DNA from: Octopus sinensis
Taxonomy: Eukaryota
Length of the DNA: 64,000 nt
Assembly: GCF_006345805.1 (NCBI RefSeq)
Contig: NC_042998.1
Location: 96,410,001-96,474,000 of the forward strand
Reading direction: 5' to 3'
Each line of letters opens with the position of its first letter. Positions within the stretch are counted from its first letter, which is position 1. Below are positions 1 to 64,000 of the stretch, piece by piece. Under the pieces are notes generated by a model. The model saw only the letters and a program-made list of their open reading frames with translations, searched no databases and was not told where the DNA came from. Made by a program: the position numbers and the translations under genes.

Positions 1-823
1 GACCGTGTGTTTCAACAGATCCTCCTGCAATGCGGGGAGATTTTGTAACGCAGAGAATCTTAGTTTAACGCGAGAGCTTCTACGTGATCGATGGACTTGC
101 AACAATACATAGCAACCATATCTCGTCTAAATCACAACCGGTTCTCTGAAATCAGAAGAACACATTGTATAACGTTGTCAAAAGTACACTATGGCCGTAT
201 AAAATGAATGATGCTCACGGCTGGAATATTTTTGTGTGGTTTAGGATCATCTGGTGCCAAGCAACCACACAAAAAAAAATCAAGTCTAGTATTACAATAA
301 ATTCAGTTCTACAGAGAAAATAAACATTAATTTCAAGGAACTATCACGTAAATTGCAAGCTATAAATGCAAAGATACAAATTATTGCTGAAAGAAGAAAA
401 TTTTACTTAACAACTGTCTTTCTTACGGCATGTAATAATTGTAGAGAAGTGGTACAATAGGCTATAGAAATGAGAAAAGCATAACCAACTTGAATGTCTC
501 ATTGTTGAGCTATAAGACACATCTATCATTTGTTACATCACAGAGAAATACATGGAAGTGTTCAATGTAATCACAGCCACAATAAATGCTATTGAATAGA
601 AAGCAAAAGCCTGAGCTTTAAGTAAAATAAAGACAAAAACATATATAACATGGGGCTAAAGTCACGTCAAAGTTTCATTCTGAAGTGAATAGTTTTCATA
701 TATAATATATGGTGTGTGGTGTGTGTGTGTGTTGTGTATGTATGTATGTATGTATGTATGTATGAGTATGTATGTATGTATGTATGTATGTATGTGTGGT
801 GTGTATATATATATACATATATT

Positions 824-895
824 AGGAAAAGGAAAGACCCAAGGAAGGGGAGACGAAGGGAAAAAATCGCCAACGATACATACGCGGCCACCAAT
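824..895 (-). mobile_element. 5' part of short repeat family E1 (hammerhead-bearing family), truncated before the ribozyme core
   Basis: Reverse complement gtggccgcgtatgtatcgttggcgatttt...gggtctttccttttcct matches 6324-6392 and the element at 34257-34465; abuts (TA)n/(TATG)n. Confidence 0.6.
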
Positions 896-1260
896 ACGTT
901 TATGAATTTGTGTTGCAAGATTCTTGATGTTAGACCGTGTGTTCAACAGATATTGTATTTCGGGATGGCAATTATAATATATCTTTATATATATATTTAT
1001 ATAATATATATATATATATATTATATATATATTATTATATATATATCTATATTATATATAATATATAGATAGATAGATAGATAGATAGTAGATTAGATAG
1101 ATAGATAGATAGATAGATGATAGATAGATAGATATAGGTGTATATATATATATATATACCAGAGTAAGCACATAGATGTGAAACAAGGTGGTAAAAATAG
1201 TACTCGATAAATGTTGCCGAAGCAGACACTCCGAGGATTTTCACCAGAGCCCCGTCTGCC

Positions 1261-1353
1261 GGGTTGTGGCCCTAATACCACTCAGTGTCAGACCAATCCG
1301 CCTTGGGTGGCCCTACCAGGAACCGAAGTTCCCGATAGCATAGCTCTGACACT
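1261..1353 (+). ncRNA. Candidate HDV-like ribozyme fold, decayed, probably from a non-LTR retrotransposon 5' UTR
   Basis: Helix order P1(1261-67/1307-13, wobble-rich), P2(1284-92/1345-53, 9 bp perfect), P3(1293-96/1303-06), P4(1319-23/1328-32, CGAA loop), in a GC-rich island. Confidence 0.4.
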
Positions 1354-1494
1354 ACCCGATGCCAGCGTCCCCATCACGGTGAGGAGGGGATGGACTTTGG
1401 GGACGCCGTGACCCAGGCGTTGTGGAACGTTGTTACAAGCAGTATTATTATAGTACTTACCATATTTATCAATTACCTTATCTCCCAACTGTTA

Positions 1495-1600
1495 GAGTCA
1501 GCGAGATAACCTCTACGTGATCACTCTATTTGCTAGAAGTAGTAGCCAAATCTCTCACAATTCAAACCTGACAGTCTTAAAAAGGAAGGACATGTTAGAT
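1495..1600 (+). repeat. Dispersed repeat family G (unclassified)
   Basis: ctacgtgatcact...gctagaagtagtagccaaatctctc...aaaaaggaagg; related copies near 75-160 (+), 5945-6025 (-), 10325-10380 (-) and 53215-53300 (+). Confidence 0.5.
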
Positions 1601-1813
1601 AAAATCATCCTAGATCTGTCTAAGATCTAGGATAGTTTAGATCTACTTAATCTCGTCCAAACTGGAGCAGCACAACAACAGTGTCCAATTATTAACAAAC
1701 TAAAATAATTCTCTCGAAAATTTTAACGAAGGTGAAATTAAAGGATGATTCTTGTGATTATGAATGAGGACATCAAACCAACTTGAATATGAAGTTCTGA
1801 TAAAATCTGACAA

Positions 1814-2200
1814 AGGCGCAAACGTGGCTGTTTGATAAGAAGCTTGCTTCCAAACCACATGGTTCTGGGTTCAGTCCCACTCTTTTACTATAGTCTCGGG
1901 TCGACTAAAGCCTTGTGAATGGATTTTGGTAGAAGGAAACTGAGAGACGCTCGCAGTGTGTATGTATATATATATATAAGTGTATGTGCATGTGTGTGTG
2001 TGTGTCCTCCCACCATCGCTTGACAACCGATGTTGATGTGTTTACGTTCCAATGACTTAGCGCTTCGGCAAAAAGAACCAATAGAATTAGTACTAGGCTT
2101 ACAAAGAATAAGTCCTGGTGTCGATTTCTTCGACTAAAATCCCTTTAAGACGGTGCCCCAGCATGGCTGCAGTCATGACTGAAGCAAGTAAAAGAATAAA
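1814..2200 (+). mobile_element. tRNA-headed SINE family B with internal (TA)/(TG) microsatellite
   Basis: A-box-like TGGCTGTTTG and B-box-like GGTTCAGTCC; body and tail (gactgaagcaagtaaaaga) shared with 56986-57372. Confidence 0.8.
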
Positions 2201-2374
2201 ACCAGAACCAAGAATGGAGCGTTTGAAAGATTCAACGAAATACGATTAACAATAAGAAATTGCTTGTGAAAATGCGATATTTAATTCTACTCTAAAATTC
2301 GACTGTATTGTGTCGAGCAAAGACATCACAAAATCTGTTACTCAGAGTTTCACGTTCCCGTTCGTCGGACATAA

Positions 2375-2408
<34 letters not shown>

Positions 2409-3393
2409 CATATATGCATATATGCATGTATATACGTCTATGTATGTCTGTGGTACACAAAGGTGTCGCGACAACCCGGTTTAAAAAGATCACTGATGTT
2501 TACGAATAATACGTAAATAATTATAATAAATATGCACCTTTGAAGTTGTATTGTTTCCTTCGATTGCCGAAAACTAACACATTTCTTTATATTAAAAAAA
2601 AAAATCTTTTCTAAACAAGATTTAGTTTGTGCTGCCTAAATTATATCAATTGCAAATATGTAAAAGCAACTTTAGTTACATTAGAGCAGGTACAATTGTT
2701 AAAGGATTATAGTTGCAATGAATAATCAGAACCCAAATAAGGTAAAGTAATCTGATCGGCGAGAATCCTATACAATGAATAAGGCAATTACAAATGAAGA
2801 GTGGAGAGGTAGAATGTAAGAGAGAGAAACACACCGAATTGTGTTTGGCATGCAGCAAATAGTTATTATTGAAGATAAGCAGGCGTTATCAAGCGAGAAT
2901 TATTTGGTTTCTTATTGAATAGAGATATGGGAAATGCTAAATAACGACTTTTAACAGTATTCACAGTGGATTGTGAATTGTGAATTGCGAATTGTGAACT
3001 TCTATATGCGTTGGATCACAGAACTTATTTAAGGTTCGATTAAGAAGACATCACAGAAAAATTCCCTCCACACACGCGCGAGCGAGCGCGCGCAAGCAAG
3101 CAAACAAGCAAATAGTATTATGATGTAACAGGCACGTCTATATGTCTGCAAGAAGAAGAAGAAGAAGAAGAAGTAGAAGAGCAACAACAACAACAATTAC
3201 AATAACAATGCCAACAATAGCAACACTAATAATGATGGGTGGTGCTGTTGAGGCAAATTATATTTGGTAGTCGGCGAAGTTATTTTTATTGTTTACTCAG
3301 TTCAGCCACCCTTAACCAGGCTATTCGTCCCCTCCCCTCCATATTTTTCTCTTTCCCGCCCCATCTCTCTTTCTCCCTCTCCCTCCCCCACCC

Positions 3394-3436
<43 letters not shown>

Positions 3437-3602
3437 TTCTTTCTCTTTCTCTCTGTTGAAATGACTTATGCCATTATTTTCTGTTGGAAGAAAGGCAGTT
3501 AAAACATTACTAACAGCGAAGACTACCCCCCCCCCAAAAAAAATACCCCTCCAAAAACATAATGAACAAACGACTATTAACTAATTCTAGGTAATTGGGG
3601 AA

Positions 3603-3650
<48 letters not shown>

Positions 3651-3854
3651 TTTATTCCTGAATGGTAGCAATTAAATGGCTTAAGCCAAAGTGAAATGTC
3701 ATAATCATTAAAGGGATGGTTATATATAATCTAGTTCACGAGAAATTGTTCTCGTTTTATATAATAAAAAACAAAAAAAACATCACATTCTTGAAAGTAA
3801 TAATAGCTTTTCATATTGAACATTCGATAATGCATCGGGGAAGTACTATTTGCC

Positions 3855-4217
3855 TTTACTCTTTTACTTCTTACTAATTTCAGCTATTGGGCTGCGACCA
3901 TGCTAGGGTAACACCCCGAAAGGATTTAGTCGAGCTGTTAGGCCACAGTACGTTTTGATTTTAAAAGTCTGGCACTTAATCTGTCGGGAATTTTTGCTGA
4001 ACTGCACTGTTACGGGAACGTAAGCAAACCAGCACCGGTTGTCAAGCTGTGAGGAGGCAAACACAAACACACACACACATACGACGGGCTTTTACACATT
4101 TCTCTCTATCAAATTCTCTCACAAGGCATTAGTTGGTTCGGGGCTATCGCAGTGGAACTGAACCCAATACCTCGTAGTTTCAAAGCGAGCTTCTTAACCA
4201 CACAGCCACGCCTGCAC
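3855..4217 (-). mobile_element. SINE family B, diverged
   Basis: Reverse-complement similarity to 56986-57372, including head and internal (CA)n. Confidence 0.7.
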
Positions 4218-4269
4218 TTATGAAGGAAAAATTCAACTTACTACTCGAACTGTCACTAATTGTTCCTAA

Positions 4270-4425
4270 TGTAGGCACTAGAAAGGGGCTTGTCAATTAC
4301 ATCGACCCCCAGAACATGACTGGTACTTTATTTCGACTCCAGAAGCAAGAAAGGCAAAGTTAACCTCGGTGGGATTTGAACTCAGAACTTAAAGAACCCG
4401 AAGAAATACCTCTAAGCAGTTTGTC
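4270..4425 (-). mobile_element. tRNA-headed SINE family A fragment
   Basis: aaaggcaaagttaacctcggtgggatttgaactcagaac matches the reverse complement of the family A core at 37927-38160. Confidence 0.75.
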
Positions 4426-4634
4426 TGGGGTTCCCCGGAACCCTAGGGTTCTGCAAAAGGTTCCTAGGGGTTCCGCAAGAAAGAGTGAGATAAGCTAATG
4501 CTAATTTCATGATCGTAATATTATTATACATGCACAACGTACTATTGGTTATTTGTAATATTGTAACTTAGACAACAGCCTGTCTAACTTATTATATTAT
4601 TAAAAAATATAACAACCATTGGGGATACATTTAG

Positions 4635-4671
<37 letters not shown>

Positions 4672-4793
4672 ACGTTAACTACGATGAAAAAAATATGACA
4701 AAGATATGGGATATAACTTTTTTGTGCAGGGGTTCCTTGAGACATTTAATTCATTTTAAGGGTTACGCAAGGGTAAAAAGGTTGGGAAACACT
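4426..4793. mobile_element. Non-autonomous hAT (Charlie-like) DNA transposon, left end incomplete
   Basis: Subterminal ggggttccccggaaccctagggttc motifs; right terminus aaaaggttgggaaacact typical of hAT MITE ends; left TIR not seen. Confidence 0.5.
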
Positions 4794-4864
4794 CTAACGA
4801 GTTAACAATTTTGCCATTTCACCACCTTTCGAACTGTTGTAAATTACTTTTTATTTAAACTAGT

Positions 4865-5000
4865 ACAAGACAGTGAGCTGGCAGCATTGTTAGCATACCA
4901 GGTAAAATGCTTAGCGGCATTTCGTCCGTCTTTACGATCTGAGTTAAATTTCCATCGAAGTCGACTTTGCTTTCCCTCCTCTCGGAGTCGATAAAACGAC
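4865..5000 (+). mobile_element. SINE family A fragment
   Basis: gtgagctggcag...gagttaaatttcc...gtcgactttgc core. Confidence 0.7.
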
Positions 5001-5164
5001 TTCTCGGCTTCCTCATTCCTTGACCCAGCGGGCTGAGGATTGCATCAACACCTGAATGTTATTCATTACAGATGAAGAGACTCGAGCAACCACAAGACTA
5101 CGTGCCTTGATTACATAAATTAGTTTTAATTATATATTGAAAGACATAATTAAACAAGCTACTT

Positions 5165-5315
5165 GTTGCTTGAAACTGATACTCATTACAACTGAGTTAA
5201 TTGAAGTAACGTGAAATAAAGTGCCTTATTCAAGAACACACGTTCGGCATTGGAATCGAACAAACAATCTTATGATCGCGAGTTAGACATCTCTAACCAC
5301 TTGGCCAAGAGCTTT
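5165..5315 (-). mobile_element. tRNA-headed SINE family C fragment
   Basis: Reverse complement tggccaagtggttagag...gttcgattcc...gtgttcttgaataaggcactttatttcac matches 40734-40860. Confidence 0.65.
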
Positions 5316-6125
5316 CCTAATGTAAATTCGCTTCAAAACCAAATAGTTATGAATTGAATTGTCAGATAAATTCGTTCGTTGTTTTCTGTTTAGTTTAATT
5401 CTCTCCGATGTTATCTGAATTAAGACGAAAAGTGTTTTTATCGTAGTGTTTTAGTTTGGGGATTGTGGGGGCGGGGTGTAGCTCTGTTCTTCCTCTACAG
5501 CTTTTGTTTATCGTTTTTGAAATGTGAATGAATTTTAGCTCTTTTCAGACATATGATGATGGAGTGCCAAGTAGAAAAAAAAAAGATAAAAACGAATTTA
5601 TTTGACAACCATATGTTAGATATAGTTGAACAACCTAGTCTTTTCCCGAAGCTAATTGTTGTTGCTTAGGTCCAGGTCAACCTTGATTGACAAGATCCTA
5701 TAATGAATGGCTTATTCGTAAGTAAATGGTCTATTTGAATAGAAATGGCATTCTAATGGTATTCCAGCCGTGACTATCCCATCTTTTTTCTTAAACAGTG
5801 TGACATTCCATTGGAATTCTATGACTATCGTTCTTTTCTTTTCTTGATCATTCTTTATCAGTGTCATTCCAGTGACATTCCAGTTGTGTCTATCCCGTTT
5901 ATTTTCTCGGACATTGTATGTCTATGACTATTTGTTCTTCTTTTTCTAACACAGTGAGGCGTAATTTGAGAGGAATCTGGCTGTTATTTCTCGCAGGCAG
6001 AGCAACCACATAGAGAAGCTCACTGAGTAGCGCAGGGGAGGCGTTTTTTTCTGAAGATAACTGCGAAATTATGTGTGGCTGCGGTTGAAGTATTAATGAA
6101 CAGAAACCAGGCAAAATATCTGAAG

Positions 6126-6289
6126 AGGCATAGGTGTAGCTATGTAGTTAAAAAGTTTGTTTCACAATCATGTGGTTTTGGGTTCAGTCCTATTGCGCGG
6201 AACCTATAGTCTTCTACTATAGCCTCAGCCGACCAAAGCCTTGTGAGTGGATTTGATAGACGGAAACTGTGTGGAAGTCCGTCGTGTAT

Positions 6290-6323
<34 letters not shown>

Positions 6324-6526
6324 GTGACCGCGTGTGTACCGTTGGCGATTTTTTTTCCTCTGTCTTCCCTTCTCTGGATCTTTCCTTCTCCTATGTTTCC
6401 GACGAAGAGCTCTGCTCGAAACGTTAAACCCTCCTTATTTACTTCTTTTCTGAACGTTCGATAATACTATATTTGTTCCACGTCCTCGCGTTGTTGTGTT
6501 TTTGTTTTTAGCTTTCTTGTTTGGAT

Positions 6527-6602
<76 letters not shown>

Positions 6603-6775
6603 TGTGTATGACTTTGTATATGTGTTATGTTTGTCCCCACCACCTAAGGGACCTACAGAATAAGTAGTAGCCTTAAAAAAAAAGGACTGGAGTTGGTTTG
6701 TCCGATTAAACTCTTCAGAGCAGTGCCCCAGCTTGGCCGCAGTCCCACAGCTGAAACAAGTAAAATATAATAGAT
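6126..6775 (+). mobile_element. SINE family B interrupted in its internal (TA)n by an E1 element
   Basis: Head and body 6126-6290, (TA)n, insert 6321-6530, (TA)n(TG)n, SINE B tail 6600-6775. Confidence 0.7.
6321..6530 (+). mobile_element. Short element E1 with minimal hammerhead ribozyme motif (6395-6429)
   Basis: GTTT-CCGACGA-A-GAGC-TCT-GCTC-GAAA-CGT-T-AAAC: stem I GTTT/AAAC, stem II GAGC/GCTC, palindromic ACGT stem III; (TA)n on both flanks. Confidence 0.7.
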
Positions 6776-8258
6776 AAGAGGAAAAAACTTCCAATGATTA
6801 AATATTTGTCTATACAAATGAATGAGTGATGGGAATTTTGACTGATTGAATGATTCATAAAGGGTGGGGAATAAAAAAAACCGTTGGAATTACCGATATT
6901 AAATTATCTCATGTCTCTTACATGTTAATTACCTTTATTGATGTGCCTTCTCTCTGATTATTCCTACATGCATTCACATTCCTGTTTTTACCACCATACA
7001 GCTTTTCACGTCCATATCTAATACACTGCAATTTTGCTTTATTAAAACCTCCTTTACATTAAATTATCATGTCTTCCTGCATGTTAATTATCTTTATTGG
7101 TGAGGCTTTCTTTCAGCTTAGTCTATTCCTATATTTATTGATGTTCCTGTTTTTACCATAATATAACTTCCATGTTTCATTCGTGCTTCAATTTTGTTGC
7201 ATTCAAAATCTCTTTGTATTCTTTCTTATTTTCTCTCACTTATACATTGCTTTCTATTTTGTCTTATATTTTACTTCCATTTTTTTGTGTGTATGTGAGT
7301 GAGGTTGGAGGCTGTGTAGCTACACAACACGGGTCCCAACGGGTTTGTCTTCATTATCTAATATCTTGATTCTTTAAATATGAAGACACCCACTTCTAGG
7401 TCGTATTACCTTTTAACAGCAGGACACGCTGCCCTCGTCAACAAAAGCTGCTCTATTGACGAAAACAAAACTCGACACAGCACAGAGAGTAACTGTACGT
7501 AGAAGCTCCCTGTTAATGATTCCTGGTAAAAGTGATGGCTGTGTTTTTATGTTTGCCTAAGTTTTCTCACTTAAAGTATTTTGTTGTTGTTTAACTCCGG
7601 ATGAAATCCGAAGAACTATAATCAAGGGTACTTCAATTATGACCGTCATTCGTTTTGTATAATGTCATTGTTGTGTGACTCTGCGTCAGCTATGATGAGG
7701 CTGAGAGCAAGGGAGTTATCTAAGCTGACTATATTCCTACTTACTAACTACCATGTAGGGATGAATTGTATGCAGCGCAGTTTGGCATCCTGAACATTTT
7801 GTATTCTCTCCGCAGTCCACTTGAATTCTGCACGTCTGTTGTTCTTTTATCACAGATCAGCCATGATTGAGTACACCTATAATCAAGTCACTCCTTCCTC
7901 TCTTAAACGGCAGTCCTCAGGGTCTCTCTATCTCCCTCCCTTCCTCTTTCCCCTCTGTCCCCTTCCCTCCATCACTCTCTCTCTCTATCTCTATCTCTCT
8001 TCATCTTTTTCTTGCATGAGTCGAATAGACGTTTTGGCATAGTTTATTTGGCATCAATGATTCGTCGTTGACTTATTTGACATCAGGCGTTTTAACGTTT
8101 CTCTCGTAAGTTTACACTGGTCTCGGAAAGTGGGGCTGCCCTCCATACAAATCCACCAAGTGAAGAAATAACATTTCATCAATGACCATCCGGTTTTTTA
8201 TCTTTTTTTTTTGTATCTGAGACTGTATTGGCAAATGTACCCATCCTTTCTTGAGGTG

Positions 8259-8324
8259 GCAAATATGATTTGAATTTGGGTGCTGCTTCTCGCAAATATG
8301 ATTTGAATTTGGGTGCTGCTTCTC
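8259..8324. repeat. Perfect 33-bp tandem duplication
   Basis: gcaaatatgatttgaatttgggtgctgcttctc x2 (8259-8291, 8292-8324). Confidence 0.95.
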
Positions 8325-8689
8325 GCAGATCGTAAGACCACGTAAAGCTCTACTCGTTGGCATATCTGTACGCATATAGGCTCCGACAATGCGTAAAGCG
8401 GATTTAGGAGAAGCGGACTCATTAAGAGTACGATTACTGCGCTATCAGTTAAAAGTTCTTTCCCAAAATGGATGGTACATACCATGGTGGGAACGGTGGA
8501 ATGTTTTATGTAGCTACTCGAGGCAAAAGTTGCAATAAGGGAAGTGATTAATGCATCTGAGCACTCTTCTATACTTTATCTCCTATTTAAATAGTGATTT
8601 TAAAAAATGTAATATTATGATAAACTAATTGTAGCCACAATCACGACAGCAAAGACAATAACATTAGCAACGACATCAACCTTTTCAAA

Positions 8690-8880
8690 TATTGGTACAA
8701 GGCTTGAAGTTTGTGGGGAGAAGATTCGTCGATTACATCGAACCCCGCCTAGTACTTGGCCCCGACATGGTGACTCCAAAAGATGAAAGGCTTAATTGGC
8801 ATCGATAGAATTTGAACTCAGAAAATAGAGTCGAAGCATTTTGTCGGACGCGTTAACGATTCTACCAGCTTACCGCCTTG
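8690..8880 (-). mobile_element. SINE family A, diverged
   Basis: gaatttgaactcaga...cgttaacgattctaccagcttaccgcctt. Confidence 0.7.
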
Positions 8881-8944
8881 ACAACATCAACAATTATAGT
8901 AGACTTCAAGATGTGAATAAGTAAAAAAAAAACAAAGCAGAATA

Positions 8945-9204
8945 TATACTGCCTTTGCAGGAGAGGCACTCTTCACAAACAACTGCAGACGAAGAGAACT
9001 TGAGGGTGGAGGCAGCTGAAAACCGAGCCCGCAGAAAAGAAATGACAGCCAACAGACCGGATTCAACATATAGGTGTGACCTCTGCAAGCGAGACTGCCA
9101 CTCTCGCATCGGTCTCTACAGCCACAGGAGGCGTTGCAAAAACTGAATAGACAACTCAATGGACGGATGACATCATCCATGGTCAGCCATGACCGACGGA
9201 GGCC
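8945..9204 (+). mobile_element. 3' end of an RTE-clade LINE (C-terminal zinc finger plus 3' UTR)
   Basis: ORF 8955-9146 ends YRCDLCKRDCHSRIGLYSHRRRC, the RTE C-terminal CxxC..SRIGLxSH motif; followed by the tail ccatggtcagccatgaccgacggaggcc. Confidence 0.9.
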
Positions 9205-9375
9205 CTAGTAGGTAAATTATAAGCAATAAACGAAAGTATAATTTAAAAGAAATTATCAAAATTTGAGGGTAAATCTATACGTGCAATAAAGACGACTACG
9301 CACGTATAGCGTTCGGTGAAGTCCTGACTTGTACCTATATATACATAAATGTACTTGTGGAGATTTAATATTGAT

Positions 9376-9985
9376 TTCAAATTTTGGCACAGGACCAGAA
9401 ATTTCGGGGGAGGAGGTAAACCGATTACATCGACCCGCCATTGCTCAATTGGTACTTCTTTTATAGGCCCCAAAAGGATAAAAGGCAAAGTTGACTCCGG
9501 CAGCATTTGAACTCAGGACGTAAAGACGGAAGAAATGCCGGCCGCTAAGCATTTGCGTGGCGTGCTAACGATTCTTATTTCTTTACTGCCCACAAGGGGC
9601 TAAACACAGAGAAGACAAACAAGGACAGACAAAGGGATTAAGTCGATTATATCGACCCAAGTACGTAACTGACACTTAATTTATCGACCCCGAAAGGATG
9701 AAAGGTAAAGTCGACCTCAGCGGAATTTGAACTCAGAACGTAGCGGTAAACGAAATACCTATTTCTTTATTACCCACAAGGGGCTAAATACAGAGGAGAC
9801 AAACAAGGACAGACAGACGGATTAAGTCGATTATATCGATGCCAGTGGGTAACTGGTACTAATTTATCGATCCCGAAAGGATGAAAAGCAAAGTCGACCT
9901 CGGCGGAATTTGAACTCAGAACGTAACGGCAAACGAAATACCGCTAAGCATTTCGTCCGGCGTGTTAACGATTCTACCAGCTCGC
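9376..9985 (-). mobile_element. Head-to-tail trimer of SINE family A
   Basis: Three successive cores (gaatttgaactcag at about 9505, 9723 and 9907) with junctions at about 9575 and 9760. Confidence 0.85.
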
Positions 9986-10417
9986 AAAAGGATGGGAGCG
10001 ATTGTGAAAAAATGTTTGAGAAGCACTGAGGTTCATTTATCATCGATTCTTTCAAACATTCCCTTTTATTATCAGTCACGGTACCCATATAGGTAAGTGA
10101 CTAACTTGTTGTCAAAGATACATGTATTCACGTCGATCGTAACCTCAAATTGAGAGAGGCAAGCGGTAGAAAAGCGTTGAAATTTGTCACAGGCTAGTTG
10201 TTGTTGTTGCTTAATCTCAAGTCAGCCCTAATCGAGCAGACTTAAGTTTAAAGGCATTCCAACCGTGACCATCTTGTATTTTGAGGTATATATTGTGAAT
10301 GCATTATCCAATATGGCATTTCTTTCTTTGAAACAGTTGGATGTGATTTGAATGCGATTTTACTGCTATTTGCAGTAGTTCCCGTTGGCTAGTTTTAGTC
10401 AGCTAGTATATGGCGTT

Positions 10418-10443
10418 GAGTCATTCCTATAAAGGAATGACTC
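10418..10443. promoter_or_regulatory. Perfect palindrome containing a CArG box and AP-1-like sites (candidate regulatory site)
   Basis: GAGTCATTCC-TATAAA-GGAATGACTC; CCTATAAAGG = CC(A/T)6GG at 10426-10435; TGAGTCA at 10417-10423. Confidence 0.3.
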
Positions 10444-10774
10444 GAATTTTTAACTTTCGTGAAAACGCGAACGATTTAACTTTCGACTTACTATACCTAT
10501 CCCCCTTTTATTCCACATCCACTCTTAAATCTCATCATGCTCTAGATGTTTGGGATGTAAAATGAAACCAGAAATGACGAGTGTTTCAAAGAAAGACTGC
10601 AAAATTATTTTATGAAAGTTATAATCCCGTCGAGTATATCTCAAGTTACAGACAACAGGCAAAACAGAAATTATTAGCCTCAGAACATTGCCCCAGTACT
10701 TTATAAATTGACGTACTACTAACGAATGTCAAATAGTACAGATGGTGTCAAATTGTATTGCAGATATGTCTATC

Positions 10775-10809
<35 letters not shown>

Positions 10810-11339
10810 CCCCGCGTATGTGTGTGTGTGTGTATGAGAGAGAGAGAGATAGTTTCTAGATAGAATGATGGTCTGGGTATTTATTTACATTTGACTGGTG
10901 TATCCAATTACATGTCTGCTACAAATTGTACTTCTATAATAGATTTACTCTAAAGTATAATTACAGCAAAAAATATAACGCTGCTAAGTATATCAATAAT
11001 GAATTTAAAGTACTTGAAAGTAATGCGCTATTTATACAAATCGTGCTTTCCGACTTAGTGAAGTCTCCAATTGTAGTGACTATACGATGCATCGTATATA
11101 TTCAATGTGTATACCTATGCGCATAGATAACAGGTGAATACGCAGTTTATGATGAATGTTTCTTCTTGCCTAGAGATATTTTGTGGCCTTTGTTTGTATA
11201 TCTGGCTAGTTGCCTTAACAGACATGTTTCATGACCGAAGCACTTATCCTTTGAAGAGTGGCAAACAAACTATGAAACGTTTCGAGATAGACTTAATACA
11301 TTACACACACGCACACACACACCACACACACACACATTC

Positions 11340-11695
11340 TGCAGAGGTCGACTTTGCCTCTATCCTTTCGGGGTCGATAAATTAAGTACCAGTTAAGTAC
11401 TGAGGTCGATCTGATCGACTCACCCCCTCCCCCCAAAATTTCCGGCCTTGTGCCTAGAGTAGAAAAGAATATTATGAAGGCGGTGAGCTGGCAGAAAGGT
11501 TAGCACGCCGGTCGAAATGCTTAGCGGATTTCATATGTCTTTACGTTGTGAGTTCAAATTCCGCCGAGGTCGACTTTGCCTCTCATCTTTTTGGGGTCGA
11601 TAAATTAAGTACCAGTTGCGTACTGGGGTCGATCTAATCGACTGACCTCTCTCCCAAAATGTTGGGCTTTGTGCCTAGAGTAGAAAAGAATATTT
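11340..11695 (+). mobile_element. SINE family A dimer (partial plus full copy)
   Basis: Two cores, each ending in the tail ccttgtgcctagagtagaaaagaatatt. Confidence 0.85.
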
Positions 11696-11704
11696 AAATA
11701 TTCT

Positions 11705-12075
11705 TTCTTGTATTTTTCCCCTGTTTCAGTCACCGAACTACGGCCATGCTGGAGCACCGCCTTGAAATTTTAGTCAAATGAATCGATCCCAGTAACTTTT
11801 TAAAATCTTATTCTAGTGGTCTCATTATTCTGATGCTACGGAACGCAAACACACCAACACCGGTTGTCAAGCGGTGGCCGGGGGACAGACACAGATACAA
11901 AGACATACACACACACACACACATATATATGGCTTCTTTCAGTTTCCGTCTGCCAAATCCACCCATAAGGCTTTGGTCCGCCCGAGGCTATAGTAGAAGA
12001 CACATGCCCAAGATGGAACGCAGTGGGACTGAACTTGGAACCATGTGGTTGGGAAGCAAGCTTCTTACCACAGTC
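11705..12075 (-). mobile_element. SINE family B
   Basis: Reverse-complement match to 56986-57372 with internal (CA)n/(TA)n. Confidence 0.8.
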
Positions 12076-12129
12076 CACTTCTGCTGATTTACGCTGTAAT
12101 GCGCATAAAAGAGATACTATTTAATTAAT

Positions 12130-12340
12130 GATCTCAAATTTTTTCCACAATGGCAGCTTGGGGGAGCGGATTATGTCGATTACATGACCCCAGTATGTAA
12201 CTGGTACTTATTTAATCGACCCCGAAAGGATGAAAAGCAAAGTCGACCTTGGCGGAATTTGAACTCAGAACGTAGCGACGGGCGAAATACCGCTAAGCAT
12301 TTCGCCCGGCGCGCTAACGATTCTGCCAGCTTGCTGCTTT
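12130..12340 (-). mobile_element. SINE family A
   Basis: Near-consensus core cgaccccgaaaggatgaaaagcaaagtcgacc...gaatttgaactcagaacg. Confidence 0.85.
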
Positions 12341-12564
12341 ATACTGTTTAATTACCGACGAGCCGTTATTCGCAAAGATATGTGAATAGGCTAACTATCA
12401 TAGTTCTGAGGAACGCTCAACAAACAGTGAAACTGCTCTGTAGAAGATGGCTTCCTCTTTCCTTCTCACGTAAATGCATAGAAAGAATTCCTTTATGTTT
12501 TTGGTTCAGGCCCTTGTAATATTTCAGTTTGTCGGGGTTTTTTTTCTAATCACACCGTGTTGGG

Positions 12565-12955
12565 CATAATATCGCATCCTTAAATCGCTTCTTTGGTCTA
12601 TGTGTGACTTTTTCCTTGATTAGCTTCCCAAAAAAGGTATTTTTAAGAATTCATCCACTTTCCATTCTGACACTATGACCAGCCGAACACATCTGGTTCA
12701 TTTTCTTTTCTTAGTTCTGGTGCTATCCACTTTCTCAAGTATAACAGCATCAGGTGTATAAGAAGACCATTTCGTGTTCAGGATGCGCCGGATACAATAC
12801 TGATGAAACCTGTCCAACTGCTTGATACGATACCTTTAGGTTGTTCACGCTTCTCGCCCATAGCAGGGCTGCAAGAACAAAGGTCTCATGCATAGAGAGA
12901 TTTGGCTTTCTTGTGATACCCAGTCTGACCTGACCTGCTTCTCGAGTTTCTGAAA
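12565..12955 (-). pseudogene. Decayed RTE-clade reverse transcriptase C-terminal fragment
   Basis: Frameshifted minus-strand translation ..YGREA*TT*RYRIKQLDRFHQYCIRRILNTKWSSYTPD..AGHSVRMESG*ILK..KKRFKDAI. Confidence 0.8.
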
Positions 12956-12959
12956 AGAA

Positions 12960-13056
12960 ACCATACATACACACATACACGCATACATACATACATACAT
13001 ACATACATACATACATACATACATACATACATACATACATACATACATACATACAT
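12960..13056. repeat. (CATA)n microsatellite
   Basis: Direct reading. Confidence 0.95.
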
Positions 13057-13096
13057 AAACGCATCATACATACATTCTTGGAACTGTCTGTCACTT

Positions 13097-13200
13097 CGAG
13101 GCTCGGCTGAAAAGTTCATAGGCTGACCAGGGTACTCTCGTGGAATGAGACCAAATGAGCTTTTATTTTTCAACATAGTCTCCTTTGCGATCCGCACATC
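13097..13200. mobile_element. Possible mariner-type terminal fragment
   Basis: cgaggctcggctgaaaagttcataggctgacc followed by tttttcaacatagtctcc resembles mariner left ends; no partner TIR seen. Confidence 0.35.
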
Positions 13201-13299
13201 TCTGTTGAATGTAAACATTTGCAAAGATGTTTCAGTGTTAATTATGGGCGTTTGCTCAACCAATCAACGAGTGACTCGATATGTTTATGTCTTACTTTC

Positions 13300-13460
13300 T
13301 TTATCTTTTCACAGACACCTTCTCAGTGCATATGCGATTCACAACCTCTACATATCCAAATATATACTGTTGTCTTCTTAACGCTGAGTGCAGCAGCAAC
13401 GGGTTCCCAATTTTTTTCATCCAGCAGCAGTCAGTATTTCGAGTTTCAAGTGCCTCCCTT
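13300..13460 (-). pseudogene. Possible Tc1/IS630-like transposase N-terminal HTH remnant
   Basis: Across one frameshift: KLEILTAAG / KNWEPVAAALSVKKTTVYIWICRG, resembling DWxxxAxxLGVKxxTxYxW HTH motifs. Confidence 0.35.
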
Positions 13461-13737
13461 TGATTCGCTGTTTGACGCTTCGTGAAATCCTAGTACTTGC
13501 AGTTTGTGACAAGCTATCGTTGCTGCGAAGGTGATTTTCGCCATCCATATGTTAACGCTACATTCTAGGCGTATACCAAATGACAAAATGAATTTAAATT
13601 CAAAATCTATCAGCGTAAGTACACACAAGTCAAAACAAAGATTTCTACAATATCTTATGTAGATAGCAACAGTTTAATTTACTCCGAGATTATTTGAATT
13701 TACTTTGTCTTCTTTCCTTCTTCACTATTTACTTCGA

Positions 13738-14340
13738 CTAAGGCGGTGAGCTGGTAAAAACGTTAGGGCGAAATGTTTAGCGGTATTTGGTCTGCCGTTA
13801 CGTTTTGAGTTCAAATCCCGCCGAGGTTGACTTTGCCTTTTATCCTTTCAGGGTCGATAAATTAAGTACCAGTTACGCACTGGAGTCGATGTAATCGACT
13901 TAATCCCTTTGTCTGTCTTTGTTTGTCCCCTCTACGTTTAGCCTCTTGTGGGCAATAAAGAAATAAGAAACGTTAGCACACCGGACGAAATGTTTAGCGG
14001 TATTTCGTCTGTTTTTATGTTCTGAGTTCAAATTCCGCCGAGGTCAACTTTGCCTTACATCCTTTCGGGGTCGATAAATTAAGTACCAGTTGCGTAGTGT
14101 GGTCGATCTAATCGACTGGCCCCTCCCCCAAAATTTCTGGCCTTGTGCCTAGAGTAGAAAAAATCGTTAACGCGCCAGGCAAAATGCTTAGGGGCATTTC
14201 GTCCGTCTTTACGTTTTGAGATCAAATTCCTACGAGGCCAGCTTTTCCTTTCATCCTTTCAGGGTCTAAAAAATAAGTACCAGGTGAGCTCTGTTGTCGA
14301 TGTAAATAACTTACCAACCTACCCCACCTGAAATTGTTGG
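13738..14340 (+). mobile_element. Head-to-tail array of SINE family A (three copies)
   Basis: Cores at about 13800, 14020 and 14215; junction gaaataag|aaacgttagcac at about 13966. Confidence 0.85.
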
Positions 14341-14439
14341 CCTTGTACCAAAATTTGAAATCAATATTAAAAGAGTTTTCATTGTAGCAAGCTGAAACGG
14401 ATGGTATCAACTTATTATTCCCTTTATTCCCTGCCCTCA

Positions 14440-15560
14440 AAATTGCTGGTCTTGTGCTTAAATTAGAAACCGAAAAAAAGTGGGTGGATTGGTAGAACTG
14501 TTAGAGTGTCGGATAAAATACTTTGTGGTGGTTATTCCAGATTTTTATAGTCTGAATTCAAATTCTGCTAATGTAATTTTTGCCTTCATCTCTGAGGAAT
14601 CCATAAAGTAAAGTCCCAATCAAATGCTGGAATCGATGCAATCGACTAATTCTTCCCATCAAAACCACCGATCTTTTAAATGCTTAGTGGCGTTCCTTTC
14701 AACTTTACGTTCCAAGTTCAAATGCCGCCAGGGTTGACTTTGCATTTCGTCCTTTCGGTATCAATAAAGGCTTCTCGGCCTTTTGGCTAAGATCAGAGTG
14801 AAGTAAGCACCAGTTGAGTACTGGGGTCGATATAATCAACTAACCCTCTCCACCGATACTACTGACCATGTGCCAAAATTTGAAACCAAATTTTAAAATT
14901 ATCTCTCAGGTGGTGAAAGGTGACGAAAATCGCTATGGCGTCAGCAAAATAAAATAATAAAAATCCTATGCATCAATTTGTTCCGGCTCTTTACGTTGTG
15001 GATTCAAAGCCCATCGAGGTCAATCGTGCTTTTTCACCCTTTTGGAATGGTTTGGAATTGTTAAGATACTGTAGCAAGGAAATACTGAGGGTAATAGAGT
15101 CTTCTTAGCCCCTCCCCTTAAAACTGTTGACTTTGTGCCTAAATTAAAAATTATTATTGATAGAGGTGAAGGTTAGCGAGCTGGCAGAACCGTTAGCACG
15201 CCGGACAAAATGCTTAGCGAAATTTCCTCTGTCTTTACGTTCTGAGTTCAAATTCCACCGAAGTCGATTTGCCTTTCATCTTTTCGGGACCAATAAAATA
15301 AGTAATGGTCAAGTAGTGGGGTTGATGTGATCGCCCCCGCCCCCCTCAAAAACCTCTAGCCCAGTACCACAATTTTAAACCATTATTTATTGGGCGGTGA
15401 ACTGGCAGAATTGTTAAAACATCGGACAAAAATACATTCTGGTATTCCGTTACGGTTTATTAAGTTCTGAGTTCAAATTCAGCCAGAGTCAAATTTACCT
15501 TTCGTTCTTTCCAGGGTCGTTAAAATAAAGTACCTGTCAAGTACTGGCTCAATATGACCA
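14440..15560 (+). mobile_element. Cluster of older, degenerate SINE A copies
   Basis: Repeated ttcaaattc/gtcgactttgcctttcatc-like cores at about 14550, 14715, 15000, 15240 and 15470. Confidence 0.65.
14770..14805 (+). pseudogene. U2 snRNA 5' fragment (tail-less retrocopy) inside a SINE A copy
   Basis: GCTTCTCGGCCTTTTGGCTAAGATCA (14770-14795) matches the conserved U2 5' end as I recall it; followed by GAGTGAAGTA, similar to U2 (A)AGTGTAGTA. Confidence 0.85.
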
Positions 15561-16127
15561 ACTACACTCTTCCATTCCCAAGAAATTGCTTATACAATTG
15601 TTTAAGAGACCCGACTCGAATTTTTTTTTTAATCACGTTCACCGTATTTGAAATCAAAGTTAATTTTTCATTAAATTATTCATTCCAATTTACTTGTGTT
15701 TATTTATTTAGTTGGTTGGTTAGTTAGTTATTCATTTATCCATTTATTTTTAAATGTTCAAGTTGCAGACTCTAGCTCAGAGTTTTTAGTTCGAAACTCG
15801 TTAATAACTATTTAGTTTTTCTTCCCATCTAGATTGCTAAAGGGGGGATATATTCCTTTGACATGTTGGGCCCGGTTGATGGTGACAGTAACTCGAACAG
15901 CAACCCGGGGCATCACATGCTTATGGGCCCCACATCATATGTTTGGATTCTTTTGAAATGAAAGGGAAAATGAAAATAATAAACAAACGCTTTATTCCTA
16001 TATTTGATAACATTTGATAAATACGGGGATGTACTTGCTGGCAGTGATTTCATCTGAGACAATGTGTTGAAGCTAAAACAATTACAGCATGAAGACATAC
16101 ATCAGTCACTCAAAAATATACATGGAT

Positions 16128-16535
16128 TCTTTTACTCTTTTGCTTGTTTCAGTCATTTTGACTGTGGCCATGCTGGAGCACCGCCTTTAGTCGAAGAAAT
16201 CGACCCCAGGACTTATTCTTTGTAAGCCTAGTACTTATTCTATCGGTCTCTTTTACCGAACCGCTAAGTTACGGGGACGTAAACACACCAGCATCGGTTG
16301 TCAGGCGATGTTGGGGGACAAACACTGACACACAAACATATACACACAATACACATATATACATATATACGACGGGCTTCTTTCAGTTTCCGTCTACCAA
16401 ATTCACTCACAAGGCTTTGTTCGGCCCGAGGCTATAGTGGAAGACACTTGCCCAAGGTGCCACGCACTAGGACTGAACCCGGAACCATGTGGTTCGTAAG
16501 CAATCTACTTACCACACAGCCACTCCTGCGCCTAC
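16128..16535 (-). mobile_element. SINE family B, full length, young
   Basis: Close reverse-complement match to 56986-57372. Confidence 0.9.
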
Positions 16536-16764
16536 GTTAACTTCAATTAAACATTTATTATTTCGTGTCAATATTTTCCTCACACTAACTGCAACCTGGT
16601 CATTGACATGGTCCCACTCTAACTGGTTTCGGTGAGGTTGTGTCAGTAATTAGGCCATAGTTATTGCAATTAAAATTTTGACACCAAATATTAAATGTTT
16701 AAGTGAAGTTAACAGTATTTTTGTGTTTTTGAATGGCTGACATGTCTCCCACACTATAATTGTA

Positions 16765-16920
16765 GAGGCGCGTGGCTTAGTGGTTAAGGTGTTGGAGTTA
16801 TGATCGTAAGATTGTTGTTTCAATTCCTGGACTGGGCGACGAGTTGTGTTTCACGTTGCTCCAGTTCACTTACCTGGGAAAAATGAGGAACCCTGTGATG
16901 GACCGGCGTCCCATCCAGTG
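16765..16920 (+). mobile_element. SINE family C-type head and body
   Basis: ggcgcgtggcttagtggttaagg...ttcaattcc...gttgctccagttcact...cctgtgatggaccggcgtccc. Confidence 0.65.
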
Positions 16921-18619
16921 GCAGCATATATCCAGTGGTGGTGGTGGTAGTGGTGATGGGGGTGTATGCGCCACAGAAACCAGAAAACAGATTCTATGAG
17001 TCAATATGACTCGGAAAGGATTTTCATTCTTTTTTTTTTATCCTATCCTTCCTTGCTATAATTGTAATAAAAACTTTGTTCCTAGATTCATTAAACTAAA
17101 ATATATACTTTATTGTTACGTTTAGAATTTTTACTCTTTGTGAAAATTTTAAAGAATATTTATGCCAAGGTACTGCATTTCAGCTTTCCAATGTGTCAAC
17201 AGCCCTAGGAGCAGTCTTGTCGATATGTATAACAATAATAATACACGAATCCCACTACAGATAAACAACACTGTTGTGGTGTAATTACAGGTAGAAACTT
17301 CTGTTGTCGTACAATTACAGGTAAAAATGTAATCCTATCGGGGTGTAATTACAGATAGACATCCTACTGGGATGTAACTGAAGATAGACACTTCTGTTGG
17401 TGTGAAAACAAAGTAAACATTTCCATATGATGTAAGTAGAAATGGAATCCACACAAATATTTTGTTAAGCACTTCATTTCCTGTTACATAATACAGCATT
17501 CTCCACACCAAAAAGTATTTTCGGTTATTGTTGCTGTTGTTTTGCACTGCGCCAGATTGCTACTATTGTTGTTGGTTCCCTGCATCCACTATCAAATAGC
17601 AGTTCAACAAGTTAGTCGAGGGAACCACTCTGTGGTTATTCATAGATTTCATTAATGATTTATGAAATCAATAGAAACAACTTAGAAATTAGAAACAAAG
17701 TTTATATATGATTATTAATAGGGGAATGTGGCCAATAAAGATAATACGCTAGTACTTTCCATAAAAGGTACCTGGTTCCTAGCCAATTTTATGGTTTAAC
17801 TTAAAATAGTTTTCCTGATTTAAGCTAAAGAGGATTTGTAATGCTGTGCGAACGGAAGTTCAATTTAAGGTGCAAGACAACATTAATGTCTTCTAAAATA
17901 TCCGCAGTTGCAACAGTCGCAATGTGCAAAATCTCATACACATTTTAATACAGTTAATATATTTGCCCGAGAAGAAATTACATTAAGTGAAGCAAAACTG
18001 TATAATTGGTGCAGAAGGTACAGTGATGGGTCAAATTCTTTTGTAGAATTTGGCATGAAATAATTTGTCGAAGGACACAAAGTGCCGCCTGGCCTGAGAA
18101 TCGAAGCCACAACCTAAAGAACATGAGCTGAACAACTTCAACCACTAAGCCACGTACGTTCACTCCTATGACTAGGTCACAAATAGAAGTCAATATCGTC
18201 ACCCTAAATGTTGATTATCAGATGGTTTGTCTCAGGTCTTGTCTAGAGATAAATGCTCTAAACCAATATTTGTCATTAGAGAGAGACAGACAGACAGAAA
18301 AAGAGACAGAGAGAGACAGACAGAGGGATAATGAGAGACTGGGAAAGAGAAACATACAGTGACTAAGAGACAGAGAGAGGGAGAAGAAGAGAGACAGAGA
18401 GAGGGAGAAGAAGGGAGACAGAGAAAGATACAGAGATTTAGAGTCAAAGTAATTGGTCCATACATTTTATAACATTATTGACTCTGGAGGTATGAAAACT
18501 GAAATCGATATCGTATAAATCAAAATATATGTCCAATAAGGGATACAGATTTCAGGACAAACGCACACATAAACACAAACACACACGCAGAGACACACGC
18601 AGACACACACACACACGCA

Positions 18620-18670
<51 letters not shown>

Positions 18671-18699
18671 GCACACACACACACACATATATATATATA

Positions 18700-18873
18700 G
18701 TCGAAATTTATAGAAAAACAAAAGATGAAAACAGGTGTATAAACAACAAGTAGTTTAACGCTCGGGAAAGTGAGAAAGCCTTTTACGTTTCGAGCCTACG
18801 CTCTTCAACAGAATGGAACACGAGGAAGTAAATAGAGAGAGAATTTTAAAAATCCTTGTGGATTTGGCGATCA
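18700..18873 (-). mobile_element. Short element E2 with variant hammerhead motif (18784-18811)
   Basis: Minus strand CTGTTGA-A-GAGC-GTAG-GCTC-GAAA-CGT-A; (TA)n on both flanks; homologous to 34040-34244. Confidence 0.65.
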
Positions 18874-19299
18874 ATATATATATATATATATAAAGAGAGA
18901 GAGAGAGGGAGAACGAGAAATGCACATTTATACATGTGCATATAAACATATACAAACACATGCATATATATACACATACATACATAAAAACTTACATAAA
19001 TACATACATACATACACACACACTTATATACACACAGATACATGCGTGCATGAACATGTATTTTTATGAGGAGGTCACAAAAAAATTATACTGTGGAAGA
19101 AGTGATTCAGCGGAAACTATGAATACAAGATGTAAAAAAAACCAAGAAAGTAAAAAAGAAAGCAAGAAAGAAAGAAAAACGAGCATTGAAAACAGTCAGG
19201 AAGCAGATAACACAATAGTCGAAATGTTCATAATGGTGGTATGTTTAAGATCCAATAATTCTATTTTATGCAGGAAGAAAATTCAGAGTATATACCCCA

Positions 19300-20700
19300 A
19301 AATGGTGTAAAAGGTTAGAGAGCAAGAACATCGATGCGTGACGACAAGAATTTAATAATTTTGGTTGAAAGTAAATTCATTCTGAAGAGAGAATGAAGAA
19401 TTTCTGGTTCAAACTCAATAAATATCTATCCGAAGTGCAGTCAGAATCTTGTTTATTCGGATTCGTATTTTATAAAACAGACCAGTGAATCTTAAAAGAA
19501 CTTTGCTCCAAATATTTTTATACATCCGCATGAAAAAGAAACAACTTTTATCCAGATACTTAAAAGAATTTCCATGCATGTATAATCATGTTTTTAATTT
19601 GTTCCCCGTTGATTTCGGGTACGCTTTGTACATACGACTGACGTTAATCTATTTTTGGCAATATACTTTCCCTTTGTTTAAGCAATTACCACCGAAGCAA
19701 CGGTTGCTGGGACTCATACATACAAATATTATTATTTTCACCTGAGAGCTTCTATTTAGTATTATATTGGAAAACAGAAGAGACAAATATTTTGCAATTA
19801 GAATAGTTATTAAATTTATAATTAGAAGAGATATTAAATTTAGAAATTTCCTAGCAAAATTAGACTTTACTGTAAGGGTGAAAGTTGGATTAATGAGGTC
19901 CTTTTCTATTCCCAGAGCTGCAAGAAGCAGATATATAAAGGATCTAATTTGAAAGAAAAACACTATTTAATAGCGCCTCGTTAAAATAAGACGAAACCGT
20001 GTAAAAGGATGAATTAAAAGATATGCTTACTTTTATTGGAAACTATATTCGGAAAATACCTGACGAGTGATTAGAGTAATTGCTAGTGTGGAATAAATTT
20101 TCGTTCGGCTTCCAATAAAGAAGGATTGAATCTACTCACCTTAAATCTAAAATGAGCCCAATAAAATTTACCATACTATGATCAGTTTCCATCATAATAC
20201 TTCTGAAGAACCTCACTAAATATTTACAATATCTCTTCACTTCATGACCATATCTTGAGGAACTAACAATCTGCCAATTGTATAAATTCCTGTCCTTAAA
20301 GTAAGAAATTCCTTCTACATAGAATCTAGAACGAACGTTTCTATAATAATTAAAATTAAAAAATGATAGCCCATCTCTGTCTTAGTCAAAATCGGACACC
20401 GAACATCCAAGATATATTTCTAGGAGGAAATGTGTTTGGAAAGCGTGATGTCCGCGACTGGAGATACGGCCGAGGATATCACAGCTAGATTTGGAAAAAT
20501 AGATAAAACCTGCAACATATTAGAGCTTGTCTGAAAAGCAAAGGCACTATCCAGAGGTGTTAAAATGAGAATTTTTCAATATCAAAAGCATCTTAGTATT
20601 TGGGATTGTGTCATGACGAATGAACGCAAATATCATCAGAAAGCTCGAATCCAATTTGTAACAGATGCTTAAGATAAGTCCTCGGCTTTAGGTGTTCAGG
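19300..20700 (-). pseudogene. Decayed Penelope-like element (RT plus GIY-YIG endonuclease)
   Basis: Minus-strand motifs in PLE order: SVTNWIR (~20655), FDIEKF (~20575), DRDGL (~20375), NFIGLILDL, YWKPNENL..SNH (~20100), YFNEALLNS, CFGGNCL (~19690), STGNKLKT*LYMH..SF, LLNSCRHASMFLLSN (~19340). Many stops and frameshifts. Confidence 0.75.
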
Positions 20701-21459
20701 AATTGTGAGCAATCAAAACACTAGGCCAAAGCCAAATGGATCCTTTTGGTCAACATTTAGCGAGACGTAAGTAGAGGTGTGTAAGACATACATCTATAAA
20801 ACCAGAGGAACGTTCGGCAAGATAAGCTTAGAGTAAAACACAGAGGATAAAAGAAAGGGAATACTCCCGCAGATCATCCAGAGGCGATGGCCCGAAGATA
20901 CACTAAGTAGAAAGAGTAAGAACTAGACAGAACCTGTTAGAACACTGTTGTGGATAGCCGGTGTTTTGCTGAAAACCTAAACGGGCAGCAATGATAATCG
21001 TCATATACAGCTCAAACCATCGACAACCCAGCGACATCAAGCAGCTCCATTACCATTTTTATTAATCCGGGAGGAATTATCGAAAAACGAGAGGTTTTCT
21101 GCCGCGCGCGCGCGCGCGTGTGTGTGTCCGTGTGTACACAGGAAGTTGTTTATTATAATGTGAGATAAAGTTATCAAGCAGTTATTTAGATCAAAAGTAA
21201 TAGATCCTTTATTTAAAGCTACTTAAAAATACTTATAACCTCCTTTCCTAATCCAATACCCAGATAACGTTATATCCTTTGCCTTATGTGATCGGCTGGT
21301 TATTATTATCACTATAAATAAGGTTTTATACCAGATGGATCACAATAAACGGCTTCGGTTATCTACATTGCACAGTATGCATTTGGAAACGCAATAATTC
21401 TGTTTAGTCAGTATTTTACTTCTAATTTAAACTGTTGCTTACAAACGAAAAATTCTTTG

Positions 21460-21779
21460 ATATATACTTGCTTATGTGTGTGGTATATATGCATACGCAC
21501 ATACACACATACATACATACATGCATACATACATACATACATACATACATACATACATACATACATACATACATACATACATAATACATGCATACATAAT
21601 ACATGCATGCATATATATATATATGTGTGTGTGTGTATGTGCATGTATGTATGTATGTATGCATGCATGTATGTATGTATGTATGTATGTATGTATATAT
21701 GTATATATGTATGTATGTATGTATGTATGTGTATGTATGTGCGTATGCATGTATACCACACACATAAGCAAGTATATAT
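21460..21779. repeat. About 320-bp imperfect palindrome with (TACA)n/(TGTA)n arms and unique termini
   Basis: The left end atatatacttgcttatgtgtgtggtata(t)atgcatacgcacatac is the reverse complement of 21735-21779; centred on (AT)n at about 21620. Confidence 0.9.
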
Positions 21780-21970
21780 ATATGTGTATATATTAAACAG
21801 CATGAAATACGAAAATAAATGCTTTCATAACGATACGCAAACAACGAGAGAAACAAATAGAAAACAGGACAAGTAACATAAAAAACGACCCTTCATCAGT
21901 TATTGGGTGTCTTTCTACTGCTCATTTCGAGCATTGAACGACAAAATAAGGGGTACACACACACACACAC

Positions 21971-22010
<40 letters not shown>

Positions 22011-22031
22011 TTATATATATATATATATATA

Positions 22032-22155
22032 TAGCCACCTAACGGGATGATTGGTCAAAACATTGATGACGTCCCGTTCTGCTGGACTAGCCACCTAACG
22101 AGATGATTGGTCAAAACATTGATGACGTCTCGTTCCGCTGGACTAGCCACCTAAC
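22032..22155. repeat. 56-bp tandem repeat, 2.2 copies, each full unit with ATTGG and TGACGTC
   Basis: tagccacctaacgggatgattggtcaaaacattgatgacgtcccgttctgctggac; units start at 22032, 22088 and 22144. Confidence 0.95.
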
Positions 22156-22766
22156 AGGATACAGTCATGGATCAGATCTAATTTCAATCCGTCAAAAACA
22201 AGGATGACGTATTTCTTCCGTGGCCAAACTGTCGTTCTGCTTGGTTGGTTTCCTAACAGGATATATTCGTTGAGACTGAGTTTTGATTGGTTGGGAACTA
22301 TATGACGTCAGTGAAAAATGCAAGTGAGACAGCTAAGCTGAGCCGATATAAACCCAAACAATTCCCAAAATTCACCAAAACTATACGAACAGACACCAAC
22401 CAAAAATCATTACAGTTGCTCCCATTGGAACACAAGGTAAAATCTAAAATGAATTCCTCGCTTTTTCAAGAACATGAATTTTTTATATTTGACTCTATTG
22501 AATGCATATCACCACTATGAACTACTACATCATACCCTTTAAACATATAGCATGGACTCGCTTTACTATATATGAATTTTTTATATTTGACTCTATTGAA
22601 TATTATATATGAATTTTTTATATTTGATAGCATGAACTATCTTTTTTATATATAATTTTTTTTGATAAGGTTCGTCATTTCAAGAACCGAAACATGTTAA
22701 ATAAATAATGTATATATAAAAATTAAAATTTGTCTAATATAGCAGCATTTTCAAACTTCATTTTTT

Positions 22767-22804
<38 letters not shown>

Positions 22805-23103
22805 CTCAAATACAAAAGCATATAACCGGACATAACATCAGATGTCTTTCGACTAAGGACGAATCGAATTAAGCTGGCGTGTGTAGAAGTGAAGCCTTAC
22901 GGCAGGGACATAATATATGAGAGGCATGGTGAGGAATATAGATGTTGCACGGATGGCAGTCGAACCAAGAAAAAAAGATCAGGTTTGGCCGTGCGTTATT
23001 GTCCAATTTTTGGTATTCCTTTTTATATACATGTAGCGGGGTACGTACACTTGGTCTCATATGTAAGTACATATATGTGTGGTGTGTGTGTATACATACC
23101 AAC

Positions 23104-23177
<74 letters not shown>

Positions 23178-23189
23178 TATATATATTAT

Positions 23190-23415
23190 ATAATGAGGGA
23201 GATAAATTGAATATTAATTTAATTAATATCAATTTAAAATAGTAGCCTAGCATACAAAAATCTGAAAAATCAGAGAAAATTCTAATACATGTGTATATGT
23301 AAAGGGCTAAAGAACCACTATGAATTTTCTCTGATTTTTCAGATTTTTGTATGCTAGGCTACTTGTTTTAAATTGATATTAATTAAATTAATATTCAACA
23401 CATCTCCCTCATTAT
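23190..23415. mobile_element. Foldback/MITE-like element with about 93-bp inverted arms
   Basis: 23190-23282 is the near-perfect reverse complement of 23322-23415; 39-bp spacer. Confidence 0.8.
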
Positions 23416-23796
23416 TTAAATGTTAAAATAAATATGTTCTCTAATAGGCAGTATTAACTGCAGTAAATTATTTACTGCAGATTTTGTTTCCGGAATTTTA
23501 GCGCATACATTTGAAATTAACCCCAATGTAATCGGCGAAACTAAGCACGCGTCTGTTTTTATACGGAAAATTGGTGGTTAGTTTTACAAATTATATTACC
23601 TGTGGAACGATCGTAATGACGAGTCCTACGGACGAAGGATTGCGTAAGTGATTCATTAGTTAATAGGCGAAACCGCGGTCTGCGATTAATTCTTGTTTTT
23701 TATATAATTTTCATCTGTCTTGCCCGCATATTGTTCTGGTGTCCGCTGAATATATATATATATATATATATAATTATATATATATATATATATATA

Positions 23797-23926
23797 AAAT
23801 TAACAGATGGGATCTAGAGATGATCAATATAGAAAATACTTAGTAACGCTCAAGTGATTTGAACTTACATTCCGAGTCTTTACCGAGAACTAAGTCCGCG
23901 GATATGGAGATAATGATGCAAATTAG

Positions 23927-23959
<33 letters not shown>

Positions 23960-24224
23960 AGTCTATTTATATATATATTATATATATACAAGTAATAGGG
24001 TTAGCAACGAATGGTTCACCAACACACCGAATTTAGAATAGCAGTCAAAGATATAGCTTTCCTCTACTAAAAGGGATAAGCTATTCCTTGGTGAGGCAAT
24101 TCGTTGCTAAACCCTTATTACTTAGTATTATTAAATTTTCCTCGAATGGGGCTTTTACATGCTGAAATCTACTTGTGTAATTGATAATTATCCCTATTTA
24201 ATTAATTTCACCTTATTATTACTG

Positions 24225-24256
<32 letters not shown>

Positions 24257-24434
24257 TATATATATAGATATAATATATATATTATATATATATATATATA
24301 AATTACAGATGGGATCTAGAGATGATCAATATAGAAAATACTTAGTAACGCTCAGTGATTTGAACTTACATTCGAAGTCTTTACCGAGAACTAAGTCCGC
24401 GGATATGGAGATATGATGCAAATTAGATATATAT

Positions 24435-24485
<51 letters not shown>

Positions 24486-24730
24486 TAAGTAATAGGGTTT
24501 AGCAACGAATGCTCAACCCACACCCGAATTTAGAAATAGCAGTCAAAGAGATATAGCTATTCCTTCTAACTAAAAGGGATAAGCTATTCCTTGGTGAGGC
24601 AATTCGTTGCTAAACCCTAATTACTTATATTACTTAAATTTTCTCGAATGGGGCTTTTACATGCTGAAATCTACTTGTGTAATTGATAATTATCCCTAAT
24701 TAATTAATTTCACCTTTTATTATTACTGAT
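23797..24730. repeat. About 500-bp tandem duplication (23797-24226 vs 24300-24730), possibly an assembly artefact
   Basis: The copies differ mostly by 1-2 bp indels (aattaacag/aattacag, ctcaagtg/ctcagtg, gggttag/gggtttag). Confidence 0.85.
24486..24627. mobile_element. Small MITE-like hairpin element with about 30-bp TIRs (second copy at 23990-24123)
   Basis: taagtaatagggtttagcaacgaatgctca versus tgaggcaattcgttgctaaaccctaattactta. Confidence 0.6.
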
Positions 24731-24748
24731 ATATATATATAATATATA

Positions 24749-24779
<31 letters not shown>

Positions 24780-24934
24780 CATGTATGTATGTTTTATGTA
24801 TGACATGCATATATGTATTATATGTATGTAATCTGCTAAAAAATATTCAGCAGGTCTTCATTTTAATGTTAAATTATTTTTACATATAACGCGACATAAA
24901 AACATTTATTTATATATAGCTATATCTATATCTA

Positions 24935-25000
<66 letters not shown>

Positions 25001-25040
25001 CCTACCTACCTACCTACCTACCTACCTATCTGTCTATCTT

Positions 25041-25127
<87 letters not shown>

Positions 25128-25128
<1 letters not shown>

Positions 25129-25470
25129 TGCGCAATGGCCCAGTGGTTCGGGCAGTGGACTCACGGTCGTAGATCGTGGTTTCGATTCCCAGACCGGGCG
25201 TTATGAATATTTATTGAGCGAAAACACCTAAAACCCCACGAGGCTCCGACAGTGGGGTGGCGAACCCTGCCGTACTTCCTGTTTCTGTTGTACCTGTATT
25301 TCAAAGGGCCAGCCTTGTCACACTCTGTGTTACGTTGAATCTCCCCGAGAACTACGTTAAAGGTACTTGTACGTGTCTGTGGAGTGCTCAGCCATTTGCA
25401 CCGAGCAAGCTGTTCCGTTGATCGGATTAACTGGAATGGAACCCTCGTCGTTGTAACCGACAGAGTGCCA
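25128..25470 (+). mobile_element. SINE family C, full length variant
   Basis: A box tggcccagtgg, B box gtttcgattccc, tail accctcgtcgttgtaaccgacagagtgcc. Confidence 0.8.
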
Positions 25471-25516
25471 CGATTATATATATAAACACATACGCCTACT
25501 TACATGTATGTGTGTG

Positions 25517-25592
<76 letters not shown>

Positions 25593-25955
25593 TCTCTCTC
25601 TCTCTCTCTCTGCATGTGTGAACATGTGCGCGCGTATGTGTATGAATGTATTATGAACGTATGTATGCCTCGTATCTGTAAACTAGCGCGTGCCGATTTC
25701 TGCTTACATAGGTACAGGTATGTAATGTAAATGGCCAGTATAAATAACCACGCTGTTATGCTTCTTTTTCTATCTTTACATCTATAATTCATAAGCCTCA
25801 GAGAAACACCCGATTCAGCAGACTGGCAAAAATATTTTACAGCGTCGTTAAATTTATCTTACTATTTCCATTCAAGCCCTCCCTACCCTTTCCACCCGTT
25901 CCACCTCTCACTCGATTATTATTATTATTATTATTATTATTTATTATCATTATTA

Positions 25956-25997
<42 letters not shown>

Positions 25998-26718
25998 GTT
26001 TTTTGGCCCGTCATTATTAATAATTCCGTCTGTACTTGATGCTTTTTTTCAGCAAACACAAACATATACATATAGGTACATACACACACAAACACAACGC
26101 GTGCGCGCACATAAATATGTATGTGTGTATATGTGCGTGTATGTATGTATGTATGTATGTATGTATGTATGTATGTATGTTTGTTTGTATATGTATGTAC
26201 GTATGTATGTATCTATTATCTATATAGATATACGATACATACACACAAATATACATGCATATTTACATGTATGTCTATATATATGTATATTTATCTATCT
26301 ACCTATATATATATATCTATATCTATCTACACACACACACACACATACTTACATACATAAACACATACACTCACATATACATATTTATATAAACATATAT
26401 ATGCATGCGCGAGTGTGTTTGTGTGTGTATATGTGTGTACGTGTGTATGAGTAATCACTTAAAATCTGTTGAATATGCGTGGGTGTCCGGTTGTGTTTGT
26501 CTAAACAAGACCAATCATTTCATTAGCCAAATATAAACGAAAGCTAATGGGGGAAATAACATAGAAGTTCTATTAACTTTTGATGCTTCTTGCCAACACT
26601 TTCATATTTATAAAGTTCCGTATCACTTAAATTTAGAACTTCTCTGATTTAGATGAGCGCTTTATCATGAGATACAAAACTATCTAACAATTTGTTCAAA
26701 CTAACTTTACGTTAGGTA

Positions 26719-27784
26719 CAACGGTGTCGGTGTAGTATGTGATCTACAGACATGTTTCTGGTATAGCTTGCGATCTACATTAGCTCAAATGGTATAGTTT
26801 GTGATCTACACCGACTTTTTTATTTACATTTAAAATTTTTGATTTACATTTAAAATTCATCTACTTACTCGACTTCCGGTTGGTTTGGTATATAAACCAA
26901 AAAAAAAAAAAACTTTATGATTTAAACGCTTTTAGTTCTGAACCCATTGACAGAAGTCGTGGTGAGAGCAAACAAATTTTACACACAGGTTATTTCGAGA
27001 TGAAGAAGCTGCAATAGAATTTTCCGACGCTAAATAGTCACAATATTTATGTTTCCAGTATGAAATATTGGGCTGTCCGGAAAGTTCGTGCCGATTTATA
27101 GTAGCTTACCTTTCGACTTATTTTAGAACATGGTTGAATCCATAAAATAGGATTTGACAACACCTCCATTTGGAGCACAGTTTTAGCTATCTTTTCATGG
27201 AAGAAGGTTTATGTTCCTATAACCTGTGTTAATTCTGTAACCCTTTAAAATGGAAGATAAGAAAGTTCATTTTCAGCACTTGATGCTTTGGGAACCAGAC
27301 AAAAATTGCTGCAGCTTGGCTGGGATGTGTTACCCCACCCTCCATATTCACCAGATATTGCACCTTCAGATTTCCACCTATTCAGGTCTCTGCAGAATAG
27401 TCTTAATGGTAAAAATTTCATTCTTTGGATGACGTAAAAAGATACCTTGATAAATTCTTTGCCATGAAACCACCTCAATTCTGGGAAGAGGGTATTTTCA
27501 AGTTAAAGGAAAGATGGAGACGCATTGTGCAACAAAATGGTCCATATTTGGTTGATTAAAAATGTAATGGCAAGTATTTATTGACTTTTTTCTTTCCTTT
27601 AAAAATCGGTACGAACTTTCCGGACAACCCAATAAAAATCAATAAAATTTTTTATTTTTTAAATGCTTAACTCACTCTTCTAATTATAATTGCAAATTTA
27701 TAACAAAAGTGTGTATGTAGATCACAAGCTAGGCTAGATTTAATGGCATGTATGATAGATCACATACTACTACACCGACACGGG
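26719..27784. mobile_element. TA-flanked TIR element (MITE) hosting a nested mariner
   Basis: Imperfect ~70-bp inverted ends (gtgtcggtgtagtatgtgatcta versus tagatcacatactactacaccgacac) with repeated TGTGATCTACA submotifs; TA on both sides. Confidence 0.55.
27068..27632 (+). mobile_element. Internally deleted mariner transposon
   Basis: 30-bp TIRs ttgggctgtccggaaagttcgtgccgattt / aaatcggtacgaactttccggacaacccaa with TA TSDs. N-terminus MEDKKVHFQHLMLWE is fused out of frame to RQKLLQLGWDVLPHPPYSPDIAPSDFHLFRSL; stop at 27557-27559. Confidence 0.95.
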
Positions 27785-28059
27785 TACAAATTTCTATGTT
27801 AAAGCGAAGATACATTATGTTATGTTCTTTTATTCTTTTAATTGTCTCAGTCGTTGGACTGTGGTCATACAGGAGCAGCTCCTTGAAGGATTTAGTCAAT
27901 TAAATCGCCCCCACCAGTGTTTATTTTAGAAGCGGCACTTAGACAAACCAACGCCTGTGCAAACACATAAACGAAGATACACACACGCATATATACTTAC
28001 ACAGATACATAGATACGCTCACACACATACATATTTTGCTTACATAATTTGGCATGAGA

Positions 28060-28450
28060 CCAGCGATTATGAGAAAGAGGGAAGTCTATTAGATCGACCC
28101 CCAGTCATCAACTGGTACTTATTTTATCGAGCACGAAAGATAGAATAGTAAAATCGACCTCGGCGGAATTTGAACTCATTTTGTCTGCCTTGCTAACGAT
28201 TCTGCCAAGCTCGCTGCCAACATATATATATATTGCTTTCACAATTTGGCACAAGTCCAGCAATTTCGAGGTAGAAGGCAAGTCGGTTACATCGACCCCA
28301 GTACTCAACTGGTACATATTTTATCGATCCCGAAATGATGAATGGTAAAGTTGATCTCGGCAGAATTTGGACTCAGAACGTAAAGGTGGAGCAGACAAAA
28401 TGCTCATAAGCATTTTGTCCGGCGTGCTAATGATTTTGTCAGCTTGCCGC
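28060..28450 (-). mobile_element. SINE family A, two copies
   Basis: Cores ggcggaatttgaactca (~28165) and ggcagaatttggactcagaacg (~28360). Confidence 0.75.
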
Positions 28451-28497
28451 TTCCCATATACATACATACATACATACATACATACATACATACATAC

Positions 28498-28596
28498 AAA
28501 AACTTTCCAGAAGTTCATCATTTAAATATATATGAGCATGTCTAGATATGCAACTATATGCATGAGAATACATACATAAAACATACAAATCTGCAC
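28498..28596 (+). mobile_element. 5'-truncated 3' stub of the RLE retrotransposon at 53738-54741, embedded in (TACA)n
   Basis: Encodes KTFQKFII* (stop 28523-28525), then a 3' UTR nearly identical to the reverse complement of 53738-53840; (TACA)n on both sides. Confidence 0.85.
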
Positions 28597-29499
28597 ATAC
28601 ATACATACATACACACACATGCACGCATGCATGCATTCATACATACATACATACATACATACATAATACCATACATACATACATACATACATACATGCAT
28701 GCATGCATGCATACATACATACATACATACATGCATACATACATACATACATACATACATACATACATACATACATACATACATACATACAAAGTGATCT
28801 CAATTAAAAACTTTCATCAGAATTTCATGTTAATTCATGTTCTAAAAACCAGCTTAACAATGCTGAAGTTAGTTTACTGAATACCTAATTATTTTATAGT
28901 TTATTTGAAACAAAGGCTGTGTAACTCATTAGAAATATGATAGCGTATTAAAGCTGCTTGCAAAGTGCATAAATAAGATTATATTCGACTTCCGGTGCAC
29001 CTCGATGTCAAATATATACGTGAACAAGTGGTTTTGTTATTCAGTGAACTGTATTTAGTGCGTTTTGTATCGTGCTAATTTACAGTTTCTTTAAACAAAG
29101 CATTATCATCTGGAGTTAGAATGCCTTATATGTATGTATATTGAAATTTCAGCCACTAAAACCGCTTTAAGTTTTCCCTATGCATTCATGTAATGTAATG
29201 TTACTTACTGGCAAGTTATTCACTCAGTCACGAATATTCTCAATCACGCACGTGCCTACATACATACATACATACATACATACATACATACATACATACA
29301 TACAAGAAGGGAATTATATAACACTCCTTAGAACATATCAATGAATAAAACTTTTTAAACAAGGGTACGAATATGTGTGTGATCTTGTGTGTGTGTGTAC
29401 ATAGACACAGACACACAGGCATACACACACACACACATACATACATACATACACAGACACACATACATATATGCATATATGCATACATACATGCATACA

Positions 29500-29530
<31 letters not shown>

Positions 29531-31082
29531 CATACATACATACATACATACATACATACATACATACATACGGGGAAAGTTTACAGTTTATTCCTTGTAA
29601 ACTGCAAATTTTCCCAGTCTAAAATATTCGTATCTGTTCTCTGATGACGAAATATCCACTTCACGGATATGCTAACCAACCATTTGTGTTATCCCAGAAA
29701 CAGCTGTAAGACTCCAAATTCACCTTAGCCTAAATAAATTATTCTAAATGACTTGAAATACTCGTTTTACCTTGGTTTTGATTTTTCCTCTAATACAATA
29801 TATACGAAACCCTAACATGGATCCCTAGATCCAATCTTAGCTGTGATCTTGGAACCTAATGGTCAACTAACTATAGCATTTACCCAACGAGCCTATTCGT
29901 TTAGATCATACGTGAGCGTCGTGTTCTTTATATATATAAAATCAAAAGCAAGAACACAGTATTCCTTTTTACAACCATAATATACTGCCAAATATATTAA
30001 AGGTTTATAAAGCAATATTGTGCCTTACATTTTGTGTTAGCAGTGCGATATTCTCATTTTTAGGTATAAACTATAGATTTTCAGAGTTCTGAATTCTGTA
30101 GAAAATTTATAGTTTATTACTTAAGATACGGTGGCGGATCTCCATGGTTTGATAATGAAAATACAGTCATTCGATTTACCTGCTTATAATTTGACATGTA
30201 AGTGTCCGAGTATTCCTCAGACACGTGTCTTCTTAACGTAATTAGTAGGTGGATCCATGGTGACGCCCAGTATATGACAAGCCCTGCTTTTTGAATTACA
30301 CTTACACCCCAACCGACTGCTTTCTATATAATTTTCGGCTATATGTATGGATCAACTCGACCCTTCAAAAAATGATATTTTCCCAAGGTACAAAACAGTC
30401 GAATCAAACCCGGGTCTTTTAGTTGCAAAGCGAAATTCTTAACCATTCAGTCTTATTACACCTCCGAATAAGCGGATTTCTGTCAAAATATATCCAATCA
30501 TAACCAGGCAGAATATCTGGGCCTAATATGGTTGGCTTAAACGTTAGTGATCTTCATGTGGATTCTACATGACAGTGTGACTAGGACGAACCTTTGGTTT
30601 CCAGATACAATTCATTTGATGCGTTTCTACCCAGTTTTCTTGTGAGCGACGTTGGACAGACGGGGACTGTATAGAAGCTTGATGGGTTGGTTGTATTTGA
30701 GATTCAAATAATACAGCCTTGTCAAACACTGTGTCACACTGATTCTACCTGACTGAGAATTATGTTAAAGGTATACATGTCGGTGAGATACTCAACCACT
30801 GAAACGCTAAATTAAGGAATAGATAATTCCGTGGATCGGACAAGTGAATCCTTATCTTTGAGACCGACAGAGAGATCCATCTATCTATTCATGCATCTAT
30901 CAATACTTCTACCTACCGAACAATCCATCCATCCGTCCCTCCGTCCGTCCGTCCATCCAACCTTCTCTGTATAAGTTTATGGGTTTCTAAATTACTCAAA
31001 TTTCTGTTTGTTCACAACTCTGTGTGTGTGCACGCGTGCCTGTGTGTGTATGTGAGTGTGTTTGTTTGTTTGTTTGTTGTTG

Positions 31083-31123
<41 letters not shown>

Positions 31124-32078
31124 GTGGTTGTGGTGTAAAACATTGTTACGGAAGAAGCGTCAGTTTATATTAATATTAGTAACTTTCGGTTTTTGTTTTA
31201 AACCGCGCAACCAACCGAACATGCCGCAGCTAGGTTTTTTTCTATTCGTTTTTTTGTTCTTTTCGTCTTTTTTGATATATTTTTTTTTAATTCTTTCCTT
31301 TTCCTGCTGGCTTCACTGCACAGAATGTATTGTTATTCTAGTTGAGAACGTGACAATACATCTTTCTCACGATACACATGATATTCAAAATTTCTCCTTT
31401 GAAAGCTGGCTTTTCCATCTCGTCTAAAGAAAGCAGAAAGTTTGTTACGCTTTTTAGCTTTGTTTTATTCAAAGGGATATATAAATATATATACATACAT
31501 ACAGTAAAATGTGGCACAGGAGGACTGCGAAGGAACATACGGAAAAAAAAGGGGAAAGATATATATTGCTTCCTTTGAATCTTGTAACGAACTGGTGTCC
31601 CTTTTCAGGGAGTAAGTTGTGATCTCGGTCACATACGCACCATGGAAATCGGGTGTCTGGCTTTATGAATCCTCGAACTCGAGAAAATATTTGATAAAAG
31701 CGTTGCGATGAGAGGGATATTTGTTTGCTATTGCTATCACTTTGGGTGACAACATAATCCCACTTGTTTCCTTTTGTGTGTGCATTTATGTTTTAAAGTA
31801 TACCGGCTGCCTATAACTCTCATTAAAACGCTGTTTAAGCAACTTCCCAGTCAAACAAAATCCAGTTTTTTTATCGCAATGTCACAAATGTCTTGCATGT
31901 AATGTTTACATAAGTTTAAAGCGGTACTCATCATTTTTACGATTACAACGCAAACAATTTTCTTATGTCGCGTATGTATTTCCTATCCCACTGCAGATAC
32001 TGTGACAAAATAGGCCAAGCAAGAAACACATTAAAATCTTTTAGATATATCTTTCTTTTCTTCTTTCTTTTTTTCTTT

Positions 32079-32120
<42 letters not shown>

Positions 32121-32218
32121 CTTCTTACTTTCCTTCTCAAACGTTCTCTTTCTCCTCCCCAACGTACATATGTAAGGACGCACGCACACACACACATGGG
32201 TAAAGAATAATGCATATC

Positions 32219-32266
<48 letters not shown>

Positions 32267-32601
32267 ACATGTGCATGTATGTGTGGATGAATGGATGGAT
32301 GGATGGATGGATGGATGGAAAAGTGGCCATGTGTGCAGACCTAACCAGTTGGAAGCGCAGTAAGTTGCAACTTTTGTCCGTCACCTATGCTCCCTACCAA
32401 TCAGATCTGCAACGGGATGAACAGTCATCTGAAATGTCATGGATGGAAAGTCAGAAATGCTATTAATAGCGGGAAGCACAAGGAGACGGCAATACGGCAA
32501 TAGTGATTGCTCCATCTTCACAGCTGATTGTCGTCTGTATGTGTGCAATACATGCGTACATACACCACTCATATATATATAGATAATATATATATATTAT
32601 A

Positions 32602-32633
<32 letters not shown>

Positions 32634-32930
32634 TCATATATATATATATTCTAGTTTCAGCTCAGAGCTGCGGCCATGCTGATGCACCGCCGTTTGTGCT
32701 ACACTGTTATTACGACGAACATAGGTTCTAATATGTGGCACTTGGTGAAGAATGGAGTTTGATATAGCTACTCTTATTTGCATTTCTGCCGTGAGGTAGG
32801 TTCATAGGGGACTCTTGACAGGAAGATGTCAGCTTTGATTTAAAAACCCCTACATCTACTTTGTGCAAGTTCCTCAGACTCTTGGGAGAATATTAAAAAG
32901 CTGTGGGCCCTTGAAACCCAGGAATGTTGC

Positions 32931-33030
32931 NNNNNNNNNNNNNNNNNNNNNNNNNNNNNNNNNNNNNNNNNNNNNNNNNNNNNNNNNNNNNNNNNNNNNN
33001 NNNNNNNNNNNNNNNNNNNNNNNNNNNNNN
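32931..33030. other. Assembly gap (100 N)
   Basis: Run of N; a round 100 suggests an unsized gap. Confidence 1.
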
Positions 33031-33527
33031 ACTCCTACGCCTATGTATGTTCAGTATTTTACAATATAATTGTATATTCACAAATTAATGAAAATAATGA
33101 AAGCTAACACAGATCACCGGTACATCATGGTTCCATCAACAGTTCAACTCTAAATACACACAAAAAAATTCTGTTTTATATATGCAGAATATATGAGAGA
33201 CAAGAAATGAACAAAATTACATTGATTAGGTCAGAAATTTCCGGCATACTAAAATTAATACTACATGAAAATGTTGTGAAACGGCCTTAATCCTGTGGAA
33301 GTCATGTGGCTAAATAAATATATATTCACCTCTCAAATCTACGAGCGTTATGTTTTCCTACATTCCTCACAAATATTTTTGTCGGTCGGATTTACAGTTA
33401 CATGGCTACTTAGCATTACACTATTATATAATTGATAATTACTGTGTAAACTGATAGCAGAGTCCGTAAGAGAGCATATTCTTTCTCTCTCTCTCTCTCT
33501 TTCTTTCTCTCTCTCTCTCTCTTTCTT

Positions 33528-33562
<35 letters not shown>

Positions 33563-33577
33563 TTCTCTCTCTCCCCA

Positions 33578-33611
<34 letters not shown>

Positions 33612-34039
33612 CCCGTAAGCCCACCCACCCCTACACATTCCTACTCCACCTTCCCTATCCTTCCCATTCCCCCATCCTATCCCACACACCCTACCCCCAC
33701 ATACCCCACCTCTACCCCCACCCCCTGCCTACCCACAAATCCCAACTCTACCCCAACCCTCAGCCGAACCCACACCCCACCCATGCTTTCCCCATTCTCG
33801 CCTCCCCCACCTCCCAACAACATCACACCACACCACACTACACCATACAACATTACACATCACATCACAACACACCACCCACACTCCCATCCCCACATTT
33901 TTACACTTACACATACATACACGCACACGTCCAGACCACCAGCCCTCTTTCACACGCACATACATACTCTCTCATACACACACGCACCTTCGAGTTGGGG
34001 GTCATCTTTACTTTGTTATCTCCCCTACTTTCCTTCTCA

Positions 34040-34244
34040 TGTGTGACCATTCTGTCCGAGTCAGACGCCATGATAGAACGTTCTTGTTTCTCTCCTTGTT
34101 TTTTCTGTGTACCTTTCTGTAGTAGAGCGTAGGCTCGAAACGTAAAAGACTTTTTCTGTTCCTGAGCGTTATACTAATACATCTGTTTGTTTTGTACACC
34201 AACTGTCTTCGTCTTTTGTTTTTTTTTTTTTTGTAAACTCTCCC
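34040..34244 (+). mobile_element. Short element E2 with degenerate hammerhead motif (34113-34148)
   Basis: CTTT-CTGTAGT-A-GAGC-GTAG-GCTC-GAAA-CGT-A-AAAG; ends in (TA)n at 34245. Confidence 0.65.
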
Positions 34245-34256
34245 TATATATATATA

Positions 34257-34465
34257 GTCAATTCAAGGAACAAACGATTAAAATAACAGAGAAAAAAAAA
34301 GAAAACTAAACGTGAGGACGTGCACAAGAAATACATCAATTTTACGGTCTGTGAAAGGAGAGAGTTGTTAACGTTTCGAGCATAGCTCTTCGTCAGAAAG
34401 AGAAGAATCCAAAGTGAAAGACGAAAAAATAAGGAAAAATCGCCAACAATCCACGTTGGTTACAA
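34257..34465 (-). mobile_element. Short element E1 with intact hammerhead core (34370-34396)
   Basis: Minus strand CTGACGA-A-GAGC-TAT-GCTC-GAAA-CGT-T; homologous to 6321-6530; flanked by (TA)n. Confidence 0.75.
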
Positions 34466-34487
34466 TACATACATACGTAGATATATA

Positions 34488-34545
<58 letters not shown>

Positions 34546-34548
<3 letters not shown>

Positions 34549-34578
34549 TCTGATGCTCTACCGACTGAGCTATGCGGC
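34546..34578 (-). pseudogene. tRNA-Lys(UUU) 5' half (tail-less retrocopy)
   Basis: Minus strand GCCGCATAGCTCAGTCGGTAGAGCATCAGACTT matches the metazoan tRNA-Lys(UUU) 5' half; it ends in the anticodon loop and joins (TA)n directly. Confidence 0.8.
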
Positions 34579-35260
34579 GAAACATATATTAAAACAAAAG
34601 AATGAAAGAATTATTTTAGTATTATTCATTCCCTATAAGAATAAATAATACCAAAGCAATTTCCAGTTTTCCGTTTTAATATGTAATTGCTCTCCAATAA
34701 ATATGTTTTGTATTTAACACTATTCTCTAGTAGTTTCAACTATTGCATAAATCATAAGATCTAAAAATATTTGTGGTTGAAACACAAACTTCTTGTCATA
34801 CATCCACGCCTCCACCGACATAAATAGACACACACAAACACACACATATATATACACATAGGGAGACAGGCAAAGGGAAAAAAGATGTGCATGTATGCAT
34901 ACATTTATGTTTGTGTGGTGTGTGGTGTATGTGTGCGTGTTTTGGTGGGTAGGTGTGTGACAATAACCACTATTTAGAATTCCATGTCTATTCCAGTATA
35001 TCCAAAGAGAAGCAGCGAGGGAGACCCACCACCGCTTGAAAACCGGCGTTGGTTTCTTTACTTCCTTTAGCCTAGCGGTTCAGCAAAAAAATCTCAATAG
35101 AATAAGTACCAAGGATAAAAATAAGCTCAGGAATCGATTTGTAAGACTAACTCTTCAAGCTGGTGCTCCAGTCTGGCCACAGCCAAATGACTGAAACATT
35201 GAAACAAGAAGTAGAAAAAGGAATATACAAACACCACATACACATATTTTATATATATAT

Positions 35261-35308
<48 letters not shown>

Positions 35309-36171
35309 ACAAGTTGTATGTATGCATTTATGAGTGTGTTTGCGCGCGTGTGTGTGTGTGTGTACGCGCGCGCGCGTACTCCAAAGGTTACCAACTTAAC
35401 CATAAAAAGAGTGCCAGAAATATTTTTCTCTACTCAAGTTATTTTTTTATAACGTGTGGGATTGCTTTTCTCATTCAAGGAAAGGAAATATTAATACCAT
35501 CAAAATATTTATATCCACCAACAAACGGAAGAGGCAGTTTTAGTTTCATCGTGATATATTGCTTCCAAGCACCAACTCCAAACACCAATTTTCTTCACTT
35601 TTTAACAACTTATCTCAATTATTAATAATCAAAGTTTTATTGGTATTGAATATTTTATTTCAAACCGACATTTACTTTATCTTAATGAATTGCACATTTT
35701 TTTTTGCAATAAGATATTGATAACTCACGTAAAAATCGAAGTTTTTTGTCTCTCTCCTTTTTCTTCATACAAATACGCCAGTGCTGCCTGAAATGGGTAA
35801 CGAAGAACCCTAAGGCATCGTGAAAATGTAGAAATCTACGTGAAAAGGTATCATTTAATATAACTTGATAAAAATCCAGTACTTATTCGCCTTGTTTGAT
35901 AGTCCTTCATGTAATCACATTTACCGTTTTCACTACAACCTTTTATACAAACCCATCTGTGTTTGTTTCGAGTGGAAATGTGAGATCTCTGGTCGTATTT
36001 CTATGTTGCTTATCACGTCAGGCTCACTTGTGATCAATTTCATCACGCCGTGATATCTTGCCCTCAGTTTTGTGTGTAGCATTTAGAACTGGGCCAGCGT
36101 TTAACACACCTAGGGAATTTTAACTGGCACCTGTTGGTGCTGCCACCTAAAGTTGCTTTCAGAGTAAGAGA

Positions 36172-36224
<53 letters not shown>

Positions 36225-36399
36225 AAAATGGAGATATAGATAGATAGATAGATACAAAGATAGATTGACAGAGAGAGAGAGAGAGGGAGGAGAGAGAGGG
36301 AGAGAGAGAAAGAGAAGGTCTACTAAGAAATAGAAGAGGGTTGAAGATTCCCTTTAAGAGAAGAAAATTGCTTCAGGGTTTATTACTATTATTATTATT

Positions 36400-36892
36400 G
36401 AGTGAGAGAGCAGTGCATGCCATCAAAGTGACACTGGGGTAAAATATACAAAGCTCAGTATACCCATCATGACTACCCGTCTGATAAGGGTACAGCAAGC
36501 ACATGCATCACAACCATGTGTGCGCGACATGGTGATCTCATATGAAGATAAACAGCGCATGACCTTGCAGGTGGGGCCCAGTTACAATTTTCTTCTGGTC
36601 GAGTAGCCCATCCTGCTCAAAAGATCCCTGAATAAGGATTGTTTAATGATGTTTCCAAAGGTGAATTATCCAAACTTCTAAGAACTCCTTTCAACACACG
36701 GCTATAGTGCTCCCCCACTACTTCTGCTCGTGGTCAGAGATGCACATATCGTCAGCCACTAAGAGACATGCTCAACTGATTAAGGTCAAACAACTGACAA
36801 GCAAATCTGGTATTGAGCAGAATATTTGCTGTAGCCCATCTTTTATACCAAGATCAGAAGCCATGAGAGCCAGACTGGTACTGCATCAGGGC
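36400..36892 (-). mobile_element. ORF-less element family D in (TAA)n
   Basis: Collinear with the reverse complement of 50793-51345; (TTA)n on both sides. Strand inferred from the (TAA)n tail. Confidence 0.8.
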
Positions 36893-37225
36893 ATTTATTA
36901 TTATTATTATTATTGAGTGAGAGAGCTATTATTATTATTATTATTATTATTATTACGAGAGTTCTTTTTCTTATGACTGAGAGAGCATATGAAATAATAT
37001 TTTCATAAAGTCCATTTTTTAAAAGTGTTCTAGTATTCATTCGCTCCCCCTCTCTCACATTTCTTGGCTTTCTCTTCATTCTCACTTTCCCTCCACCTTC
37101 ACTTCACTCTGTCCTTTTTCTATTTTTCTCGTCCCTCCCTAATTCTTCTGTCCCTCTGCCTCTACCTTTCTCCTCTCTCTTCACGTGGCCGGTGTTCGGC
37201 CAAGCCTGTGCCTATAGTAGAAAGG

Positions 37226-37261
<36 letters not shown>

Positions 37262-37263
<2 letters not shown>

Positions 37264-37810
37264 CCTTTCTACAATAGGTACAGGGCCTGAAATTTTGAGG
37301 GGGAGCCAGTCGATTAGATCGACCCCAATACGCAACTGGTACTTAATTTATCGACCCCGAAAAGATGAAAGGCAAAGTCGACCCCAGCAGAGTTTGAACC
37401 CAGAACATTTCGTCCGGCGCGCTAACAATTTTGCCAGCTCTTCGCTTTAATGATGATCTTTTCTACTATAAGCACAAGGCCTGGATTTTGAGAGGAGGGG
37501 TACGGTCGATTACATCGACCCCAGTACTCAACTGGTAGTTAATTTATCGACTCCGAAAGGCAAAGTCAACCTCGGCGGAATCTGAACTCAGAACGTAGCA
37601 GCAGACGAAATACCGCTAAGCATTTCACCCGGTGTGCTAACGATTCTGTCAGCTCACCTTAATAGTGATAAGAAGAATACGAATAATGATCGCTTCATTT
37701 CTGCTACAGGCACAAGACCTGAAATTTGAGGGAGGGGGATAGCCGATTTCATCGACCCCAGTACGTAACTGGTACTTATTCCATCGACCCCGAAAGGATG
37801 AAAGGCAGTC
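37262..37810 (-). mobile_element. SINE family A cluster (three partial copies)
   Basis: Cores at about 37370, 37560 and 37790. Confidence 0.8.
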
Positions 37811-37926
37811 GCTATACTTAAAACATAAATTGCCACACAAAAACACTAAAGGAAACAAGTGGGATTATGTTTTCACCTAAAGTGATAGAAATAGCACACA
37901 GATATCCTTCATATTGCACATTTTTA

Positions 37927-38510
37927 AAGCGGTGAGCTGGCAGAAACGTTAGCACGCCGGCCGAAATGCGTAGCCGTATTTCATCTGCCGTTACGTTCTG
38001 AGTTCAAATTCCGCTGAGGTCAACTTTGCCTTTCATCCTTTCGGGGTCAATAAATTAAGTACCAGTGACGCACTGGGGTCGATGTAATCGACTTAATCCG
38101 TTTGTCTGTCCTTGTTTGTCCCCTCTATGTTTAGCCCCTTGTGGGCAGTAAAGAAATAGGTATTTCATCAGCCGCTACGTTCTGAGTTCAAATTCCGCCG
38201 AGGTCGACTTTGCCTTTCATCCTTTCGGGATCGATTAGATAAGTACCAGTTACGCACTGGGGTCGATATAATCGACTTAATCCGTTTTTCTGTCCTTGTT
38301 TGTCCTTGTTTGTATTTAGCCCCTTGTAGATAGTAAAGAAATAGGTATTTCGCCCGTCGCTACGCTCTGAGTTCAAACTCCACCGAGGTCGACTTTGCCT
38401 TTCATCTTTTCAGGGTCGATAAATTAAGTAAAAGTTGCGTACTGGGGTCGATCTAATCGACTAGCTTCCTCCCTCAAAATTTCAAGCCCTGTACCTATAG
38501 TAGAAAGGAT
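37927..38510 (+). mobile_element. Head-to-tail trimer of SINE family A, young
   Basis: Full copy 37927-38160 (ggcggtgagctggcag head, gagttcaaattcc B box); junctions gaaatag|gtatttc at about 38160 and 38345; ends in (TTA)n. Confidence 0.9.
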
Positions 38511-38515
38511 TATTA

Positions 38516-38548
<33 letters not shown>

Positions 38549-39735
38549 CGCATTAAAACTAAGATGACGAACGTATTTCATAAAATATAGGCTTGGATTC
38601 TACAATTTTTGGATAATTGCATGTGTTCCAGGACAAAATTACTTCGGAAACCACTGATTTACATTCAAAACACCTGTATTCTCTGACCTCAGCACTCTTA
38701 CTGCATCATAATCCTGATCTTTCTCCAAGAACTTCCCTCAGTCAGCAACACCCTGTTATTATCTTATTATCTATGTTTTCTCTTGAAGTGCTAAACTGAC
38801 ACAAGTGAAACTAAATTGTAGAAGCACTTACAATACTCAGTTATCCTCACTTCTCAGTTAAGAAAAAAGTCTAAAAATATTTAGAGCAGCACTATATGCA
38901 CTACTTGAAGATTTCGTCTACTTAGAACAACACAATACGCATTAATTTGGAATCATAGCCTTTATGATGTCGAATAAGTTTTATACAATTACTGAACAGA
39001 GGCTATCATGGCAGAGCGTAATCGCTTAAATAATTCCATATTATTATCCCAGGTCAACTTAACAGTATTTGATATATTCTTTGTTGTTAGTCAGGTGAGA
39101 ATAAAAGTACTAAAACACATTACGATACAGTACTTCATAAGTGAAGCGGTTAAGTGATAAAAGCAAATTAAGACTATATGATAATGATTAAATACAGCAG
39201 GGGAAACGAGGCGTTTTCTTAAAATATCCATCAATTTAACATCATTTTGTTATCTAAATAAGCGTTAAGTATTGCAGAGTGAAACGTATATAAGAAAACG
39301 GCAATTCTAAATCTTCAGAGATAAACGGTTTCGTTATCAAACATTTTAGTTTTTTTTAAATTCTCATGGAAGTGGTATTGTGTAGCCTTTTTCTAAAAAA
39401 AATAATTTTTTTTCTCTGATTCATAACTAGCATCACGGGTCTTGGAATTATTGTGAATTCCTTTTATATGTGAAGCATAAAATTACATTTTTAAAATCTT
39501 GCGTGTCATCCTGAAGGTGGTCTTGACTTTTAATTTTAATTTCCCCACCACCAACACCACCACCTATACTTCATCATGGTCTAACCTCACCCAGTTGTTT
39601 ATCTGTCATTCCAACCAACTAATAACTACTTTCTGTAGATCACGAGTTTCTCCATGTGTTGGGTGTGGCAATATCTCTTTCTCTCTTTCACTCTCTTTCT
39701 TTCCTTCTCTCTCTTTCTCTCTCTCTCTCTCTTAC

Positions 39736-39781
<46 letters not shown>

Positions 39782-39791
39782 ATTTTATATA

Positions 39792-39833
<42 letters not shown>

Positions 39834-40733
39834 GGGTGTGTGTGTGTGTGTGGTGTGTGGTGTATGTATGTATGTATAAGGAAAAGAGAGAATAAATACA
39901 TAAATATATAAAATAGAAAACCTTATTGTTATTTAATCTCGTCTACAGTTGCCACTCCTTTTTGACACTTCCACCGTCTTAGTTTTACATTATTTCCTTT
40001 TCTCTCTCTTTCACCGCCATTCCTTTCTTTGGGTCCCTTTTACTTTATACACCAAAGCAATGATTTTCTAAATGTCTAGAACTGAAATTAAGACCCATTC
40101 CTTCCGCCCCCCCCCCCCTCTCTCTCTACTCTCCCTCTTCCCCCTCTCTCTCCAGACAAACTGAAGGTGACAGAAAAAATTGAAGAAAAAAAGAAAAATA
40201 TATTATATAAATAAGTGTCTTCCAAATGTAACTGGATACATTTCATTCAAAAAGATTTTACATGAGAAAAGACTTCCTATTATGTTAGACATGGGTGTAA
40301 CAACGAGCTCATCCATAAAACGCAATATTATTTTCTGTACTGTCTCTAATATCCATTGTTATTTCTAATATAAACAAAATGACTCAAATTTCAAGGGTTG
40401 GTTTATTTCATTAAATCAATCACAGCGCATCACTGGTATTTTAATTTATTCAACCTCGGTATGAGGAAATTCAGTTGATAGCGAAAGGATTTGAATTCCA
40501 AACGTAAAGTAATTGTAATTATTATTAATTATAGTAATTATTATTACCTTTTCTAATTTATATCTATTGCATACTGACGAAGTGTAATGCTTTTATTAAT
40601 GCTGTTAACCACTAGATAATCTACATGTTCTTATAAATACATTCAGATGAATCTTCCACCTTAATAGGACATTTGTTGGGATCTCTACCTCCTCTGTCGT
40701 TCATTCAGTCTAACATTTGGCGATTTATGTGAT

Positions 40734-41052
40734 GGCAACGTGGCTAATTGGTTAGGATATTTGGCTCACGATCGGAAGGTCGGGAGTTCGATTCCCGGCG
40801 GCGCATTGTGTCCTTGAGCAAGACACTTTATTTCACATTGCCCCAGTCCACTCAGCTGGCAAAAATGAGTAGTACCTGTATTTCAAAGAACTAACCTTGA
40901 CACATTCAGTGTCGCGCTGAATCTCCCTATGAACTACGTTAAAGGTACGCGTTTTTGTGGAGTACTCAGCCAGTTGCACGCTAATTTTACGAGCAGGCTG
41001 TTCCGTTGATCGGATCAGTTGGAACCCTCGTCGTCGAAACCGACGGAGTGCC
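40734..41052 (+). mobile_element. SINE family C, full length
   Basis: A box tggctaattgg, B box gagttcgattccc, body gtgtccttgagcaagacactt, tail accgacggagtgcc. Confidence 0.85.
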
Positions 41053-42229
41053 CGTTAGTGATTTATGATTGATAATCTGTTAACCAGCTGAATAAAATGA
41101 TTGGTCAATGTTTTACATTAACCCTCTTACATGATAGTCACTGATGAGGTCGCGGATGACGACGGGGACACTTTGACAAACCAAGCTGATTAATTGATTG
41201 ACCAAGCGATTAATAAAACAGTCAATTAGTCAATTGGTTAAATAGTTTAATCTATTGACAAATTAAATGATAAAGAAGTGAAATAGAACCAGTACGATTG
41301 TTAATTATGGACATAATCCCCAGATACAGCAAATGATTGATAAAAGTTCTGTCTTATTAAAAGTCCAGCAAGGTATATTTTGCTGGACTGTTTTTAGTAA
41401 AACTTATCACTTGGATGTAGCAGCGAATTCTTTATTCTAAGCGGTTTGACTATGAATAGATAACCCCAGGACTTACCATGTTATAGTTCTGGTTTCTTTC
41501 CAGACATTACTACTTAAATCAACTGCTTTTGCTGTTGTTTTGTTAGTTTTGTTTGTTGTAAAGACAGGAATTACTTAACGGTTTGTATAAAGGTCACATT
41601 CACTTTGACAGAGAAAGCTGAAAATCATTTATTCGGGATTTTAATATTTTAATATATCACTTTAATTCTATTTTGTTTCCTATCTGGATATATAGTCTCA
41701 TAGTAGCAGCACTTATTTGCTGTGTAGGACTTGGGGAGATAAGGAAGGAGATGAAGACTCTTTTAAAAAAGAAAAGTTAATTGTGGAAAATGGAAAAAAA
41801 AACTTATATATTACACTGATTTTTTAATGCAGGCATATAAGGCCTCATATTTAGTATGAGGGAAATGTCAATTAAATTGATCCCAGCACTTGGTTGGTAT
41901 TTAAAATATCGACCCGGGAAGAGTGAAAGAGAAAGTCGACCTCAAAAATAAACAGCTGAACGTAAACATGAACGATATAATTTAAAAAATAAGTATATAT
42001 ATTAAATACAACAATATAAATAATAAATATGCAGGTGCAGATGGTTGTGAACATTAACATCACAAAGCACTGAATATTTTCTCATTAAATACCACAAAGA
42101 GGTTGCATCTAAAAATATCACCAGAGATATATCAAGATTTGCTACTTTAGTGTGATTCTAAAATTTATAATACTGCTAATACTGTGATTCTAAAATTTAA
42201 TAATACTGATAAATTAACTACAAAAAATA

Positions 42230-42680
42230 ACATTGGTTTCAAATTTTGACTGAAGGTCTGCAATTCAGGGGAAAAGGAAGTCAGTTATATCAACCCTCGT
42301 ATACAACTGGTACCTATTTTAACGACTTTGATAAGATGAAAAGCAAAGTCGACTCCGGCAGCATTTGAACTCAGAACGTAAAGTCGGAAGGAATGCCGCT
42401 TAGCAGTTTTTCATTTCTTCCGGCGCAGCAACGTTCCGACAGTCCACCGCCTTCTACAAGAAGTAATACAGGTTTCAAATTTTGGCACAGGGCAACTGTT
42501 TCGGGGGAAGAGAGCATGTCGATTACATTAACCCCAGTATTTAACTGGTACTTGTTTTATCGAGTCCGAAAGGATAACAGGTAAAGTTGACCCTCGCGGG
42601 ATTTGAACTCAAAACGTAAAGAAATGCCACTTAACGATTTTTCTGGAGCGGTAACGATTCTGCCAGCCCGGCACCTTCTA
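42230..42680 (-). mobile_element. SINE family A, two diverged copies
   Basis: Cores aaagtcgactccggcagcatttgaactcagaacg and gggatttgaactcaaaacg. Confidence 0.75.
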
Positions 42681-43493
42681 CAAAGAGTGATGTCAGCCAA
42701 CATTAATATAAGCATTGCCTTTTGTTGAATCGTTTACGAAAACATATAAAAATATATTACTTTCTCAAACAATGAGACGTTTTTAACCGCTTGACAATTA
42801 AGAGGGGGAAAATGTAAATTGTTTGAACTGTGGAGTGAAATGTTTAAATTGCCAAGTGAATTTTTCAAAGAGAACATTGGCAATGTTATATACCGGACAA
42901 TTCTACGATATTGTTATTGACAAAAGACTTTAGACTCATACCCTGTTTATTAGAAGTCGGTTGGCGTCCACTGTTTATTTTGGTCACATATTTCGTTCAT
43001 GTCAGTAGGTGCCAGTATCAGTGATTATGTTCAAAGAAAAATTGTACGTGAAGATTTGCCCAGAGAGAAAAGAATCATGTTACGGAAACATTCTTAGTTC
43101 TTATATATTTAGTGGTTGTGGACAAAATCTAACGATAGTCATTCTTTCAAACAGAAATGAGTTCAGACAGATACATTTATGCTATATTGTTGTCTTTTGA
43201 ATAAGCACACATTTTTTTACTCTTTTTTTTTTTCGTAGAGGAGAAGCAAACCGAATAAAAGGTACGAATGTCTAATAACTTTTCTCTACCTAACTTTTAT
43301 ACAATTCACACTGTGAAGGTCTAGAGATTTGAAAAAAAGTTACCCTTGCATTTTATACTTGCTTCGATTTGATTTTTTTCCAGCCTAATGTTAAGACATT
43401 CACATATTGATTTACATAACTCAGCAATAAAGTGAGCGTGAAACTATGAGAGGTGAATGAGTTTCTCTCTCTCTCTCTTATCTCTCTCTACAC

Positions 43494-43530
<37 letters not shown>

Positions 43531-43955
43531 TATATATTATATATATATATAAGTTCAGCAAAAATTTAGATTCAAATGAATATGGTACTTAATTTAGATG
43601 CACCAGAATTCTGTATGGTGTATCCATAAAAATCCGTGGGGGGATTATAATCAAAATAAGCAACAAGAATGACTCCGGTAATATATATATTATATATATA
43701 TATATATATATAATATATATATATATATTATTCAAAGGAATTCCACTCTGTTTTTTATGTTTTATTTATATTCTTTATAATATTAATGTAGAATATAGAA
43801 TATATAGTATAAATTAGTATATATATTAAAATGAAATGAAATATTGATTGTCTTATTGAATAGATGAAATATTGAACATAAAATATTAAGGGACTAGTAT
43901 TCTTTCTTGCATTAAAGCAGTCTTCAAGGTCCCAGGTTGTAACAGGAGTATTTCA

Positions 43956-43995
<40 letters not shown>

Positions 43996-44021
43996 TTAGA
44001 GAGAGATAGAGAGAAAGAAAA

Positions 44022-44052
<31 letters not shown>

Positions 44053-44054
44053 TA

Positions 44055-44400
44055 CAGGGTGATTCAAAAATCTCAATACATAGGAAAAATTTATTTTTTT
44101 ACAAGTAACAGTTTATGAGATCCTCTGATCTAACCCTTCTTGATTTCTATATTTGGGGGCATTTGAAAGGTGTGGTGTATCACGGAAAGATAAAAGCATA
44201 AATCATTTAAAGGAACGCACACCAACTCATTTGCACACGTATCACCAGATGTGCTATTACGAGTTCACAATGTGTGGGATAGATGTATTGCAATGTATAT
44301 TCAAAACAATGGTAACCATATAAAGCCTGTTTAAAAAAAAAAACTGTTTCTTGTAAAAAGATAGATTATTCCTATGTATGGCGACTTTTGAATCACCCTG
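44055..44400 (+). mobile_element. Internally deleted Tc1/mariner-superfamily element (maT/rosa-like)
   Basis: TIRs cagggtgattcaaaa / ttttgaatcaccctg with TA TSDs; remnant RSSDLTLLDFYIWGHLKGVVY from 44118 (RSPDLxPxDFFLWGxLK motif) and C-terminus ..WDRCIAMYIQNNGNHI. Confidence 0.9.
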
Positions 44401-44413
44401 TACGTACATACAT

Positions 44414-44444
<31 letters not shown>

Positions 44445-44445
44445 T

Positions 44446-44512
<67 letters not shown>

Positions 44513-44514
44513 CA

Positions 44515-44938
44515 CACTTTTACTCTTACTCTTTTATTTGTTTCAATCATTTGACTGCAGTCATGCTGGAGCACCGCCTTTAGTCAAACAAATCGACTCC
44601 AGAACTTATTCTTAGTAAGCCTAGTACTTATTCTGTCGGTCTTTTTTGCCGAACCGCTAAGTTGCGGGGATCTAAATATACCAGCATTGGTATTCAAGCG
44701 ACGGTAGGGGGACAAACACAGACACACACACGTACACACATACACAAACATACACACACATATATATATATACGACGGGTTTCTTTCAGTTTCAGGCTAC
44801 CAAATCCACTCACAAGGCTTTGGTCGACACCATGCTATAGTAGAAGACATTTGCCCAAGGTGCCATACAGTGGGACTGAACCCAGAACCATGTGGTTGGC
44901 AAGCAAGCTACTTACCACACAGCAACTCTTGAGCCTAC
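44515..44938 (-). mobile_element. SINE family B, full length
   Basis: Reverse-complement match to 56986-57372. Confidence 0.9.
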
Positions 44939-45169
44939 GAAACTAATGATGTAGCCATATTTTAAGTATCTTCGTTAAAAGCTAATCCATAACTTCATTA
45001 TAGAATGTATCCTGTTGATCAATTATTCCGTTCTCAAATATTTGTAATCAGTTAACTCAAGATGAGTTCAATACCACATAATTTGGGCAAACACACCATT
45101 TCTGCCTATCAGTTGGTCAGGAGAACTGAACTATATTCCCCAATCCCACTAACGCCTACATTGATTTAG

Positions 45170-45530
<361 letters not shown>

Positions 45531-46044
45531 TTTTTTAGCTCTTTATTCACAAACATTATTGAATGGAATAGCTTCATCAATAACAATTGGTGTGCAACCA
45601 AAAACAAAACAAAACAAAAAAAACAAAACTAATCGATGGGGAATCTCTCCAACTATCTGGCACTGATTAATCATTAACATCAACGACTCATTCAGAATAG
45701 AAGTTGATTATGGTCGAAGTTGCTCTCCTCTGACCAGTTACTGGCTCTACCCATTGATAATTGTGGCGTTGTCACTAATCTGACATTTCTATGCAAATCA
45801 TCAACAATAAGGTTTTAATAAATTACTCTATCTGAAAGATTCAATCAATAATGTAGAGGCTGTATCATTAATATTCGCATTGTGTGTCTTGTATTTCCAA
45901 TGGTCAGTATTTAATATATATCGTGCTAGTATTAGTTTAGCATGAGAGTCTAATGATAAGATTGTTTTCAATAATAAGTACTCAACTGAAAAAATGTATT
46001 TCATTCAAACATAGTACATATATACATACATACATATTCATACA

Positions 46045-46105
<61 letters not shown>

Positions 46106-46415
46106 CAGGCACGTGCCGTCAATTATTACTCAGGATAGACAGTTGGTGACTTTTATGTAGTAAAACACACAAAAAATATGCGAAATACAGGCATGCGACT
46201 GAGTTGAAGGCAGAACTATTGCTGCTTTTATAGCACGTAAAGAAAAGGATGCTGTAGGAATGTACGCTGCACGTGTACTACAGCAGTACTATGCATAGCT
46301 TAAATACTGAGATTGAAAAGCAGGGGCGAATTATGCCTACCTAATCGGCAAAAAAAACCCCAAATAAAACATTTGCATTTTATGCATAGTAATCAGACTA
46401 ACCTTCATAATTATA

Positions 46416-46481
<66 letters not shown>

Positions 46482-46655
46482 TATACACACACATACACAC
46501 ATACATATAAATTTCTAAATGTCATCAACATGGACTGCCATCCAATGTATTGAAAATCTATCGCCAAAATTTCATTCAAAAATGTTTATCTTTCACAAAG
46601 TTATCAATTCTTGCCTCCAAGCCTCATATGTACACTCACCCTGCATCTCATATAA

Positions 46656-46693
<38 letters not shown>

Positions 46694-47587
46694 GTTTTTC
46701 TCTCTTTCTTTCTCTATTTCTCTCTCTCCCTTTGATGAAGAGCGCAATTGGACGTTCAACCAGCCAACCGTTATATCGTCTATCATTATATAACGTTCAG
46801 CATACATAAATATTTTATATACATACAGTATGTGTTTCTGTATTTTTACAGTTATGTATAAATTCCTGAAGCCAGATAAACACACTAACACACACACTGG
46901 CACATACACACTGATTAATTAGTTATTAGTAATCCAAAATGGTTAGGTTGTTGTTACATTAAAGCATTTCGGTATATTAATATATTTTCCACAAGGGAAG
47001 GAGGCTATGTTTCAGGGTAAGAGAAAAATAAATAAATAAATAGACATAAAGTATCGTAAATTTTCATCAGTTGGAATTGAAACCAACTGACGGTTTTCAA
47101 TCGCTACGAAGTTACGTATGGCGGCCTATTAAACAATGACATAACTGTCGGTCTCCATTATCCTCTTCATTAGCCAATCACTAAATTTCTATATTACATT
47201 GAAGGTTAACAAAACAATTCATCGGTGTGTTTGCTATCTACAGCGGCGAGGCGTGCTTCCTCATAATCTTCGTTGTTTGATTAACGAAGCACTCTTTGTT
47301 ATACACAAATTTCGCCGTTGAGTGCACACAAGTCAATGAGTGAAACTACTTACCTAGCTATTATTCTTGTATCAACTTTAATTAAATCTACTGTAAGCTC
47401 GCGAAATATCATACCGAAGATATTAATTCTGTTTTTGTTTGTTTTGCTTTCGATATTCTTTTTACATGTTATAATTCCAGCTCAGCCTTGACCGAGATGA
47501 ACTCTGACGAAAGATATACCAGTCGTGACCGGTTCAGCTTTTGCTTCAGACTTTGATACACTTCAGACATAGTGTATCAAAGACCAC

Positions 47588-47668
<81 letters not shown>

Positions 47669-50019
47669 TTCTTTCTCTCCTCATCTCTCTCTCGCTCTCT
47701 CTCTCTTTCTCTCTCTCTCTCTTACACATACACACACACACATACATGCATACATATGTAAGATATATATTACCCGTTCAAAATTACGTAATTCCATATA
47801 TGTTTTTGAGCCAGATATGAGCCAAATATGAGCCAGATATTTGAACCATATATGATGATTTGGGCCAAATACGATAACTGTGTTGATACTGTCTATTGCT
47901 GAAGTTACCTTTAGAAGTTGATGAATAGATGAAAATTGGAAACTCCCAGTCAACTCTTCCGTTTCCCTTAAAATAAAGTCATTACTCATTATCTCTCCAC
48001 TCTGGCCAATCATGTGTTTGATATGAGACTGTGCGTGTGTGTACGTGTGTATGTGTGTGCGCGCGTACACACACATACACACACATGCACACACCGCAAT
48101 AACTGCTGCAATGTCCAAGATTGATATTGACTTTAGCCAAAGGCTGTTATACTAGATTATTTCAAAGACTAGCAAGCGAATATGACTTGGCAATATGCAC
48201 TGCACTTTCGCCAATTCAGTCGCAAGTAAACGTACATACACTCTCCGCCCTACTCTTTTAATCCGACTGGAGAGTCGAGAACGTAACAGAAGGAACAGAG
48301 AGCAACAGCAGCACTTGGTCACTATTCATTTTCAACTGAATAGACTCGAGCAGTATGACTGATGTGCGATATTTGTTCCAGTTCTTTACATTTTGATTTC
48401 ATATTCAGTTTCCATTGCGAATCACTTTATCTCTTTTGGTGTATCTTACGTCATTGTTGTATACAGCGAACGTTATGCATCCTAGATCGCCGCCTGGTAG
48501 TGACTAACAAAGCTTAGCTAAACAGTCGCCTGTAATACAAACCCATGAATTGAAAAATTAGCATTTCGAAACATTTCTTTATGGGTCTAAGAGTAAGTAG
48601 CTTCCAGAATTAAGTTGCTTCTAATGTTTCTTGCATCAATGTATAGGGATTTATTATACAAATAAAAAATAAAAATGTGGAAAAAAAAATAAAACAGTCA
48701 AAAGAACAAACAAAATGAGATTACGTAAGGTGGCGGGTTACCGAGTGCAGTTTTGTTTGCGCCTTATTACTAAATCATATAAATAGCTGTAAAGATAAAT
48801 AAGTAACTGCTTTCTTCAACGACGAGCAAACGTCAGTGCACACAGGTTAATGCATAAATTAGAAACACACCTACATAACATTTATTTTATTTTATTTATA
48901 TTTGTATTTATATTTAATACCGTAATGGTGGAACAATAACGTTGTTGATCGAAGGTCTCTTATGCGCCGGTTATTAGATTAATGCATGTTTGATGGGACC
49001 ACGACAAGGGAGTGCCAGTAATTTAGTACACAACGTAAATTGTATTCGTTCGACGCGCACTAAATTTTCGGCTTCTCATCCATCGCTGATATATATTAGT
49101 GAAGGACACGCGTACAGATACACACACAAACAAACAAGAAGCAAACAAACAAGCGAACAAACATACATGTACACAAACATACACACCCATACCCACAGAA
49201 CCACCATACACTTATATATACAACGTGTATGTGCGTGTTTGTGTACGTATATGAAGGCATACCTGTGTATGGTGTATGTATATTTAGGCATATGTGCGTA
49301 TGTGTGCATATGCACGCGCCCGCACGTTGCGGTCAATTTGTTGCTGAGATATTAACTGCGTTATTATTCAAATCGTCAAGACACTTTAATCCTCTGAGAT
49401 ACAATAAATTTACAATAAATAAATAAATAGACGTATTTTCAGTGTGATCTGATATTTTGATGTGTTATAGAGTCGATGGTCAAGATTGAACTAACATATT
49501 TAATGTGATGTGCTTTAAAAATTTAATTAGAAATAATTATACCACACGGACAAGGCAACGGTATCATTTCAGCAAGTTCGTGAGATAACTCAGGTTATAT
49601 TTCTGTCTTATTTGTCCTCATCAGCGAAATATTAGAACTTGAGATCATCGTACTATTTGATATGTCGATGAGATAATCATTAGACAGATATACAATATTC
49701 TGCAAGCATAGATGTTAAAAATGGGTATTATTAGAATTAAAAACAAACACCAAAATTCATTATTCAGGGACGTCATCTGCGTAATAAACGATAGTAAAAG
49801 GAGTGTTATCATGTTTAATGTAGTGAGCAATTTTAGAGGGAGTGAGGAAGTTGATTACATTGACTCCTAGTGCTCAACTGGTAATTATGTCATCGACTCC
49901 GAAAAGCAAAGCTAACCTAGCCAACATTTAAACTCAGAACATATATCCAAAAGAAATGCCGCTAAGCATTTTGTCCGACATGCTAACGATTCTGTTCGCT
50001 CTCTGCCTTGTATTGAGTG

Positions 50020-50026
50020 AATAATG

Positions 50027-50079
<53 letters not shown>

Positions 50080-50104
50080 GATAATAATAATGATGATGAT
50101 GATG

Positions 50105-50151
<47 letters not shown>

Positions 50152-50228
50152 CATAATCATAATCATAATCATAATAATAATAATAATAATGATAATAATG
50201 ATGATGATGATGATGATGATGATAATAA

Positions 50229-50298
<70 letters not shown>

Positions 50299-50310
50299 TA
50301 ATAATAAAAT
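50020..50310. repeat. (AAT)n tract with GAT/CAT variant blocks
   Basis: Direct reading; source of the poly-I and poly-N/D ORFs. Confidence 0.95.
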
Positions 50311-50680
50311 GCGATAAAAAATAATTAGAAACATTTGCGCAACGAGTAAAAGATATTAACAGTAGCGGCGGTTAATTTTATGATGGCGATTACTGTAAAC
50401 TTATAACAGAGAAAATCAGTTAAAAAATGTTCAACTGATATAGCATGTACGCTGCGAAAAAGACCAAAAAAATATCAAGCAACAACATTATACATTCAGA
50501 TGCACCTGCATGCACTCTTGGTGCCAAACGAAAATAAACATCTTGCATCCTCCACTCTTATACAGCAAATTGCTCAAATGCCAATGCAAGGCGTCCGTGT
50601 TGTTCTCTTGACGTATTCGGCAGGGAAACATATTTCTAAGTATAAACGATACATAAGTATGAGAAAATATCAACACCAAA

Positions 50681-50733
<53 letters not shown>

Positions 50734-50792
50734 ACGACAATAATAATAATAATAACAACAATAATAATAACAACAACAACAATAATAATAAT

Positions 50793-51345
50793 GCCCTAAT
50801 GCAATACCAGGCTGTGGCTCTCGTGGCTTCTGATCTTAACTGATTGGTAGTGTTATCACGTACATTGTTTTGTCTTGGCATAAAAGATGAGCTACAGCAA
50901 ATATTCTGCTCAATACCAGATTTGCTTGTCAGTTGTTTGACTTTAACCAGTTGACCAAGTTCCTTAGTGGCTGACGATATGTGCATCTCTGATCACGAGC
51001 AGAAGTAGTGGGGGAGCATCATAGCCATGTGTTGAAAGGGATTCTTTGGGGTTTGAATAATTCACCTCTGGAAACATGGGTGTTTCGTTCAAAATTCTTA
51101 AACAATCCTTATTCAGGAATTTTTTGAGTGGGATGGGTTACTCGACCAGAAGAAAATTTTAACTCGGGCCCCACCTGCAAGGTCATACGCCGTTTATCCT
51201 GATATAAGATCACCATGTCGTGCACATATGGTTGTGATGCATGTGCCTGGTGTACCCTTATCAGACGGGTAGTCATGATGGGTGTACTGAGCTTCGTATA
51301 TTTTACCCCAGTGTCATTCTGATGGCATGCACTGCTCTCCCACTC
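50793..51345 (+). mobile_element. ORF-less element family D in (TAA)n, longer copy
   Basis: Starts gccctaatgcaatacc after (AAT)n and ends ctctcccactc before aataat(gat)n; a further fragment lies at 51753-51862 (-). Confidence 0.8.
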
Positions 51346-51598
51346 AATAATGATGATGATGATGATGATGACGATGATTATGATGATGATGATTTCAAAT
51401 TTTTGGCAAAAGTCCAGCAATTTGGGGGAAGACGCCAGTGCTCAACTGATACTTATTCTATCGATTCTGAAGGATGAAATCAAAGTCGAACTCTGAGGAA
51501 TTTGAACTGCCAACATAAAAACAGATGAAATGCTGCTAAGGATTTGTCAGGTATGCTGACGATTCTGCCAACTCGCAGCCTTAATAATAATAATAATG

Positions 51599-51655
<57 letters not shown>

Positions 51656-51656
51656 T

Positions 51657-51731
51657 CCCAAGATTGATGCCTTGCAAAAAGCAGCCTTATTGGGCACAGC
51701 GCACTTCTTAAGGAAAGTATTATCTGTCTGA
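51657..51731 (+). pseudogene. C-terminus of an R4/Dong-clade RLE retrotransposon next to (TAA)n
   Basis: PKIDALQKAALLGTAHFLRKVLSV* matches the LQKxALLGTAxILRxVL terminal motif; directly preceded by (AAT)n. Confidence 0.75.
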
Positions 51732-53737
51732 GGTCGTTATTCTAACCCAGTGAGAATTTTCTTCCGATCGAGTAACCCATCTCGCTCAAAAGGTCCCTGA
51801 ATAAGGGTTGTTTAAGGATCTTGAAAGAAACACCCATGTTTCTAGAGGTGAATTATTCAAAGGACCTCCGGTGCACTTTATACCTACACTGTGTTACGAA
51901 AGAATAATAATAATAACTTCTGATTTAGGCACAACACAAGTGTTTTCGAAGGGAGATGGAGTTCGTCGATATTATGAACCTGAGTACTTGATGGTACTTT
52001 ATCGATCTCAAAAGGATGAAAGACAAAGTTTTAACCCAGCGAAATAAGGACATAAATAACTAGAAAACCACACGGCGTTTATTTAATGCTGCTTCAGTCA
52101 GCTGATAATAAGTACCAGCCATGTACTTGTGCTGCCCTCGGCTCCTCCAGCTGTCACATTCCGGATGTAATATATTCCTCACATTCCTCGAGTTTATCAT
52201 GGCCGAAAGGGTGCCTAAGTCTGCTTGTTACTGTGTAGGCACCTTAGACGATTAGAGTGAAGCATAGAGAAAGCTCAGTGCGTGTTACAAAGTCATATTT
52301 CGCTAGCGAGCAATGGCTAGGACTTTTGGTCTAAATCAGTGTAACTCTTGACCAAAGTCGTTATTAATCTGGACACTGTAAAGATTATTGCAGTATATAT
52401 ATATACACACACACTCTAATGCTGCCAGAATGGTTCTGGAATTACAGTTCTTATCGCAGGTGCATGGTAAAAAATTTTAACTACCAGTATCATTATTCAT
52501 GCAAGCCGTGAGTCATTCTTGAGATTTAGGTAGACGTTATATTAGTAATGAGAGAACTAAACCAATCCTCATCCACTTCCATTACACATTTGGTAAAAAT
52601 GTGTTGAGTCGATTAATATTTATATATTGGAAGTTATTACTGCAGGAAGCGGAAATTGTATCAGCTGTATGAAACTGCAACAAGCTGTTATCATTTAATT
52701 TAATTGTATAATCTCCGGTTTGTAATAAAGTCGTTTCAGGTATTCCTTTAATCGACATTTATTCCAATTTGGATTTAATCTGTTTTAATGAATTCTCAAA
52801 TGTTAATGACTTTCAGAAACATTAATGAATTCACATTGCAAAGATAGAAAGTGAAATATTTATAAAAAAGAAATAGGTAAAATTAGAATTGAGCAGTACA
52901 TATTTATGTAAAGCGTATCAAATCTAATGTTGATCTGAACATAAGAAATGGTTAGGAAATGATCGATATTTTGAATATCAAACACCGGATGAACATGCAA
53001 GTTGAGATTTGTTAGTTTCCTTCATCTTTGAATGGCAATGTTATGGTGAATAAATAAATCTTTTTCTTGGTCATTCATGGTTCGTACTCATAAGGATATT
53101 CTCCATCTTGGATTTAACATTGCTCTTGCATAATCTAGATAACTACAAAATTGATAATAAAGAATACGAAGAAATAAGTATACTATCACACTATAACACC
53201 ACGAAAGACAACGAAGGAACTTCCACGCGGTGACTGAATCTGCTAAAAATAACAACCCAACCTCATTCAAATCACTCTCTACCATTAAAAAATAAAGGAA
53301 TATATATTTACCACAGTCGTGGGTACAAAAATAGAAACGATATGATCATGACTGGAATGTATATTGTAATTTATTTGCTGGGTTTTATGAACAAGAACGG
53401 CTTTTCTTGCTTAGCTTCAGAGATATGACAGTAGCTTTGACTGAATAGACATAATCCCGTCCCAAAGTCTCCCTATATTAGTGAATCATTTGAGATATGA
53501 AACGAAGCCTGACGGAAGAAGTCGGCTTCTAAAGTCGAAATACAGCAATAATTACCATATTCACTTGCAAATCTGCCGGAAAATATTAAGAATGACTATG
53601 CGCATCATTGTGTTCAATCTCACAGTTTTATGTGCCCTTAATAAGTTATACGTTTGTATGTATGTATGTTTGTTTGTATGTATGTATGTATGTATGTATA
53701 TGTGTGTGTGTATGCGCGCGCGCGCGCGTGTGTGTGT

Positions 53738-54741
53738 GTGCAGATTTGTATGTTTGCTTTATGTATATATTCTCATGCATATAGTTTACATATCTAGACA
53801 TGCTCATATATATTTAAATGATAAACTTCTAGAAAGGTTTACAGATTTTTACAGTTCCACTGATGGATTGGATCTGTTGTCTTTGAATTAGCTTTCTCCT
53901 TTCTGGTTTTGAGAAGCCTAATTTGTCAAGATTGGTATTTAGGAAGTGTTACATATCCCAGAGCTCCAATGATTACAGGTAAAAATCTGAACTTGTAATC
54001 TGGATTGAGTAACTACAAATTTCTCAATAGTTCAGCATAGGTGCTTACTTTTCACTGATCTTCGGCTTTATGTTAACATCCGCTGGGCAGCTAATTTCCA
54101 TAACTGAACACAGTTTCACTTCTCAGTCCCAAATCATTATATCAGGTCTGTTGTGCTTACATTTTATTGTTGTCTTCACTGGGGCATTCCACCGTATTCC
54201 TTTTTATTATGAATAGCTATGGCTTCTACCATATTGTGGGTTCTTATTTCTTTGTCCTCGGGATTATCCTTCCGATGGATTTCATTACAGAGTGTCCTAG
54301 CTATAGCATCATGACTCATCGGTAGATAATCCGTGATGACATTTTCGGACAACTGCTTATAATGTGTGATATCTTCAGTGTGAACTCCACAAAATCTGCA
54401 TCTCTATCCCTTTTGTGCATCAGGTACTTGGTTGATATTTCCTGTTCCTGGATTGCAAACGCATACTCTTCAAAGTGGGAGGTAGTAACCCGGCTATTCG
54501 TCCATGATAAACTGATTTGATGATCGATGTTACTATCATCCCGGAGCTTTCTACTAACATATCCATGCATAGTCTTCTGTTCATACAGGTTCATCCTTCC
54601 ATATGATAATACGATGCGGTAGAATGTTGCTTAAGGAACTGCCTCCAAAGTCTTATGATGTTATCAGCCTCATATATGCAAACTTGGTCATGGGATGCAC
54701 TTCGAAACTCGGTGGTTAAAAGATGTTGCCGAAGTGATATT
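53738..54741 (-). mobile_element. 5'-truncated non-LTR retrotransposon with CCHC knuckle and restriction-like endonuclease (R4/Dong-like)
   Basis: Minus strand with frameshifts: SLRQHLL..., QKTMHGY..AIQEQEISTKYL, RCRFC..EDITHIISSC, KHNRPDIMIWD..VMEISCP, PVIIGALG, KICK.F.KFII*; microsatellite flanks include (TACA)n. Confidence 0.9.
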
Positions 54742-54792
54742 TATGTATGTATGCATGTATGTATGTATGTATGTATGTATGTATGTATGTAT

Positions 54793-54967
<175 letters not shown>

Positions 54968-54979
54968 CGTGTGTGTGTG

Positions 54980-55150
54980 AAGGCTCATGGCCCAGTGATT
55001 AGGGTGTTGCTCTAGTGATCCTGAGTTCGATTTCCGGAACGAACAGTGCTTAACGCTCTTGAGCAAAACATTTCATTTCATGTTGCTCCAGTCCATCCAG
55101 CTATAAATGGGTAATCTTGTGATGGAATAGCCTTCGGCCAGTGAGAATAT
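54980..55150 (+). mobile_element. SINE family C-type head and body
   Basis: tggcccagtgattagg...gagttcgatttcc...ttgagcaaaacatttcatttcatgttgctccagtccatccagctataaatggg. Confidence 0.65.
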
Positions 55151-55292
55151 TAGTCTGCTCGCCAAGCCAGCAGAGAGGTATCATTCCAAAACGAAAACGA
55201 TGCAAAGTGTATTGTGGCCAGTGATGTATAACAGCAACCGAAAGTCTGGTCGATCACGTGATTACGCGATTATATATATATATATATATAAA

Positions 55293-55406
55293 CAATAGTA
55301 CCTTTTCGAACACCTCTGATCACGAATAAATGAATATGAGAAAGACAGGAGATAAAGCACGATTTATTCGTGATCTGAGGTGTTCGAGAACCGAGGTACT
55401 ACTCTG
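55293..55406. mobile_element. Tiny pogo/Tigger-like MITE (hairpin)
   Basis: agtacc..tcgaacacctctgatcacgaataaat versus atttattcgtgatctgaggtgttcgagaaccgaggtact; 30-bp spacer. Confidence 0.6.
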
Positions 55407-56185
55407 TGTGTGTGTTATCGGTGAAGTTGTTTTGCAAAATGTGAAATTGTATGTTAAGAGAGGTGTAGCTGCATCTTGGGAGGGTCATTTTGCATATAAC
55501 AAACACACACACACTCGTTCTGTTTCACATCCTTTTATTTTTGATTAGTCACTCAATTAATTGATCAACCAATTGACTAATGATAATCATAGCGAAATTG
55601 AACCCGTGTATGTGTGCTTCTCGTTGGCAAAGTGACCCACTCAAGATGCAATACAATACATACATGCATACATACCATCACATACATTCATACATGTAAT
55701 ATATATGCGAGTGCATGTATATAAATGCAAGTGTATATGTGGGTGTGTGTATGTGTGTGTGTTTGTATGCGTGCGTGAGTGTGAGTTTGTGTGTGTATAG
55801 ACAGTGATAGATGGATAGATACTTGTGCTTTCCTATTATTCTCTAAATGCTGCACAAAAGCATCTAGGCATGCACACAGGGATGCAAATATATAGATGTA
55901 CATGTATATACAACATATGGTCATACATATGAGTTTGTATATGTGTGTATGTAGAAGTGTGTGTACATGTGTGTATCTACTTGTGTGTGTACTTGTGTAT
56001 GTGTGTGTGTGTGTGTGTATGTGTGTGTGTGTATTAAGCACATTTAAAGGACTTAATGAGTAGATGACCAAAACCGATGCGCCTGACATTTACAAATGGC
56101 AACTATTCTCAAGCTAAGAACCAGGAATGGTAAAGTGATATTCAAAGGGGAAGTTTAACTTCGCTATCATACACGTACACAATCA

Positions 56186-56220
<35 letters not shown>

Positions 56221-56579
56221 CACACACACACACATACACACACACACACACAAACACACACATACAGAAACATACATGTATATACACACATATTTATGCA
56301 ATGTAGTGACGATGTTAATGAGGAAGATAATGATGTCGGTGATGACGGCGTTGGCAATGATAGTAATAACAATAATATTTCTGATTGAGGAAATACGAGG
56401 CAAACACAACGCTTCTAATTAAATGCATATATATACATACAGGGAGGGGGAGAGAGAGAAAGGGGAGAGAGAGGTGCAGTTATTTTAAATGCAGTACTGC
56501 ACATGTACTTCAATATTGGAATTTTCTTTTGCAGTCTGTATTTCTGCACACTTACGCGTGTCTGTGCCTCTATGTGCTT

Positions 56580-56655
<76 letters not shown>

Positions 56656-56985
56656 ACACACACACACATACACACACACACACGCACACACACACATAAA
56701 CGACAGATGTGCGGTCCGTATTTTGGTTTCTTTATTTTGATCTTGAGCTGAGCATTAGTTAGTGAGGGATGTTTTATGGTGTTGACTGGAGATCTTGAGT
56801 AAGTTTTGCATTCTACTGTGGGAAGCTATCCCTGCCTTGCTGTGTGCTATGAATCCGCAATCATCAAAAACGAAATCCTTTTATGCAGGACCTGGTTGAT
56901 GCCTCTACTTAAGATCTGCATAAAGTCGAACACGATATTTCTGCCTTCTCACATCAGCCCGTTTTAATCTAATTAAATATGTTCT

Positions 56986-57372
56986 GCGTAGGAGTGGCAG
57001 TGTGGTAAGTAGCTGATTACGAACCACATGGTTCCGGGTTCAGTCCCACTGCGTGGCACCTTGGGCAAGTGTCTTTTACTATAGCCCCGGGTCGACTAAA
57101 GCCTTGTGAGTGGATTTGGTAGACGGAAACTGAAAGAAGCCCGTCGTATATATGTATATGTATGTGTGTGTATATGTTTGTGTGTCTGTGTTTGTCCCCC
57201 CAACATCGCTTGACAACCGATGCTGGTGTGTTTAGGTCACCGTAAATTAGCGGTTCGGCAAAAAGACCGATAGAATAAGTACTAGGCTTACAAAGAATAA
57301 GTCCTGGGGTCGATTTGCTCGACTAAATGCGTTGCTCCAGCATGCCCACAGTCAAATGACTGAAACAAGTAA
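56986..57372 (+). mobile_element. SINE family B, full length reference copy
   Basis: tRNA-like head (tggcagtgtgg, ggttcagtccc), accttgggcaagt motif, internal (TA/TG)n, tail gactgaaacaagtaaa. Confidence 0.9.
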
Positions 57373-57439
57373 AAAAAAAAAATAAGTATTTGTTTCGTTT
57401 TTCAGCAAGGTTTTCCCAAGAGTCGAAACCAATATCAGA

Positions 57440-57860
57440 ACTTTGAAGTCGTCCTTACTCTTATCATTGAAACGTAAGAGGAGACGACCTACAGGGCGTT
57501 TACTGCCCCAAAGCTGGCTATGAAACAGTGGTTTGGGGAGCCTCTCATCTTTAATTGGAACCTAGAGCCCCTCTCATCATTACTGTAGTTTCATCAGATA
57601 AATTTCGATAACAATCGTGTTGCATCATCGCAATGTTTCACTGTTTCTAACTTCATCTTGCAACTCAATACCGCAAACTGTGTGTAGACATCGCATATAT
57701 AACAAGTTGGGTTGTTTTTATACGCTGGTTGAAAAGGATCCAAGACTCAGCTCCATATACTAGAGCTGAGAGAGCAACTGGCTTTTAAAGATCGATCTTC
57801 ACCTTGAGAGATATATCATGAACGTCCTAAAGACGATGACGAACCTGACCTAAAGCTAAG
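57440..57860 (-). pseudogene. Decayed RTE-clade reverse transcriptase C-terminal fragment
   Basis: ALGQVRHRL*DVHDISLKVKIDL*..SALVYGAESW..MRCL..DERLPKPLFHSQLWGSKRPVGRLLLRFND. Confidence 0.85.
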
Positions 57861-58066
57861 CTAGCCTTGATTATTCTTGATAGTATTTTCACGTAAATGT
57901 ATATGTATGTGTGGGGTGGGGAGGCTATGAACGTATGTATTTCTTTTTATAGATATGTCATGTTTATAAACATACATTAAATGCATGCATACAAATATAC
58001 ATGTATTCATATATATATATATATACTCATACATACACGCATGCTCACAGGCATATACATACATGC

Positions 58067-58122
<56 letters not shown>

Positions 58123-60702
58123 TAACATACATACATGACTCAACAGATATCTGTATATCATTTATAATATTGACTTAGGGCCATTCATGTGGTTATTAAT
58201 AAATTATCTAATTAAAAGTTAATTACGACAGTAGATTGATATTTTATATAGTTATATATGAAGGGAGAGCTAATATGCAAATTAATTATTATGATATCAT
58301 TCCAGTCAGACAAAATTTCTTTGATAGAATATATCTATTATATAGTGTAATATTTCTAAATGTAATCTGGGAAATACTATTTCCAAATTAGACTAACCCA
58401 AATATCTGAAAGATTCGCTGCTACTAGATGTATGGATCCATACGTAGATTATATTTCAAAATTATGGTATTTCATAAACTGCGTCTAAAAATATATTATG
58501 TTGCAAAGTGCTAGAAATACTGGTTTGCAGGCGATTTTCAGTGCTAATGAAAATTCACATCAACTCAACCATGACTAAATAATGACAACCAGTTACGAAG
58601 TCGGTAGTAATTTATTATGGAGTTCATGTCATCAATAATTTATTTGTCAGTGGACACATTCATTAAATTGACATTTACCCAGATGAAATTTCACCTTAAA
58701 ATAGTTAAATGTTGGTGAACCTGAGCTACGTTTTGTCGTCGTTCTCTGACCACAGCAGTATGATAAATGAACTCAATCATAAATCTTAATTATAGCTGAT
58801 GAAATACGATAAATAAGTTGAATGAAGAAACGCTTTGTCCAAGAATGACAATGTTATAAAATTTAGAAAATATAATTTGCTAATGCCATAATAAAGAAAC
58901 TGTTTCCGAAGAAGTAAGAATTTATACACCAGAAGTCCTCTAAGGTTATTAAAGTTAGAAAATCCGTTTAGAATAAGCAATTGGCAGGTAATAGATCACT
59001 TCTATTTGGTGATGTTGGAAACTAAATAACTACAGTTTACTGTAAATTAAAACTGGTATTTGTATAAAATGGAAATTCTAAAGAGGAATAATTTTGGTTT
59101 GTAAATGTAAATGTTACATAGTTGGGGGATATCGAGATGAGATGTTTTCAACTATCCGATCTTCAGCCGCAGCAGTCGTTTCTGTAAAATTAGAATTATA
59201 TTTTATCACTTCAGATCCCTTTTTATAAAAATTATAGTTTGTCATTTCAGATCCCTTTTTAGTGTTTATATCTAGTTTGCTTCTAGATGCATGCAACAGA
59301 AAAAAACGAACTACTTCCTAATATGATAATTGATCTAAGGTAAAATATTTTGTTTTTCTCTTAAAACGAACAGAGGATTTTTTAAAACATCCTTTAGACA
59401 TCATTTTCTCAATATACTTTCGGCATAAGTAAATAATGTTTTCCAATGATTATTTTCGACATAGCAACTTTATAATGTGACACAGAACATATTAATGACA
59501 ATTTACAGAGAAGAGAATTTTAGTATTATTTAACCAATGCTACTGGAAACGCTGCCATGCTCGGATAAGTCGAATAAGGCCCTTTTTAAGTGAGGGTGCT
59601 CTTTAAGGGAGAAATATTTTTAAATATATGAAACAGAAATATGGAATGGACACTTAAGGAAAGTGTTGACACTGAATTCAAGAAAGTTGCCGTTTAGATT
59701 ACCATTTAGAATCAGTATTCGAAATCAAGAAGCTTAATCTATTGCTAAGTTTAAAACTATGCCTTGGATCGTGAGATAATTCATTCGATGTCAAAAGTTC
59801 AGAACAAGTCTCTGGTCTGAGGATAACTCGATAATCCACGAGGTGAAGTTTCTTTCTTCTTCCCTCATCGCTAATTTCAGAAGCCTTACAAAAACTTCAT
59901 TGGTGTTGCTCTTGTCCATGGCTATATACAAAAGCAAGCAACATAGATTGATTGACATAGACTTGGCTAGTGTTTGAAGATACAACAATTTGACTGAAAT
60001 TTTCTGATTTGACATGTAACAGCTGGTTTTCCTATCAACACCAATCCTTTACAGGCCTCTGTAACATGGTGCTCCACCATGACAGAACGCAGTTATGCAA
60101 TCGGAAATTAGATTGGTTGATATGAGTCATCTCGTATGATTTCAATAACAGAGGTGATTCCTTATTTTGTAGTGCTGAGCTGTTATAAAAGTGTTCAACT
60201 AATTTACATGGATTTATTCTTTTCTGAAACCGGTATAGAACATGGTATTAATTTAATGAAGTAGCTGTCATGCAATCGTTGGAAATCGGAGGAAATGAAA
60301 ATCTTAGAAAGTGTTTTGCCCGAAAAATATACACTTACGAGAAATTAGTATCCAAACAATTGGGAAAGTAATATGTTGGTTTATATAAACAATTGTAAAA
60401 GTAATTTACGAAGTAAAAGAAATTAAAGCGGAAAATATGAGAGGAATTTCTAAAACTCACATTATGCCTCTCCTCACCCCACATATTGTAACGAACAGTA
60501 TGTTTTCATGTTCTATATTTTGAATAATTCCCATTTTGATACTTTTTATATCTTTATTTTTTAATATTTTTCTCTTGGATATTTCTTTATTATTGTTTTA
60601 ATATAAATATGGTAAATCATAATTTTTACATAATAAACTTTAAGTTATACATTTGCTAATATAATAATCTGCTGTTAGCCGTATTGTGCATATTCTTAGT
60701 AA

Positions 60703-60950
60703 TCTATATATATAAAGATGAGAATGTGTGTCTGTCTGTCTGTCTGTCTGTGTGTCTGTGTGAATCCCTAAAACTTGAGAACTACACAACCAATTTCATT
60801 CAAATTTTACACATGCCTTACGGTCCCTGTAGTGTCATAAGCCAAAAACATTTTCAATTTCTTGCCAAGTTCGAGCCCAGAGCAATATCATATCTCTTCC
60901 ACTATTTCAGTATTATGTCAAAAGTGAAACAATTATCTCTTATCTCACAT
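60703..60950 (+). mobile_element. Non-autonomous Helitron-like 5' end
   Basis: A|TCTATATATATAAAG followed by (TGTC)n and caaccaatttcattcaaattttacaca, the typical invertebrate non-autonomous Helitron 5' architecture. Confidence 0.6.
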
Positions 60951-60981
60951 ATATTCAGGCATACGTACATATATATATATA

Positions 60982-61041
<60 letters not shown>

Positions 61042-61221
61042 GTGTGTGTGTGCGTGTGTATACATCTGCACAAATGTATATATATATAGATGTATATGCA
61101 TACATGTATATGAGTAGATATATATATAGATGCACATGTAATATGTACACATATATATACACATATATACATGCATACATGTATCCACCCATACACACAC
61201 ATACACACACAAATATACATA

Positions 61222-61382
61222 GGTGCAGGTGCGGCTGTGTGGTAAGAAACTTGGTTCCAAAACACATGGTCCTGGGTTCAGTACCACTGTGTGGTGACGT
61301 GGCATGTGTCTTCTGCTATAGCCTCAGACCAACCAAAGCTTTGTGAGTGGATTTTGTTGACAGAAACCGAAAGAAATCAATC

Positions 61383-61450
<68 letters not shown>

Positions 61451-61620
61451 ATATGTAAGTGTATGTGTGTATCTTTGTCTCTGTGTTTCTCCCTCATCAC
61501 TGCCTCACAGCTGCTGTTCGTTTATTTACATCCCCATAACTTACTGGTTTCACAAGAAGAAATTGATGGAATAAGTACCAAGCTTATCAAAAAGCACTAG
61601 GCAGTGTCTCATATTTTTGT
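61222..61620 (+). mobile_element. SINE family B with expanded internal (TA)n
   Basis: Head aggtgcaggtgcggctgtgtggtaag...ggttcagtaccac; body matches 56986-57372. Confidence 0.75.
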
Positions 61621-61677
61621 TTGCCCACTCAGTTGTATCTATCAATTTTTCTTTTTGTGCATGTGTGTGTGTGTATT

Positions 61678-61791
<114 letters not shown>

Positions 61792-61808
61792 ATATGTGCA
61801 TATTCATA

Positions 61809-63471
61809 TCTATTATATAAAAGTCAATGTCTATGCGTGTTCGTGAGCTACGTATACATTCGAAAACTGCTGCACCGATACTAATGAAATTTGGAACACA
61901 AAATCAAAGCCTACGGAGAAGGGTAATGCTGTGTGTTTCATACAATTTCATGGACCAAAATTACTGAATGGATCCTTATGACATTTGGAACTCAGATTCA
62001 ATGCATAAGGGCGAGTATAATGCAATATGTTTGGTTTGAATTGCAGATGGCTTAAAGGGGGCAAAACCCCCATGAAAAATCATAAATTTTCGATGTTGTC
62101 GAAATTTCAACCATGGGTAATTGACACACATCAAGAAGTATTCCCAAAGTTTCCACTTTTCATGAGGATTCTAAGACCCCCACCCCGCTAATGGGATCTT
62201 AGCTCCCTCAAAAGTACTGAATGGATCTTTATGAAATTTGGAAATTATATTCTATGCATAAGAAATTATGTTCTATGCATGGGGGCCATAACCCACATGA
62301 AAATTCACATATTTTTTGCTGTTGATGACATTTTAACCATAGATATTAGACACAAATGAAGTAATATTTCTAAAATTTCATCTTCTTAGAATTTACAAAG
62401 ACTCCTTCTGCAGACTTAACACCCACAATTTAGTCATTTTATCTAAGCAAACACGAATACAGTTGTATTCTTGGAAGCTATAGGGTCACCCGAGCATAAA
62501 ATATGAGCGTTATTTGTAATTCAATGGTACAACAGTGTAAGAGTTTGCTTTGAGATATACTTAGATTGTGATTTCTGCAATATGGTGCATAAATTGTCAA
62601 GTAAATGAGAGGCATCTTTGCCTCCACTGATTCAGTTGCAAAGTGCTGAGTAAAGTTATTTGATTGCAGACCTCCTTTGAGTCTTCTTATTATCATTGGG
62701 TCCCCGATGGTAACATTGATTTCAAGGCCTTCCCAGATGAGTGACTAGTTATTGAAAGACATTTATAGATTGTAAATTTATTCTGTTCAGTTATCTATCG
62801 GTATAGTGTTCATTTGCAGACTCTAGAAGTGACACTTTCATTTCCCCTTAGCCTTCACGTCATACAGTTGTTAATGTTTGAGTTGAGTCACGCCCTTCCA
62901 ATTGCTATAGATCCGTAATGCATCTTACGGCTGTGCCTGTCACCTGTATGGTGAGGAATCCTACATTGGGTAGTAATAACGACTAGGGTAGGGTAGCTGA
63001 CTGCTTATGGTGATCGTTCGTCTTTTGGTTTCCTGTAGCTTTGCTCTCTTTTACAAACCCAGTGAATATACATATATTTCCTATTTCAAAGAAATTCGAA
63101 CAAAACATATTAAACCCAAGTTGAAAAGATTCTCAACAATTCAACTTCCTGGTTGACATGAAGACACCCACCCCCAATAAGGGCCTTAACTCCCTCATTT
63201 TAGAGCTCCATGACATCCACTTTTCAGAAGCAAAATCCTTTCAACTGCTTCCATAAGACAGGAATTTTGGATTATGCGCATAAAGATCAGTAGTATGGGA
63301 TACATGTGTCATGATTAGAATTTTTTAGGGTTTGTAAGAGAGAGAGAACCCTCATCTGCAATTTTGATGAAATTCGAATCATAGGTATTCTAGTTCATTA
63401 GAGAAAATATAACAGAAAAGTCTAATTCTTCAATTGCATGTAACACGGGCAACGCCGGGTATCTCTGCTAG
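61809..63471 (+). mobile_element. Non-autonomous Helitron, about 1.66 kb
   Basis: 5' A|TCTATTATATAAAAG; 3' GC-rich hairpin acacgg-gcaacg-ccgggt followed by CTAG at 63468-63471. Confidence 0.7.
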
Positions 63472-64000
63472 CTAATTATAATCTAAATTAGCGTGTGTTA
63501 TGAGTTAGTTTTGAAGATATTTTTTCTTTTGTATTTCATGTTCACTATTTTTACGATTATCAAAATAAATAAGAATCTTGTATTTCATCAAGATAAACTA
63601 AAATAATTTACTAAAAATTTCTGTTTCACAGATGGGACTAAAACCTTCCTAAGTTACTACTTAGATAGGAGTCAGTGACAGCTTATCAGACTCAATCTCC
63701 TTGTAGTAATTTCTTGTTTATCTTACCAAAAACCAAAGAACCCAATGGCAGCATGAAATTTTAATGTATTCATCTTGTGTTATATATAAGTGTTTAATCA
63801 TACTAAGAAAACTGACTCGAGACGCATTATCTCGGTAAAAGATCAAATTATAGATAAATCTAAGCGAACTGCATTTTTCTCAGCTTGCAACAATATTCGA
63901 TTATTATCAACCAGTCTCGGTGTGTCTGAGAGTAATCCAATAATTTCCAGATAATCCATATCAATGATACTAATGCACCTATCCATGTTGCCTGCCAATT

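What the first reader, a model, noticed from the sequence alone, without database searches (positions are those of the whole stretch)
53738..54741. RLE retrotransposon apparently specific for (TACA)n microsatellites
Seen: a ~1-kb 5'-truncated element with RT C-terminus, CCHC knuckle and PD-(D/E)xK endonuclease remnants. Its 5' junction abuts (CATA)n, and its 3' end runs into (CA)n(CG)n(TACA)n. The second copy at 28498 has the same context. Known: RLE elements are often site-specific (R4 28S rDNA, Dong TAA repeats). Inference: a family with a tetranucleotide (TACA)n target, which I do not recall being described; it could help explain the abundance of TACA arrays.
Basis: partly seen in the sequence, partly recalled or inferred. 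Interest (0 to 1): 0.75.

Follow-up and report, generated by a model that had tools for sequence, protein, structure and literature searches.

The report
Octopus Dong-like LINE targeting ACAT microsatellites
The flagged kilobase is a dead, front-truncated copy of a very abundant cephalopod jumping gene (a LINE with a restriction-like nuclease) that inserts, always in one orientation, into (ACAT)n = (TACA)n simple repeats. This is a new target for a known kind of microsatellite-homing element, and this scan has already met it several times in this genome.

Summary
Window 53738-54741 (minus strand) is the last ~1 kb of a ~4 kb single-ORF LINE: post-RT linker, CCHC knuckle and PD..E..K nuclease, all decayed. 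Sense-oriented (ACAT)n lies on both sides. A 98-bp copy at 28499-28596 has the same context.

The target reading is supported. Of 54 independent genomic copies, truncated at many different points, 37 have perfect sense (ACAT)n abutting the 5' junction and 2 have antisense. Background is 1.5-4.3% per strand (p ~6e-38).

In an RT tree the family sits in a clade with metagenome elements flanked by (ACTT)n. The sister clade is flanked by (TAA)n, the published Dong target.

Two corrections:
- The array at the copy's "3' end" is internal in about three quarters of full copies. There it is followed by a 113-bp block and a second (ACAT)n tail. Both window copies lack that block.
- The family does not explain TACA abundance. 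Only 4 of 18 arrays in the window adjoin a copy.

I found no paper giving (ACAT)n as a target of an RLE element. Waldo, an APE-type element, targets ACAY. At least seven earlier notes of this scan reached the same reading on other DNA of this genome. Verdict: a new variant of a known kind.

The parts
53738..54741 (-). 5'-truncated, decayed copy of the LINE. It holds the last ~1.07 kb of the ~3.8-kb body that precedes the internal array.
   Evidence: It is 80-88% identical to more than 40 scored genomic copies, out of 7096 first-look candidates. It aligns to long copies from reference position ~2692 to their end. tblastn matches P0153 residues 842-1096.
54362..54400 (-). CCHC zinc-knuckle remnant (CRFCGVHTEDITH...). 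The last Cys is lost to a frameshift.
   Evidence: The columns C909, C912, H921 and C926 are invariant in 12 relatives. Pfam zf-RVT matches the relatives.
54048..54152 (-). Restriction-like endonuclease remnant (NRPDIMIWD ... EISCPADVNIKPKISEK), interrupted by stops.
   Evidence: P988, D989, E1004, D1010 and K1020 are invariant in relatives. The region is collinear with the R2 C-terminal nuclease.
53738..53831 (-). End of the ORF and the first part of the 3' UTR, ending in ...CAAATCTGCAC.
   Evidence: This end is conserved in all 30 copies examined.
53647..53737 (-). (CA)n(CG)n(CA)n(ACAT)n array after the element body. It is the equivalent of the family's internal 3'-UTR array and here runs straight into unique DNA.
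   Evidence: No 113-bp block is present anywhere in the window.
54742..54797 (-). Sense-oriented (ACAT)n at the 5' junction, read as the remaining upstream half of the target array.
   Evidence: The array adjoining the junction is 59 bp long.
28499..28596 (+). Second copy, severely 5'-truncated: 98 bp of the first 3'-UTR part.
   Evidence: It is 89-93% identical to the ends of long copies.
28458..28498 (+). (ATAC)10 at the 5' junction of the second copy.
28597..28791 (+). Long imperfect (ATAC)n after the second copy. No 113-bp block follows it.

Best explanation
The window holds two dead copies of an old, star-like burst of a Dong-like (R4-group) non-LTR retrotransposon of an octopod genome.

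Anatomy of the full element (~4.0-4.3 kb):
- It has one ORF with no N-terminal zinc finger or Myb domain. The ORF runs RT, linker, CCHC knuckle, restriction-like endonuclease.
- The 3' UTR runs '...CAAATCTGCAC', then (ACAT)n, then a 113-bp block, then '...AATAATGAC' and an (ACAT)n tail.

Inferred mechanism, by analogy with R2 biochemistry and with Dong:
1. The nuclease nicks the (ATGT)n strand of a genomic (ACAT)n array.
2. The freed 3' end pairs with an (ACAU)n stretch of the element RNA and primes reverse transcription.
3. Synthesis often stops early, which gives 5' truncation.
4. The copy ends up inside the array, always with ACAT on its sense strand.

About a quarter of copies, including both window copies, end at the first array and lack the 113-bp block. 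Either priming began on the internal (ACAU)n, or the block was later deleted between the two direct arrays.

What is shown: the domains, the anatomy, the flanks, the orientation, and the identity of tail and target across three related groups. What is inferred: cleavage, pairing and priming.
For: Family and anatomy:
- The 3' kilobase gives 7096 first-look candidates and the 5' kilobase 557. This is the usual LINE truncation gradient.
- Full-length copies start at '...ACTCGAAGCGGCAAGTCGC'.
- Pfam RVT_1 matches at 4e-19 and zf-RVT also matches.
- The best solved relatives are R2 proteins, at 8.5e-24 for a single piece. A profile reaches 7.8e-46 and is collinear from the RT to the C-terminal nuclease.
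- The intact Argonauta relative has no N-terminal domain hit and no conserved Cys/His cluster.

Target:
- 37 of 54 independent copies, truncated at many different reference positions, have at least 10 bp of perfect sense (ACAT)n at the 5' junction; 2 have antisense.
- Background is 1.5-4.3% per strand. The binomial p is 6e-38 and the orientation p is 3e-9.
- In 48 of 54 copies no other copy of the family lies upstream in the locus fetched, beyond the stretch counted as the element, so the arrays are mostly ordinary genomic ones.

3' anatomy.

Block-less copies are not a subfamily. On a star-like tree, with end branches of about 0.05, the label changes as often as when shuffled.

Relatives:
- L069 is flanked by (ACTT)n at both ends. 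L068, L070 and L071 show it at one end.
- 16 contigs carry (AAT)n about 70-120 bp after the ORF, and several also carry it upstream.
- In the tree the octopus RT piece sits in a clade with SH-aLRT 100 together with the ACTT elements and Argonauta. The sister clade (99) is entirely (AAT)n wherever flanks are seen, and includes Bombyx and Haematobia proteins.

Literature: Dong targets (TAA)n (PMC3812793). RLE clades are mostly target-specific (PMC4640811).
Against: - No empty orthologous site was seen. Contigs of related animals stop at the microsatellite.
- 17 of 54 copies lack a perfect array at the mapped 5' boundary. Five of these have degenerate ACAT-like stretches. Others abut a SINE or other inserted DNA, so the mapped boundary may not be the original junction.
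- Target-site duplications cannot be read inside a repeat.
- Clade assignment rests on flank type, a quick tree (LG+G4, SH-aLRT only) and the literature. It does not rest on named Dong or R4 reference sequences, which I could not obtain.
- The hosts of the metagenome relatives are unknown.
- No (ACAT)n-flanked relative from another animal was recovered here.
Confidence: 0.85

Rival explanations
1. The 5' arrays are made during integration and are not recognised beforehand. The reverse transcriptase jumps from the end of one RNA to the (ACAU)n tail of another, or tail-only copies pile up, so any insertion acquires (ACAT)n upstream.
For: Head-to-tail pairs of copies joined by arrays do occur (L007, L037, L045). 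By general knowledge, not tested here, R2 reverse transcriptase can jump between templates.
Against: Most 5' arrays are long, up to about 200 bp. They are preceded by unique DNA and not by the 113-bp block that a jump into a tail would soon copy. Relatives with other tails show the matching repeat at both ends, as published for Dong.
Confidence: 0.07
2. Insertion is random, and copies survive better in microsatellite-rich, gene-poor DNA (passive accumulation, as proposed for Drosophila Waldo near CA repeats).
For: The genome is extremely rich in microsatellites, with 151 TRF rows in 64 kb. The literature describes passive accumulation for Waldo-A and Waldo-B.
Against: The array abuts the junction to the base. 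Orientation is 37 to 2. Enrichment is specific to ACAT, although (TA)n, (CA)n and (TAGA)n are equally common here.
Confidence: 0.04
3. The element is an ordinary non-specific LINE with its own (ACAT)n tail. The window context is a coincidence in a genome where TACA arrays are common.
For: The element does carry its own internal and terminal arrays, so the 3' context alone proves nothing. The background of ACAT arrays is high.
Against: The 5' flank enrichment at p ~6e-38.
Confidence: 0.02

Closest known systems
Dong (R4 clade, RLE-type LINE; Bombyx mori, Anopheles gambiae, Biomphalaria glabrata)
   Same: Both have a single ORF with RT, CCHC knuckle and restriction-like nuclease. Both insert into a microsatellite that is also the element's tail. 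The sister clade of the octopus family is flanked by (TAA)n, the published Dong target.
   Different: The target is the tetranucleotide (ACAT)n, not (TAA)n. The 3' UTR holds an internal copy of the target repeat followed by a 113-bp block. No named Dong reference sequence was compared.
Waldo (WaldoAg1, WaldoAg2, WaldoFs1; R1 clade)
   Same: It targets ACAY microsatellites, which include ACAT (PMC3812793).
   Different: By the literature Waldo is an APE-type element. Here no APE domain is present and the nuclease is a C-terminal RLE. This is convergence on a similar target, not kinship.
R2 (28S rDNA-specific RLE LINE)
   Same: It is the closest solved structure. The RT, linker, CCHC and RLE are collinear with it. 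It is the mechanistic model for target-primed reverse transcription.
   Different: The target is different. A profile of intact relatives matches R2 only from the RT onward, and the intact relatives show no N-terminal domain hit and no conserved Cys/His cluster. By general knowledge, not tested here, R2 reads its target with N-terminal zinc-finger and Myb domains.
Togen (NeSL-related, (TG)n) and microsatellite-specific HERO families
   Same: They are RLE LINEs with microsatellite targets (PMC4640811).
   Different: They use other repeat units and belong to other clades.
'Dong-R4' LINEs annotated in octopus genomes
   Same: This is probably the same catalogue class. It is the dominant RLE LINE of Octopus vulgaris, and the mean recent insertion is about 4.2 kb, like the full length found here (PMC13282606, PMC8967140).
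   Different: Those papers give no target site and no element anatomy. I could not check that their families include this one.

Membership tests
RLE-type non-LTR retrotransposon (R2 group sensu Kojima & Jurka 2015) | Reverse transcriptase domain of the LINE type | tested here: met
   Pfam RVT_1 matches a 345-aa open piece of a genomic copy at 4e-19. R2 proteins are the best PDB matches.
RLE-type non-LTR retrotransposon (R2 group sensu Kojima & Jurka 2015) | C-terminal CCHC motif followed by a PD-(D/E)xK restriction-like nuclease, with no APE domain | tested here: met
   The invariant residues are C909, C912, H921, C926, P988, D989, E1004 and K1020. The region is collinear with the R2 C-terminus. 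No Exo_endo_phos hit was found. Remnants lie in the window at 54400-54362 and 54152-54048.
R4/Dong clade | Placement by RT phylogeny with named R4, Dong and Rex6 references | not testable with these tools
   No named reference sequences could be obtained. Indirect support is a sister clade flanked by (TAA)n that includes insect proteins.
R4/Dong clade | Insertion into a repeated target that matches the element's own 3' end (Dong: a microsatellite) | tested here: met
Dong sensu stricto | (TAA)n target | tested here: not met
   The flanks are (ACAT)n in 37 of 54 copies. (TAA)n arrays occur in the window, for example at 50020-50307, but no copy adjoins them.
R2 | 28S rDNA target and N-terminal zinc-finger and Myb DNA-binding domains | tested here: not met
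   There is no N-terminal domain hit and no conserved Cys/His cluster in 12 relatives. The flanks are microsatellites.
Waldo (R1 clade) | N-terminal APE endonuclease | tested here: not met
   No APE domain was found in the intact relatives.

The most novel reading that the evidence does not exclude
In this Dong-like branch the target may be chosen largely by base pairing between the nicked DNA and the (ACAU)n stretches of the element's own RNA, and not by a protein reading head. The observations that leave this open:
- The protein has no N-terminal DNA-binding domain.
- Tail and target are identical in three related groups ((TAA)n, (ACTT)n, (ACAT)n).
- A quarter of copies end at the internal array, as if priming could start on any (ACAU)n.

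If this is true, the lineage retargets simply by changing its tail, and it would be a naturally RNA-programmable inserter.
Probability: 0.2. Interest if true: 0.75.

Novelty: new variant of a known kind. Interest (0 to 1): 0.4.

Why it matters
Microsatellite-homing LINEs are known, with Dong on (TAA)n as the closest case. This family adds a tetranucleotide target, and a neighbouring lineage uses (ACTT)n. That shows the Dong-like branch has switched simple-repeat targets more than once over short evolutionary distances.

This is useful for two reasons. It explains why thousands of (ACAT)n arrays in octopod genomes are interrupted by the same element in a fixed orientation, which matters for repeat annotation and for microsatellite markers. 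It also offers a natural series of closely related RLE enzymes with different short targets, which is of interest to groups engineering R2-type proteins for DNA insertion.

The finding is not a new kind of system. The copy in the window is dead, and this scan has reported the family several times already.

Tried and rejected
- Pfam on the three longest open pieces of the window copy gave nothing, because they are too decayed. Open pieces from better copies were used instead.
- PDB search with the 265-aa C-terminal piece alone gave no hit. A profile of relatives was needed.
- Rfam search at E <= 1 on ten full-length or related loci, looking for an HDV-like 5' ribozyme as in R2, found only microsatellite-driven false microRNA matches.
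The younger, intact Dong-like ORFs of this genome could not be fetched, and no larger flank sample could be drawn.
- The orthologous-site test gave nothing. Contigs of four runs from other organism labels cover the unique 3' flank, with 0 differences in three and 25 of 345 in the fourth. They stop at the microsatellite, and none bridges a junction.
- The careful mixture-model tree did not finish. The tree cited is the quick LG+G4 one.
- Asymmetry between long 5' arrays and short 3' tails was considered and dropped. Arrays of at least 40 bp occur in 19 of 54 copies upstream and 3 of 19 downstream, on a crude measure, and this is not clearly different.
- The idea that block-less copies are an older subfamily was rejected, because they do not cluster.
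- Literature searches for (ACAT)n or (TACA)n as a LINE target found only Waldo/ACAY. Xiong & Eickbush 1993 and Kapitonov et al. 2009 are not held.

Full report
**What is in the window**

On the minus strand, 54741 down to 53738 is a decayed LINE fragment.
- An intact 1098-aa relative from Argonauta hians (P0153) aligns by tblastn with residues 842-1096 over 54585-53823. The match is split over three frames by stops and frameshifts.
- The CCHC remnant is at 54400-54362. The PD..E..K nuclease remnant is at 54152-54048.
- The fragment begins after the Pfam RT domain of the relative (405-663), so it carries the linker and not the polymerase core.
- Read in the element's sense, (CATA)n lies directly upstream (about 54742-54797). 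(CA)n(CG)n(CA)n(ACAT)n lies directly downstream (53737-53647).
- A second copy of 98 bp is at 28499-28596 on the plus strand. It lies between (ATAC)10 and a long (ATAC)n.

**The family**

The window is G000:C2:96410001-96474000 of a 2.72-Gb assembly. The closest intact proteins come from Argonauta, and earlier notes of this scan call the genome an octopus.
- The 3' kilobase has 7096 first-look candidates and the 5' kilobase of long copies has 557. This is the usual LINE truncation gradient.
- Full-length copies are about 4.0-4.3 kb and begin '...ACTCGAAGCGGCAAGTCGC'.
- All copies fetched are broken. Examples of long ones are L034:1357-5265:- and L066:1087-6297:-. The latter carries a mariner-like insertion.
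- Open pieces give Pfam RVT_1 at 4e-19 and zf-RVT. R2 proteins are the best solved relatives.
- A profile of twelve relatives aligns collinearly with R2 from the RT to the C-terminal nuclease at 7.8e-46.
- The first ~350 residues have no domain hit and no conserved Cys/His cluster.
- A DNA tree of 30 copies is star-like, with end branches of about 0.05. This indicates one old burst.

**The real 3' end**

All 30 copies have (ACAT)n after '...CAAATCTGCAC'. In 21 of 28 independent copies this array is followed by a conserved 113-bp block (for example L016:2472-2584:+ or L006:2598-2710:+). The block ends '...AATAATGAC' and is followed by a second (ACAT)n tail and then unique DNA.

Seven copies, and both window copies, lack the block. 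They do not cluster on the tree, so they are not a subfamily. Either priming started on the internal repeat, or the block was deleted between the two direct arrays. I cannot tell which.

**The target test**

I mapped the 5' boundary of 54 independent copies against three long natural copies. The copies are truncated at many different reference positions or are full length.
- 37 have at least 10 bp of perfect (ACAT)n in sense orientation at the junction, and 2 have the antisense repeat.
- The same measure at random positions gives 4.3% and 1.5% in the loci and 2.5% and 1.5% in the window.
- The binomial p is 6e-38, and the orientation p is 3e-9.
- Five of the 17 negatives have degenerate ACAT-like stretches. 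Others abut inserted SINE-like DNA. So 69% is a floor.
- In 48 of 54 copies no other copy lies upstream in the locus fetched, beyond the stretch counted as the element, so the arrays are mostly ordinary genomic ones. Head-to-tail pairs also occur (L007, L037, L045).

**Relatives**
- A search of protein representatives found 12,429 relatives.
- Metagenome contigs encoding relatives fall into two groups by their flanks.
- L069 has (ACTT)n at both ends. L068 and L070 have it upstream and L071 downstream.
- Sixteen more distant contigs have (AAT)n about 70-120 bp after the ORF, and several have it upstream as well.
- In a quick tree, the octopus RT piece lies in a clade with SH-aLRT 100, together with the ACTT elements and the Argonauta protein.
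- The sister clade (99) is (AAT)n wherever flanks are visible. It includes Bombyx, Haematobia, Pediculus and Diaphorina proteins.
- (TAA)n is the published target of Dong (PMC3812793).
- No (ACAT)n-flanked relative from another animal turned up here.

**Mechanism**

Shown: the domains, the anatomy, the flanks, the orientation, and the identity of tail and target in three related groups.

Inferred from R2 and Dong:
1. The nuclease nicks the (ATGT)n strand.
2. The freed end pairs with (ACAU)n of the RNA.
3. Reverse transcription starts there and often aborts, which gives truncated copies inside the array.

**Comparison with what is known, and novelty**
- RLE clades are mostly target-specific (PMC4640811).
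- Known microsatellite targets are (TAA)n for Dong, (TG)n for Togen, unnamed repeats for some HERO families, and, among APE elements, ACAY for Waldo, AC, TC and TTC.
- Octopus papers list abundant 'Dong-R4' LINEs without a target.
- I found no paper naming (ACAT)n or (ACTT)n for an RLE element. Repbase and Dfam were out of reach.
- At least seven earlier notes of this scan reached the same reading on other parts of this genome. I tested the central claims independently.

**What is not supported**

The family does not account for the abundance of TACA arrays. Of 18 arrays of four or more perfect units in the window, only four adjoin a copy. It is more likely that abundant arrays gave the family room.

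**Limits**
- Contigs of related animals stop at the microsatellite, so no empty site was seen.

Noticed in passing
G000 places listed, e.g. G000:C1:120895710-120898484 and G000:C8:43778052-43780823: The genome also holds many apparently intact Dong-like ORFs. Their open frames run 1200-1350 aa without stops, they are about 33% identical to the Argonauta protein, and the first look found 95,926 candidates. This is a younger family, possibly the 'recently active Dong-R4' of the literature. Its flanks could not be fetched.
   Followed up: partly
L068-L071 (metagenome contigs ERZ1740060 and ERZ1740067): These are intact or near-intact relatives (ORFs up to 1165 aa) flanked by (ACTT)n. L069 has it at both ends. 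I found this microsatellite target in no paper either. The host organism is unknown.
   Followed up: partly
window 9576-9942, 37976-38462 and about 28040-28450: A 184-bp unit, SINE-like by eye, is repeated in tandem or dispersed. One copy ends right at the (ATAC)n that precedes the 98-bp LINE fragment.
   Followed up: no
window 50020-50307 and 51582-51655: There are long (AAT)n/(TAA)n arrays, one of about 96 units. This is the published target of Dong proper. No LINE fragment adjoins them in this window.
   Followed up: partly
L066:1262-2597 (stored coordinates): A mariner-like transposon, judged by eye from its translated ORF pieces, is inserted near the end of a full-length copy of the LINE.
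   Followed up: no
P0250, P0263: Some distant relatives of about 1350-1400 aa carry an OTU cysteine-protease domain (PF02338) besides the RT.
   Followed up: no
L071 and L087, about 90 bp after the stop codon: The (ACTT)n-type relatives also carry a short target-like motif (ATTACTTACTTTC) early in the 3' UTR. This recalls the internal (ACAT)n of the octopus family and may be a shared feature of the branch.
   Followed up: no
window 53300-53646 in runs X1, X3, X8 and X6: The unique flank is identical in three other organism labels and differs at 25 of 345 bases in a fourth. In all four runs the summed depth of contigs over the element is thousands of times that of the unique flank. The tool warns that this sum is no copy number, so it shows only that many similar contigs exist in those animals too.
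   Followed up: partly
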